Of a stretch of 32,000 nucleotides of DNA, positions 1 to 32,000 are shown piece after piece. Below the pieces are notes generated by a model, which was not told where the DNA came from, made no database searches, and was given only the letters and a program-made list of their open reading frames with translations. Position 1 is the stretch's first letter, and each line of letters starts with the position of its first letter. This DNA comes from Microcystis aeruginosa NIES-2549. Lineage in GTDB: Bacteria; Cyanobacteriota; Cyanobacteriia; Cyanobacteriales; Microcystaceae. A program made the position numbers and the translations under genes. The stretch is from the NCBI RefSeq assembly GCF_000981785.2, contig NZ_CP011304.1:30001-62000 (forward strand), written 5' to 3'.

Positions 1-263
1 ATATATTAGTTTGGGGGAGTTTACGCGGTGTGGCCCATGCGGGATTCCGCGGCGATCAAGCGGCAGTAATTATGGCCCTGCGAATCGATTTAACTCAACT
101 GAGGATCGCGGAATTAGTGGCACGGGCCCCAGCTTTAGACAGCGATCGCATGGAACCAGAAATTGCCTGTATCAGCGAAGGAGGAATTCGCATCATTGGG
201 GCTTATAATTTTTCCAGAACCTACACCTTTAAAGATCAAGTTGGATGGGTCGAAAAAAGGTGA
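1..263 (+). CDS. minC: Septum site-determining protein MinC, C-terminal part (5' end lies outside the window)
   Basis: Frame 3 is open from the window edge (ILVWGSLRGVAHAGFRGDQAAVIMALRIDLTQLRIAELVARAP...). This resembles the conserved MinC C-terminal domain. It lies directly upstream of minD-minE. Stop TGA at 261-263. Confidence 0.8.
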   Translation, partial: ILVWGSLRGVAHAGFRGDQAAVIMALRIDLTQLRIAELVARAPALDSDRMEPEIACISEGGIRIIGAYNFSRTYTFKDQVGWVEKR

Positions 264-438
264 TCAGTGACCGGTAAACAGTGATCAGTAAACGGTGATT
301 CAGTGACCAGTAAACATAGGGATTAACTGCGTTGAAATGAAAAACTCTATCAAACCAATAACTGATAACTGATAACTGATAACTGATAACCAGTAACTGA
401 TAGCTGATAACTGATAACTGATAACTGATAACTGATAT
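264..438. repeat. Composite intergenic repeat: CAGTRAN-type heptads (264-315), 39-nt core (316-354), then an (ATAACTG) array of 11 units (358-434; 8 perfect, 3 variant)
   Basis: Read directly from the sequence. The array ends 9 nt before the minD ATG. An inverted copy lies at 1877-2020. Confidence 0.95.
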
Positions 439-443
439 AAATT

Positions 444-1244
444 ATGGCTCGTGTAATTGTGGTGACATCGGGAAAGGGAGGAGTCGGTAAAACGACGGTA
501 ACGGCGAACTTAGGTTCAGCCTTATCTCAATTAGGCTGTCGAGTCGCCCTTGTCGATGCCGATTTCGGACTGAGAAATCTCGATTTATTGTTAGGATTAG
601 AACAGCGTATCGTTTATACTGCCCTCGATGTGGTGGCGGGAGATTGTAGCCTTGATAAAGCTTTAGTTAAGGATAAAAGACAGGAAAATCTGGTACTATT
701 ACCGGCGGCACAAAATCGTACCAAAGAGGCAATTACTGCCGATCAAATGAAGGATTTAGTCGCCCAATTGTCAAAAAGTTATGATTATGTATTGATTGAT
801 TGCCCGGCAGGAATTGAAATGGGTTTTCGCAATGCGATCGCCGCTGCCCAGGAAGCGATCATAGTTACTACCCCAGAAATGTCGGCAGTGAGAGATGCCG
901 ATCGAGTGGTGGGATTACTAGAAAGCGAGGATATTAAAAGTATCCGTCTGATTGTCAACCGGCTGCGGCCGGAAATGATTCAACTCAACCAGATGATCAG
1001 CGTCGAGGATATTCTCGACCTCTTGGTAATTCCCCTGCTGGGGATTATTCCCGACGATCAAAGAATTATTATTTCCACTAATAAAGGGGAACCATTAGTA
1101 TTAGAGGAGAAGACTTCTCTCCCTTCTATGGCCTTTAGAAACATTGCCCAACGTTTACAGGGTCGCGATGTGCCGTTTCTAGATTTAATGGCCGGTCAGG
1201 AAGGTTTTCTTACCCGTCTGCGTCGTCGCTTATTTGGGCCTTAA
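444..1244 (+). CDS. minD: Septum site-determining ATPase MinD
   Basis: 266 aa with a deviant Walker A (GKGGVGKTT) and full-length MinD-like sequence. ATG start; minE follows. Confidence 0.97.
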   Translation: MARVIVVTSGKGGVGKTTVTANLGSALSQLGCRVALVDADFGLRNLDLLLGLEQRIVYTALDVVAGDCSLDKALVKDKRQENLVLLPAAQNRTKEAITADQMKDLVAQLSKSYDYVLIDCPAGIEMGFRNAIAAAQEAIIVTTPEMSAVRDADRVVGLLESEDIKSIRLIVNRLRPEMIQLNQMISVEDILDLLVIPLLGIIPDDQRIIISTNKGEPLVLEEKTSLPSMAFRNIAQRLQGRDVPFLDLMAGQEGFLTRLRRRLFGP

Positions 1245-1273
1245 ACTCTCTCATCTCAACCCCTTAACCTACT

Positions 1274-1549
1274 ATGAATGACCTGATCGATAAACTTCTC
1301 GCATGGCGCGGTTCGGGCAAAAGTGGCGACCAAGCTAAAAAACGCTTAAAACTCATTCTAGCCCATGATCGCGCCGATCTTAGTCCCGAAATTCTCAATA
1401 TGATGCGTCAAGAAATCTTAGAAGTGGTCAGTCGTTATCTTGATATCGACACCGAGGAAACCGAGTTACTCTTAGAAAGTGACCAACGAACTACCGCCCT
1501 GATTGCTAATTTTCCGATTCGTCGCATTAAACGCCGTCCTTTAACCTAG
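1274..1549 (+). CDS. minE: Cell division topological specificity factor MinE
   Basis: 91 aa with the typical MinE motif (KKRLKLILAHDR...), 29 nt downstream of minD. Confidence 0.95.
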   Translation: MNDLIDKLLAWRGSGKSGDQAKKRLKLILAHDRADLSPEILNMMRQEILEVVSRYLDIDTEETELLLESDQRTTALIANFPIRRIKRRPLT

Positions 1550-1557
1550 AAATTGCC

Positions 1558-1746
1558 ATGAAAACTAAACCGATCGAGCTTTGGCTTAGTCTAGCGGTTA
1601 GTCCCTTTCTTCTCTCCTATTTAGCCCTGCGTTCCCTCAATCATTGGTTAATGGAATTAGGCCGGGAAAGTGAGGAAGTGTTTCGGGGCGATCGCTTGCC
1701 GCTGCTCAATATTCCCGATCAGTTACCGGTCAACAGTGACCAATAA
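1558..1746 (+). CDS. Hypothetical small membrane protein (62 aa)
   Basis: ATG lies 8 nt after the minE stop. One predicted TM helix (LWLSLAVSPFLLSYLAL). No recognisable family and no clear SD. Confidence 0.35.
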   Translation: MKTKPIELWLSLAVSPFLLSYLALRSLNHWLMELGRESEEVFRGDRLPLLNIPDQLPVNSDQ

Positions 1747-1876
1747 TCCAAGAAAAAAGTGCTTTTGCCCCCTGAAAAGAGGCAATAATAGTGAAATTTT
1801 TGTTAAAAATCGGAAAAACTGTGATTCTTTGGCATATAATCTCATTTCTGACAAACCCTAAGAACTAATCCCAATC

Positions 1877-2020
1877 GATCAGTTATCAGTGATCAGTTAT
1901 TGCTTTGATAGAGTTTTTCATTTCAAGGCAGTTAATCCCTATTTTCACTGATTACTGTTTACTGATTACTGATTACTGATTACTGTTTACTGTTTACTGT
2001 TTACTGATTACTGATTAGTG
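1877..2020. repeat. Inverted copy of the composite heptad/core repeat: CAGTTATC-type heptads, core 1904-1942, then a (CTGATTA/CTGTTTA) array
   Basis: Core 1904-1942 is the reverse complement of 316-354 with 1 mismatch in 39. The flanking heptad arrays are also in mirrored order. The element ends 5 nt before the ppc ATG. Confidence 0.9.
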
Positions 2021-2025
2021 AAATT

Positions 2026-5000
2026 ATGAGCGTCCTTGTCCCCTCAACCGAAACCGAACAGGATATTTTCAGTACTTCCAACCTGTTTCTGCAGCAAAGA
2101 CTGAAATTAATCGAAGATTTATGGAAAGAAGTCTTGGTCTCCGAATGTGGTCAAGAATTAGTGGATTTACTGGAATTACTGCGCCATCTCTGTTCTGAGG
2201 AAGGACAAGTGACCGATGATAGTGCGGAGGCAACGATCGCCAAAATGATCGAAGACTTGGAACTAGGGGAAGCGATCAAAGTTACCCGGGCTTTTGCCCT
2301 CTATTTCCAGTTAATCAATATTATTGAACAACACTACGAACAAAGGGCTCAGCAACTACTGCGACGGACGGTGATCGGGGAAGAAAACGAAAGTCCCAAG
2401 GCGGGCCCACCGCAAAAAAGCCTTTTAGCCACCATTGTCGGGGCCGATTGGCTGGAAAAAACCCTAAACGAGTCCGATAACTCCAGCCCAAAATCGGGAC
2501 TATTTCACTGGTTATTTCCCTATCTCAAACAGGTTAACGTCCCCCCCCAAGAAATCCAGCGTCTTCTCGATCAGTTAGATATCCGTCTGGTTTTTACGGC
2601 CCACCCCACGGAAATTGTCCGTCACACCATTCGCATTAAACAGCGCCGCATTTCGGGTATTCTCGAAAAACTCGACCAAGCAGAGGAAATCTTTCGCAGC
2701 ATGGGGTTAACTAACTCCAGAGAAGCACAAACAGTCACCAAACAGTTAAAAGAAGAAATACGTTTTTGGTGGCGAACAGATGAACTACATCAATTTAAAC
2801 CCACCGTCGTCGATGAGGTGGATTATGCTCTGCACTACTTCGATGAGGTTCTCTTCGATTCCCTACCCCAGTTAACCCTACGTCTGCAGCAAAGTCTACA
2901 ATCCTCCTTTCCCCGTTTACAGGCGCCGAAAAATAACTTCTGTCGCTTCGGTTCTTGGGTGGGGGGGGATCGGGATGGCAATCCCTCCGTTACCCCCGAA
3001 GTCACCTGGAAAACCTGCTGTTATCAGCGCAATCTCGTTATTAAAAAATATCTCGATGCTATTCACGACCTGACCAGTATTTTAAGCGCCTCCCTGCACT
3101 GGTGTCACGTCTTGCCGGAGTTGCTGGACTCCCTGGACAGAGATAAACAGCAAATGCCCGAAATCTATAGCCAGTTAGCCATCCGCTACCGTCAGGAACC
3201 CTATCGCCTCAAATTAGCCTTTATTCAAAAACGTCTGGAAAATACGCGCGATCGCAATAATCGCCTTAATGACCCGGAAGAACGACAATTATTAACTAAA
3301 CTCAACGAAACCAACATCTATCGCTCTGGTTCCGAGTTTTTAGCCGAATTAAAGTTATTACAGCGCAGTCTCTTGCAAACCGGTCTTTCCTGTCAAGAAC
3401 TGGATCAACTGATCGCCCAAGTAGAGATTTTTGGCTTTGTCCTAACTCAGTTAGATTTTCGGCAAGAATCCACCCGTCACGCCGAATGTATCGAAGAAAT
3501 CGCCGCATATCTGGGAGTTTTACCGAAACCCTACGGCAAATTAACCGAATCAGAAAAAATCGCCTGGTTAGTGGAGGAATTAAAAACCCGTCGGCCCTTA
3601 ATTCCCCGGGAAATGCCCTTCTCGGAAAGAACCTGCGAAACCATTGAAACCCTGCGAGTTTTAAGAAGTCTGCAAGGGGAATTCGGTTTGGACATCTGCC
3701 AAACCTACATTATCAGCATGACCAACGAGGCCAGCGATGTGCTAGAAGTGCTGTTATTAGCCCAAGAAGCCGGTTTATACGACCCCGCCACTAGCCGCAG
3801 TTCCCTCCGCATCGTTCCCCTCTTTGAAACCGTCGATGACCTCAAACACGCCCCCGGCATCATGCAGACTTTGTTTGAATTGCCCCTCTACCGGGCAGCC
3901 CTAGCCGGCGGTTACGACCATTTAGCGGCTTTAAACGGGGAGGACGTGACCCCGGAACCGGCGATCCTCGAACCGGGTAATTTACAGGAGATTATGGTCG
4001 GTTACTCCGATAGTAACAAGGATTCTGGCTTTTTAAGCAGTAATTGGGAAATTCATAAGGCCCAGAAGGCTTTACAAAAAACCGCTAAACAATACGGCGT
4101 GGATCTACGTCTTTTTCATGGCCGGGGCGGTTCCGTCGGTCGCGGTGGGGGTCCGGCCTACGCCGCTATCCTCGCCCAACCCCGGGGAACTATTAACGGT
4201 CGCATTAAAATCACCGAACAGGGCGAGGTTTTAGCCTCGAAATACTCTTTACCGGAATTGGCCTTGTATAACCTCGAAACCGCCGTAACGGCAGTTATAC
4301 AGGCAAGTTTACTGGGCAGTGGTTTCGATGATCTCGAACCCTGGAATCGCATCATGGAGGACTTGGCCACCTGTTCACGGCAAACCTATCGCAGTTTGAT
4401 TTATGAAGAACCGGACTTTTTAGACTTCTTTCTGTCTGTAACTCCCATTCCTGAAATTAGTCTTTTACAGATTAGTTCCCGACCGGCCCGCCGGAAAAGT
4501 GGTCAACAGGATTTAAGTACCCTGCGGGCAATTCCCTGGGTGTTTAGTTGGACGCAAACTCGTTTTCTTTTACCGGCTTGGTATGGTTTAGGGACAGCTT
4601 TACAGATGTTTCTCGATGATTCTCCTAGCAGAAATTTGGAATTGTTACGTCATTTTTATCACAAGTGGCCTTTCTTCCAGATGGTGATTTCTAAGGCAGA
4701 AATGACTTTATCAAAGGTGGATCTACAGATGGCCTATCACTACGTCAGTGAACTTTCTAAACAGGAAGATCGAGAACGTTTTGAACGTCTGTTTGAAAGG
4801 ATCAAAGAGGAATATAATCGCACCAGCGAGATTGTTCTCCAGATCACCGGCGAGAAAAATTTATTAGATAATGATCCGAATTTACAGCGCTCGGTGCAGT
4901 TACGCAACGGTTCGATCGTTCCCCTCGGGTTCCTACAGGTGTCTCTCCTGAAGCGTTTACGTCAATACAATAGTCAAGCCCAATCCGGTGTGATTCATTT

Positions 5001-5082
5001 CCGCTATTCTAAAGAGGAGTTATTAAGGGGCGCTTTAATGACGATTAATGGTATTGCCGCAGGGATGAGAAATACCGGTTGA
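2026..5082 (+). CDS. ppc: Phosphoenolpyruvate carboxylase
   Basis: 1018 aa with the hallmark motifs [32 protein letters not shown] and C-terminal ...GMRNTG. Confidence 0.97.
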
Positions 5083-5107
5083 TTACAGATAATTAATGGT
5101 AGTTTTC

Positions 5108-5142
5108 GGGTGGTTATCTTGAAGGTAATCCCCCTATTTTTT
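5108..5142 (+). terminator. Candidate intrinsic terminator of ppc
   Basis: Stem GGGUGGUUAUC (5108-5118) pairs with GGUAAUCCCCC (5124-5134): 10 of 11 pairs counting G-U. Loop is UUGAA, followed by UAUUUUUU. Confidence 0.5.
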
Positions 5143-5448
5143 GGAGTTGTCAACTTTTTGTAGAACTTCTACTAAGTTGTTATTTTTAAAGGGAAAATCA
5201 CCGCTAAAATTGGGCTTTATTGCCGATTTTATCACTCAATACCCACCCGGAAGGATTCTACTGGTTAATATTACTATTATCTATTAACTAAAAATGAATA
5301 TTTTACCGCTAATAGTTGACAATCGACGATCGATCCCGAAGAGAAGCAATTAAGCTCACCGGTGTGTCGGAAGATTAGAGATTGTGCCAAAATGGAGAAA
5401 GTGACCGAATGATTACAGGTAAATTGTTAAAGAAAGGATCGAGTAACC

Positions 5449-6732
5449 GTGACTGATACGAACTTAGATATACTATCCCTGACCGATCCAGCGATCGCAG
5501 GGATTTTGCAAAAAGAACTGCAACGTCAAAGAGATCACCTAGAATTAATCGCTAGTGAAAACTTCACCTCGGCTGCCGTCATGGCCGCCCAAGGTTCGGT
5601 TTTAACCAACAAATACGCGGAAGGACTGCCAAAAAAACGCTACTATGGCGGTTGCGAATACATTGATGAAGCGGAACAATTAGCGATCGATCGGGTTAAA
5701 CGACTATTTGGGGCAAACCACGCTAACGTACAACCCCACTCCGGGGCCCAAGCTAATTTCGCCGTTTTCCTGACCCTCTTGCAGCCAGGCGATACGATTA
5801 TGGGCATGGATCTCTCCCACGGTGGTCATCTTACCCACGGTTCCCCCGTTAACGTTTCCGGGAAATGGTTCCGAGTGGTACAGTACGGAGTAAGTCCCGA
5901 AAGCGAACGCCTTGACTACGATCTCATCCTTGACATCGCCCGCAAAGAAAAACCAAAACTAATTATCTGCGGTTATTCTGCCTACTCGCGCCGGATTGAT
6001 TTCGAGAAATTCCGCGCCATCGCTGACGAAGTGGGGGCCTACCTGATGGCAGATATCGCCCATATTGCCGGTTTAGTGGCCACTGGTCATCATCCTAACC
6101 CCCTACCCTACTGTGATGTGGTAACTACCACCACTCACAAAACTCTGCGCGGTCCTAGGGGGGGGTTAATTATGACCAAAGACGAGGAATTAGGCAAAAA
6201 ATTCGATAAATCCGTCTTCCCCGGTACCCAAGGCGGACCCCTAGAACACGTGGTCGCGGCAAAAGCAGTGGCTTTTGGGGAGGCCCTGAAACCAGAGTTT
6301 AAAATCTATTCGGGCCAAGTAATCGCTAATGCCCAAGCTTTAGCCGGTCAGTTGAAGGCTAGAGGGATTAAAATTGTCACTGATGGTACGGATAATCACT
6401 TGATGTTACTCGATTTAAGATCCGTGGGCATGACTGGGAAAGAAGCCGATCGCTTGGTCAGTACCATCAATATTACCGCTAATAAAAATACTGTTCCCTT
6501 CGATCCCGAGTCTCCCTTTGTCACCAGTGGTCTGCGCTTGGGTTCCCCGGCTATGACCACCAGAGGACTAGGAGAAACGGAATTTATCGAGATTGGCAAC
6601 ATTATCGCCGATATTCTCCTTAATCCAGGGGATGAAGCCCTGAGAACTGCTTGCCGTCAACGGGTAGCAAAACTCTGTGAAAGCTTCCCCCTCTATCCCC
6701 ATCTCCATATTTCCGTCCCCGCCTTGGCCTAA
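5449..6732 (+). CDS. glyA: Serine hydroxymethyltransferase
   Basis: 427 aa with LELIASENF and the PLP-lysine motif [17 protein letters not shown] start gives MTDTNLD..., like cyanobacterial GlyA N-termini. Confidence 0.97.
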
Positions 6733-6810
6733 AACGAGAGATAATAAAAACTCATAATTGGTGATTGCCTGTCAGTTGCCAATTGTGAATTAAATCGCCC
6801 CCCAATTCCC

Positions 6811-7875
6811 ATGTCCGGAGATTTATACTATCTAATTGCCTTTCTGATCGCCCATACCGTGGTACTTTGGAGTACCCCCCTCGTCAGAACCGTCGGACTG
6901 AAAAGCGGTTACGTCGATAAACCCAACGAAAGGAAGGTCCATGAAAAGCCTATGGTTCGACTGGGGGGAGTTTCGATCTTTATCGGCGCTTTAACTGCCC
7001 TCCTGATTGTTTGGTGGTTGGGAGGGTTTGCTGGTTTAAACAGCGATCGAGAATGGGAAGTGTGGGGCGTAACCCTAGGCGGTTTGGGCTTTTTTCTCAT
7101 CGGTCTAGCGGATGATCTTTTTAATCTTTCGCCCCTCAATCGTCTGGTAATGCAGTTTAGCGTCGCTTTTCTAGCTTGGCAAGCCGGCGTTAGGATCGAT
7201 TTCCTCTCTATTCCCTTCGGCGATTTATTACAAATTCATTGGCTAAGTTTACCGATTACTCTCCTCTGGTTAGTGGGGATGGCTAATGCGATTAACTGGA
7301 TTGACGGTTTAGATGGATTAGCGGCGGGGGTTTCGGGTATATCTGCCGTGGTGATTTTGATTGTAACTTTGGTGATGGGACAACCGGCCGCCGCTATTAT
7401 CGCCGCTGCTTTAGCGGGTGGGGCCTTGGGTTTTCTGCGTTACAATTTTAACCCCGCCCAAATTTTTATGGGGGATGGTGGGGCCTATTTTATGGGTTTT
7501 ACCCTGGCGGGTGTGGCGGTGATTGGATTGGCTAAAACTACTGCTGTGACTACTGTTGCCGTTACCGCCGTCCTATTACCCTATCTCATCCTCGCGGTTC
7601 CTCTCCTCGATATGTCCACGGTGATTATTTCCCGTCTCAAACGCGGAAAATCCCCTTTTGTGGCTGATAAACGTCATTTACACCACCGTTTACTGAAAGC
7701 GGGTATCTCTCACCGTCTGACAGTATTATTTATCTACTCCCTAACTCTCTGGGTGGGCAGTTTAGCCCTCGGTTTCTCCAATGTTCCCAGTGGTTGGGGT
7801 TTTGCCTTTGGTGCGACTCTCCTCCTCGGTTACGTCGGTTGGCAAGTCTGGCGCAATCGTGGCAGTGAACCGTAA
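6811..7875 (+). CDS. Glycosyltransferase family 4 (MraY/WecA-type polyprenyl-phosphate HexNAc-1-phosphate transferase)
   Basis: 354 aa, polytopic membrane protein. Motifs DDLFNLSP and NAINWIDGLDGLA are typical of the MraY/WecA family. Confidence 0.9.
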   Translation: MSGDLYYLIAFLIAHTVVLWSTPLVRTVGLKSGYVDKPNERKVHEKPMVRLGGVSIFIGALTALLIVWWLGGFAGLNSDREWEVWGVTLGGLGFFLIGLADDLFNLSPLNRLVMQFSVAFLAWQAGVRIDFLSIPFGDLLQIHWLSLPITLLWLVGMANAINWIDGLDGLAAGVSGISAVVILIVTLVMGQPAAAIIAAALAGGALGFLRYNFNPAQIFMGDGGAYFMGFTLAGVAVIGLAKTTAVTTVAVTAVLLPYLILAVPLLDMSTVIISRLKRGKSPFVADKRHLHHRLLKAGISHRLTVLFIYSLTLWVGSLALGFSNVPSGWGFAFGATLLLGYVGWQVWRNRGSEP

Positions 7876-7940
7876 GCCGTCTTAAAGTCGTCAGCTATCA
7901 GCTTTTTTCTGCGGATATCCCTTCGGCATCCAGTTTGTCA

Positions 7941-8273
7941 CTATGAGAGAGCAAGCAATGATGAATTTTTATCTTGATAAAATAATTTGATTCTACTGAA
8001 CTCTCGACGCAGTAAATTTTCAACTTGTAAAGTAGAACAGTTTCCTAGTCTCAACCAGATGACTTTGGGAGGATTCCCAAACACTAAACTTAGATCGTGC
8101 ATATCGGCATCTTTTGAGACAATCATCAAATCATTATCTTTGGCATAATTCCAAACTATCGGGTCTATTGTTGCTTTCATCCCTACATCCCGAACATGAA
8201 GCGAGTCTGGAAAAATATCGCTCAAACGGGTAGATAATTTAGGGGATAAGTTTTCATCAAATAGTAATTTCAT
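7941..8273 (-). CDS. DUF5615-family PIN-like (Mut7-C type) putative toxin
   Basis: N-terminus MKLLFDENLSPKL... and ...IVSKDADM... match the DUF5615 pattern. The ATG at 8273 is preferred over the TTG at 8282 used by the ORF track. It starts 5 nt after the DUF433 stop. Confidence 0.8.
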   Translation of the reverse strand: MKLLFDENLSPKLSTRLSDIFPDSLHVRDVGMKATIDPIVWNYAKDNDLMIVSKDADMHDLSLVFGNPPKVIWLRLGNCSTLQVENLLRREFSRIKLFYQDKNSSLLALS

Positions 8274-8278
8274 GCTGA

Positions 8279-8500
8279 TCAAGTCGAAATCATTAACCGA
8301 CGTTCACGATCAGCCGCATAAGCAATACAAGCCTTTAAATCTTCTCGCGTCAGGTCGGGAAAATCCTCAAGAATTTCTTCTTCTGTCATTTCCGAAGCTA
8401 GGTATTCAAGCACTTCATAAACTGTGATTCGCAAGCCACGCACACAAGGCTTACCACCACGTTTATTGGGTTCAATTGTTATATAGTCTCTGTAATTCAT
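8279..8500 (-). CDS. DUF433 domain protein (putative antitoxin partner)
   Basis: 73 aa with the characteristic DUF433 motif GGKPCVRGLRITVYEVLEYL. Paired with DUF5615 as is usual for this family. Confidence 0.85.
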   Translation of the reverse strand: MNYRDYITIEPNKRGGKPCVRGLRITVYEVLEYLASEMTEEEILEDFPDLTREDLKACIAYAADRERRLMIST

Positions 8501-8573
8501 GAGGTGACGAGGGCATTTTTATTAATTTTATGATACCATTTATTTCTGCTAAAAACAGTAGTTTTGGAAACAC

Positions 8574-10130
8574 TCAAGCTCTAATCACAGTAATTCTATA
8601 TTGATTTTCTGTCACCACAACTTCAGTGGATAATCTTTCTTCCATTGGTAAGGCATTTTTTCGCCTATCAAAGATAAATAACCAACCAAAATCTAAACCC
8701 AAACGCCCTAAATAAGATTCTAATTGTTCAATTCCGTCAGCTTGCGGATTGCGTTTTTTATCCCGCCATACTTTTAATTCAATCCCTAAAGTTACATCTT
8801 TATACTGCAAACATAAATCCATTCTGTCACTACCAATTGCATATTCCCTTTCTAAAACTCCTCCACCATTAACCACACGATGTAAAAAAGCCATTAATAC
8901 TATATGTGGAGCGATTTCATGATAACCAGTGCTACCTAATAACGGTTCTCCGTGCTGTCGCCAAAATTTGAGAAATGCTGTTAATAAAGCATCTATATTT
9001 AATTCACCTTTTGCTGTCAACCAACTAGGACTAATTAAAGGTAAACTGTCCTGAGTTCCTTGTACTAAAACACGGGGAATAACTTCACGATAAATGGGGT
9101 TAGAAATAACTAATCCCCCCATCGGATCACGTCGTAATAATCCTAAATCTATTAAATATTGCCTATCATCTGCTAGGGTATCGGGTAAGGTTTGCCCTGC
9201 TAAAATTGGTTCAATAATGTTTTTAACTCGTTTTTCTCTGAGTTTTTCCGCTAAACTATCTAAATGAGTATCCTGACGAGCTATTAATATTTCTTTGGCT
9301 GTTAAAATATGTTTTTTAGTAATAGTAATACTTCTATCTTTTACCATTTTTTCTACAATTTCTTTAGCTAAGGCATTGACTAGCCAAGGTTGTCCTTGGG
9401 TTAAATCAAACGCTGTTTCTATTGCTTCTGGTGTGAAAATTTGTCCAGTTGCTGCTGTATGCTGTTGATATAATTCTCCTACTTCTGCAAGATTAAAATT
9501 TCGCATGGTAAGAGAAGCAACTTTGATATTAAAAGGACTAGATGTATTTAATCTATCACTACCACCAGATGCTACTTTATAATCTCTCACATCTCGTAAA
9601 CCAATTAATCCTACAGATGAGGGAAAATTTTCAGGACGGTTAGGAAACCCATCTCTTAACTGTCGTAAAATAGAAATTAATGTTTGGTCTTGTAAAGAGT
9701 CAATTTCATCTATAAATAATACTATGGGACGATTTAAAGATGTTGCCCAACTTTGTAAAAAAGCCTTAATTCTATTTCCTGGTTCTTCCTGTTGCCATTG
9801 TTTAGCAGCTGGTTGCAATTCTTTAGGTAAGCGGATATTTATTGTATTATACCATGCCCCTAAAATTGCCAATTCTGCGGCAGCAGGATCATGATTAAAT
9901 GCACTTCCTACTTCCACTGATACCATGACTGCGGCATAATTTCCAGTATCGGTAAGTTGTTTTGCTAGGGCTAACATTGCGGTGGTTTTCCCCGTTTGTC
10001 GTGGTGCGTGAAGGACAAAGTAACTTTCTTGTTTAATTAAATCCTCTAAATCTGGTAATCGTACTGTGGGAGATAACATATAGTGGATATCGTCTTTACA
10101 GGGACCGGCAATATTAAACCAGCGAGTCAT
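8574..10130 (-). CDS. P-loop ATPase fused to a C-terminal PD-(D/E)XK nuclease-like domain
   Basis: 518 aa. Walker A HAPRQTGKTT (K48), Walker B VLFIDEID, and C-terminal EREYAIGSDRMDLCLQYKDVTLGIELKVW (E...D...ExK). The gene is visibly AT-rich. Confidence 0.8.
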   Translation of the reverse strand: MTRWFNIAGPCKDDIHYMLSPTVRLPDLEDLIKQESYFVLHAPRQTGKTTAMLALAKQLTDTGNYAAVMVSVEVGSAFNHDPAAAELAILGAWYNTINIRLPKELQPAAKQWQQEEPGNRIKAFLQSWATSLNRPIVLFIDEIDSLQDQTLISILRQLRDGFPNRPENFPSSVGLIGLRDVRDYKVASGGSDRLNTSSPFNIKVASLTMRNFNLAEVGELYQQHTAATGQIFTPEAIETAFDLTQGQPWLVNALAKEIVEKMVKDRSITITKKHILTAKEILIARQDTHLDSLAEKLREKRVKNIIEPILAGQTLPDTLADDRQYLIDLGLLRRDPMGGLVISNPIYREVIPRVLVQGTQDSLPLISPSWLTAKGELNIDALLTAFLKFWRQHGEPLLGSTGYHEIAPHIVLMAFLHRVVNGGGVLEREYAIGSDRMDLCLQYKDVTLGIELKVWRDKKRNPQADGIEQLESYLGRLGLDFGWLFIFDRRKNALPMEERLSTEVVVTENQYRITVIRA

Positions 10131-10338
10131 AGAATTTTATTATTTAGTGGACATTTTAATTTTAGATGATTTTGGTGGGGTTTGTAATGGCGGGAAGGAA
10201 GATGTGATGATCGGCAATACTTTGTTATGCTTGATTATGATCAATTATTGTTATATAAGGGAATAATACGCTGATTTTACGTTTGCTAAATCAGATACGG
10301 GCTGTTCAGCAAGAAAGTGGCATTTAATATACAAGACC

Positions 10339-10366
10339 TTGATTGTTGATAGCTTACTGGTATAAT
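10339..10366 (+). promoter_or_regulatory. Sigma70-type promoter candidate upstream of cinA
   Basis: TTGATT (10339-10344), 16-nt spacer, then a perfect TATAAT (10361-10366). About 120 nt upstream of the cinA ATG. Confidence 0.4.
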
Positions 10367-10487
10367 GTGAGAGCGCACTGATATGGTTAACTTCCATGAC
10401 CATCGTTACCTAAACCCGATCGAACGATGGTGACAGGAGATCAGTTAATGATAAAAATTGAAAATCTTAAGCTAATTGTCAAAAATT

Positions 10488-11741
10488 ATGGCCGCTGAAA
10501 TTATTTGTGTAGGAACGGAATTATTATTAGGGGATATAGTTAACACTAACGCCCAATATTTAGCCTTAGAATTGGCAAAATTAGGCATTCCCCATTATTA
10601 TCAAACGGTGGTGGGGGATAATGTAGAAAGACTGAAAAAAGCGATCGCTATTGCTCGAGAACGTTCCTCAATTTTAATTTTTACCGGCGGACTGGGACCT
10701 ACTCCCGACGATTTAACCACAGAAACAATCGCCGATTTTTTCCAAACGCCCCTTAGAGAAGATAAAGAGATTTTAGCAGAAATCGAGGCTAAATTTACGA
10801 GTTTAGGGCGAGAAATGCCTCCTAGTAACAGTAAACAGGCTTTAATACCCGTGGGAGCCGATTTTTTGCCAAATCCGACGGGAACCGCCCCCGGCATGAT
10901 CTGGCAACCACAGACTAACCTGACTATTCTTACTTTCCCCGGAGTACCCTCAGAAATGAAGAGAATGTGGGTAGAAACGGCGATTCCTTACCTAGAAAGT
11001 CAAGGATGGGGCAAAGAGAGGATTTATAGTCGTTCTCTCAAATTTCGCGGTATCGGTGAGTCAGCTTTAGCGGAAAAAGTTGTCCATTTATTTGATCTGA
11101 CTAACCCCACCGTTGCCCCCTATGCTGGTTTAGGCGAAGTGCGTTTGCGAATTGCGACGAAAGCACCTTCTTTAGAGGCTGCTTTGCAGGTAATTGAACC
11201 GGTAGCGACGGAAATTAAGGAAATCGCCGGATTAGATTATTTTGGGGCTGATGATGATACTTTACCCTCGGTAGTGGGGGAACTGTTGCGGCGACAAAAA
11301 CAAACTTTGAGTGTGGCAGAATCCTGTACTGGAGGAGGATTAGGGGAAATTATCACCCAAATCGCTGGCAGTTCCGATTATTTTTGGGGTGGGGTTATTT
11401 CCTACGATAATCGGGTAAAAGTTGCCCTCTTAGACGTAAATGAGCGGGATTTAAATAATTTCGGGGCTGTCAGTGCCATTGTTGCCCAACAGATGGCCCT
11501 AGGAGTGCAAAAACGCCTCGCTACCGATTGGGGGATCAGTATCACGGGTATTGCCGGACCCGGAGGTGGCAGCGAGACGAAACCCGTGGGCCTAGTTTAT
11601 ATCGGTTTAGCCGATCCTCAGGGAAATGTCACCGTATCAGAGCATCGTTTCGGAGAAAATCGAGATCGCTTGACAATTCGCCAGATTAGTGCTTATACCG
11701 CCCTCGATCGCCTACGACGGAATTTATTAACAATATCTTAA
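10488..11741 (+). CDS. cinA: CinA-family competence/damage-inducible protein (MoCF-binding domain plus nicotinamide-nucleotide amidase domain)
   Basis: MAAEIICVGTELLLGDIVNTNAQYLA... is the canonical CinA N-terminus. C-terminal PncC-type domain (LSVAESCTGG). The ATG at 10488 is preferred over the TTG at 10476. Confidence 0.9.
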   Translation: MAAEIICVGTELLLGDIVNTNAQYLALELAKLGIPHYYQTVVGDNVERLKKAIAIARERSSILIFTGGLGPTPDDLTTETIADFFQTPLREDKEILAEIEAKFTSLGREMPPSNSKQALIPVGADFLPNPTGTAPGMIWQPQTNLTILTFPGVPSEMKRMWVETAIPYLESQGWGKERIYSRSLKFRGIGESALAEKVVHLFDLTNPTVAPYAGLGEVRLRIATKAPSLEAALQVIEPVATEIKEIAGLDYFGADDDTLPSVVGELLRRQKQTLSVAESCTGGGLGEIITQIAGSSDYFWGGVISYDNRVKVALLDVNERDLNNFGAVSAIVAQQMALGVQKRLATDWGISITGIAGPGGGSETKPVGLVYIGLADPQGNVTVSEHRFGENRDRLTIRQISAYTALDRLRRNLLTIS

Positions 11742-11948
11742 AAAAGAATTGCCAAGAATATATACTCAGAATAAAAAGTTATGTTAAGCTTAATATAAAT
11801 ACAAGATACAGATTCCCCCGCTCGTCAAATTTAACAGCCAAACGATGAAAATTAGTTAAAATTCTCTAGAATCAAGCTTTTGCGTAGCTGTTGCGGGGAT
11901 CAATCGACGAAAACTCATAGCTAGTATCTCAAAGGAGCCATTTGGTCA

Positions 11949-12080
11949 ATGGACTATTTAGATGAAGTGATAGACAAGTTGAGAGAATGGGCGCGCAAAC
12001 TGATCGAGAGTGTTTTTGGTCCGGAACCCGAACCCGAACCCGAACTGATCCCGATCCCCGTGCGTGATCACAGTCGATAA
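11949..12080 (+). CDS. Candidate small protein (43 aa): amphipathic helix plus a (EP)n/IPIP tail
   Basis: AAGGAG lies 10 nt upstream of the ATG. Product is MDYLDEVIDKLREWARKLIESVFGPEPEPEPELIPIPVRDHSR. A hairpin with a T-run follows at 12115-12149. It is below the ORF-track length cutoff. Confidence 0.4.
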   Translation: MDYLDEVIDKLREWARKLIESVFGPEPEPEPELIPIPVRDHSR

Positions 12081-12114
12081 AGCCACCGGTAAAACAGAAT
12101 ATTGCGATAACATC

Positions 12115-12149
12115 AGTGCAAACTTACTATGAGTCTGCACTTGATTTTT
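12115..12149 (+). terminator. Candidate terminator hairpin between the convergent small ORF and the Hsp70-like gene
   Basis: AGTGCA (12115-12120) pairs with TGCACT (12136-12141). 15-nt loop, then TGATTTTT. Confidence 0.35.
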
Positions 12150-12163
12150 GGCTGAAGCCAATC

Positions 12164-13759
12164 CTAGCTTAATTTGGTGACGATTTGATTATTTAGTAAC
12201 AATTCTTGACTGAGTAAATCTTCCACATTAATCCGCAGGAAACACTGATCATCAATCCAGAACTGCACTTTAATGCGATCTTTGCCAGGCAAACCTAAAG
12301 GATCGAGTTGAGCAATGGATCTTGCTCCCTCGCGATCATTTAAGGGTTGAACGCTAGTTTCTCCATTACTCAGGGAACGAGTAATTAATTTATCACCATC
12401 AAAATAGACCTCCATTGCCCCCTTTTCCGTCCCTAATTCGCCGATAATTAACTCAATGCTGGGTTGATTGTCCACGGAAGCACCTAGGACTAATTCCACG
12501 GGTTTTTCCATCGGATAGGGTTGTCCGGAGTTAATAATCGGATGCCAAGCGTGGGCATTTTTGCGACGATTCCAGTAACGAATGCCGTAGCTATGATAGA
12601 GAAAATCTTTGACTTGATAACCTTGGGCTAATTGTAACGCTCCCAAAGCGATCGCTTCAAAGGGTCGATCCTCTTTAATTTTACTACTATCAAAATACTG
12701 TCGCACCCAATCTTTTACCGCCGGAATTTGTACGGTTCCCCCGACTAATAACACCGCATCGATATCGCTAACTTCAACTCCATTGCGTCTTCCCTGTTGC
12801 AAAACTCCCGTCATTAAATCATCTAATTGATTAAAAAAGTTTTGTTGTTGGAGAATATCGGTCAATTGTTCTCGATCCAAGCTTAACTCGTAACTCTCGA
12901 AATTTTCCTCATCAAAATATACCTCCTCGGCGGTTAATTGGGAAGAAAGTTTAATCTTTAATCTTTCTGCTAGACGAGTAGTCAAGGAAGTTTTCCCTAA
13001 AGATTGCTTTTGGGCAAAATAATCGACAATCCAATCATCGATATCTGACCCCCCTAAATTTGTCCCTGCCTTGGCTAAAACTCTGGCTAGTTTAGTTTTT
13101 TGAGCCGAATTATTGCCTAAAAGTTTTTCTCCCCACTTGAGAATAAAACCTTGATTTTTTTGAGGATTATCTAAATCTAATTGTACCAAAGAAAGATCGA
13201 GAGTTCCACCGCCAAAATCTACCACTAAAATCACTTGATCCCCAGTGGTTCCATAACCCAAAGCGGCGGCCGTGGGTTCATCAATTAGGCGAATTTGTTC
13301 GATTTCCCATCCCTGACAAACATTGCTTAACCAATTGCGGTAACTTTCAAAACTATCGACGGGAACGGTTAAAACTAGCGATTGGGGGGTTTCCGGGGCG
13401 GTGTTTTTTAAGTGGTCGATGATGCTATCGAGAAACCATTGGCCAACCCCCTCGAAACTGAGGACAGTTTCCTCTAATTCCGGTAAAAATCCTTGAATTT
13501 TTGCGCCGATACCTCGTTTAAAGCAACGAAAAAAACGCGGATCTCGATCGATATCTAAACCCTGATCGCGCACTGCTTGACCGGCAATTACTTGTAGGGG
13601 ATTGGCTGATTTAATATAGAGTAAACTGGGAATTAGGGGGGGATTGTCGGCTATTTGTTGGGATAACTCCGATAATTTCACGGTTTCGGCCCTATTTGTC
13701 GCCCCATTCCAACGAGTAATGACGGTATTACTGGTTCCGAAATCAATAGCGTAGAACAC
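12164..13759 (-). CDS. Hsp70-family (DnaK-like) ATPase, short form without the C-terminal lid
   Basis: 531 aa with AIDFGTSNT, DEPTAAALGYG, VVDFGGGTLDLSLV and LLVGGTVQIP motifs. GTG start. Confidence 0.9.
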   Translation of the reverse strand: MFYAIDFGTSNTVITRWNGATNRAETVKLSELSQQIADNPPLIPSLLYIKSANPLQVIAGQAVRDQGLDIDRDPRFFRCFKRGIGAKIQGFLPELEETVLSFEGVGQWFLDSIIDHLKNTAPETPQSLVLTVPVDSFESYRNWLSNVCQGWEIEQIRLIDEPTAAALGYGTTGDQVILVVDFGGGTLDLSLVQLDLDNPQKNQGFILKWGEKLLGNNSAQKTKLARVLAKAGTNLGGSDIDDWIVDYFAQKQSLGKTSLTTRLAERLKIKLSSQLTAEEVYFDEENFESYELSLDREQLTDILQQQNFFNQLDDLMTGVLQQGRRNGVEVSDIDAVLLVGGTVQIPAVKDWVRQYFDSSKIKEDRPFEAIALGALQLAQGYQVKDFLYHSYGIRYWNRRKNAHAWHPIINSGQPYPMEKPVELVLGASVDNQPSIELIIGELGTEKGAMEVYFDGDKLITRSLSNGETSVQPLNDREGARSIAQLDPLGLPGKDRIKVQFWIDDQCFLRINVEDLLSQELLLNNQIVTKLS

Positions 13760-13899
13760 GATCGATGGTTTTTAGGTAAATTTAGTTAATTATTCGCTAT
13801 TATAACCTGTTATTTATTGAACCCACCCGATCGGGGTGGAAGTTTCCGAAAAACCTAGGCAATTTGGTCAGCGTAAGCTCAAGAAGTCTGAGCAGAAAC

Positions 13900-13928
13900 T
13901 TGACAAATAATCTTTAATAGTATATATG
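13900..13928 (+). promoter_or_regulatory. Promoter candidate for the Uma2 gene at 13951
   Basis: TTGACA (13900-13905), 17-nt spacer, TATATG (13923-13928). Confidence 0.35.
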
Positions 13929-13950
13929 AGTTGCACCTGATCAAAGGATT

Positions 13951-14550
13951 ATGTTAGCAGTTACTACCTCACCCGAAACCCTCTCCTTAGAAATTCCTAC
14001 GGCGCTCGCTCTCTCTATCACCCTTGAACAGTTTGAAGCCCTTGCTGTGGTCAACCGTGACTTAAAATTAGAACGTACAGCCCAAGGAGAATTAATCGTG
14101 AATCCCCCGACAGGTGGCGAATCAGGACAGCGAAATTTTCGTATAACAGGACAATTGTTTCGCTGGTGCGAAGAAAATGAAGCTTTAGGAGTCGGGTTTG
14201 ACTCTTCCACTGGATTTATACTACCAAATGGGGCGATTCGTTCTCCCGATCTATCTTGGGTGAGTCGAGAACGCTGGGAATCTTTAACCCCTAAGCAGAA
14301 AAAGGGATTTATTCCCCTCTGTCCCGATTTTGTGGTGGAATTGCGGTCTGAATCCGATAATCTTGACAAATTACAGAAAAAACTGCTCGAATATAGGGAA
14401 AATGGCGCAAGGTTAGGCTGGTTAATCGATCCCCAGAATCGGCAAGTTGAAATTTATCATCAAGGAAAGGAGGTAGAAATATTAGAAAATCCCACTGATT
14501 TATCGGGTGAAGATGTTTTACCCAATTTTAGCTTAAATTTAAAGCTCTGA
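13951..14550 (+). CDS. Uma2 (DUF820) family restriction-endonuclease-like protein
   Basis: 199 aa with ELIVNPPTGG, FDSSTGFILPNG, RSPDLSW and PDFVVELRS motifs typical of Uma2/DUF820. Confidence 0.9.
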   Translation: MLAVTTSPETLSLEIPTALALSITLEQFEALAVVNRDLKLERTAQGELIVNPPTGGESGQRNFRITGQLFRWCEENEALGVGFDSSTGFILPNGAIRSPDLSWVSRERWESLTPKQKKGFIPLCPDFVVELRSESDNLDKLQKKLLEYRENGARLGWLIDPQNRQVEIYHQGKEVEILENPTDLSGEDVLPNFSLNLKL

Positions 14551-14649
14551 TGTTTTAAGGAGTAATCCTGCGATATTCTGCCAATCTTTTTGAGATCGGG
14601 GATTCGCTTCTAAATTATCTAAGAATTCTTTTTTCTAGGTCATCATCAA

Positions 14650-15117
14650 ATGAGCATCGAAAAGTCTTTAGTCTCGTCAGGTAAAAGTCTTTATCAAGAA
14701 GATTTCTACGGATGGTTACAAGAAACCGCTAATTTACTCAAAGAACATCGTTTTGAAAAATTAGACTTAGAAAATTTAATCGAAGAAATTGAAACGATGG
14801 GAAGGAGTGAAAAACGAGAACTAGAAAGTCGCTTAACCGTCATTGCCGAACATTTGCTTAAATTGACTTACTGGCTAACTGAAAAGGAAGCAAATGCTCA
14901 AGGATGGCGCAGCACAATTGTTGAACAACGCCGACAAGTTCAACGCTTATTAAAAGAGAGTCCAAGTCTGAGAAGATTGATTCCTGAAATCTGGATAGAT
15001 TGTTACCAAGCAGCCAGAGAAGATACTGTCAGAAAGTATCAACTTGCTGCTGATTTATTCCCGATTGAATCACCCTTCACCCTTGCAGAAATCCTTGATT
15101 ATGACTATCTTCCTTAG
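14650..15117 (+). CDS. DUF29 domain protein
   Basis: 155 aa. LYQEDFYGWLQETANLLKEHRFEKLDLENLIEEIETMGRSEKRELESRL is the canonical DUF29 N-terminal pattern. Confidence 0.9.
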   Translation: MSIEKSLVSSGKSLYQEDFYGWLQETANLLKEHRFEKLDLENLIEEIETMGRSEKRELESRLTVIAEHLLKLTYWLTEKEANAQGWRSTIVEQRRQVQRLLKESPSLRRLIPEIWIDCYQAAREDTVRKYQLAADLFPIESPFTLAEILDYDYLP

Positions 15118-15359
15118 AACTAAAGTTTGGTATTTTATCGATGAAGACAATGCCCAACAAAGCCAAGCGTTAAACGGCAATCACTACCTCTGATTTACCA
15201 AATCAAAGTAAGATTTAAACTAAATTCTGGCAGAATACTTTCCCCCGATAAACTCTCTGGATTAGTTAAAATTTCTACTGCCTGTCCTTGACGATAAATT
15301 TCTACTTCTCTCGTTTTTCTATTGATTAACCAACCTAAACGAGTCCCATTATCTAAATA

Positions 15360-17041
15360 GGGTTTGCTGAATAATGGTAAAAACCTTACAGGAAAGGGCT
15401 TTTAGCTTGATTGAGAGCTTCCCAAATGCACTTAAATCTGCTAGAATCTCTTAAAACCCTTGCATCACCCTTGCATCTTCTCTAATTAGTGCTAATGTAC
15501 CGTAAAAGCGAGTTACCCTCAACCCCACCAGAAAACTTCGAGCTGCCCTTTGAGGGGAAATTATCCCAAGACAATCGTTGGGTAATTATGGCCAACCTCA
15601 TTCCCTGGTCAGAATTTGAAGCGGAATACGCATCACTTTTTTCAGAAGAAATGGGCACACCCGCCAAAACATTCAGGACAGCACTCGGAGCATTAATTAT
15701 TAAAGAAAAATTAGGAACAAGCGATAGAGAAACGGTAGAACAAATCAAAGAAAATCCTTATTTACAATACTTCTTGGGGTTTTCATCCTACAGCAATGAA
15801 CCCCGGTTTGAAGCGTCAATGTTGGTTCACTTTCGAGAAAGAATCACTCTGGAACTAATTAATAAAGTGAATCGCTTTATGGTCAAAAATTCGAGAGAAA
15901 TAAAAGAAGAAGAAAATACCGAAAAAAAGTTAGAGAGCGAAACCCAAAGTCAACCAGAAAATCGAGGTAAATTAATTTTAGATGCCAGTTGTGCGCCCGC
16001 AGATATTAGTTATCCTACGGATTTAAACCTGTTAAATCAAGGAAGAAAACAAACCGAAAAAATTATTGATATTCTCTATGAAACTTTAAAAGGAAAACTT
16101 GTTCAAAAACCGAGAACCTATCGTCTTCTAGCCAGAAAAAGTTATTTAGAAGTAGCGAAAAAAAGAAAACCTACCGTCAAACAAAGACGAAAAGCTCTGA
16201 AAAGACAACTGCAATATCTGAAAAGAAATCTCGACCATATTGAACAACTTTTAGCAGAAGGAGCCTCTCTACAAAGCTTGAAAAAAAGAGACTATAAGCT
16301 GTTATTAGTAGTCACAGAAGTTTATCGCCAACAACTCTGGATGTACCAAAATAACAAACAGAGTATTGAAGACAGAATTGTCAGCTTAACTCAACCCCAC
16401 ATCCGTCCGATAGTCAGAGGAAAAGCTGGAAAACCCGTAGAATTTGGGGCTAAATTCTCAGCAAGCTGTATAGATGGTTACATATTTTTAGACCGAATTA
16501 GTTGGGATAACTTTAATGAATCAGGAGATTTAAAAGCACAAATAGAAGCTTATTATGACTATACAGGATACTATCCAGAATCAGTTCATGTGGACAAAAT
16601 TTATCGAACCAGAGAAAACCGAGCTTGGTGTAAAGAAAGGGGAATCAGAATCAGTGGTCCCCCATTAGGAAGACCAGCCAAAAATGTTAGTAAAGAACAA
16701 AAGAAACAAGCTACCGATGATGAGAGGATTCGGAATTGTATAGAGGGCAAATTTGGACAGGGGAAAAGAAGATTTAGCTTAGGTAAAGTGATGGCTAAAC
16801 TTCCTCATACTTCCTTTTCAGCGATTGCTATTACTTTTTTAGTCATGAATCTTTCTAACCTGTTGAGGCAGGTTTTTTGGGCTTTTTTATGTCTGAAATG
16901 GAAAAACAGCACTTTTTCTCGGTCAATGATTAGGATAAGTTATAACTTAAAAATTAATCAACAACTAAAGCTTATGCTTGTAGCTAAGTGAAATCATTGA
17001 TTAAGAGACCTGTACTTTTCAATGACTTTTTCAGCAAACCC
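15360..17041 (+). mobile_element. Intact insertion sequence (IS4/IS5 superfamily), 1682 bp
   Basis: Terminal inverted repeats GGGTTTGCTGAA(T/A)AA at both ends. Flanked by direct TAAATA, which is single in the uninterrupted paralog at 17644-17649. One 498-500-aa transposase ORF. Confidence 0.85.
15495..16991 (+). CDS. DDE transposase (DUF772-like N-terminal domain plus IS4/IS5-type DDE domain)
   Basis: LGALIIKEKLGTSDRETVEQIKENPYLQYFLGF (DUF772-like), LILDASCAPADISYPTD, VHVDKIYRTRENRAWCKERGIRI and RNCIEGKFGQGKRRF. Start is the ATG at 15495 or the GTG at 15489. Confidence 0.9.
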   Translation: MYRKSELPSTPPENFELPFEGKLSQDNRWVIMANLIPWSEFEAEYASLFSEEMGTPAKTFRTALGALIIKEKLGTSDRETVEQIKENPYLQYFLGFSSYSNEPRFEASMLVHFRERITLELINKVNRFMVKNSREIKEEENTEKKLESETQSQPENRGKLILDASCAPADISYPTDLNLLNQGRKQTEKIIDILYETLKGKLVQKPRTYRLLARKSYLEVAKKRKPTVKQRRKALKRQLQYLKRNLDHIEQLLAEGASLQSLKKRDYKLLLVVTEVYRQQLWMYQNNKQSIEDRIVSLTQPHIRPIVRGKAGKPVEFGAKFSASCIDGYIFLDRISWDNFNESGDLKAQIEAYYDYTGYYPESVHVDKIYRTRENRAWCKERGIRISGPPLGRPAKNVSKEQKKQATDDERIRNCIEGKFGQGKRRFSLGKVMAKLPHTSFSAIAITFLVMNLSNLLRQVFWAFLCLKWKNSTFSRSMIRISYNLKINQQLKLMLVAK

Positions 17042-17484
17042 TAAATATTCCTGCATTTTTTTCCTAGTAGTTTCTAGGCTATCACTAGGAGACATTAATT
17101 CAATGACAAAATCGGGAGATAGAGGTAAAAATCTTTCCTTTTGTTGCGGGGTTAAAGCTTGCCATTTTTCTAAAGGTATCCAAGCAGCATCGGGAGAGCG
17201 ATCGGCCCCATTCGGTAGTTTAAACCCCGTGGAGGAATCAAAAACTACACCTAATTTATGTAGGTTATTCCATAACCATAATTGGGCAGTGATTCCAGCG
17301 TTAGAATTACCAGTTTTTCCTCCAGTTGGTGGCATAATAATTAAATCTCCTTTCGCGTTGCGTTCCAAACGTAAATCTCGGTTATCCTGACACAGTTGAA
17401 AAAACTGTTCATCGCTAAGTTGCCAAGATTCAAATTTAATTTCTACTACTGTCATCATAGATTCTCTTTTATAGGATTATAGAA

Positions 17485-18054
17485 TTACCAAATATTATCA
17501 AGTTCTAAGACAAATTGAGATAAAATATTTTCCCCCGATAAACTTTCTGGATTAGTTAAAATTTCTACTGCCTGTCCTTGACGATAAATTTCTACTTGTC
17601 TAGTTTTTCTATTGATTAACCAACCTAAACGAGTCCCATTATCTAAATATTCCTGCATTTTTCTCCTAGCAGTTTCTATATTGTCACTAGGAGACATTAA
17701 TTCAATGACAAAATCGGGAGATAGAGGTAAAAATCTTTCCTTTTGTTGGGGGTTTAAAGCTTGCCATTTTTCTAAAGGTATCCAAGCAGCATCGGGAGAG
17801 CGATCAGCCCCATTAGGTAGTTTAAATCCTGTGGAGGAATCAAAAGCGATACCCGTACCATTGTTATCTGACCAATTAAATAATTTTTGGGTGATTCTAC
17901 CGTTACTATTGCCCGTTTTTCCTCCAGTCGGTGGCATAATAATTAAATCTCCTTTCGCGCTGCGTTCCAAACGTAAATCTCGGTTATCCTGACAAAGTTG
18001 AAAGAACTGTTCATCGCTCAGTTGCCAAGATTCAAATTTAACTTCTACTGTCAT
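17485..18054 (-). CDS. Uma2 (DUF820) family restriction-endonuclease-like protein, tandem paralog of the split copy
   Basis: Same motifs as the other copies. The ATG at 18054 (MTVEVKFESW...) is preferred over the TTG at 18066. Lies 31-43 nt downstream of accC on the same strand. Confidence 0.9.
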   Translation of the reverse strand: MTVEVKFESWQLSDEQFFQLCQDNRDLRLERSAKGDLIIMPPTGGKTGNSNGRITQKLFNWSDNNGTGIAFDSSTGFKLPNGADRSPDAAWIPLEKWQALNPQQKERFLPLSPDFVIELMSPSDNIETARRKMQEYLDNGTRLGWLINRKTRQVEIYRQGQAVEILTNPESLSGENILSQFVLELDNIW

Positions 18055-18097
18055 TATTATCCCCAACCTACTCTCGTCTAAAATTCATGGTAACGCC

Positions 18098-19444
18098 CTA
18101 GGGCAAGAGATGTTCTTGGATGAAATTAGTGTAAACATCTCCGGCTAAAAAGGCGGGAGTTTCCAGTATTTTACGATGGAAATCAATAGTCGTCGGTACT
18201 CCCGTGATCGCACATTCCCGCAGGGCCCGTTTCATGCGTTTAATCGCAGTTTCGCGATTTTCTCCCCAGACAATTAATTTCCCAATTAGGGAATCGTAAT
18301 AGGGGGGGATTTCGTAATCGGTGTAAACGTGGGAATCCATGCGGACACCAGGACCGCCGGGGGGCAGATAACCGCTAATTTTGCCGGGGTGGGGGCGAAA
18401 ATTGCGATCGGGATCCTCGGCATTAATGCGACACTCGATCGAATGCCCTCTAAATATCACCTGATCTTGCTTAATTTGCAGTTTTTCGCCCTGTGCCACC
18501 AGAATTTGTTCTCGGATCAGGTCTATCCCCGTGATCATCTCCGTGACGGGGTGTTCCACCTGAATACGGGTGTTCATTTCCATGAAGTAAAAATTACCGT
18601 GTTTATCGACTAAAAATTCCACGGTTCCCACCCCGACGTAATTAATCGATTTAGCGGCTTTAACGGCGGCATTACCCATTTTTGAGCGTAAATGCGGCGT
18701 TAAAAAAGGACTGGGGGCCTCTTCTAGCAGTTTTTGGTGTCGTCGCTGAATCGAACAGTCTCTTTCTCCTAAATGGATCACGTTACCGTGACTATCGGCC
18801 AAAATCTGAAACTCGATATGTCGGGGACACTCGATAAATTTTTCTAGATATACTCCCGAATTGCCAAAAGCCGCTTCTGCTTCCCCTTGGGCGGCTTTTA
18901 ACATATTACCTAGTTCATCTGCACTCTTGACAAGACGCATCCCACGCCCTCCACCGCCGGCGGTGGCTTTAATCAGGACAGGATAACCGATGTCATCAGC
19001 GATACGTTTTGCTTCCGCTTCTGAGGTAATTAAACCACCACTGCCGGGGATAGTGGGAACTCCCGCTTTTTGCATGGTTTTTTTAGCGGTGGATTTATCG
19101 CCCATAGCCAGAATAGCACTGGGAGACGGACCGATAAAAGTTAACTGATGATCGGCACAAATTTCGGCAAAGCGGGCGTTTTCTGCCAAAAAACCGTAAC
19201 CGGGATGGATGGCCGTGGCGTTGCGTGTTAGGGCAGCCGAGATGATATTAGGGATATTTAGGTAACTTTTGCTGCTTGGGGGCGGACCAATACAAACACT
19301 CTCATCGGCCAGTTGAACATGAAGGGCATGGCGATCGATGGTAGAGTGAACGGCAACGGTTCTAATGCCCAATTCTTCGCAACTATGAAGGATTCTTAAG
19401 GCGATTTCCCCGCGATTGGCGATTAATATCTTGGCAAACTGCAT
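18098..19444 (-). CDS. accC: Acetyl-CoA carboxylase biotin carboxylase subunit
   Basis: 448 aa. [17 protein letters not shown]-grasp motifs and [14 protein letters not shown]. Confidence 0.97.
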
Positions 19445-19533
19445 TGGACGACCACGAGATCAGGCTGGTGTAATAGGCGACTATTTAGTAGAATATCTGG
19501 TTTTGTTACCTTGGGGAAATCGGGAAGTATTTT

Positions 19534-19590
19534 CAGTCAACAGTGAACAGTAATCAGTGAAAACTCACATCTGATAACTGATTACTGATT
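19534..19590. repeat. Short copy of the heptad composite (CAGTNAA heptads, spacer, GATAACT/GATTACT heptads)
   Basis: The sequence cagtcaacagtgaacagtaatcagtgaaaactcacatctgataactgattactgatt, read directly. Confidence 0.8.
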
Positions 19591-19720
19591 CAAGGCTGCC
19601 TACCGACGGCTAAAATAACTGACTTCGTCTCCCTCCCCGGTCAAGATTGAAAGCGATAAGCTAGAGTGTGAGGAGTGAAAACTTTTTAATCTCGTTTCGC
19701 CCCTAGAGGATAATAGCTCG

Positions 19721-20977
19721 ATGTTGCGAATTATCACAGAGCCATGGTCAGCCAGAACGGAACTGAGACGAATTCGGGAACGGTTCGACGATCCGGAAAT
19801 TCGGGAAAAAGAATCGCTTGTCCGAGAGATTGTCGATCAGGTGCGACTCATTGGCGATCGCTCGTTGGTGGATTACACGGAAAAATTCTACCAACAGTCC
19901 CTTAATCTACAGCAGCTTAGGGTGAGTGGAGCGGATCTGGATGCTGCTTATCAACAGGTGTCGCAGGATTTACTAACTGCGATCGCTGTTGCCTGTGAAA
20001 AAATGGAGGCTTTTCATCGTCAGCGTCTTCCCAAAGCTTGGGTGCAGTTTCCTGAGGATGGTACGGTTCGGGGGAAACGTTATCAACCGATTAACAGTGT
20101 GGGAATTGTTGTTCCCGATGGTAAACGGGCCTATCTCAGTTTATTGCTCCAACAGGCGATTCCTGCCAAAATAGCGGGGGTTAAACGGATTGTCATGGTA
20201 TCTCCTGCCGATGAGGATTTACGCATCCATCCGGCGATTTTAGTGGCAGCCCAATCGGTGGGTATTAGTGAGATTTATCGGGTGGCTGGACCACAGGCGA
20301 TCGCCGCTTTAGCCTACGGCACAAAAACGATCGCTCCCGTGGAGATGATTGCTGGAATAGGTGATTTTTATACTAATTTGGCTAAAAAACTGGTTTCTGA
20401 CCATGTAAAAATCGATTGTCTCTCTATTACTTCTGATTTGGTTATTATTGCCGACAGTCAAGCTAATCCCAGACAGTTGGCCCTAGATCTATTAGCGCAA
20501 GCGGAACAGTATTCCCTAGCGGCAGCGATTTTATTGACGACGGATAAGGCTTTGGGACTAATAGTACAGGAAGAAGTACAAAAACAGTTACAGATACATC
20601 CCCAGAGATTGTTAACGGAAAAAGCGATCGCTCATTATGGTTTAATCGTGGTGGTGGAATCATTGGCAAAAGCGATCGAATTATCGAATCTTTTTGCTCC
20701 TACCCATTTATCCTTAATGATTGATGAGCCTTGGGAAAAGCTATCTTCTTTGAGACAATCGGGAACTATTCTCCTCGGTTCGACTACTCCAAAAGGGGTG
20801 GCTGATTATTTAGGTTGTCCCGTGGGAGTGGAAACTTTTCTCGATTCCGCCACTTTGATCGAATATCCTGCCGATTCTTTCGCCTCCATAGCCCATAATC
20901 TGCAAATATTAGCGCAAGCGGAGGGCTTGACCGCAACGGATGCGGGTATAAAATCCCGAGGTGAGGACAAGAACTAG
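19721..20977 (+). CDS. Histidinol dehydrogenase (HisD) family protein with a degenerate active site
   Basis: 418 aa, HisD-like throughout (MLRIIT..., PQAIAALAYGT). Catalytic and zinc motifs are altered: QAEQ instead of QAEH, APTHL instead of APEHL, no NHVLPT, and LTAT instead of LTAH. Confidence 0.8.
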   Translation: MLRIITEPWSARTELRRIRERFDDPEIREKESLVREIVDQVRLIGDRSLVDYTEKFYQQSLNLQQLRVSGADLDAAYQQVSQDLLTAIAVACEKMEAFHRQRLPKAWVQFPEDGTVRGKRYQPINSVGIVVPDGKRAYLSLLLQQAIPAKIAGVKRIVMVSPADEDLRIHPAILVAAQSVGISEIYRVAGPQAIAALAYGTKTIAPVEMIAGIGDFYTNLAKKLVSDHVKIDCLSITSDLVIIADSQANPRQLALDLLAQAEQYSLAAAILLTTDKALGLIVQEEVQKQLQIHPQRLLTEKAIAHYGLIVVVESLAKAIELSNLFAPTHLSLMIDEPWEKLSSLRQSGTILLGSTTPKGVADYLGCPVGVETFLDSATLIEYPADSFASIAHNLQILAQAEGLTATDAGIKSRGEDKN

Positions 20978-20982
20978 AAAAA

Positions 20983-22197
20983 CTATAATCTTCTCAAAGC
21001 AACTATTGGGTCTAATTTAGCGGCACGATGAGCGGGAACAACACCGAAAATCAGACCGATGGCACTAGAAACTCCTAAAGCGAGAATTATGGCAGGGATT
21101 GAGACACTGGTGGTTAAAGCGGCAAAAATTCCCGCTAGATACATTCCTTGAATGCCGACAAAAATCCCGATAATTCCGCCCGTGGTGGCTAAAATCACGG
21201 ATTCAATGAGAAATTGACCTTTGATATCCCCTTCTTTCGCTCCTAAAGCCTTTCTTAACCCGATTTCTTGGGTTCTTTCCGTGACTGACACGAGCATAAT
21301 ATTCATGACACCGATTCCCCCGACAAAAAGGGAAATACTGGCGATCGAGGCTAACATTCTAGTTAAACTATCGTTAGTTTCTTTGGCCATTTCTAAGACT
21401 GCGGTTTGGGGGAAAATCTGCACATAATTCTCGTCGCTGACCTGATGACGCATTTGCAGCAGGTTGCTAATCTGAAACTGAGCGGCTTTAATTTGGGCAG
21501 AGTTTTTGGCCAAGACAGAAATATGAGTCAGGGGAATGCCATAGATAGCTCTGCGGCCTTGAACCTGATTAGACATGGTAGTTAGGGGAATTAAGGCTCG
21601 ATCGTCCTGATTAGTCTCAAATAAGGAGCCTTTCGCCTGTAAAACTCCAATGACTTGAAAACTAAGATTGCCCATGCGAAGATTTTCGCCGAGGGGATTG
21701 CGATTACCAAAGAGATTTTTAGCTAATTCCGATCCCAAGACAATCACGCGATTATCCCGTTTCAGGTCAGATTCCATAATAAATCTACCTTTAGATAGTT
21801 GACGGTTACGCACGTTTAGGTACTGGGATCCCACCCCAATCAGGGGACTATTACTGGTTCTATTACCGAAGGATAAAATTCTTGTACCGCTCAATTCGGG
21901 AGAAATGGCGGTAATGGCGGGAACTTGAGATGCGATCGCTTGAGCATCTTCGTAGGTGAGGGGCCGGGGATTAGGAATTGTCCGCCGGACATTGCGCGAG
22001 GAAGTAGAAACAAATAAAACATTCGGACCGAGGGCTTCAAACTGCTCGAGGGCGACTTTTTGCGCTCCTTCACCCACTCCCACTAGGGCAATGACGGAGG
22101 CGTTACCGATAGCAATTCCTAGCATGGTCAGACCACTACGCAGTTTATTGCCCATCAAAGCGGAAAAAGCCATTTTCAGGTTTTCGAGCATTTCCAT
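20983..22197 (-). CDS. ABC transporter permease, MacB/FtsX family
   Basis: 404 aa. N-terminal TM helix, a large periplasmic domain, and a C-terminal FtsX-type 3-TM bundle (RTQEIGLRKALGA motif). Confidence 0.9.
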   Translation of the reverse strand: MEMLENLKMAFSALMGNKLRSGLTMLGIAIGNASVIALVGVGEGAQKVALEQFEALGPNVLFVSTSSRNVRRTIPNPRPLTYEDAQAIASQVPAITAISPELSGTRILSFGNRTSNSPLIGVGSQYLNVRNRQLSKGRFIMESDLKRDNRVIVLGSELAKNLFGNRNPLGENLRMGNLSFQVIGVLQAKGSLFETNQDDRALIPLTTMSNQVQGRRAIYGIPLTHISVLAKNSAQIKAAQFQISNLLQMRHQVSDENYVQIFPQTAVLEMAKETNDSLTRMLASIASISLFVGGIGVMNIMLVSVTERTQEIGLRKALGAKEGDIKGQFLIESVILATTGGIIGIFVGIQGMYLAGIFAALTTSVSIPAIILALGVSSAIGLIFGVVPAHRAAKLDPIVALRRL

Positions 22198-22210
22198 GGT
22201 TAGTTACATT

Positions 22211-22248
22211 CAGTGATCAGTAAACAGTAAACAGTAATCAGTAAACAG
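22211..22248. repeat. (CAGTAAN) heptad array, 5 units
   Basis: The sequence cagtgat cagtaaa cagtaaa cagtaat cagtaaa, read directly. It begins 13 nt upstream of the permease start. Confidence 0.9.
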
Positions 22249-22273
22249 GGATAAAGATAAAGATAACTAACTA

Positions 22274-22487
22274 GGGTTTGCTGAAAAAGTTTTTCGGTGG
22301 GGGCAGGGTGTGGGGTGTGGGGTGTGGGGTGTGAGGTTTTACCGGTTTTGAGGTGGCCAATTACCTAATTTTTAGGGAAAAAGTCCAGGGATTTTCCCCC
22401 TGATCACTCCCATACCTGGTACTTTTTGATTGACAAAAAGTCTAAAAGTCTTACCCAACAAGGTTTTTAGATTTATTCAGCAAACCC
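22274..22487. mobile_element. MITE (214 bp) related to the IS at 15360-17041
   Basis: Its ends GGGTTTGCTGAAAAAG... and ...TTATTCAGCAAACCC match the IS termini. Flanked by direct TAACTA. No ORF. Contains a (GTGTGGG)n G-rich tract. Confidence 0.75.
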
Positions 22488-22512
22488 TAACTAACTAACT
22501 AATTAACTTAAA

Positions 22513-22601
22513 ACTTACATCTGATAACTGATAACTTACATCTGATAACTGATAACTGATAACTGATAACTGATAACTGATAACTGATAACTGATAACTG
22601 A
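22513..22601. repeat. (GATAACT) heptad array: 2 units, a duplicated ACTTACATCT spacer, then 8 perfect units (22544-22599)
   Basis: Read directly. The array runs into the pgi stop codon at 22602-22604. Confidence 0.95.
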
Positions 22602-24176
22602 TTAGCGGGTAGAGATTTGGATCGTTTCTGGTTTACTTAAATCGCCGGTAATAGTTAAACTGCGCTGATTAGCGTTGAGATGACGGACGATTTTATAGAT
22701 AGCTTCAACTTGGTCACTAGCGCCGATTTTAGCCGCTAGTGTGGTTAGGTCGAGAGCGGTTCCCGTTTCCCGAACAACTTGCACGATTTTTCTTTGTAAA
22801 TCCAGAATGGAAGCGGCGGCTTTTTTCCCTGCTTCTACCCCCGGTTGATGGTAGGCGTTAATATTAACTAAACTAGCATAGAAACTAACGGCCCGTTCGT
22901 AGAGGGCAATTAAGGCCCCTACCTGACGGGGAGTAACCTCTGGGATAGTGATAGTGATAGAGTGACGACTATTTTCGTATAAAGCTTGTCGAGTACCTTG
23001 CAGTAATCCTGAGAGAAAATCGCCAGCAGTGGAGCCAGTTTCCACTTCCATGGAATCTCCTTGTCGGTCTTTTAACACTTCAATAAAAGTGGCGAAGAAA
23101 TTGGGAATCCCTTCGCGTAATTGTTGAACGTAGGCGTGTTGGTCCGTGGAACCTTTGTTACCATAGACGGCGATACCTTGGTAAACCTTATTACCATCGA
23201 GGTCTTTTTCTTTACCGAGGGACTCCATGACCAATTGTTGCAGATAGCGGCTAAAGAGATAGAGACTGTCTTTGTAGGGCAGAATCACCATATCTTTCTC
23301 TCCCTTGCCCTTGCCCTCATGATACCAAGCTAGAGCCAGTAGGGCGCTAGGATTTTTTTTCAGGTTATGGACGCGGGTGGCGATGTCCATTTCTTTGGCC
23401 CCGGCTAACATTTCATCGATGTCGATACCCTGCAAAGCGGCCGGGAGAAGACCGACGGCGGATAGTTCTGATGTACGACCACCGACCCAATCCTGCATGG
23501 GGAAACGAGTTAGCCAATCTTGGGCGTATTTGTCCAGTTGGCTACCAGGCATAGTGACGGCGACCGCGTGTGGCGGAAAGTCTAAATCTTGTTTTTCGTA
23601 AGCGTTGCGGACTTCTAACATTCCGTTTCTCGCTTCGGGAGTGCCGCCGGATTTACTGGTGACGATAACCAGGGTGGTAGCTAGGGGTAAATGGGCTAAG
23701 GTGCGATCGATGCCTTTAGGGTCGGTATTATCAATAAAAGCAATCTCTAAGGGGGGATTAAGGGGGGATAGAGCCTCGGCAACGAATTGGGGACCCAAAG
23801 CAGACCCCCCGATGCCTACACAGAGGATATGGCTAAATTTTGCCCGATTGGGCGGCTTAATCGCTCCGGAGTGAATTTTCTTGACAAATTCTTTGATCTG
23901 TGCTAGGGGTTCGGTGATTTCGTCCCGCAATTCCTGGTTAGGAGCGAGTTCAGGAGCGCGCAGCCAGTAGTGGCCGACCATACGCTGTTCGTCAGGATTG
24001 GCGATCGCACCCTGTTCTAAAGCTGCCATATCTTGGAAAGCACGCTCAAATTTTGCTTCTAGACCTTTGAGAAAAGCCTCATCGAAGGGAATCCGACTGA
24101 CATCGAGATAAAGTTCTAGGTTAGGGTGATAGTATAACCAATCTTGGTAACGTTGCCAGAGTTGCAGATTATCCAT
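22602..24176 (-). CDS. pgi: Glucose-6-phosphate isomerase
   Basis: 524 aa. Cyanobacterial PGI-type sequence with GIGGSALGP and the SKSGGTPE motif. Confidence 0.97.
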
Positions 24177-24376
24177 AAAAAAAAGCGAAATTTTTGTTTA
24201 ATTACTCGTTTAGGAGAGATAAGATTCTATCCTCTCCAATCATCATACAGGTAGTTTTAGACTAGAAGTTGACGGTTAAGCATATATTATGGGGTTGGCA
24301 AAATGTTAACAGTGACGGAACTATCCCCTAATTGTTCGGTTTGCTGGTGTTGGCTGTTGATTTTTTAACTGGTTCT

Positions 24377-25384
24377 ATGGCTATCTACTCATCCCCTCTC
24401 AAAATCGGTAACTTAGAAGTGCATAGCCGCGTCTTGCAATCACCTTTATCCGGTGTCACCGATTTAGTGTTTCGGCGCTTGGTGAGACGCTTTGCTCCTG
24501 ATTCCATGCTCTATACCGAGATGGTCAACGCGACAGAAATCTCCCAGCTGCAAGAGTTACCGCAATTGATGGTTATCGGGGACAAAGAACAACCAATTAG
24601 TATGCAGTTATTTGATTGCCGTCCCGATTTTATGGCTGTGGCGGCGGAAAAAGCGGTTAAAGAAGGAGCGATGACCATCGATATTAATATGGGTTGTCCA
24701 GTTAATAAAATTACTAAAAAAGGCGGCGGTTCTTCGCTTTTACGACAGCCAGAAATTGCCGAGCAAATTGTTAGGGAAGTCGTGGGAGCGGTATCGGTGC
24801 CGGTAACGGTGAAAACTCGCTTGGGATGGAACGCCCAAGAGATTAATATTATCGATTTTGCCCGTCGTTTAGAAGATGCGGGAGCGCAAATGTTGACCCT
24901 GCACGCACGCACTAGGGAACAGGGTTATCACGGGCCGGCCGATTGGCAATGGATTAAACGGGTGAAGGAGGTTTTATCGATTCCTGTCATTGCTAATGGT
25001 GATATTGTTTCTGTGGAAGCGGCGATTAATTGTTTGGAATTTACCCGGGCTGATGGGGTGATGTGTTCGCGGGGAACCCTCGGTTATCCCTATTTGGTGG
25101 GGGAAATCGATTATTACCTCAAAACAGGCAAAAAGTGGCCGAAACCCACCTCTATTGACCTGTTAAGCCTAGCTAAAGAGCATTTACAGGGGCTATGGCT
25201 ATACAAGGGACAACGCGGTATTTGGCAAGCTCGGAAACATCTGGCTTGGTATTGTCAGGATTTTACCGGTGCGGCGGTTTGGCGCGATCGGTTTTCGCGC
25301 ATCGAATCCCTGGGGGAGGGCTGTGATTTGATTGATGGAGCTATTGCCCAATTAAACCTTGAAAACGAGAATATTTACAGATAA
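24377..25384 (+). CDS. tRNA-dihydrouridine synthase (Dus family)
   Basis: LQSPLSGVTDLVFR, DINMGCPVNKITKKGGGSSLL, VTVKTRLGW and LTLHARTREQGY. The ATG at 24377 is preferred over the TTG at 24332. Confidence 0.9.
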   Translation: MAIYSSPLKIGNLEVHSRVLQSPLSGVTDLVFRRLVRRFAPDSMLYTEMVNATEISQLQELPQLMVIGDKEQPISMQLFDCRPDFMAVAAEKAVKEGAMTIDINMGCPVNKITKKGGGSSLLRQPEIAEQIVREVVGAVSVPVTVKTRLGWNAQEINIIDFARRLEDAGAQMLTLHARTREQGYHGPADWQWIKRVKEVLSIPVIANGDIVSVEAAINCLEFTRADGVMCSRGTLGYPYLVGEIDYYLKTGKKWPKPTSIDLLSLAKEHLQGLWLYKGQRGIWQARKHLAWYCQDFTGAAVWRDRFSRIESLGEGCDLIDGAIAQLNLENENIYR

Positions 25385-25484
25385 TGATCGCACCGACCCG
25401 CTATCATCAACCTTGAATGATATTATTAGTCTAAATCTCGGTCGGGTGCAGTGATTGGTTAGACAGATGGACTTTAGATGAAGT

Positions 25485-25669
25485 TTATGGAGATTTCCAC
25501 TCTCCCTCTGGGATCATGGCTGTAATCATGATGTTAGGCAATGTTCCGGTGGGTAAATCTCTCCCTTGATGGTAAGGTACGATAACTTGAGTATCTTGAT
25601 CCCTTCAAAGTTATACTTGCGTAATATGCGCTCAACCTCGTCAGCATTCATTCTCCCGAGTCGAGTCAT
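25485..25669 (-). pseudogene. hicA: hicA-like toxin remnant (internal out-of-frame deletion)
   Basis: The ATG at 25669 overlaps the hicB stop (ATGA). The N-terminus MTRLGRMNADEVERILRKYNFE is HicA-like. The C-terminal half (QDTQVIVPYHQGRDLPTGTLPNIMITAMIPEGEWKSP) is readable only in another frame. The central GSH-type segment is absent, and the first frame stops after 47 codons at 25526. Confidence 0.55.
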
Positions 25670-25869
25670 CCGACCATAACCTCACGGATTACTGCTCCGG
25701 GTAGAAGGTCGATAGCATCAGGTTGTAAATAAAGCTCGATCGCTTCGCGTATATTTTTGAGAGCTTCCTCTTGTGTAATACCGGCAGATGTGCATCCGGG
25801 CAGTTCTGGACACCAAATTGCCCATTCGTTTGTATCGGGATCGGGTTCAAGTATCACTCGCCATTTCAT
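25666..25869 (-). CDS. hicB: HicB-family antitoxin (UPF0150-type, 67 aa)
   Basis: MKWRVILEPDPDTNEWAIWCPELPGCTSAGITQEEALKNIREAIELYL is the typical short HicB fold signature. Confidence 0.8.
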   Translation of the reverse strand: MKWRVILEPDPDTNEWAIWCPELPGCTSAGITQEEALKNIREAIELYLQPDAIDLLPGAVIREVMVG

Positions 25870-26080
25870 AGGGACTAAATACTTAGAGAATTACCCAAGA
25901 TGATAATAGATGGACTCCACAAGCATAATCAATGCTCAAGCCCGGGATGACTCGATAGTGGTTCACGTTGAAAGTGCCAAGGGTTCATTATGCCCAAAAG
26001 CAATATCAGGCTGATGTTCACGGTATTTACTCAACGTTCAATGACCTGTTTTTGATCCTAAGTGATTGGTTAGATCGCTC

Positions 26081-26356
26081 CTAATTCTTACCTAGAATCT
26101 TGTCATACTCGGAGTGCGACCCAACCCAGAACCAAACTATCTTTTCTTCATCTGACTTTTTAATCCCTAATGCTCGCCATCCAATGCCGACTCTGACTGA
26201 CCAGATTTTTTCTCTTGGTTTCACCTCTTTGAACTCTAGGCTGGGGTGAAATGGATTTTCTTTCCAAATCTCGTAATTTTTCTTGGCTGTTTCTTGTACC
26301 CTTTGCGGCAAACTGAGAAAAAGTTGACGAAACCTCTTGGTTCTGGCTGACTTCAT
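26081..26356 (-). CDS. RelE/ParE-superfamily toxin (91 aa)
   Basis: Pattern ...WSVRVGIGWRALGIKKSDEEKIVWFWVGSHSEYDKIL is typical of cyanobacterial RelE/ParE-like toxins. Its ATG overlaps the upstream gene's stop (ATGA). Confidence 0.75.
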   Translation of the reverse strand: MKSARTKRFRQLFLSLPQRVQETAKKNYEIWKENPFHPSLEFKEVKPREKIWSVRVGIGWRALGIKKSDEEKIVWFWVGSHSEYDKILGKN

Positions 26357-26580
26357 TCTTCTCCAAAGCCTTTATCTTCTGTTCTCCCCTCTTGTTCTTC
26401 TATCAGGGCTTCCTGTGCCATTGTTATTAAAGCTCCCAATTCCAGATCTTCGTTAGAAAGGCTTTGCTGCCATTTTAATTCACTTTCAATATCTTCCAGC
26501 AATTGTTGAGCGAGTTCATCCTGAAGAGACTCTGGCAGTTTCTGGATTTCTGTGAATGCTTTTTGCAACAGAGTAGTCAT
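26353..26580 (-). CDS. Cognate antitoxin candidate (75 aa, acidic, helical)
   Basis: Position and 4-nt overlap with the toxin gene. Acidic helical protein (LQKAFTEIQKLPESLQDELAQQLLEDIESE...). Confidence 0.65.
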   Translation of the reverse strand: MTTLLQKAFTEIQKLPESLQDELAQQLLEDIESELKWQQSLSNEDLELGALITMAQEALIEEQEGRTEDKGFGEE

Positions 26581-26634
26581 ATTTTGTTAATGTTTTACAG
26601 GCATCGGACTATTTTACTACTTTTTCTACTCTCT

Positions 26635-26951
26635 ATTAATTATCCAGAAACTTTCCGAATAAGGAGAGTAAGGATATGCCGAAAGTTTCCGCATATCACC
26701 CCGTTTTGTCGATTCCTGACAATCAGCCGAAATAACATCAGCTTTTCCCCCGGAATTTTAGCACCAATTGTTCAATCTGACTGCACTTCGTAACAAAAAT
26801 TTACAACTCGATTATAAGCGATCGCACTCCCGTCCGTCGCTGTGCCTAGATGTTTTTAGATTATTATCATTTGCTTGAATCAATGACCATGGTGTGTTCC
26901 CCAAAATCGATCGCTGCAGCGGTAGGACTCGCATCAGGGAACGCACTTTAC
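26635..26951 (+). repeat. R1: copy 1 of a ~316-bp direct repeat
   Basis: Aligns end to end by eye with 28372-28687 (about 38 differences including a 1-nt indel, roughly 88% identity). Confidence 0.9.
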
Positions 26952-26982
26952 CATATCTACCCTAGCGGCGATCATACTGCAC

Positions 26983-28275
26983 TTAAGAATATCTACTGTT
27001 TAACTTTTCAGCCAATGCCATCCAACTCCTAGCAGAAACTCCAAAAAAGTCTTTAGCTTCTTGAAAACTTGAAAATCTGTTTTGTAGTTCTTCAGGACTA
27101 TAAGTGATTTTGATACTCCAGTCTTCTCGCATTAGTTTGAAGGCAAGCTTTGAGTTATTTTCAAATAGATCTTGTGCCAGGTTTAGCCAATCCTCTGCTT
27201 GGGATGAGAAATGCTCACGAGCAGCATAAAAATCGAAAAGCTTGTCTTCAAGTATAGAGGCTAGGTAATCAACATCACTTGGATCATAGCCAGCAAACTC
27301 TTGGGATAAATTTTCATTTGTATGGAGTAAAGTATTATCTTGTGCTTTATCCTTTTCTTGAAGCATTCTTGCAAGGTCATACCAATTGTCCGCTTCAATT
27401 TCAAAAGTCAGGCAGGCATTGTCAAAGATAATGTATTCATCCTCTAGCTCAAGAGCTAAAGCTTTTATAAGCTCTGCTTCTGCTTTTTCCCGCTCTCTGC
27501 GTCTAGCTTCTGCTTCTTGCCGAGCTACTATTTCAGGGTTCAGCTTTGTCTGAAAACTTCTTGCTTCAGTGTCTTTAAGTTTTTTCTTGAGCTTTAGATC
27601 TGCAACTGCTCTTTGTGCATTTTCATATACGTCTATTTTTTTCTGAAGGTATTTGTCAACGTTTTTAATTAGTATTATATCAATTAGAATAACTGCAAAA
27701 ATGGCTCCAATGATTAGCGTAAGATTGGCTGATTTAGAGAACAAGTATATAATGATAACTACAGGAATTAGGACAGCAGATACTCTAGTAAGTAGCTGAA
27801 ACGACTTATTTTGTTGATACTCTTGAAGCTTTTGGCGATCTTGTAGAAATGTTGATTCGTAACTACGTATCGCATCAAGGGACACAATCCTTAAGCATTT
27901 ATTTAACTTATCTTGCACAATTGGCAAGTTGCGTTGGGCTGTTGAAAGAAAGTTGTCTAGCTCATTTAAGACTCGATCATTAGTATTGCTTATGTCTGCA
28001 TTCATAGAAGCCCTAGTTGTCGATGATCCTTTGTATCGGAGGATTCGTCCATGACCTCTGGCCTGACTACGGGCTTCTCTAACCCAATATTTCAGTGCAG
28101 ATTTTTCGTTGCGAATATTATTAATTGTCTCTCGGTATATCTCAATTGCTCTTAAGCAAATAACCCCTATCTTTTTAGCTGTTTCAGCGTTAATATCGTC
28201 TTTTGATATTTCCCAAATATCTTGTGTTCTAGTTCTGATCTCAGTGGGTTTTATATACTGATAGGTATATCTCAT
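26983..28275 (-). CDS. Orphan 430-aa membrane protein: helical N-domain, 2-TM hairpin, charged coiled coil, three C-terminal W-x-x-L-A repeats
   Basis: Long uninterrupted ORF with an ATG start. TM helices at about residues 161-179 and 185-203. The EAEARRREREKAEAE segment. Repeats ADNWYDLARML / AEDWLNLAQDL / ARSWMALAEKL. Lower GC than its neighbours. I recognise no family. Confidence 0.75.
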   Translation of the reverse strand: MRYTYQYIKPTEIRTRTQDIWEISKDDINAETAKKIGVICLRAIEIYRETINNIRNEKSALKYWVREARSQARGHGRILRYKGSSTTRASMNADISNTNDRVLNELDNFLSTAQRNLPIVQDKLNKCLRIVSLDAIRSYESTFLQDRQKLQEYQQNKSFQLLTRVSAVLIPVVIIIYLFSKSANLTLIIGAIFAVILIDIILIKNVDKYLQKKIDVYENAQRAVADLKLKKKLKDTEARSFQTKLNPEIVARQEAEARRREREKAEAELIKALALELEDEYIIFDNACLTFEIEADNWYDLARMLQEKDKAQDNTLLHTNENLSQEFAGYDPSDVDYLASILEDKLFDFYAAREHFSSQAEDWLNLAQDLFENNSKLAFKLMREDWSIKITYSPEELQNRFSSFQEAKDFFGVSARSWMALAEKLNSRYS

Positions 28276-28371
28276 TTGTTTTATCTTTTTGTGCAGCTAC
28301 AGTAGTGGCATTAAACATTCATGCTGCTGCTCATAGCTTAAGCGGCACAGATGTGAAGATGCCAGCTAAAC

Positions 28372-28687
28372 ATTAATTATACAGAAACTTTCCGAATAAC
28401 CAGAGTAAGGATATGGGGAAACTTTCGACATATCACCCCATTTTGTAGATTTCTGACAATCAGCCGAAATAACATCAGCTTTTCGCCAAGGTTGCAGCAC
28501 CAATTGTTCAATCTGACTGCACTTCGTAACAAAAATTTACAACTTGATCATAAGCGATCACACTCCCATCGATCACTGTGCCTAGACGTTTTTAGATTAT
28601 TATCATTTACTTGAATCAATGATCATGGTGCGTTCCCCAAAATTGATCGCTGGAGCGGTAGGAGTTACATTAGGGAACGCACCCTAC
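28372..28687 (+). repeat. R2: copy 2 of the ~316-bp direct repeat
   Basis: See R1. Bracketed by an 11-bp direct repeat CATTAATTATA (28371-28381 and 28702-28712). Confidence 0.9.
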
Positions 28688-28902
28688 AGCTTGGAGATGT
28701 CCATTAATTATACCGCTCCCTGCTGCCAACTCCGGCACTCATGGACAGCCTTAACGAGTAATTTAGAGAGTCAACAGCTTAGTGGTCTGTCAATCTTGAA
28801 ATTGTGGATAGGGGAATCCGGCCAAATTATTCGCCCCCAATCCCTCAAAATCATCTTAACAGACCAATAGAATCGCCCTTAATTTTTGTGGATTGTCGGC
28901 CC

Positions 28903-30189
28903 CTAACTATATTCCTCCCCGACACTGAGATTAAAGAGCATTTGCAGGGATTGTAAACAGCGCTTACGCGCTTCGATATCCTGTTGGGCCCGCAGTTGTA
29001 CCATGGGTTCGTGAAGGATTTTATTAACGATACCGCGGGTCATTGCTTCGATAACTTCTTGGTGTTTTTCGGCGAATTCCGTCCCCAAACGGGAGAGGGC
29101 CTTTTCTAATTCCTGTTCGCGAATATCTTCAATTTTGCTTCTTAAACAGCTAATTGTCGGTACAGTGTCCAAAGAACGCCACCAAAGCTCGAAAGCTTCC
29201 ACTTCCTGCTCTAGGAGTGCCTCTGCTTCCCTGGCCATCTGACGGCGACTTTCCTGATTGGCGGCAACCACCGCTTTAAGATCATCGACGTTAAAAGCTT
29301 GCACTTGTGCCAATTCCTTCACGTCGGTGTGGACGTTGCGGGGAACAGAAATATCGATTAACATCAGCGAGTTAGCAGCAATCGTCACTTCTGTCAATAA
29401 ATTTTTAGTTAAAATTGGTTCCGTGGCCCCGGTACTGGTAAAGACGATATCCGATGCCGCTACCGTAGCCATCATCTCTTCTAAGCCATATAGTTGGATT
29501 GGTACGTTAGGAAATTCACAGGCCAACTCCTGGGCCCGTCTTTGGGAGCGATTGACGATCGCAATTTGCTGAGAACCCTTAGCCAGAAGGTGAGTAACTA
29601 ATAATCGGGACATTTTCCCTGCCCCGATAATAGCGATTTTCTTGCTGCTGAGGTCTGCCACCTTAGCATGGGCTAACTCCACCGCCGCCGAACTGATCGA
29701 TACGGCTCCCGTGCCGATGCTGGTTTCCGTGCGGACGCGTTTACCGGCAGTCATCGCTTGTTTAAACAGGCGATCGAGTAATTGGCTAATACTATTGTAC
29801 TTTTGAGCTAATTTATGGGTATTTTTAACTTGAGCGAGAATTTGCCCTTCCCCGAGGACAAGACTTTCTAAACCGGCCGACACCCGGAGCAGATGACGGA
29901 CAGCATCCTGATGCAGTAGGGTAAACAGATAACGACGCAGGACATTAAGGGGAATATGCCCGATTTCAGCGAGAAACTGGGTAATTTCCACCACGCCCTT
30001 TTCCGTATCCGTAACCACGGCGTAGATTTCCAAACGGTTACAGGTGCTGATAATAGCCACCTCTTGGATGTGGGGATAACCCTTGAGGTGGGTAAGGGCG
30101 GACTCGATTTTCGCTTCCGGGATACTCAATTTTTCGCGAATTTCCACAGGGGCTGTCTTGTGACTCAAGCCCACTACAGCAATATTCAT
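28903..30189 (-). CDS. hemA: Glutamyl-tRNA reductase
   Basis: 428 aa. [31 protein letters not shown] and the NADPH-binding IGAGKM motif. Confidence 0.97.
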
Positions 30190-30373
30190 TTATGTTCTCC
30201 TACAAATGTTGCTCAGGCTACAAAAATTATTGATAAAGATCAGTGCGTTATGTCTCTAATTGTTGCAATTTAGTCCCAATCGGGATGCAAATAAAAGATG
30301 TTTGAAAAAAAACTTTATATATTTTTACCAATGGGGGCGAGGTGAGCCATGCCCACCCCACCCGATCAGAGAA

Positions 30374-31411
30374 TTATCTCAGTTGAATGTATTTGGGTTG
30401 GTCGAACAGGTGAACGGTATCGACGAAGCGAGCGGTTTTCGATTGGGTGGAGATAACCAAGCTTTGGGTACGAGCGCCACCATGGAAGAAGCGTACCCCT
30501 TCCATCAGGGTGCCGGGGGTGATCCCACAGGCGGCAAAGAGGACGGTTTGGCCACTGGCTAATTCTTCGCAACCGTAAACGCGATCGGGATTAGTGATGC
30601 CCATTTCTTGCAGACGAGCGAGATTACCCTCGCGGCTTTCGCCGATTAAACCGGTTTTGACCACTTCCGGATCATAGATTAATTGTCCCTGGAAGTGACC
30701 GCCTAGACAACGCATAGCCGCCGCCGAGATTACCCCTTCTGGAGCGGCACCGATACCCATGAGAGCATGAATATTAGTTCCCGAAAAAGCGCAGGAAATA
30801 GCGGCCGATACGTCACCATCGCTGATCAGACGAACTCTGGCCCCGGCGTTGCGGATTTCTTGGATTAATTCCTTGTGACGGGGACGATCCATCACCACTA
30901 CCACCAGTTCTTCGATCGAACGATTGAGACAATCGGAAAGAACTTTCAGGTTTTCCGTCGCCGATTTATTAATATCCACATGACCTTTAGCTGCTGGGGG
31001 AGCGGCTAATTTTTTCATATAAAAGTCAGGAGCGGCGAATAACCCACCTTTTTCGGAGATCGCTAACACGGCCATAGAACCATTTTGACCGTAGGCAACC
31101 AAGTTAGTGCCTTCGCAGGGATCGACGGCGATATCGATTTCGACTAATTCGTCGGGATTACAATATTGTTTGGCATCAGCTTGGGTACAGATACCCACTT
31201 CTTCGCCAATATAGAGCATAGGAGCTTCGTCTCTTTCCCCTTCTCCAATAACGATGCGACCACGCATATGGATTTTATTCATCCGTTCGCGCATCGCTTC
31301 CACAGCGACGTGATCGGCGATATTTTTTTCGCCTTTACCCATCCACTTCGAGGAGGCAATGGCAGCCTGTTCGACCACTTCGATAATTTCTAACCCTAGC
31401 GTACTTTCCAC
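30374..31411 (-). CDS. glpX: Class II fructose-1,6-bisphosphatase / sedoheptulose-1,7-bisphosphatase (GlpX type)
   Basis: 345 aa. (M)[29 protein letters not shown]... is nearly identical in pattern to the cyanobacterial bifunctional FBP/SBPase. GTG start. Confidence 0.95.
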
Positions 31412-31908
31412 TCGATGATCCTCCCTACAGCTGATCTATGATTTATCTAGTGAGTTTGTTTCCTTAACAGTCAAAAGTCTATCACCAGACGGGGATCATT
31501 CTTAAGTTTTTATGCAGATCATCTGGAGGAGACCGGTATAGCTAGGGAGTTTTTGCCAGCACTGTCGCCTCCATCTCAGTTATGGAGAGCTTGTTCGCTG
31601 ATGGCGGCTGGCGATCGCAGAAAGGTATGTTCTTCCCCCTGTTGTGAATGCTAGACAAGGGCAGCTTTGTCGATACTAAACATCTGGTCAGGTTTTGCCG
31701 AGCAAAATTATCCACCCTATTCCGTTAATCCTTCAGTGTGTTTAACCGATGCTAGAATGCAGCAAGAGACTCGGTTATTCTAGACAAGCTAAAACCCACT
31801 TTTCTTGGCAATTGAGTTAAAACGTCATCGGGTAAGGTTTTAAACTGTTGCCTGATCTCAACAAGCAATTTAAATGCGCGGGCAGCTTAACTGCCATAAA
31901 TCGGTTTG

Positions 31909-32000
31909 TTAACGAAGCCAATAAACTATAGCGGTAATAATACTCAGAATTACCACGGTCTGACGCAGATAACTAGGAGAGATAATTCTAGCTAGTTTTC
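31909..32000 (-). CDS. Possible 3' end of a gene that starts beyond the window (hydrophobic C-terminus)
   Basis: Open frame from the window edge to the TAA at 31909-31911 (...KLARIISPSYLRQTVVILSIITAIVYWLR). Too short to assign. Confidence 0.2.
   Translation of the reverse strand, partial: KLARIISPSYLRQTVVILSIITAIVYWLR

Follow-up and report, generated by a model that had tools for sequence, protein, structure and literature searches.

We analyzed a 32,000-nt stretch of the Microcystis aeruginosa NIES-2549 genome (positions 30,001 to 62,000 of NZ_CP011304.1; hereafter, the window). On the minus strand, one region reads, in order, hemA, a decayed remnant of a repeat that we term R, a full copy of R (R2), a cassette with a gene for a 430-aa protein, another full copy of R (R1), a ParE-like toxin-antitoxin (TA) cassette, a deleted attC site, a HicBA cassette, another attC site, and dus.

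The 430-aa cassette (26977..28371, minus strand; ORF 28275-26983) starts with the integron core G|TTTAGCTGGC, with the G at 28371. At the DNA level it is 93% identical to Nostoc sp. LLA-1, but only across 28369-26977 of the window, and this homology begins about 2 nt beyond the end of R2. The protein has homologues that are 76-91% identical in other cyanobacterial genera, where the gene is a bona fide attC-flanked cassette; in two of the loci that we compared (L031 and L033), it has canonical attC sites (79.4, 73.8, and 63.1 bits). The ParE-like TA cassette (26081..26580, minus strand; antitoxin 26580-26353, toxin 26356-26081; Pfam ParE_like, E = 4e-9) follows a canonical attC in locus L050 and follows R in loci L047, L005, and L041, with an identical G|TT start (L050 attC|TTAGATGGC versus R|TTGGATTGC). 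Just 3' of the toxin is a degenerate attC (26027..26078, minus strand; 9.9 bits, E = 0.17, by cmsearch with filters off), which retains the R box (ATCTAAC...GTTGAGT) and has lost the L box. In other strains, this attC has intact homologues, with scores of 67-85 bits. The HicB/HicA cassette (25526..25869, minus strand; Pfam HicB_lk_antitox, E = 6e-9, and the ORF list) comes next, and a canonical attC (25377..25467, minus strand; cmsearch 47.4 bits, E = 4e-8) closes the array. The 3' end of this site overlaps the dus stop codon, and its counterparts in L042 and L043 end in ...GCGATCG|TTATCTGTAAATATTC within the dus stop region. The strong and the deleted attC of the window are 560 nt apart. (A CALIN is a cluster of attC sites without an integrase; IntegronFinder calls one from at least two attC sites close together.)

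The covariance model behind these scores was built from eight attC sites, taken from R-bearing arrays and one related cyanobacterial contig. The eight-site alignment has the expected R-box/L-box consensus, with compensatory changes in 6 pairs, and the model re-finds the site at 25377-25467 (47 bits) and others at 51-85 bits, so the R''-L''...L'-R' architecture of attC sites is present at the locus. Also, the cassettes start with the integron core G|TTRRRY, and the ParE and 430-aa cassettes each keep the same G|TT boundary in different arrays. (The DUF1349 cassette, also with core boundaries, starts with GTTAGCTGGC and has a perfect inverse core, GCCAGCTAAC, at its 3' end.) The payloads that follow R nearly all start with GTTAG(C/A)TGGC, GTTGGAT, GTTAAAC, or GTTTAC.

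No integrase gene was found in the window or in the array loci that we examined: a phmmer search with IntI1 and XerD against the 295 ORFs of at least 100 aa in the window and all compared loci (about 242 kb of array-bearing DNA) gave no match at E ≤ 10. With no tyrosine recombinase found in this array-bearing DNA, any involvement of an integrase would be historical or in trans.

The repeat R and its modules

R1 and R2 are direct repeats in the same orientation, with 88.8% identity over 312 nt (MAFFT and blastn; E = 1e-108). The repeat of ~88% identity that the initial annotation had aligned by hand is thus real and far beyond chance. A repeat scan of the window split it into two adjacent blocks of 90% identity each (26760-26951/28496-28687 and 26635-26750/28372-28487), and blastn found only these two copies within the window. 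A profile HMM, built from 7 full copies, makes the units slightly longer. R1, at 26632..26963 on the minus strand, matches columns 5-335 (nhmmer E = 1e-118) and separates the 430-aa gene from the ParE-like TA cassette. R2, at 28368..28696 on the minus strand, matches columns 8-336 (E = 4e-117), is also supported by the pairwise repeat, and separates the 430-aa cassette from the spacer next to hemA. We rechecked the distances given in the initial annotation (96 nt from R2 to the start of the 430-aa ORF, 31 nt from the stop of that ORF to R1, and 54 nt from R1 to the antitoxin start), as well as the TATAAT at 26816-26811 in R1 and the corresponding TATGAT in R2, and all are correct. The spacer between hemA and R2 (28697..28902, minus strand), read from the sequence and compared by eye with the R profile, contains a decayed remnant of module d (GACAATCCACAAAAATTAAGGG, at about 28872-28897) and a remnant of the R tail (GGTATAATTAATGG, at 28701-28714).

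R begins with module a, an imperfect hairpin with a predicted stem (GTGCGTTCCC...GGGGAACACAC; 26892..26946 on the minus strand in R1, starting ~35 nt past the upstream stop codon; 28627-28684 in R2). Module a is the 5' end of nearly all R pieces, including a "short R" of ~115 nt that consists of module a and the tail. Module b ends in the first -10-like box (TATAAT at 26811..26816, minus strand, in R1; TATGAT at 28547-28552 in R2), which is only moderately conserved and varies among copies. In pieces with modules a and b only, the divergence starts directly past this box; nine truncated pieces stop at profile columns 148-158 and continue with a different leader (the VapBC type). Module c is a near-invariant block of 48 nt (GTTGTAAATTTTTGTTACGAAGTGCAGTCAGATTGAACAATTGGTGCT; 26760..26807 on the minus strand in R1 and 28496-28543 in R2), with column identity of 98-99% in 26 copies, while the adjacent 20-column bins drop to 77-86%. 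Candidate roles for this block are an operator, a transcript's 5' end, and the core of a recombinase-binding site. We also considered block c as an NtcA, LexA, or CRISPR-repeat-like site, but by eye, the spacings and motifs do not fit.

Module d and the tail (26632..26759 on the minus strand in R1, from the sequence and the comparison of copies; 28368-28495 in R2) contain a GCTGA/TCRGC hairpin, two palindromes (in R1, pal1 at 26673-26697 and pal2 at 26641-26661), and a second -10-like box, which is GATAAT in R1 (26646-26641) and TATAAT in R2 (28375-28380). This TATAAT is exact in 23 of 28 R tails and sits 4-5 nt ahead of the junction between R and the cassette. The tail of R1 has lost the G|TT core by a 12-nt deletion (TTGGATTGCAAG is missing relative to L005 and L047).

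Could R be, above all, a transcribed regulatory element, either a 5' leader or a small RNA that starts from the first -10 box, with block c as its functional 5' end and its position at cassette boundaries secondary? The invariance of the 48-nt block directly past that box would fit, and in the sense-strand structure from RNAalifold, pairing reaches 97.9%; this structure includes several G-U pairs, and at 10 places a one-sided switch to wobble pairing would leave a mismatch on the opposite strand. Nevertheless, in this set of low sequence variation, compensatory double changes are absent (0 of 42 pairs), and all 500 shuffling trials score at least as high as the real alignment. The folding energy is no better than that of shuffled sequence (z = −0.6 and −1.5), and the first -10 box is itself variable. 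Nor does R match an Rfam family: Rfam 15 had no match in the whole window at gathering thresholds, and permissive thresholds across 26400-28950 gave chance-level matches (E > 1), all outside R. A search for tRNA and tmRNA found none. The initial annotation had listed a structured RNA gene among its options and proposed a covariance model from homologs as one check, and covariation lends that option no support. We therefore view an element that acts chiefly through its transcript as improbable.

It is still harder to see R as what decay has left of a duplicated gene or of an integrase/platform region. On each strand, R overlaps with open frames of 40-96 aa, but a search of R1 and R2 for a conserved ORF found stops in each of the six frames and no frame that is conserved between the two copies. 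By eye, the variation does not follow a codon period, the phmmer search with IntI1 and XerD gave no match, and the only small ORF that the copies share lacks a start codon in a common variant of R. These results bear out the earlier view that R has no credible ORF and give no sign of the gene fragment that the initial annotation had also raised; we give such an origin hardly any credence. (The shared ORF, of 32 codons (MLFRLIVRN...), is in both copies in the window and survives a 6-nt indel. We rejected it as a gene because the frequent "variant 2" of columns 201-240 lacks its ATG.)

Among the collections that we searched, R is a low-copy module of ~330 bp that occurs only in Microcystis and only in cassette arrays. 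Exact 22-mer scans with block c matched only 10 stretches in the species-representative genomes, all of them Microcystis, with a single match in each of two complete chromosomes. The metagenome collection had 12 exact core matches, and the matches from both collections are all in arrays. Plasmid, phage, and viral collections had no match to R.

This distribution bears on another of the options in the initial annotation, a non-autonomous element. We considered a MITE and a palindrome-associated element of the IS200/IS605 type, either of which would have landed here twice by chance. R has no ORF, subterminal hairpins lie close to both of its ends, and IS elements and MITEs abound in Microcystis genomes. 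A MITE would be expected to have terminal inverted repeats, target-site duplications, and many dispersed copies. We found no terminal inverted repeats at the ends of R, as had been noted before, although there are internal imperfect palindromes, and we found no target-site duplications. R has few copies, all of them in arrays and oriented with the array, and its partial copies are explained by deletions and recombination inside arrays. So, a transposable element seems very unlikely. Two related candidates were dropped. First, a precise left end (TATGATCGC) might have been a transposon terminus, but the junctions are better read as deletions at AG/AGTA microhomology within cassette-R units. Second, columns 197-223 might have been an att-core duplication from tandem integration of elements, but the "left boundary" by a DnaJ-domain gene is a diverged copy of modules c and d.

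R at the cassette junction

The initial annotation described a cassette-like layout in which each copy of R has a different payload on its 3' side, and proposed to tabulate the gene beside each copy. This layout holds well beyond the window: R or pieces of R separate different accessory genes at more than 30 Microcystis loci, and these payloads are unrelated to each other and differ from strain to strain. They include VapBC, ParE, HicAB, DUF433/DUF5615, XisH/XisI, NYN, SduA_C (Shedu-like), an RM-like unit, DUF1349, GT2, and others, some of them genes without an assigned function. (When PADLOC was run on five payloads, the only match was a weak Cas4-like one, for a 135-aa protein.) R almost always has the orientation of the payloads (in L001-L022 and L041-L047). 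The interval beside dus, which had been suggested for comparison between strains, differs strongly: across 10 strains, the flank upstream of the ParE TA cassette and dus varies, and R is present or absent. These observations agree with the proposal that R serves a payload-swapping hot spot as its homology arm or attachment site.

R fills the slot between a payload and the G|TTRRRY core of the next cassette, a slot that holds a canonical attC elsewhere in the arrays. As the ParE and 430-aa cassettes occur behind either attC or R, R occupies the position of an attC or attI site. Not every event was site-specific, however, because VapBC and DUF7919 payloads are inserted inside R with junctions that lack the G|TT core.

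The R copies are mosaics of one another. In R1, the 5' ~80 columns match (with 0-1 mismatches) the type found behind the 135-aa gene of the 132/135-aa pair in L001, and the 3' half is identical to a copy in M. panniformis FACHB-1757 (L045). We conclude that recombination within R probably shuffles the neighboring payloads. The linkage of parts of R to their flanks is only modest: divergence in the 3' part is 0.080 if a pair shares only the downstream payload, 0.103 if it shares only the upstream one, and 0.138 if it shares neither.

Taken together, we consider it likely that the locus in the window is an integron-type gene-cassette array, similar to a CALIN and with no integrase nearby, and that R is a Microcystis-specific, non-coding inter-cassette module of ~330 bp.

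A different question is whether R is itself a substrate of the attC class, that is, either an atypical and very long attC that belongs to the cassette ahead of it, or a promoter cassette that has no gene and whose attC is degenerate, which would recombine as a folded single strand. R and canonical attC exclude each other in one slot, and a canonical attC is never directly ahead of R. Hairpin a shares an AAC-GCACCC motif with the 5' half of canonical attCs, many upstream ORFs carry YYTAAC at their ends, and the "short R" of ~115 nt is within normal attC sizes. Near the 3' end of the 132/135-aa pair cassette is AGGTATAAC, which is complementary at 8 of 9 positions to the start of the same cassette, GTTAAACCT. 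Gene-less promoter cassettes are known from Vibrio superintegrons (bioRxiv 10.1101/2023.11.21.568050 / PMC11014356). On the other hand, the attC covariance model has no match to R on either strand with filters off, and in predicted minimum-free-energy folds of the whole of R, the termini, which should pair as an R box, are unpaired on both strands. The 5' edge of R lacks a G|TT core. Also, the downstream payload is a better guide to the 3' part of R than the upstream one is, which one would not predict had R moved as a unit with the upstream cassette. We rejected two specific forms. The whole of R as a giant attC fails by its unpaired ends and the lack of a match to the covariance model. In the tail, a "mini-attC" (an R''-like ATCCTTAC, a 5-nt spacer, pal2 as the L box, a 6-nt spacer, and GTTRRRY) has a fitting geometry. 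Its fold is weak, however, at −1 to −4 kcal/mol (canonical sites reach −15 to −17), and poorer still on the bottom strand, and covariation is absent. Overall, membership of R in the attC class seems unlikely.

Proposed working of R and comparison with known systems

If the locus is such an array, then the 3' tail of R (pal2, TATAAT, 4-5 nt, and the G) may have served as an attI-like partner site rather than as a folded attC, and an integron-type tyrosine recombinase may once have joined cassettes to it. The resemblance to attI is positional (a G|TT crossover with cassettes directly 3'), and binding of an integrase is putative. R may also supply a promoter, as is suggested by the conserved TATAAT 4-5 nt ahead of the junction; from there, transcription would start at the first bases of any inserted cassette. 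The reading of R as a portable promoter plus leader, from the initial annotation, is thus plausible from the motifs. In a generic sigma-70 scan of the region, promoter-like sites were no commoner than in shuffled sequence, and there were none at either TATAAT. Finally, with ~300 bp of homology between copies of R, RecA-type recombination could swap, delete, or rearrange neighboring payloads without an integrase.

In its fullest form, this proposal would make R a new class of integron recombination site. R would be a landing pad, double-stranded and similar to attI, that brings its own promoter and lies between cassettes, not just beside an integrase. Arrays could then grow at many internal points and be reshuffled by an integrase in trans as well as by homologous recombination in a polyploid cyanobacterium, with block c as a protein-binding core. 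We put this forward tentatively and regard it as rather unlikely.

Microcystis is the main toxic bloom-former in freshwater and has a notoriously plastic genome, and to our knowledge the mechanisms that move its toxin-antitoxin and defense genes are poorly defined. Our analysis suggests that part of its accessory gene pool is organized as integron-type cassettes, with at least one cassette that is 93% identical in DNA to Nostoc, and that a long non-attC repeat has come to hold the position between cassettes. R would escape standard integron tools because these limit the length of attC. Strains also differ in the left flank of the array, which makes the array a synteny breakpoint and matters for strain typing and assembly. 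If R is a landing pad with a promoter, then the concept of the integron is extended, and the R tail and the invariant block would give a handle on the capture and expression of cassettes in cyanobacteria.

In the literature on Microcystis together with integrons, attC, or cassettes, we found no description of such arrays, and Microcystis is not listed in the supplements of the IntegronFinder papers. The closest known systems are the sedentary chromosomal integrons and CALINs, such as the superintegron of Vibrio cholerae with its VCR repeats. As in those systems, the cassettes of our locus are in tandem, mostly co-oriented, and promoterless or TA; TA cassettes are enriched, and some are inverted; there are canonical attC R and L boxes and G|TTRRRY boundaries; and a species-specific repeat separates unrelated ORFs, with cassettes that are common to several genera. 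The differences are that attC sites are 57-141 bp long while R is ~330 bp, that R fails the attC model and has no attC-like fold, that R coexists with canonical attCs in one array, and that recent exchange seems to be via homology inside R. A further difference is that we found no intI in the window or the array loci examined.

R also resembles the attI site and Pc promoter of an integron platform: it is not a hairpin, it ends at the G|TT crossover that joins incoming cassettes, its putative promoter is just upstream and points into the cassette, and a diverged copy of modules c and d and the tail is at an array end beside a divergently oriented gene. Unlike attI, however, R has several copies per array, each behind other cassettes, and no adjacent integrase gene. 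Like MITEs and palindrome-associated elements, R is short and non-coding with internal palindromes, and it departs from MITEs by its low copy number, its confinement to arrays, and its lack of terminal inverted repeats and target-site duplications. Similarly, R is non-coding, lies in an array, and could drive downstream cassettes, as do the gene-less promoter cassettes of the Vibrionaceae. Those cassettes have ordinary attC sites on either side (bioRxiv 10.1101/2023.11.21.568050 / PMC11014356), whereas R lacks both a G|TT at its 5' edge and a recognizable attC of its own. The initial annotation did not recognize R as any described element, and it missed the context, a locus whose canonical attC sites and G|TT boundaries belong to a known system. 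Thus, R is probably a variant part of a chromosomal integron/CALIN array, with a design that is partly new.

Structure and distribution of the repeat R

The two copies of R in the window (R1 at 26635-26951 and R2 at 28372-28687) are direct repeats that form two adjoining blocks of 90% identity each, and the pair reported in the initial annotation is real (88.8% identity over 312 nt by MAFFT and blastn, E = 1e-108). The spacings given there, of 96 and 54 nt to the starts of the downstream genes and of 31 nt from the 430-aa stop codon to R1, agree with the ORF coordinates and the sequence, as does the position of TATAAT at 26816-26811. Blastn detected no further copy in the 32 kb of the window. 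By a profile of seven full-length copies, the units span 26632-26963 (R1) and 28368-28696 (R2), both on the minus strand. Other repeats in the window are unrelated to R: a 410-nt direct repeat (88%; 17041-17447 and 17643-18049) overlaps Uma2-family genes, and a 126-nt repeat (97%; 15234-15359 and 17524-17649) lies near an IS. Short tandem arrays with a period of ~7 nt (347-437, 1932-2022, 22209-22255, and 22488-22606) match each other in both orientations.

As had been claimed, R has no credible ORF: there are stops in all six frames, and no frame is common to R1 and R2. R does not match Rfam, ARAGORN found nothing, and the folding energy of R is no better than that of shuffled sequence. R does not qualify as an attC, a MITE, or a member of a known RNA family. 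The data are consistent with an RNA structure on the sense strand (97.9% paired; G-U pairs are numerous, and 10 wobble changes are one-sided); no compensatory changes back it, and the controls score as high.

From 5' to 3', R comprises four modules. Module a is an imperfect hairpin (GGGTGCGTTCCC...GGGGAACGCACC) that in most copies begins directly 3' of the stop codon upstream. Module b is AT-rich, contains HIP1, and ends with a moderately conserved -10-like box. Module c is a 48-nt block that is 98-99% invariant (n = 26 copies). Module d is a GCTGA/TCRGC hairpin with two loop variants, followed by the related palindromes pal1 and pal2. Beyond these palindromes is a second -10 box, which in 23 of the 28 tails is exactly TATAAT. 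A "short R" of ~115 nt consists of module a and the tail. The centre of pal1 (columns 268-292 of the profile) occurs in two mutually inverted forms, GCGGAAACTTTCGGC and GCCGAAAGTTTCCCC, as if the hairpin tip had flipped; R1 (26673-26697) has one and R2 (28410-28434) has the other.

R is a low-copy, genus-restricted sequence rather than a dispersed repeat, because matches to it are few and, among species-representative genomes, confined to Microcystis. An exact 22-mer from its best-conserved block occurs in 10 stretches among 185,579 species-representative genomes, all of them Microcystis (two complete chromosomes have one match each), and a second 22-mer occurs in 12 metagenome stretches. Both were absent from the viral contigs that we searched, and no plasmid or phage record is similar to R. 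Two stretches upstream of the 430-aa cassette in Nostoc sp. LLA-1 (~2300-2325, GTTATCTGGAAATTTTCTGTATAAT; and 2418-2447, GGAAAGATTCCGTCTAATAATATAGTTAG|TTAGC) resemble pal2 and the TATAAT tail. As their alignment scores are at or slightly over the maximum of 200 shuffles, homology of the R tail outside Microcystis is only hinted at. We found no description of R or of the Microcystis arrays in the searchable literature, which is absence of evidence only.

An integron-type cassette array

The sequence identifies the locus as an integron-type cassette array, because the 430-aa gene is a cassette elsewhere, canonical attC sites and covariance-model matches are present, and payloads start with an integron core. 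M. aeruginosa NIES-3806 has an identical (100%) 430-aa protein, and homologues in Nostoc, Symploca, and other cyanobacteria share 76-91% identity with it. The DNA match to Nostoc sp. LLA-1 (93%) is limited to 28369-26977: it starts ~2 nt past the end of R2 and finishes 6 nt past the stop codon, ~13 nt short of R1. The gene lies between sites of the form ...GCCAGCTAAC-N~70-CAAC|GTTAGCTGGC in the other organisms. In the window, the cassette lacks its own 3' UTR and attC, which were lost at ...GTGCAG|TATGATCGC. This loss, and a 5' end of R1 of the type found after a 135-aa gene, suggest that a deletion removed the cassette's attC and a neighbouring cassette. The gene itself (26977-28371) has only a weak DUF4271 match and, by eye, a central TM segment. 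Its DNA identity of 90-93% to the Nostoc locus and to two JGI metagenome contigs spans Microcystis and distant cyanobacterial genera, which implies that an integron cassette recently passed between genera.

We aligned eight attC sites from Microcystis ParE cassettes and a related contig (L031). These have the classical architecture (R box CTAAC/GTTAG, 5-6-nt spacer, and L box), with compensatory changes in six pairs. A covariance model built from them found further sites 3' of ParE cassettes in many strains (67-85 bits) and one in compared locus L050 (51 bits). In the window, on the minus strand, it found an attC at 25467-25377 (47 bits), which abuts the dus stop codon, and a deleted relic at 26078-26027. 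The last attC of two other loci (L042 and L043) ends ...GCGATCG|TTATCTG within the dus stop region.

Payloads 3' of R start with the integron core: GTTAGCTGGC for DUF1349, the 430-aa gene, and two others; GTTAGATGGC or GTTGGATGGC for NYN; GTTAGATGTC for GT2; GTTGGATTGC for ParE; and GTTAAACC or GTTTAC elsewhere. At the 3' end of the DUF1349 cassette are the exact inverse core GCCAGCTAAC and a short attC. With attC architecture and G|TT boundaries, the locus has the structure that defines an integron cassette array, here CALIN-like. Integrons are known in cyanobacteria in general. No tyrosine recombinase or integrase is encoded in the ~242 kb of array-bearing DNA that we searched.

Payload turnover and exchange within R

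R pieces, full or partial, occur several per locus, 1-2 kb apart, and in a single orientation (the gene-sense strand, which is the window's minus strand). The payloads between them are unrelated to one another: VapBC (PIN), a ParE-like TA pair, HicAB, DUF433 with DUF5615, NYN with OST-HTH, a Shedu SduA_C protein, a restriction-modification-like unit, 8xMP, DUF1349, a GT2 glycosyltransferase, a LuxR-type regulator, DUF7919, proteins without a family, and, on the opposite strand, XisH/XisI and a nucleotidyltransferase. In three metagenome loci (L013, at 322-395; L014; and L021), R is cut at column 288 and is followed by a weak attC-like match (27 bits), a type I RM-like methylase/specificity pair, and a PIN gene.

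The array is a hot spot for cassettes as well as a breakpoint in synteny, as is evident from its variable upstream flanks, the presence or absence of R, and contig breaks. The ParE-TA cassette and its attC adjoin dus-pgi in most strains sampled. Upstream, hemA is found only in the window's lineage; other strains have a DnaJ-domain gene and kinase, a GGR/SLH pair, dnaA/def, a desaturase, or IS elements. Some strains have R at this locus and others do not, and short-read contigs with the 430-aa gene break within R on both sides. In one locus (L041, 5137-12659), the DnaJ-domain/kinase and dus-pgi flanks enclose a single array. As these are apparently two separate array sites elsewhere, rearrangements that break at the array are implied. 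In two strains (L042, 7891-9700; L020, 12371-12700), an IS lies in the last few bases of an R tail; its DUF772/DDE transposase is of the family at 15010-16506 in the window.

Copies of R are mosaics of one another. The first ~80 columns of R1 match copies 3' of the 135-aa gene (of a 132/135-aa pair) in L001 and L003 with 0-2 mismatches. Between ~column 225 and the junction, R1 does not differ from the M. panniformis FACHB-1757 copy, and the two have in common a private 12-nt deletion through which the G|TT core was lost. R2 has a mosaic pattern of its own. In the FACHB-1757 locus (L045, 9204-9397), two tandem ~92-nt inserts (AGTACCTAGGCAAAATTATTTACACATGACG...) lie exactly between the 135-aa stop codon and R and may be a small mobile element.

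If the whole of R moved with the upstream cassette, then its 3' part should be linked to the upstream payload. Across 68 pieces, we found modest linkage in the opposite direction: 3' divergence was 0.080 for pairs with a common downstream and different upstream payload, 0.103 for the reverse, and 0.138 if both payloads differed. Also, the DUF7919 and VapBC payloads lie inside R (between columns ...266 and 82..., and between ...155 and 72..., respectively), with R segments duplicated, as expected after single crossovers or unequal exchange. We propose that the 300-bp homology of R could mediate integrase-independent shuffling.

R in the place of attC or attI

In the mapped arrays, every payload unit is followed by either R or a canonical attC, and in none is R directly 3' of a canonical attC. 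Upstream of the ParE cassette is a canonical attC in L050 (...GTTAAACCG|TTAGATGGCAAAAGTAGAAAAAG) and an R tail in L047, L005, and L041 (...TATAATTAATAG|TTGGATTGCAAGAGTAGAAAAAG); the cassette joins both at the same nucleotide. The 430-aa cassette shows the same equivalence. R probably occupies the attC/attI slot of the array. Its position, the identity of the junctions, mosaicism, and payload turnover are directly observed. The cassette and hot-spot reading in the initial annotation was correct as far as it went, but it missed the integron-type array.

R cannot itself be classed as an attC: the attC model does not match any part of it, even when run unfiltered; its termini are unpaired in predicted folds; and the tail, considered as a "mini-attC," has the right spacing but a weak fold. 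We propose instead that integron-type joining of cassettes would have used the tail as its partner site. As the tail does not fold, it may be attI-like, although we suggest this tentatively. A promoter role is about equally tentative: TATAAT lies 4-5 nt before the G of the junction, so transcription would begin with the first bases of whichever cassette had been inserted.

The best description of R is as a novel variant part of a system whose kind is already known. Its nearest analogues are the VCR repeats of the Vibrio superintegron, which it resembles in its discovery pattern; attI with Pc, which it resembles in position and orientation; and the gene-less promoter cassettes of Vibrionaceae superintegrons (bioRxiv 10.1101/2023.11.21.568050; PMC11014356).

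Follow-up and report, generated by a model that had tools for sequence, protein, structure and literature searches.

Microcystis, a major bloom-former, is known for genomes with unusually many defence and toxin-antitoxin (TA) genes. Lactococcal abortive infection (Abi) genes are solitary, AT-rich relative to their host, horizontally mobile and sporadic in their distribution. Burroughs et al. are said to have described, in 2015, the two-transmembrane (2-TM) effector domains SLATT_1 to SLATT_6 in conflict systems. Integron gene cassettes of unknown function, phage-defence ones included, provide a further comparison system (PMC4889954); such cassettes often encode phage defence (bioRxiv 10.1101/2024.07.02.601719; PMC8618304). 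The orphan gene described here lies in a stretch of 32,000 nt of Microcystis aeruginosa NIES-2549 (the window), and our best guess is that it encodes a single-gene conflict or defence membrane effector, a tentative reading to which we would give a probability of about 0.35.

The encoded protein is 100% identical to M. aeruginosa NIES3806_15640 (WP_046660480). Its layout is as follows:

26983..28275, minus strand: orphan membrane-protein ORF, ATG start, 430 aa
27796..28275, minus strand: N-terminal helical domain, residues 1-160, the most conserved part, net charge +9
27973..28113, minus strand: conserved basic motif, residues 55-101, family-wide
27667..27795, minus strand: two-TM hairpin, residues 161-203, from hydropathy
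27463..27666, minus strand: Lys-rich charged helical linker, residues 204-271, net charge about +6
27346..27462, minus strand: module 1, residues 272-310, Y..F..AC......W..LA, net charge -8
27151..27267, minus strand: module 2, residues 337-375, net charge -6
26986..27108, minus strand: module 3, residues 390-430, YTV..L...F.SF.EAK..FG..A.SW..LA.KLN, net charge 0

Kyte-Doolittle peaks at residues 161-179 and 185-203 leave a loop of five residues, SKSAN, between the two helices, and K/R-rich stretches lie on either side of the hairpin. From these flanks and the short loop, both large parts of the protein most likely face the cytoplasm. The TM stretch is hydrophobic in all family members, while the sequences of the helices and of the loop show little conservation, compatible with a simple anchor and a pore alike. 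The charged coil ARQEAEARRREREKAEAELIKALALELE is found in the 430-aa protein. In the AF2 models the N-terminal domain reaches a pLDDT of about 72-91, except for a loop around residues 71-90 (about 57), and the full-length model is all-helical, TM hairpin included, with a pLDDT of only 65; Foldseek searches with this full-length model returned only generic coiled-coil matches (E>0.05). The 2-TM architecture and the low GC content had both been claimed in a sequence-only reading of this stretch, and both stood: the hydropathy peaks match the hairpin coordinates given there, and the gene has a GC content of 0.368 (GC3 0.292) versus 0.460±0.042 (GC3 0.432±0.082) for 15 further large ORFs of the window. 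The window has two more ORFs that are just as poor in GC.

The predicted protein is a member of an undescribed, very rare cyanobacterial family, with 32 representatives at 50% identity among 1.84 billion proteins, and all members traceable to an organism come from cyanobacteria. A scan of species representatives with two patterns confirmed carriers in only 3 of 185,579. Complete genomes with the gene include those of M. aeruginosa NIES-2549, of EAWAG127a and of Leptolyngbya sp. BL0902. The queries for Pfam, NCBIfam, PADLOC, PHROGs and PDB sequences were the window protein alone, each of 17 members and profiles, and none gave a significant or recurrent match. Indeed, the window protein had no match among the defence models of PADLOC-DB 2.0, and the 17 members gave isolated matches only, each in one member. 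No relatives were found in the IMG/VR viral contigs, phage records and plasmid records scanned. The word orphan, used in the earlier reading, is thus right in that no known family matches, but the protein is not a singleton.

The gene is real and under purifying selection. At least four genera have its 430-codon frame intact, and dN/dS, 0.19-0.29 for the gene as a whole, falls to 0.08-0.15 in the N-terminal domain. The family falls into two subfamilies that are about 23% identical and have invariant motifs in common, with 13 residues invariant across both. In the basic motif (residues 55-101), E57, K58, L61, W64, R66, R73, S85, R88, S96, N97 and D100 are invariant and R69, K82, N92, A93 and I95 nearly so.

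The C-terminal part holds three related modules of about 38 aa, with repeat starts at residues 284, 349 and 404, that is, spacings of 65 and 55 aa. In profile-profile comparison the repeats align in register with a probability of 93-96.5% (P 1e-7 to 1e-9), and they also agree at upstream positions left out of their selection. Moreover, an HMM built from the modules of unrelated proteins matches repeat 1 of the Leptolyngbya homologs (domain E 2e-6), and the repeat-2 HMM matches repeat 1 of the window protein (5.5e-5). Within the window protein, the links of repeat 3 to repeats 1 and 2 are weak (E 0.8 and 30). The resemblance of the three repeats, which had been noticed from the letters, exceeds chance. 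Module 1 is kept in both subfamilies, and the Leptolyngbya-type homologs are devoid of module 2. The AF2 model of module 3 (pLDDT 92.5) is a three-helix unit in which six residues link helix 2 to helix 3. Conserved in it are a G-x-S turn region and K19, R/K27 and K35. Module 3 is also present in unrelated proteins; an alignment of the module gave zero matches in a large protein database, the module being too short for a database of that size. This three-helix module is an undescribed domain common to several cyanobacterial protein architectures.

From this layout, a membrane-anchored sensor/effector, as the sequence-only reading put it, is plausible. The gene would be a self-contained conflict gene, acting in phage defence, abortive infection or exclusion. 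Its membrane-acting part, probably oligomeric, would consist of the TM hairpin and the conserved basic N-terminal domain, and the acidic C-terminal modules would be a sensor or autoinhibitory part with a protein rather than DNA as its ligand. The charges are distributed accordingly along the chain, with +9 on the N-terminal domain and -8 and -6 on modules 1 and 2. Once a trigger is bound, the membrane-acting part would be set free, and membrane integrity would collapse or a step at the envelope would be blocked. If this is true, the defence repertoire would gain a new, compact membrane effector that is encoded by one gene and moves across cyanobacterial orders.

The same parts could be put to a quieter use, namely a membrane-tethered adaptor or scaffold in which the hairpin anchors, the modules dock partner proteins and no lethal or defensive role is involved. 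The C-terminal module indeed occurs in many unrelated architectures: in tandem arrays (P0028 and P0030), as a pair ahead of a weak DnaJ-domain match (P0031; Pfam E 5e-5, 23.8 bits versus a cutoff of 27.8), after TPR repeats (P0035) and in terminal position in small coiled-coil proteins. The poor conservation of the TM sequences also suits a mere tether. However, an adaptor leaves unexplained why the N-terminal domain, with the invariant residues, is the most conserved part, and why the distribution is sporadic, recently transferred and disrupted by an insertion sequence. We regard this alternative as unlikely, though worth keeping in mind.

In every host the gene adjoins a TA pair or another mobile-type gene. 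Depending on the host, the neighbours are VapB-PIN, Phd-PIN with Fic, a ParE-like gene, or an AAA_35 ATPase with a transposase (Cyanocohniella). In the window, ParE-like and HicB-like genes adjoin, in agreement with the TA setting given in the sequence-only reading. No SMODS/CD-NTase, SLOG or TIR nucleotide-signalling neighbour was found in the six contexts of subfamily A and the five of subfamily B. The AAA_35 ATPase of Cyanocohniella is 80% identical to a gene of the window; a functional link was rejected, as the two genes are 17 kb apart in the window and the other contexts have no such ATPase.

The subfamily B neighbourhoods raise the possibility that the protein is the membrane partner (regulator, anchor or immunity protein) of a secreted SNase-type nuclease, from which the subfamily of the window would have been separated or which it would have lost. 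At one subfamily B locus (L028) the gene overlaps by 4 nt a signal-peptide SNase gene (PF00565, E 5e-22), on a second contig an SNase gene lies about 900 nt away, and a third carries an Excalibur-domain ORF. But these are only three of the five subfamily B contigs, two of them from one sample, and a nuclease neighbour is found in none of the six subfamily A contexts, the window included. Furthermore, the large domains of the protein are predicted to be cytoplasmic and the nuclease is secreted. A metagenome scan for subfamily B loci found none. We consider a nuclease partnership improbable.

The sequences around the gene tell how it travels, and the features concerned are:

26878..28484, minus strand: segment 98.9% identical to a second, unlinked Microcystis locus (L037, strain EAWAG127a)
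28276..28393, minus strand: co-transferred upstream region, with TATAAT at 28376-28381 and the boundary motif GTTTAGCTGGCATC at 28358-28371
28372..28687, no strand assigned: upstream copy of repeat D, its head adjoining the gene, with a hairpin at 28627-28683
26635..26951, no strand assigned: downstream copy of repeat D, with about 89-90% identity to its upstream counterpart
26081..26580, minus strand: next cassette, in the same orientation, with a 75-aa putative antitoxin and a 91-aa ParE-like toxin

The gene is passed among distantly related cyanobacteria as a one-gene cassette that brings along its upstream region. Microcystis (Chroococcales) and Cyanocohniella (Nostocales) DNA is 92.7% identical (dS 0.15) over positions 26977-28393 of the window, and the homology between them is limited to the ORF and about 118 nt upstream. 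Within Microcystis the gene is found at two different loci in different strains, and the segment 26878..28484 is the cassette as mobile within this genus. The GC content of the gene is near 0.37 in every host; in Leptolyngbya it is 0.378 against flanks at 0.570. The cross-genus identity, the two loci and the host-independent GC content bear out the horizontally acquired single-gene module that had been suspected. An exact look-up of HemA for an empty site returned only near-identical strains, all of them gene-bearing. The idea of a riboswitch or leader RNA in the conserved 5′ region was dropped, since the region matches no known RNA family and its folding is ordinary (z 0.16).

The conserved unit starts with GTTAGCTGGCATC in Cyanocohniella and at the JGI locus L015, with GTTAGATGGCATC in Elainellales and with GTTTAGCTGGCATC, on the minus strand, in the window. 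At L015 the gene terminates in an imperfect palindrome of 90 nt that contains a GCTAAC/GTTAGC pair, as does the preceding PIN cassette. This 90-nt element contains a 9/9 pair, CCAGCTAAC/GTTAGCTGG, and folds as single-stranded DNA with a z of -2.5. L015 holds three strict AAC...GTT sites (six over both strands versus 0.58 expected by shuffling), and homology between hosts stops there at the second core. In the window, no RYYYAAC...GTTRRRY pair was found near the gene, and a copy of repeat D follows the stop codon instead. We conclude that a putative attC-like 3′ palindrome exists in L015 and is lost in the window, where repeat D is in its place. No Pfam match to an integrase was listed on any contig, most of which are shorter than 15 kb. 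A transposon bounded by terminal inverted repeats (GTTAGCTGGCAT...ATGCCAGCTAAC) was judged less likely than the attC reading, since the hosts remain homologous for 76 nt beyond the inverted copy, up to where a second direct core lies.

Repeat D is a dispersed Microcystis repeat of about 316 nt that bounds the slot of the gene, the hairpin of the downstream copy starting about 35 nt beyond the stop codon. Its orientation relative to the flanking ORFs is consistent in 27 copies, with the hairpin end after one gene and the TATAAT-bearing end ahead of the next. Repeat D was rejected as an attC site on two grounds, as its head folds without a closing AAC/GTT stem and lies upstream, not downstream, of the co-travelling ORF. 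The same DnaJ-side slot, with the same repeat pieces as its bounds, was compared in two strains (loci L044 and L037): one has an NYN/OST-HTH gene there, the other the orphan gene. Microcystis repeat-bounded arrays hold mainly toxin-antitoxin and defence-type genes, the other cargo including Shedu SduA_C, PIN, DUF433/DUF5615, ParE-like, DUF4160/DUF2442 and XisH/XisI genes. Non-defence cargo (globin, GT2, DUF1349) is found in them too. Guilt by association is weak in Microcystis, with its TA-packed genome and non-defence genes in the arrays. Slots bounded by repeats, with interchangeable cargo, would help explain the shuffling of accessory genes in this genus, and searching between the copies of repeat D would be a practical handle for further candidate defence genes.

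Taken a step further, the effector reading would make the family a new class of cyanobacteria-specific, membrane-acting single-protein anti-phage effectors, whose acidic three-helix sensor modules gate the basic helical domain and the hairpin. The gene would be cassette-borne, by an attC-like element in some hosts and in Microcystis by a hitherto undescribed 'terminator-promoter' repeat that would allow defence and TA genes to change places between fixed chromosomal slots with no dedicated integrase. Such a combination is speculative and, as a whole, quite unlikely.

The mobility of the cassette could also be its sole purpose. The gene would then be selfish, either an addiction-type toxin with built-in control or a mobility accessory, and of no benefit to the host. 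The transferred unit is exactly the gene and its upstream region, recombination-prone repeats lie on both sides, an attC-like element is found at L015 and addiction modules are neighbours. On the other hand, no recombinase, nuclease or transposase fold or motif is recognisable in the protein, whose model is all-helical with a TM hairpin. The purifying selection across hosts fits selfish and host-beneficial roles equally. We hold this alternative to be about as doubtful as the nuclease partnership.

A membrane-anchored DNA-binding regulator, with the repeats as HTH or SAP/HeH-like units, is still harder to sustain. The compact three-helix module, its G-x-S turn and the basic residues of module 3 would suit it, and the module motif resembles by eye what we take to be excisionase/MerR-type HTH sequences. 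However, no Pfam match to HTH or NUMOD was obtained at E≤10 for the window protein or at E≤0.1 for eight module-bearing proteins, nor one in the PDB profile search, and SAP and HeH were likewise without a sequence match at permissive thresholds. Foldseek with the module model, a 41-residue query of little statistical power, found no HTH in PDB or BFVD (best E 3.7 and 1.7). The loop between helices 2 and 3 counts six residues, and module 3 is neutral. DNA binding by modules 1 and 2 would be unlikely because of their negative net charges, and we judge DNA binding by the module unlikely overall. The resemblance to NUMOD1-like helix-turn-helix modules, proposed for the last repeat in the sequence-only reading, found no sequence-profile or Foldseek match and sits poorly with two acidic modules. 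The regulator as a whole appears highly improbable.

Finally, the selection analysis refutes a decaying or spurious ORF without function, to which a Microcystis copy truncated by an ISL3 element and the fragmentary versions in metagenomes, mostly on very short contigs, might have pointed, as the frame is intact across genera, dN/dS is well below 1 and the motifs are common to so distant a subfamily.

The single-gene membrane effector, our preferred reading, can be set against the known systems. Like the lactococcal Abi genes, the orphan gene is solitary, AT-rich compared with its host, horizontally mobile and sporadically distributed, but its protein has no sequence relationship to theirs and its hosts belong to another phylum. 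Its protein likewise recalls CorA in the succession of a long cytoplasmic helix, TM1, a short loop, TM2 and a Lys-rich stretch. Membership in this family was rejected: the GMN motif is absent, the SKSAN loop varies among homologs and the Pfam match, found in one member only, is far below threshold (E 0.013, 15.3 bits versus a cutoff of 27).

The likeness to SLATT domains, suggested before any search, did not hold up, as the window protein matches none of SLATT_1 to SLATT_6 at E≤10 and the gene is without a SMODS, SLOG or cyclase partner gene for nucleotide signalling. A single one of 17 family members matches SLATT_1 (E 0.0097). The orphan hairpin, moreover, is central in its 430-aa protein and preceded by a conserved 160-aa domain that SLATT proteins are without. 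What the two share is a pair of closely spaced TM helices between predicted cytoplasmic helices and a place in defence-type neighbourhoods, and a membrane-perturbing role is plausible for both.

The comparison with integron cassettes concerns the unit of transfer rather than the protein. The orphan cassette differs from them in including about 100 nt of upstream sequence of its own, and the AAC...GTT boxes of L015 are one base off RYYYAAC/GTTRRRY. Like integron cassettes, the orphan unit holds a single gene and lies in co-oriented, TA-rich arrays, and its 5′ boundary likewise falls at a GTTAG core, in four hosts.

The gene is a 430-codon reading frame, located in the Microcystis aeruginosa window as follows:

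26983-28275, minus strand, 430-codon ORF with an ATG start

Its product is 100% identical to NIES3806_15640 / WP_046660480, the latter accession being found in strain NIES-2549 as well. Two stretches, residues 161-179 and 185-203 (nt 27667-27795), peak strongly in Kyte-Doolittle hydropathy calculated over 19 residues; an SKSAN loop joins them, and K/R-rich sequence flanks them on either side. By the positive-inside rule, the basic flanks of the hairpin predict a topology in which the two large portions of the protein lie on the cytoplasmic side. As described in the sequence-only reading, the protein has a charged coil and three repeats, which begin at residues 284, 349 and 404. The low GC noticed there is real as well: GC is 0.368 and GC3 0.292, versus 0.460±0.042 and 0.432±0.082 in the window's 15 other large ORFs. 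Two further window ORFs, an AAA_35 ATPase and a DDE transposase, have equally low GC. The AF2 model is all-helical with an overall pLDDT of 65, and places helices at residues 30-78, 85-130, 133-180 (into TM1) and 185-244 (out of TM2); pLDDT in the N-domain is about 72-91, except for a low-confidence loop (about 57) around residues 71-90.

Several observations establish the recent horizontal transfer of a single-gene unit, as had been proposed from the sequence. A two-pattern genome scan confirmed carriers of window-type relatives (subfamily A) in only 3 of 185,579 species representatives, namely Cyanocohniella (Nostocales), Symploca (Coleofasciculales) and an Elainellales MAG. The Microcystis (Chroococcales) and Cyanocohniella copies share 92.7% DNA identity, with a dS of 0.15, and this identity is limited to window 26977-28393, that is, the ORF, 6 nt past its stop and 118 nt ahead of its start. 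The GC of the gene is 0.36-0.38 in all hosts, including between Leptolyngbya flanks at 0.57. A second gene is common to the distant hosts Microcystis and Cyanocohniella: the AAA_35-type ATPase (518 aa, window 8574-10130, minus strand; GC 0.362, GC3 0.204) is 80% identical to the product of positions 568-2118 of the Cyanocohniella contig, directly upstream of the 430-aa homolog.

Within Microcystis, the neighbours of the gene in NIES-3806-like strains are hemA on one side and a ParE-type TA pair on the other; in EAWAG127a they are a DnaJ-domain gene and, opposite, a DUF4160/DUF2442 pair. In a third strain, the copy at the EAWAG127a-type locus is interrupted at residue 203 by an ISL3 element. 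The two loci have exactly window 26878-28484 in common (98.9% identity). In the window the gene is bracketed by two copies, 89-90% identical, of a dispersed repeat, D, of which pieces also occur on the EAWAG127a contig (L037):

26635-26951, window, downstream copy of D, direct repeat of about 316 nt
28372-28687, window, upstream copy of D, direct repeat of about 316 nt
5792-5904, L037, piece of D
7330-7398, L037, piece of D
9081-9402, L037, piece of D
10828-10882, L037, piece of D

When metagenomes were scanned for a 26-nt core of D, 10 Microcystis contigs proved to carry it, several with 2-4 copies; D is seen on L043-L052. Followed in the direction of the genes, D opens with a hairpin of 55-74 nt, located 10-40 nt past the stop of a co-oriented ORF, and closes with ~113 nt that end in TATAAT and lie 55-100 nt ahead of the next ORF's start, a layout true of 27 mapped copies. 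D is thus dispersed, and it bounds a slot with alternative cargo: in different strains the DnaJ-side slot has identical D pieces as its bounds and contains different genes, the 430-aa gene in L037 and an NYN/OST-HTH gene in L044. Further cargo includes a Shedu SduA_C protein, PIN, DUF433/DUF5615, ParE-like, XisH/XisI and DUF4160/DUF2442 genes, as well as globin, glycosyltransferase and DUF1349 genes. The Shedu protein (425 aa, L048 1885-3162, E 3.6e-10) has D fragments on both flanks, so that a slot of this type is home to a known defence-family gene. D may act as a terminator-promoter spacer, and the cassettes may move via recombination between D copies. Among the side results of our analysis, these D-bounded slots, whose cargo can be exchanged, are the most useful.

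Two plus-strand ORFs, window 28619-28870 (annotated in GenBank records as an 83-aa gene) and 26850-27032, start inside the two D copies and contain the translated D-hairpin stretch SPK.IA.AVG...GNA.Y; they look like by-products of the repeat. Another stretch that looks variable and mobile is window 13951-18066, where three genes of the Uma2 family (putative restriction endonucleases) cluster with a DUF29 gene and a DDE transposase (15489-16991, GC 0.371). A HicB-like antitoxin gene (25666-25869, minus strand) is followed by a 47-aa ORF (25526-25669, minus strand) that matches no family and may be a truncated HicA toxin.

What does the protein do? Its gene is rare and AT-rich, was transferred recently, has been inactivated in some cases, evolves under purifying selection, and is a self-contained unit that is always surrounded by TA and defence genes; the placement among TA genes, claimed earlier, is borne out. 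Such a profile is that of conflict genes. Repeatedly, integron cassettes whose function was unknown have been found to be phage-defence genes (bioRxiv 10.1101/2024.07.02.601719), and this record, combined with the profile, leads us to favour a single-protein defence or abortive-infection-type effector, tentatively, at a probability of about 0.35. Beyond architecture and context we infer the mechanism: the conserved basic N-domain (net charge +9) and TM hairpin would be the membrane-acting part, and the acidic modules the sensing or restraining part.

The three repeat types align in register in profile-profile comparison (93-96.5% probability), with agreement extending to positions left out of their selection; an HMM built only from modules of unrelated proteins finds repeat 1 of the Leptolyngbya homologs (E 2e-6), and a repeat-2 HMM finds repeat 1 of the window protein (E 5.5e-5). 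All three repeats are therefore copies of a single module of ~38 aa. In other proteins the C-terminal module is found in tandem arrays, downstream of TPR repeats and within small coiled-coil proteins, and P0031 carries it twice ahead of a weak, sub-threshold DnaJ-domain match. Its pattern, over ~40 aa, is YTV..LK..F.SF.EAK..FGI.A.SW..LA.KLN, and unrelated cyanobacterial proteins bearing it are P0028, P0030, P0031, P0035, P0036 and P0038-P0041. A small coiled-coil protein on Nostoc sp. MS1 plasmid pNSMS101 (L053 3935-4483), beside a type I CRISPR-Cas locus, has a weak module match (E 0.3), its motif being recognised by eye. As an alternative to a defence effector, a membrane adaptor is possible but rather unlikely.

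That the protein is a nuclease partner is improbable. Subfamily B, on 5 contigs, has the same N-domain, hairpin and module 1 and a different C-terminus, and one of its genes, on L028, overlaps a secreted (signal-peptide) SNase gene by 4 nt. The ORFs of this neighbourhood on L028 are:

102-251, L028, ORF
260-1471, L028, ORF
1468-2127, L028, ORF

An SNase gene lies nearby on a second contig and an Excalibur-domain ORF on another; on two, the same small ORF pair (72 and 113 aa) is directly upstream. The link to secreted nucleases is a lead, not a pattern. A small secreted peptide, HGG..GCH..HCH, is encoded upstream of the L028 subfamily B gene, and other neighbourhoods are those of P0043 and P0020. 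A selfish factor of the cassette is as improbable as a nuclease partner.

A membrane-anchored DNA binder is very unlikely. The HTH/NUMOD1 resemblance proposed for the repeats finds no support, since neither the protein nor the module matches any HTH or NUMOD profile, Foldseek with the module model gives neither an HTH nor any other significant match, and modules 1 and 2 are acidic (net charge -8 and -6). For the module alone, modelled with 21 sequences, pLDDT is 92.5; the model consists of three short helices, the last of them preceded by a loop of 6 residues. A protein-binding role is more likely.

A dead ORF can be dismissed: pairwise Nei-Gojobori dN/dS among the Microcystis, Cyanocohniella and JGI metagenome copies is 0.19-0.29 overall and 0.08-0.15 in the N-domain, and 13 residues stay invariant after alignment with subfamily B (~23% identical), 11 of them in one basic motif (E57 K58 L61 W64 R66 R73 S85 R88 S96 N97 D100). 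The gene is genuine, and its family is very rare: a word-indexed search of 5.8 billion protein clusters returned 11 relatives, or 20 with the family profile as query, and an exhaustive HMMER search of 1.84 billion representatives returned 32 proteins at E<=0.001, 10 of which have the C-terminal module alone in common. In all three pairwise comparisons synonymous divergence falls along the gene, from a dS of 0.22-0.54 in its 5' half to 0.03-0.19 in the module regions of its 3' half; recombination and nucleotide-level constraint are both possibilities.

None of the known families accounts for the protein. The protein has no significant match in Pfam, NCBIfam, PADLOC, PHROGs or PDB sequences, family profiles against PDB sequences return TM noise only, and Foldseek with the full-length model returns generic coiled coils only (E>0.05). 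No weak match recurred across 17 family members scanned one by one: CorA and ZorA were each matched once, and the suggested SLATT resemblance dissolves into a single SLATT_1 match (1 of 17, E 0.0097). No paper among those searched mentions the accessions.

The boundaries of the unit recall integron cassettes, whose attC consensus boxes are RYYYAAC and GTTRRRY. Homology between Cyanocohniella and the JGI metagenome contig L015 begins exactly at GTTAGCTGGCATC and stops about 165 nt past the stop codon, where GTTAGCTGGC recurs in L015; the exact inverse, ATGCCAGCTAAC, lies within the 3' region. As single-stranded DNA, the 90-nt 3' element forms an imperfect hairpin closed by these inverse boxes (z -2.5), and the element after the preceding PIN cassette of L015 folds in the same way (z -3.1). 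L015 has 3 strict sites (6 over both strands) versus 0.58 expected, and the Elainellales copy begins at GTTAGATGGCATC. Imperfect, attC-like palindromes of ~90-120 nt closed by ...CTAAC / GTTAG... boxes (L015 7290-7377, 8930-9021 and 79-174; a similar one at about 1394-1516 of contig L027) separate co-oriented cassettes: Phd-PIN, the 430-aa gene and antitoxin-Fic.

Integrons are known from cyanobacteria (PMC4889954, PMC8618304), and the box-closed folding elements of L015 resemble their attC-bearing cassettes. The window copy differs: the 5' motif alone survives, as GTTTAGCTGGCATC at 28358-28371, and D, whose folding is not attC-like, has taken the place of the 3' element. Since, in addition, no integrase was seen on any contig examined (those of L015 and L027 being short), the likeness to an integron cassette is partial overall and does not extend to the window copy. 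In conclusion, the family and its ~38-aa module are undescribed, and the kind of system is already known: an accessory protein of the membrane, encoded in a mobile cassette that lies among defence genes.
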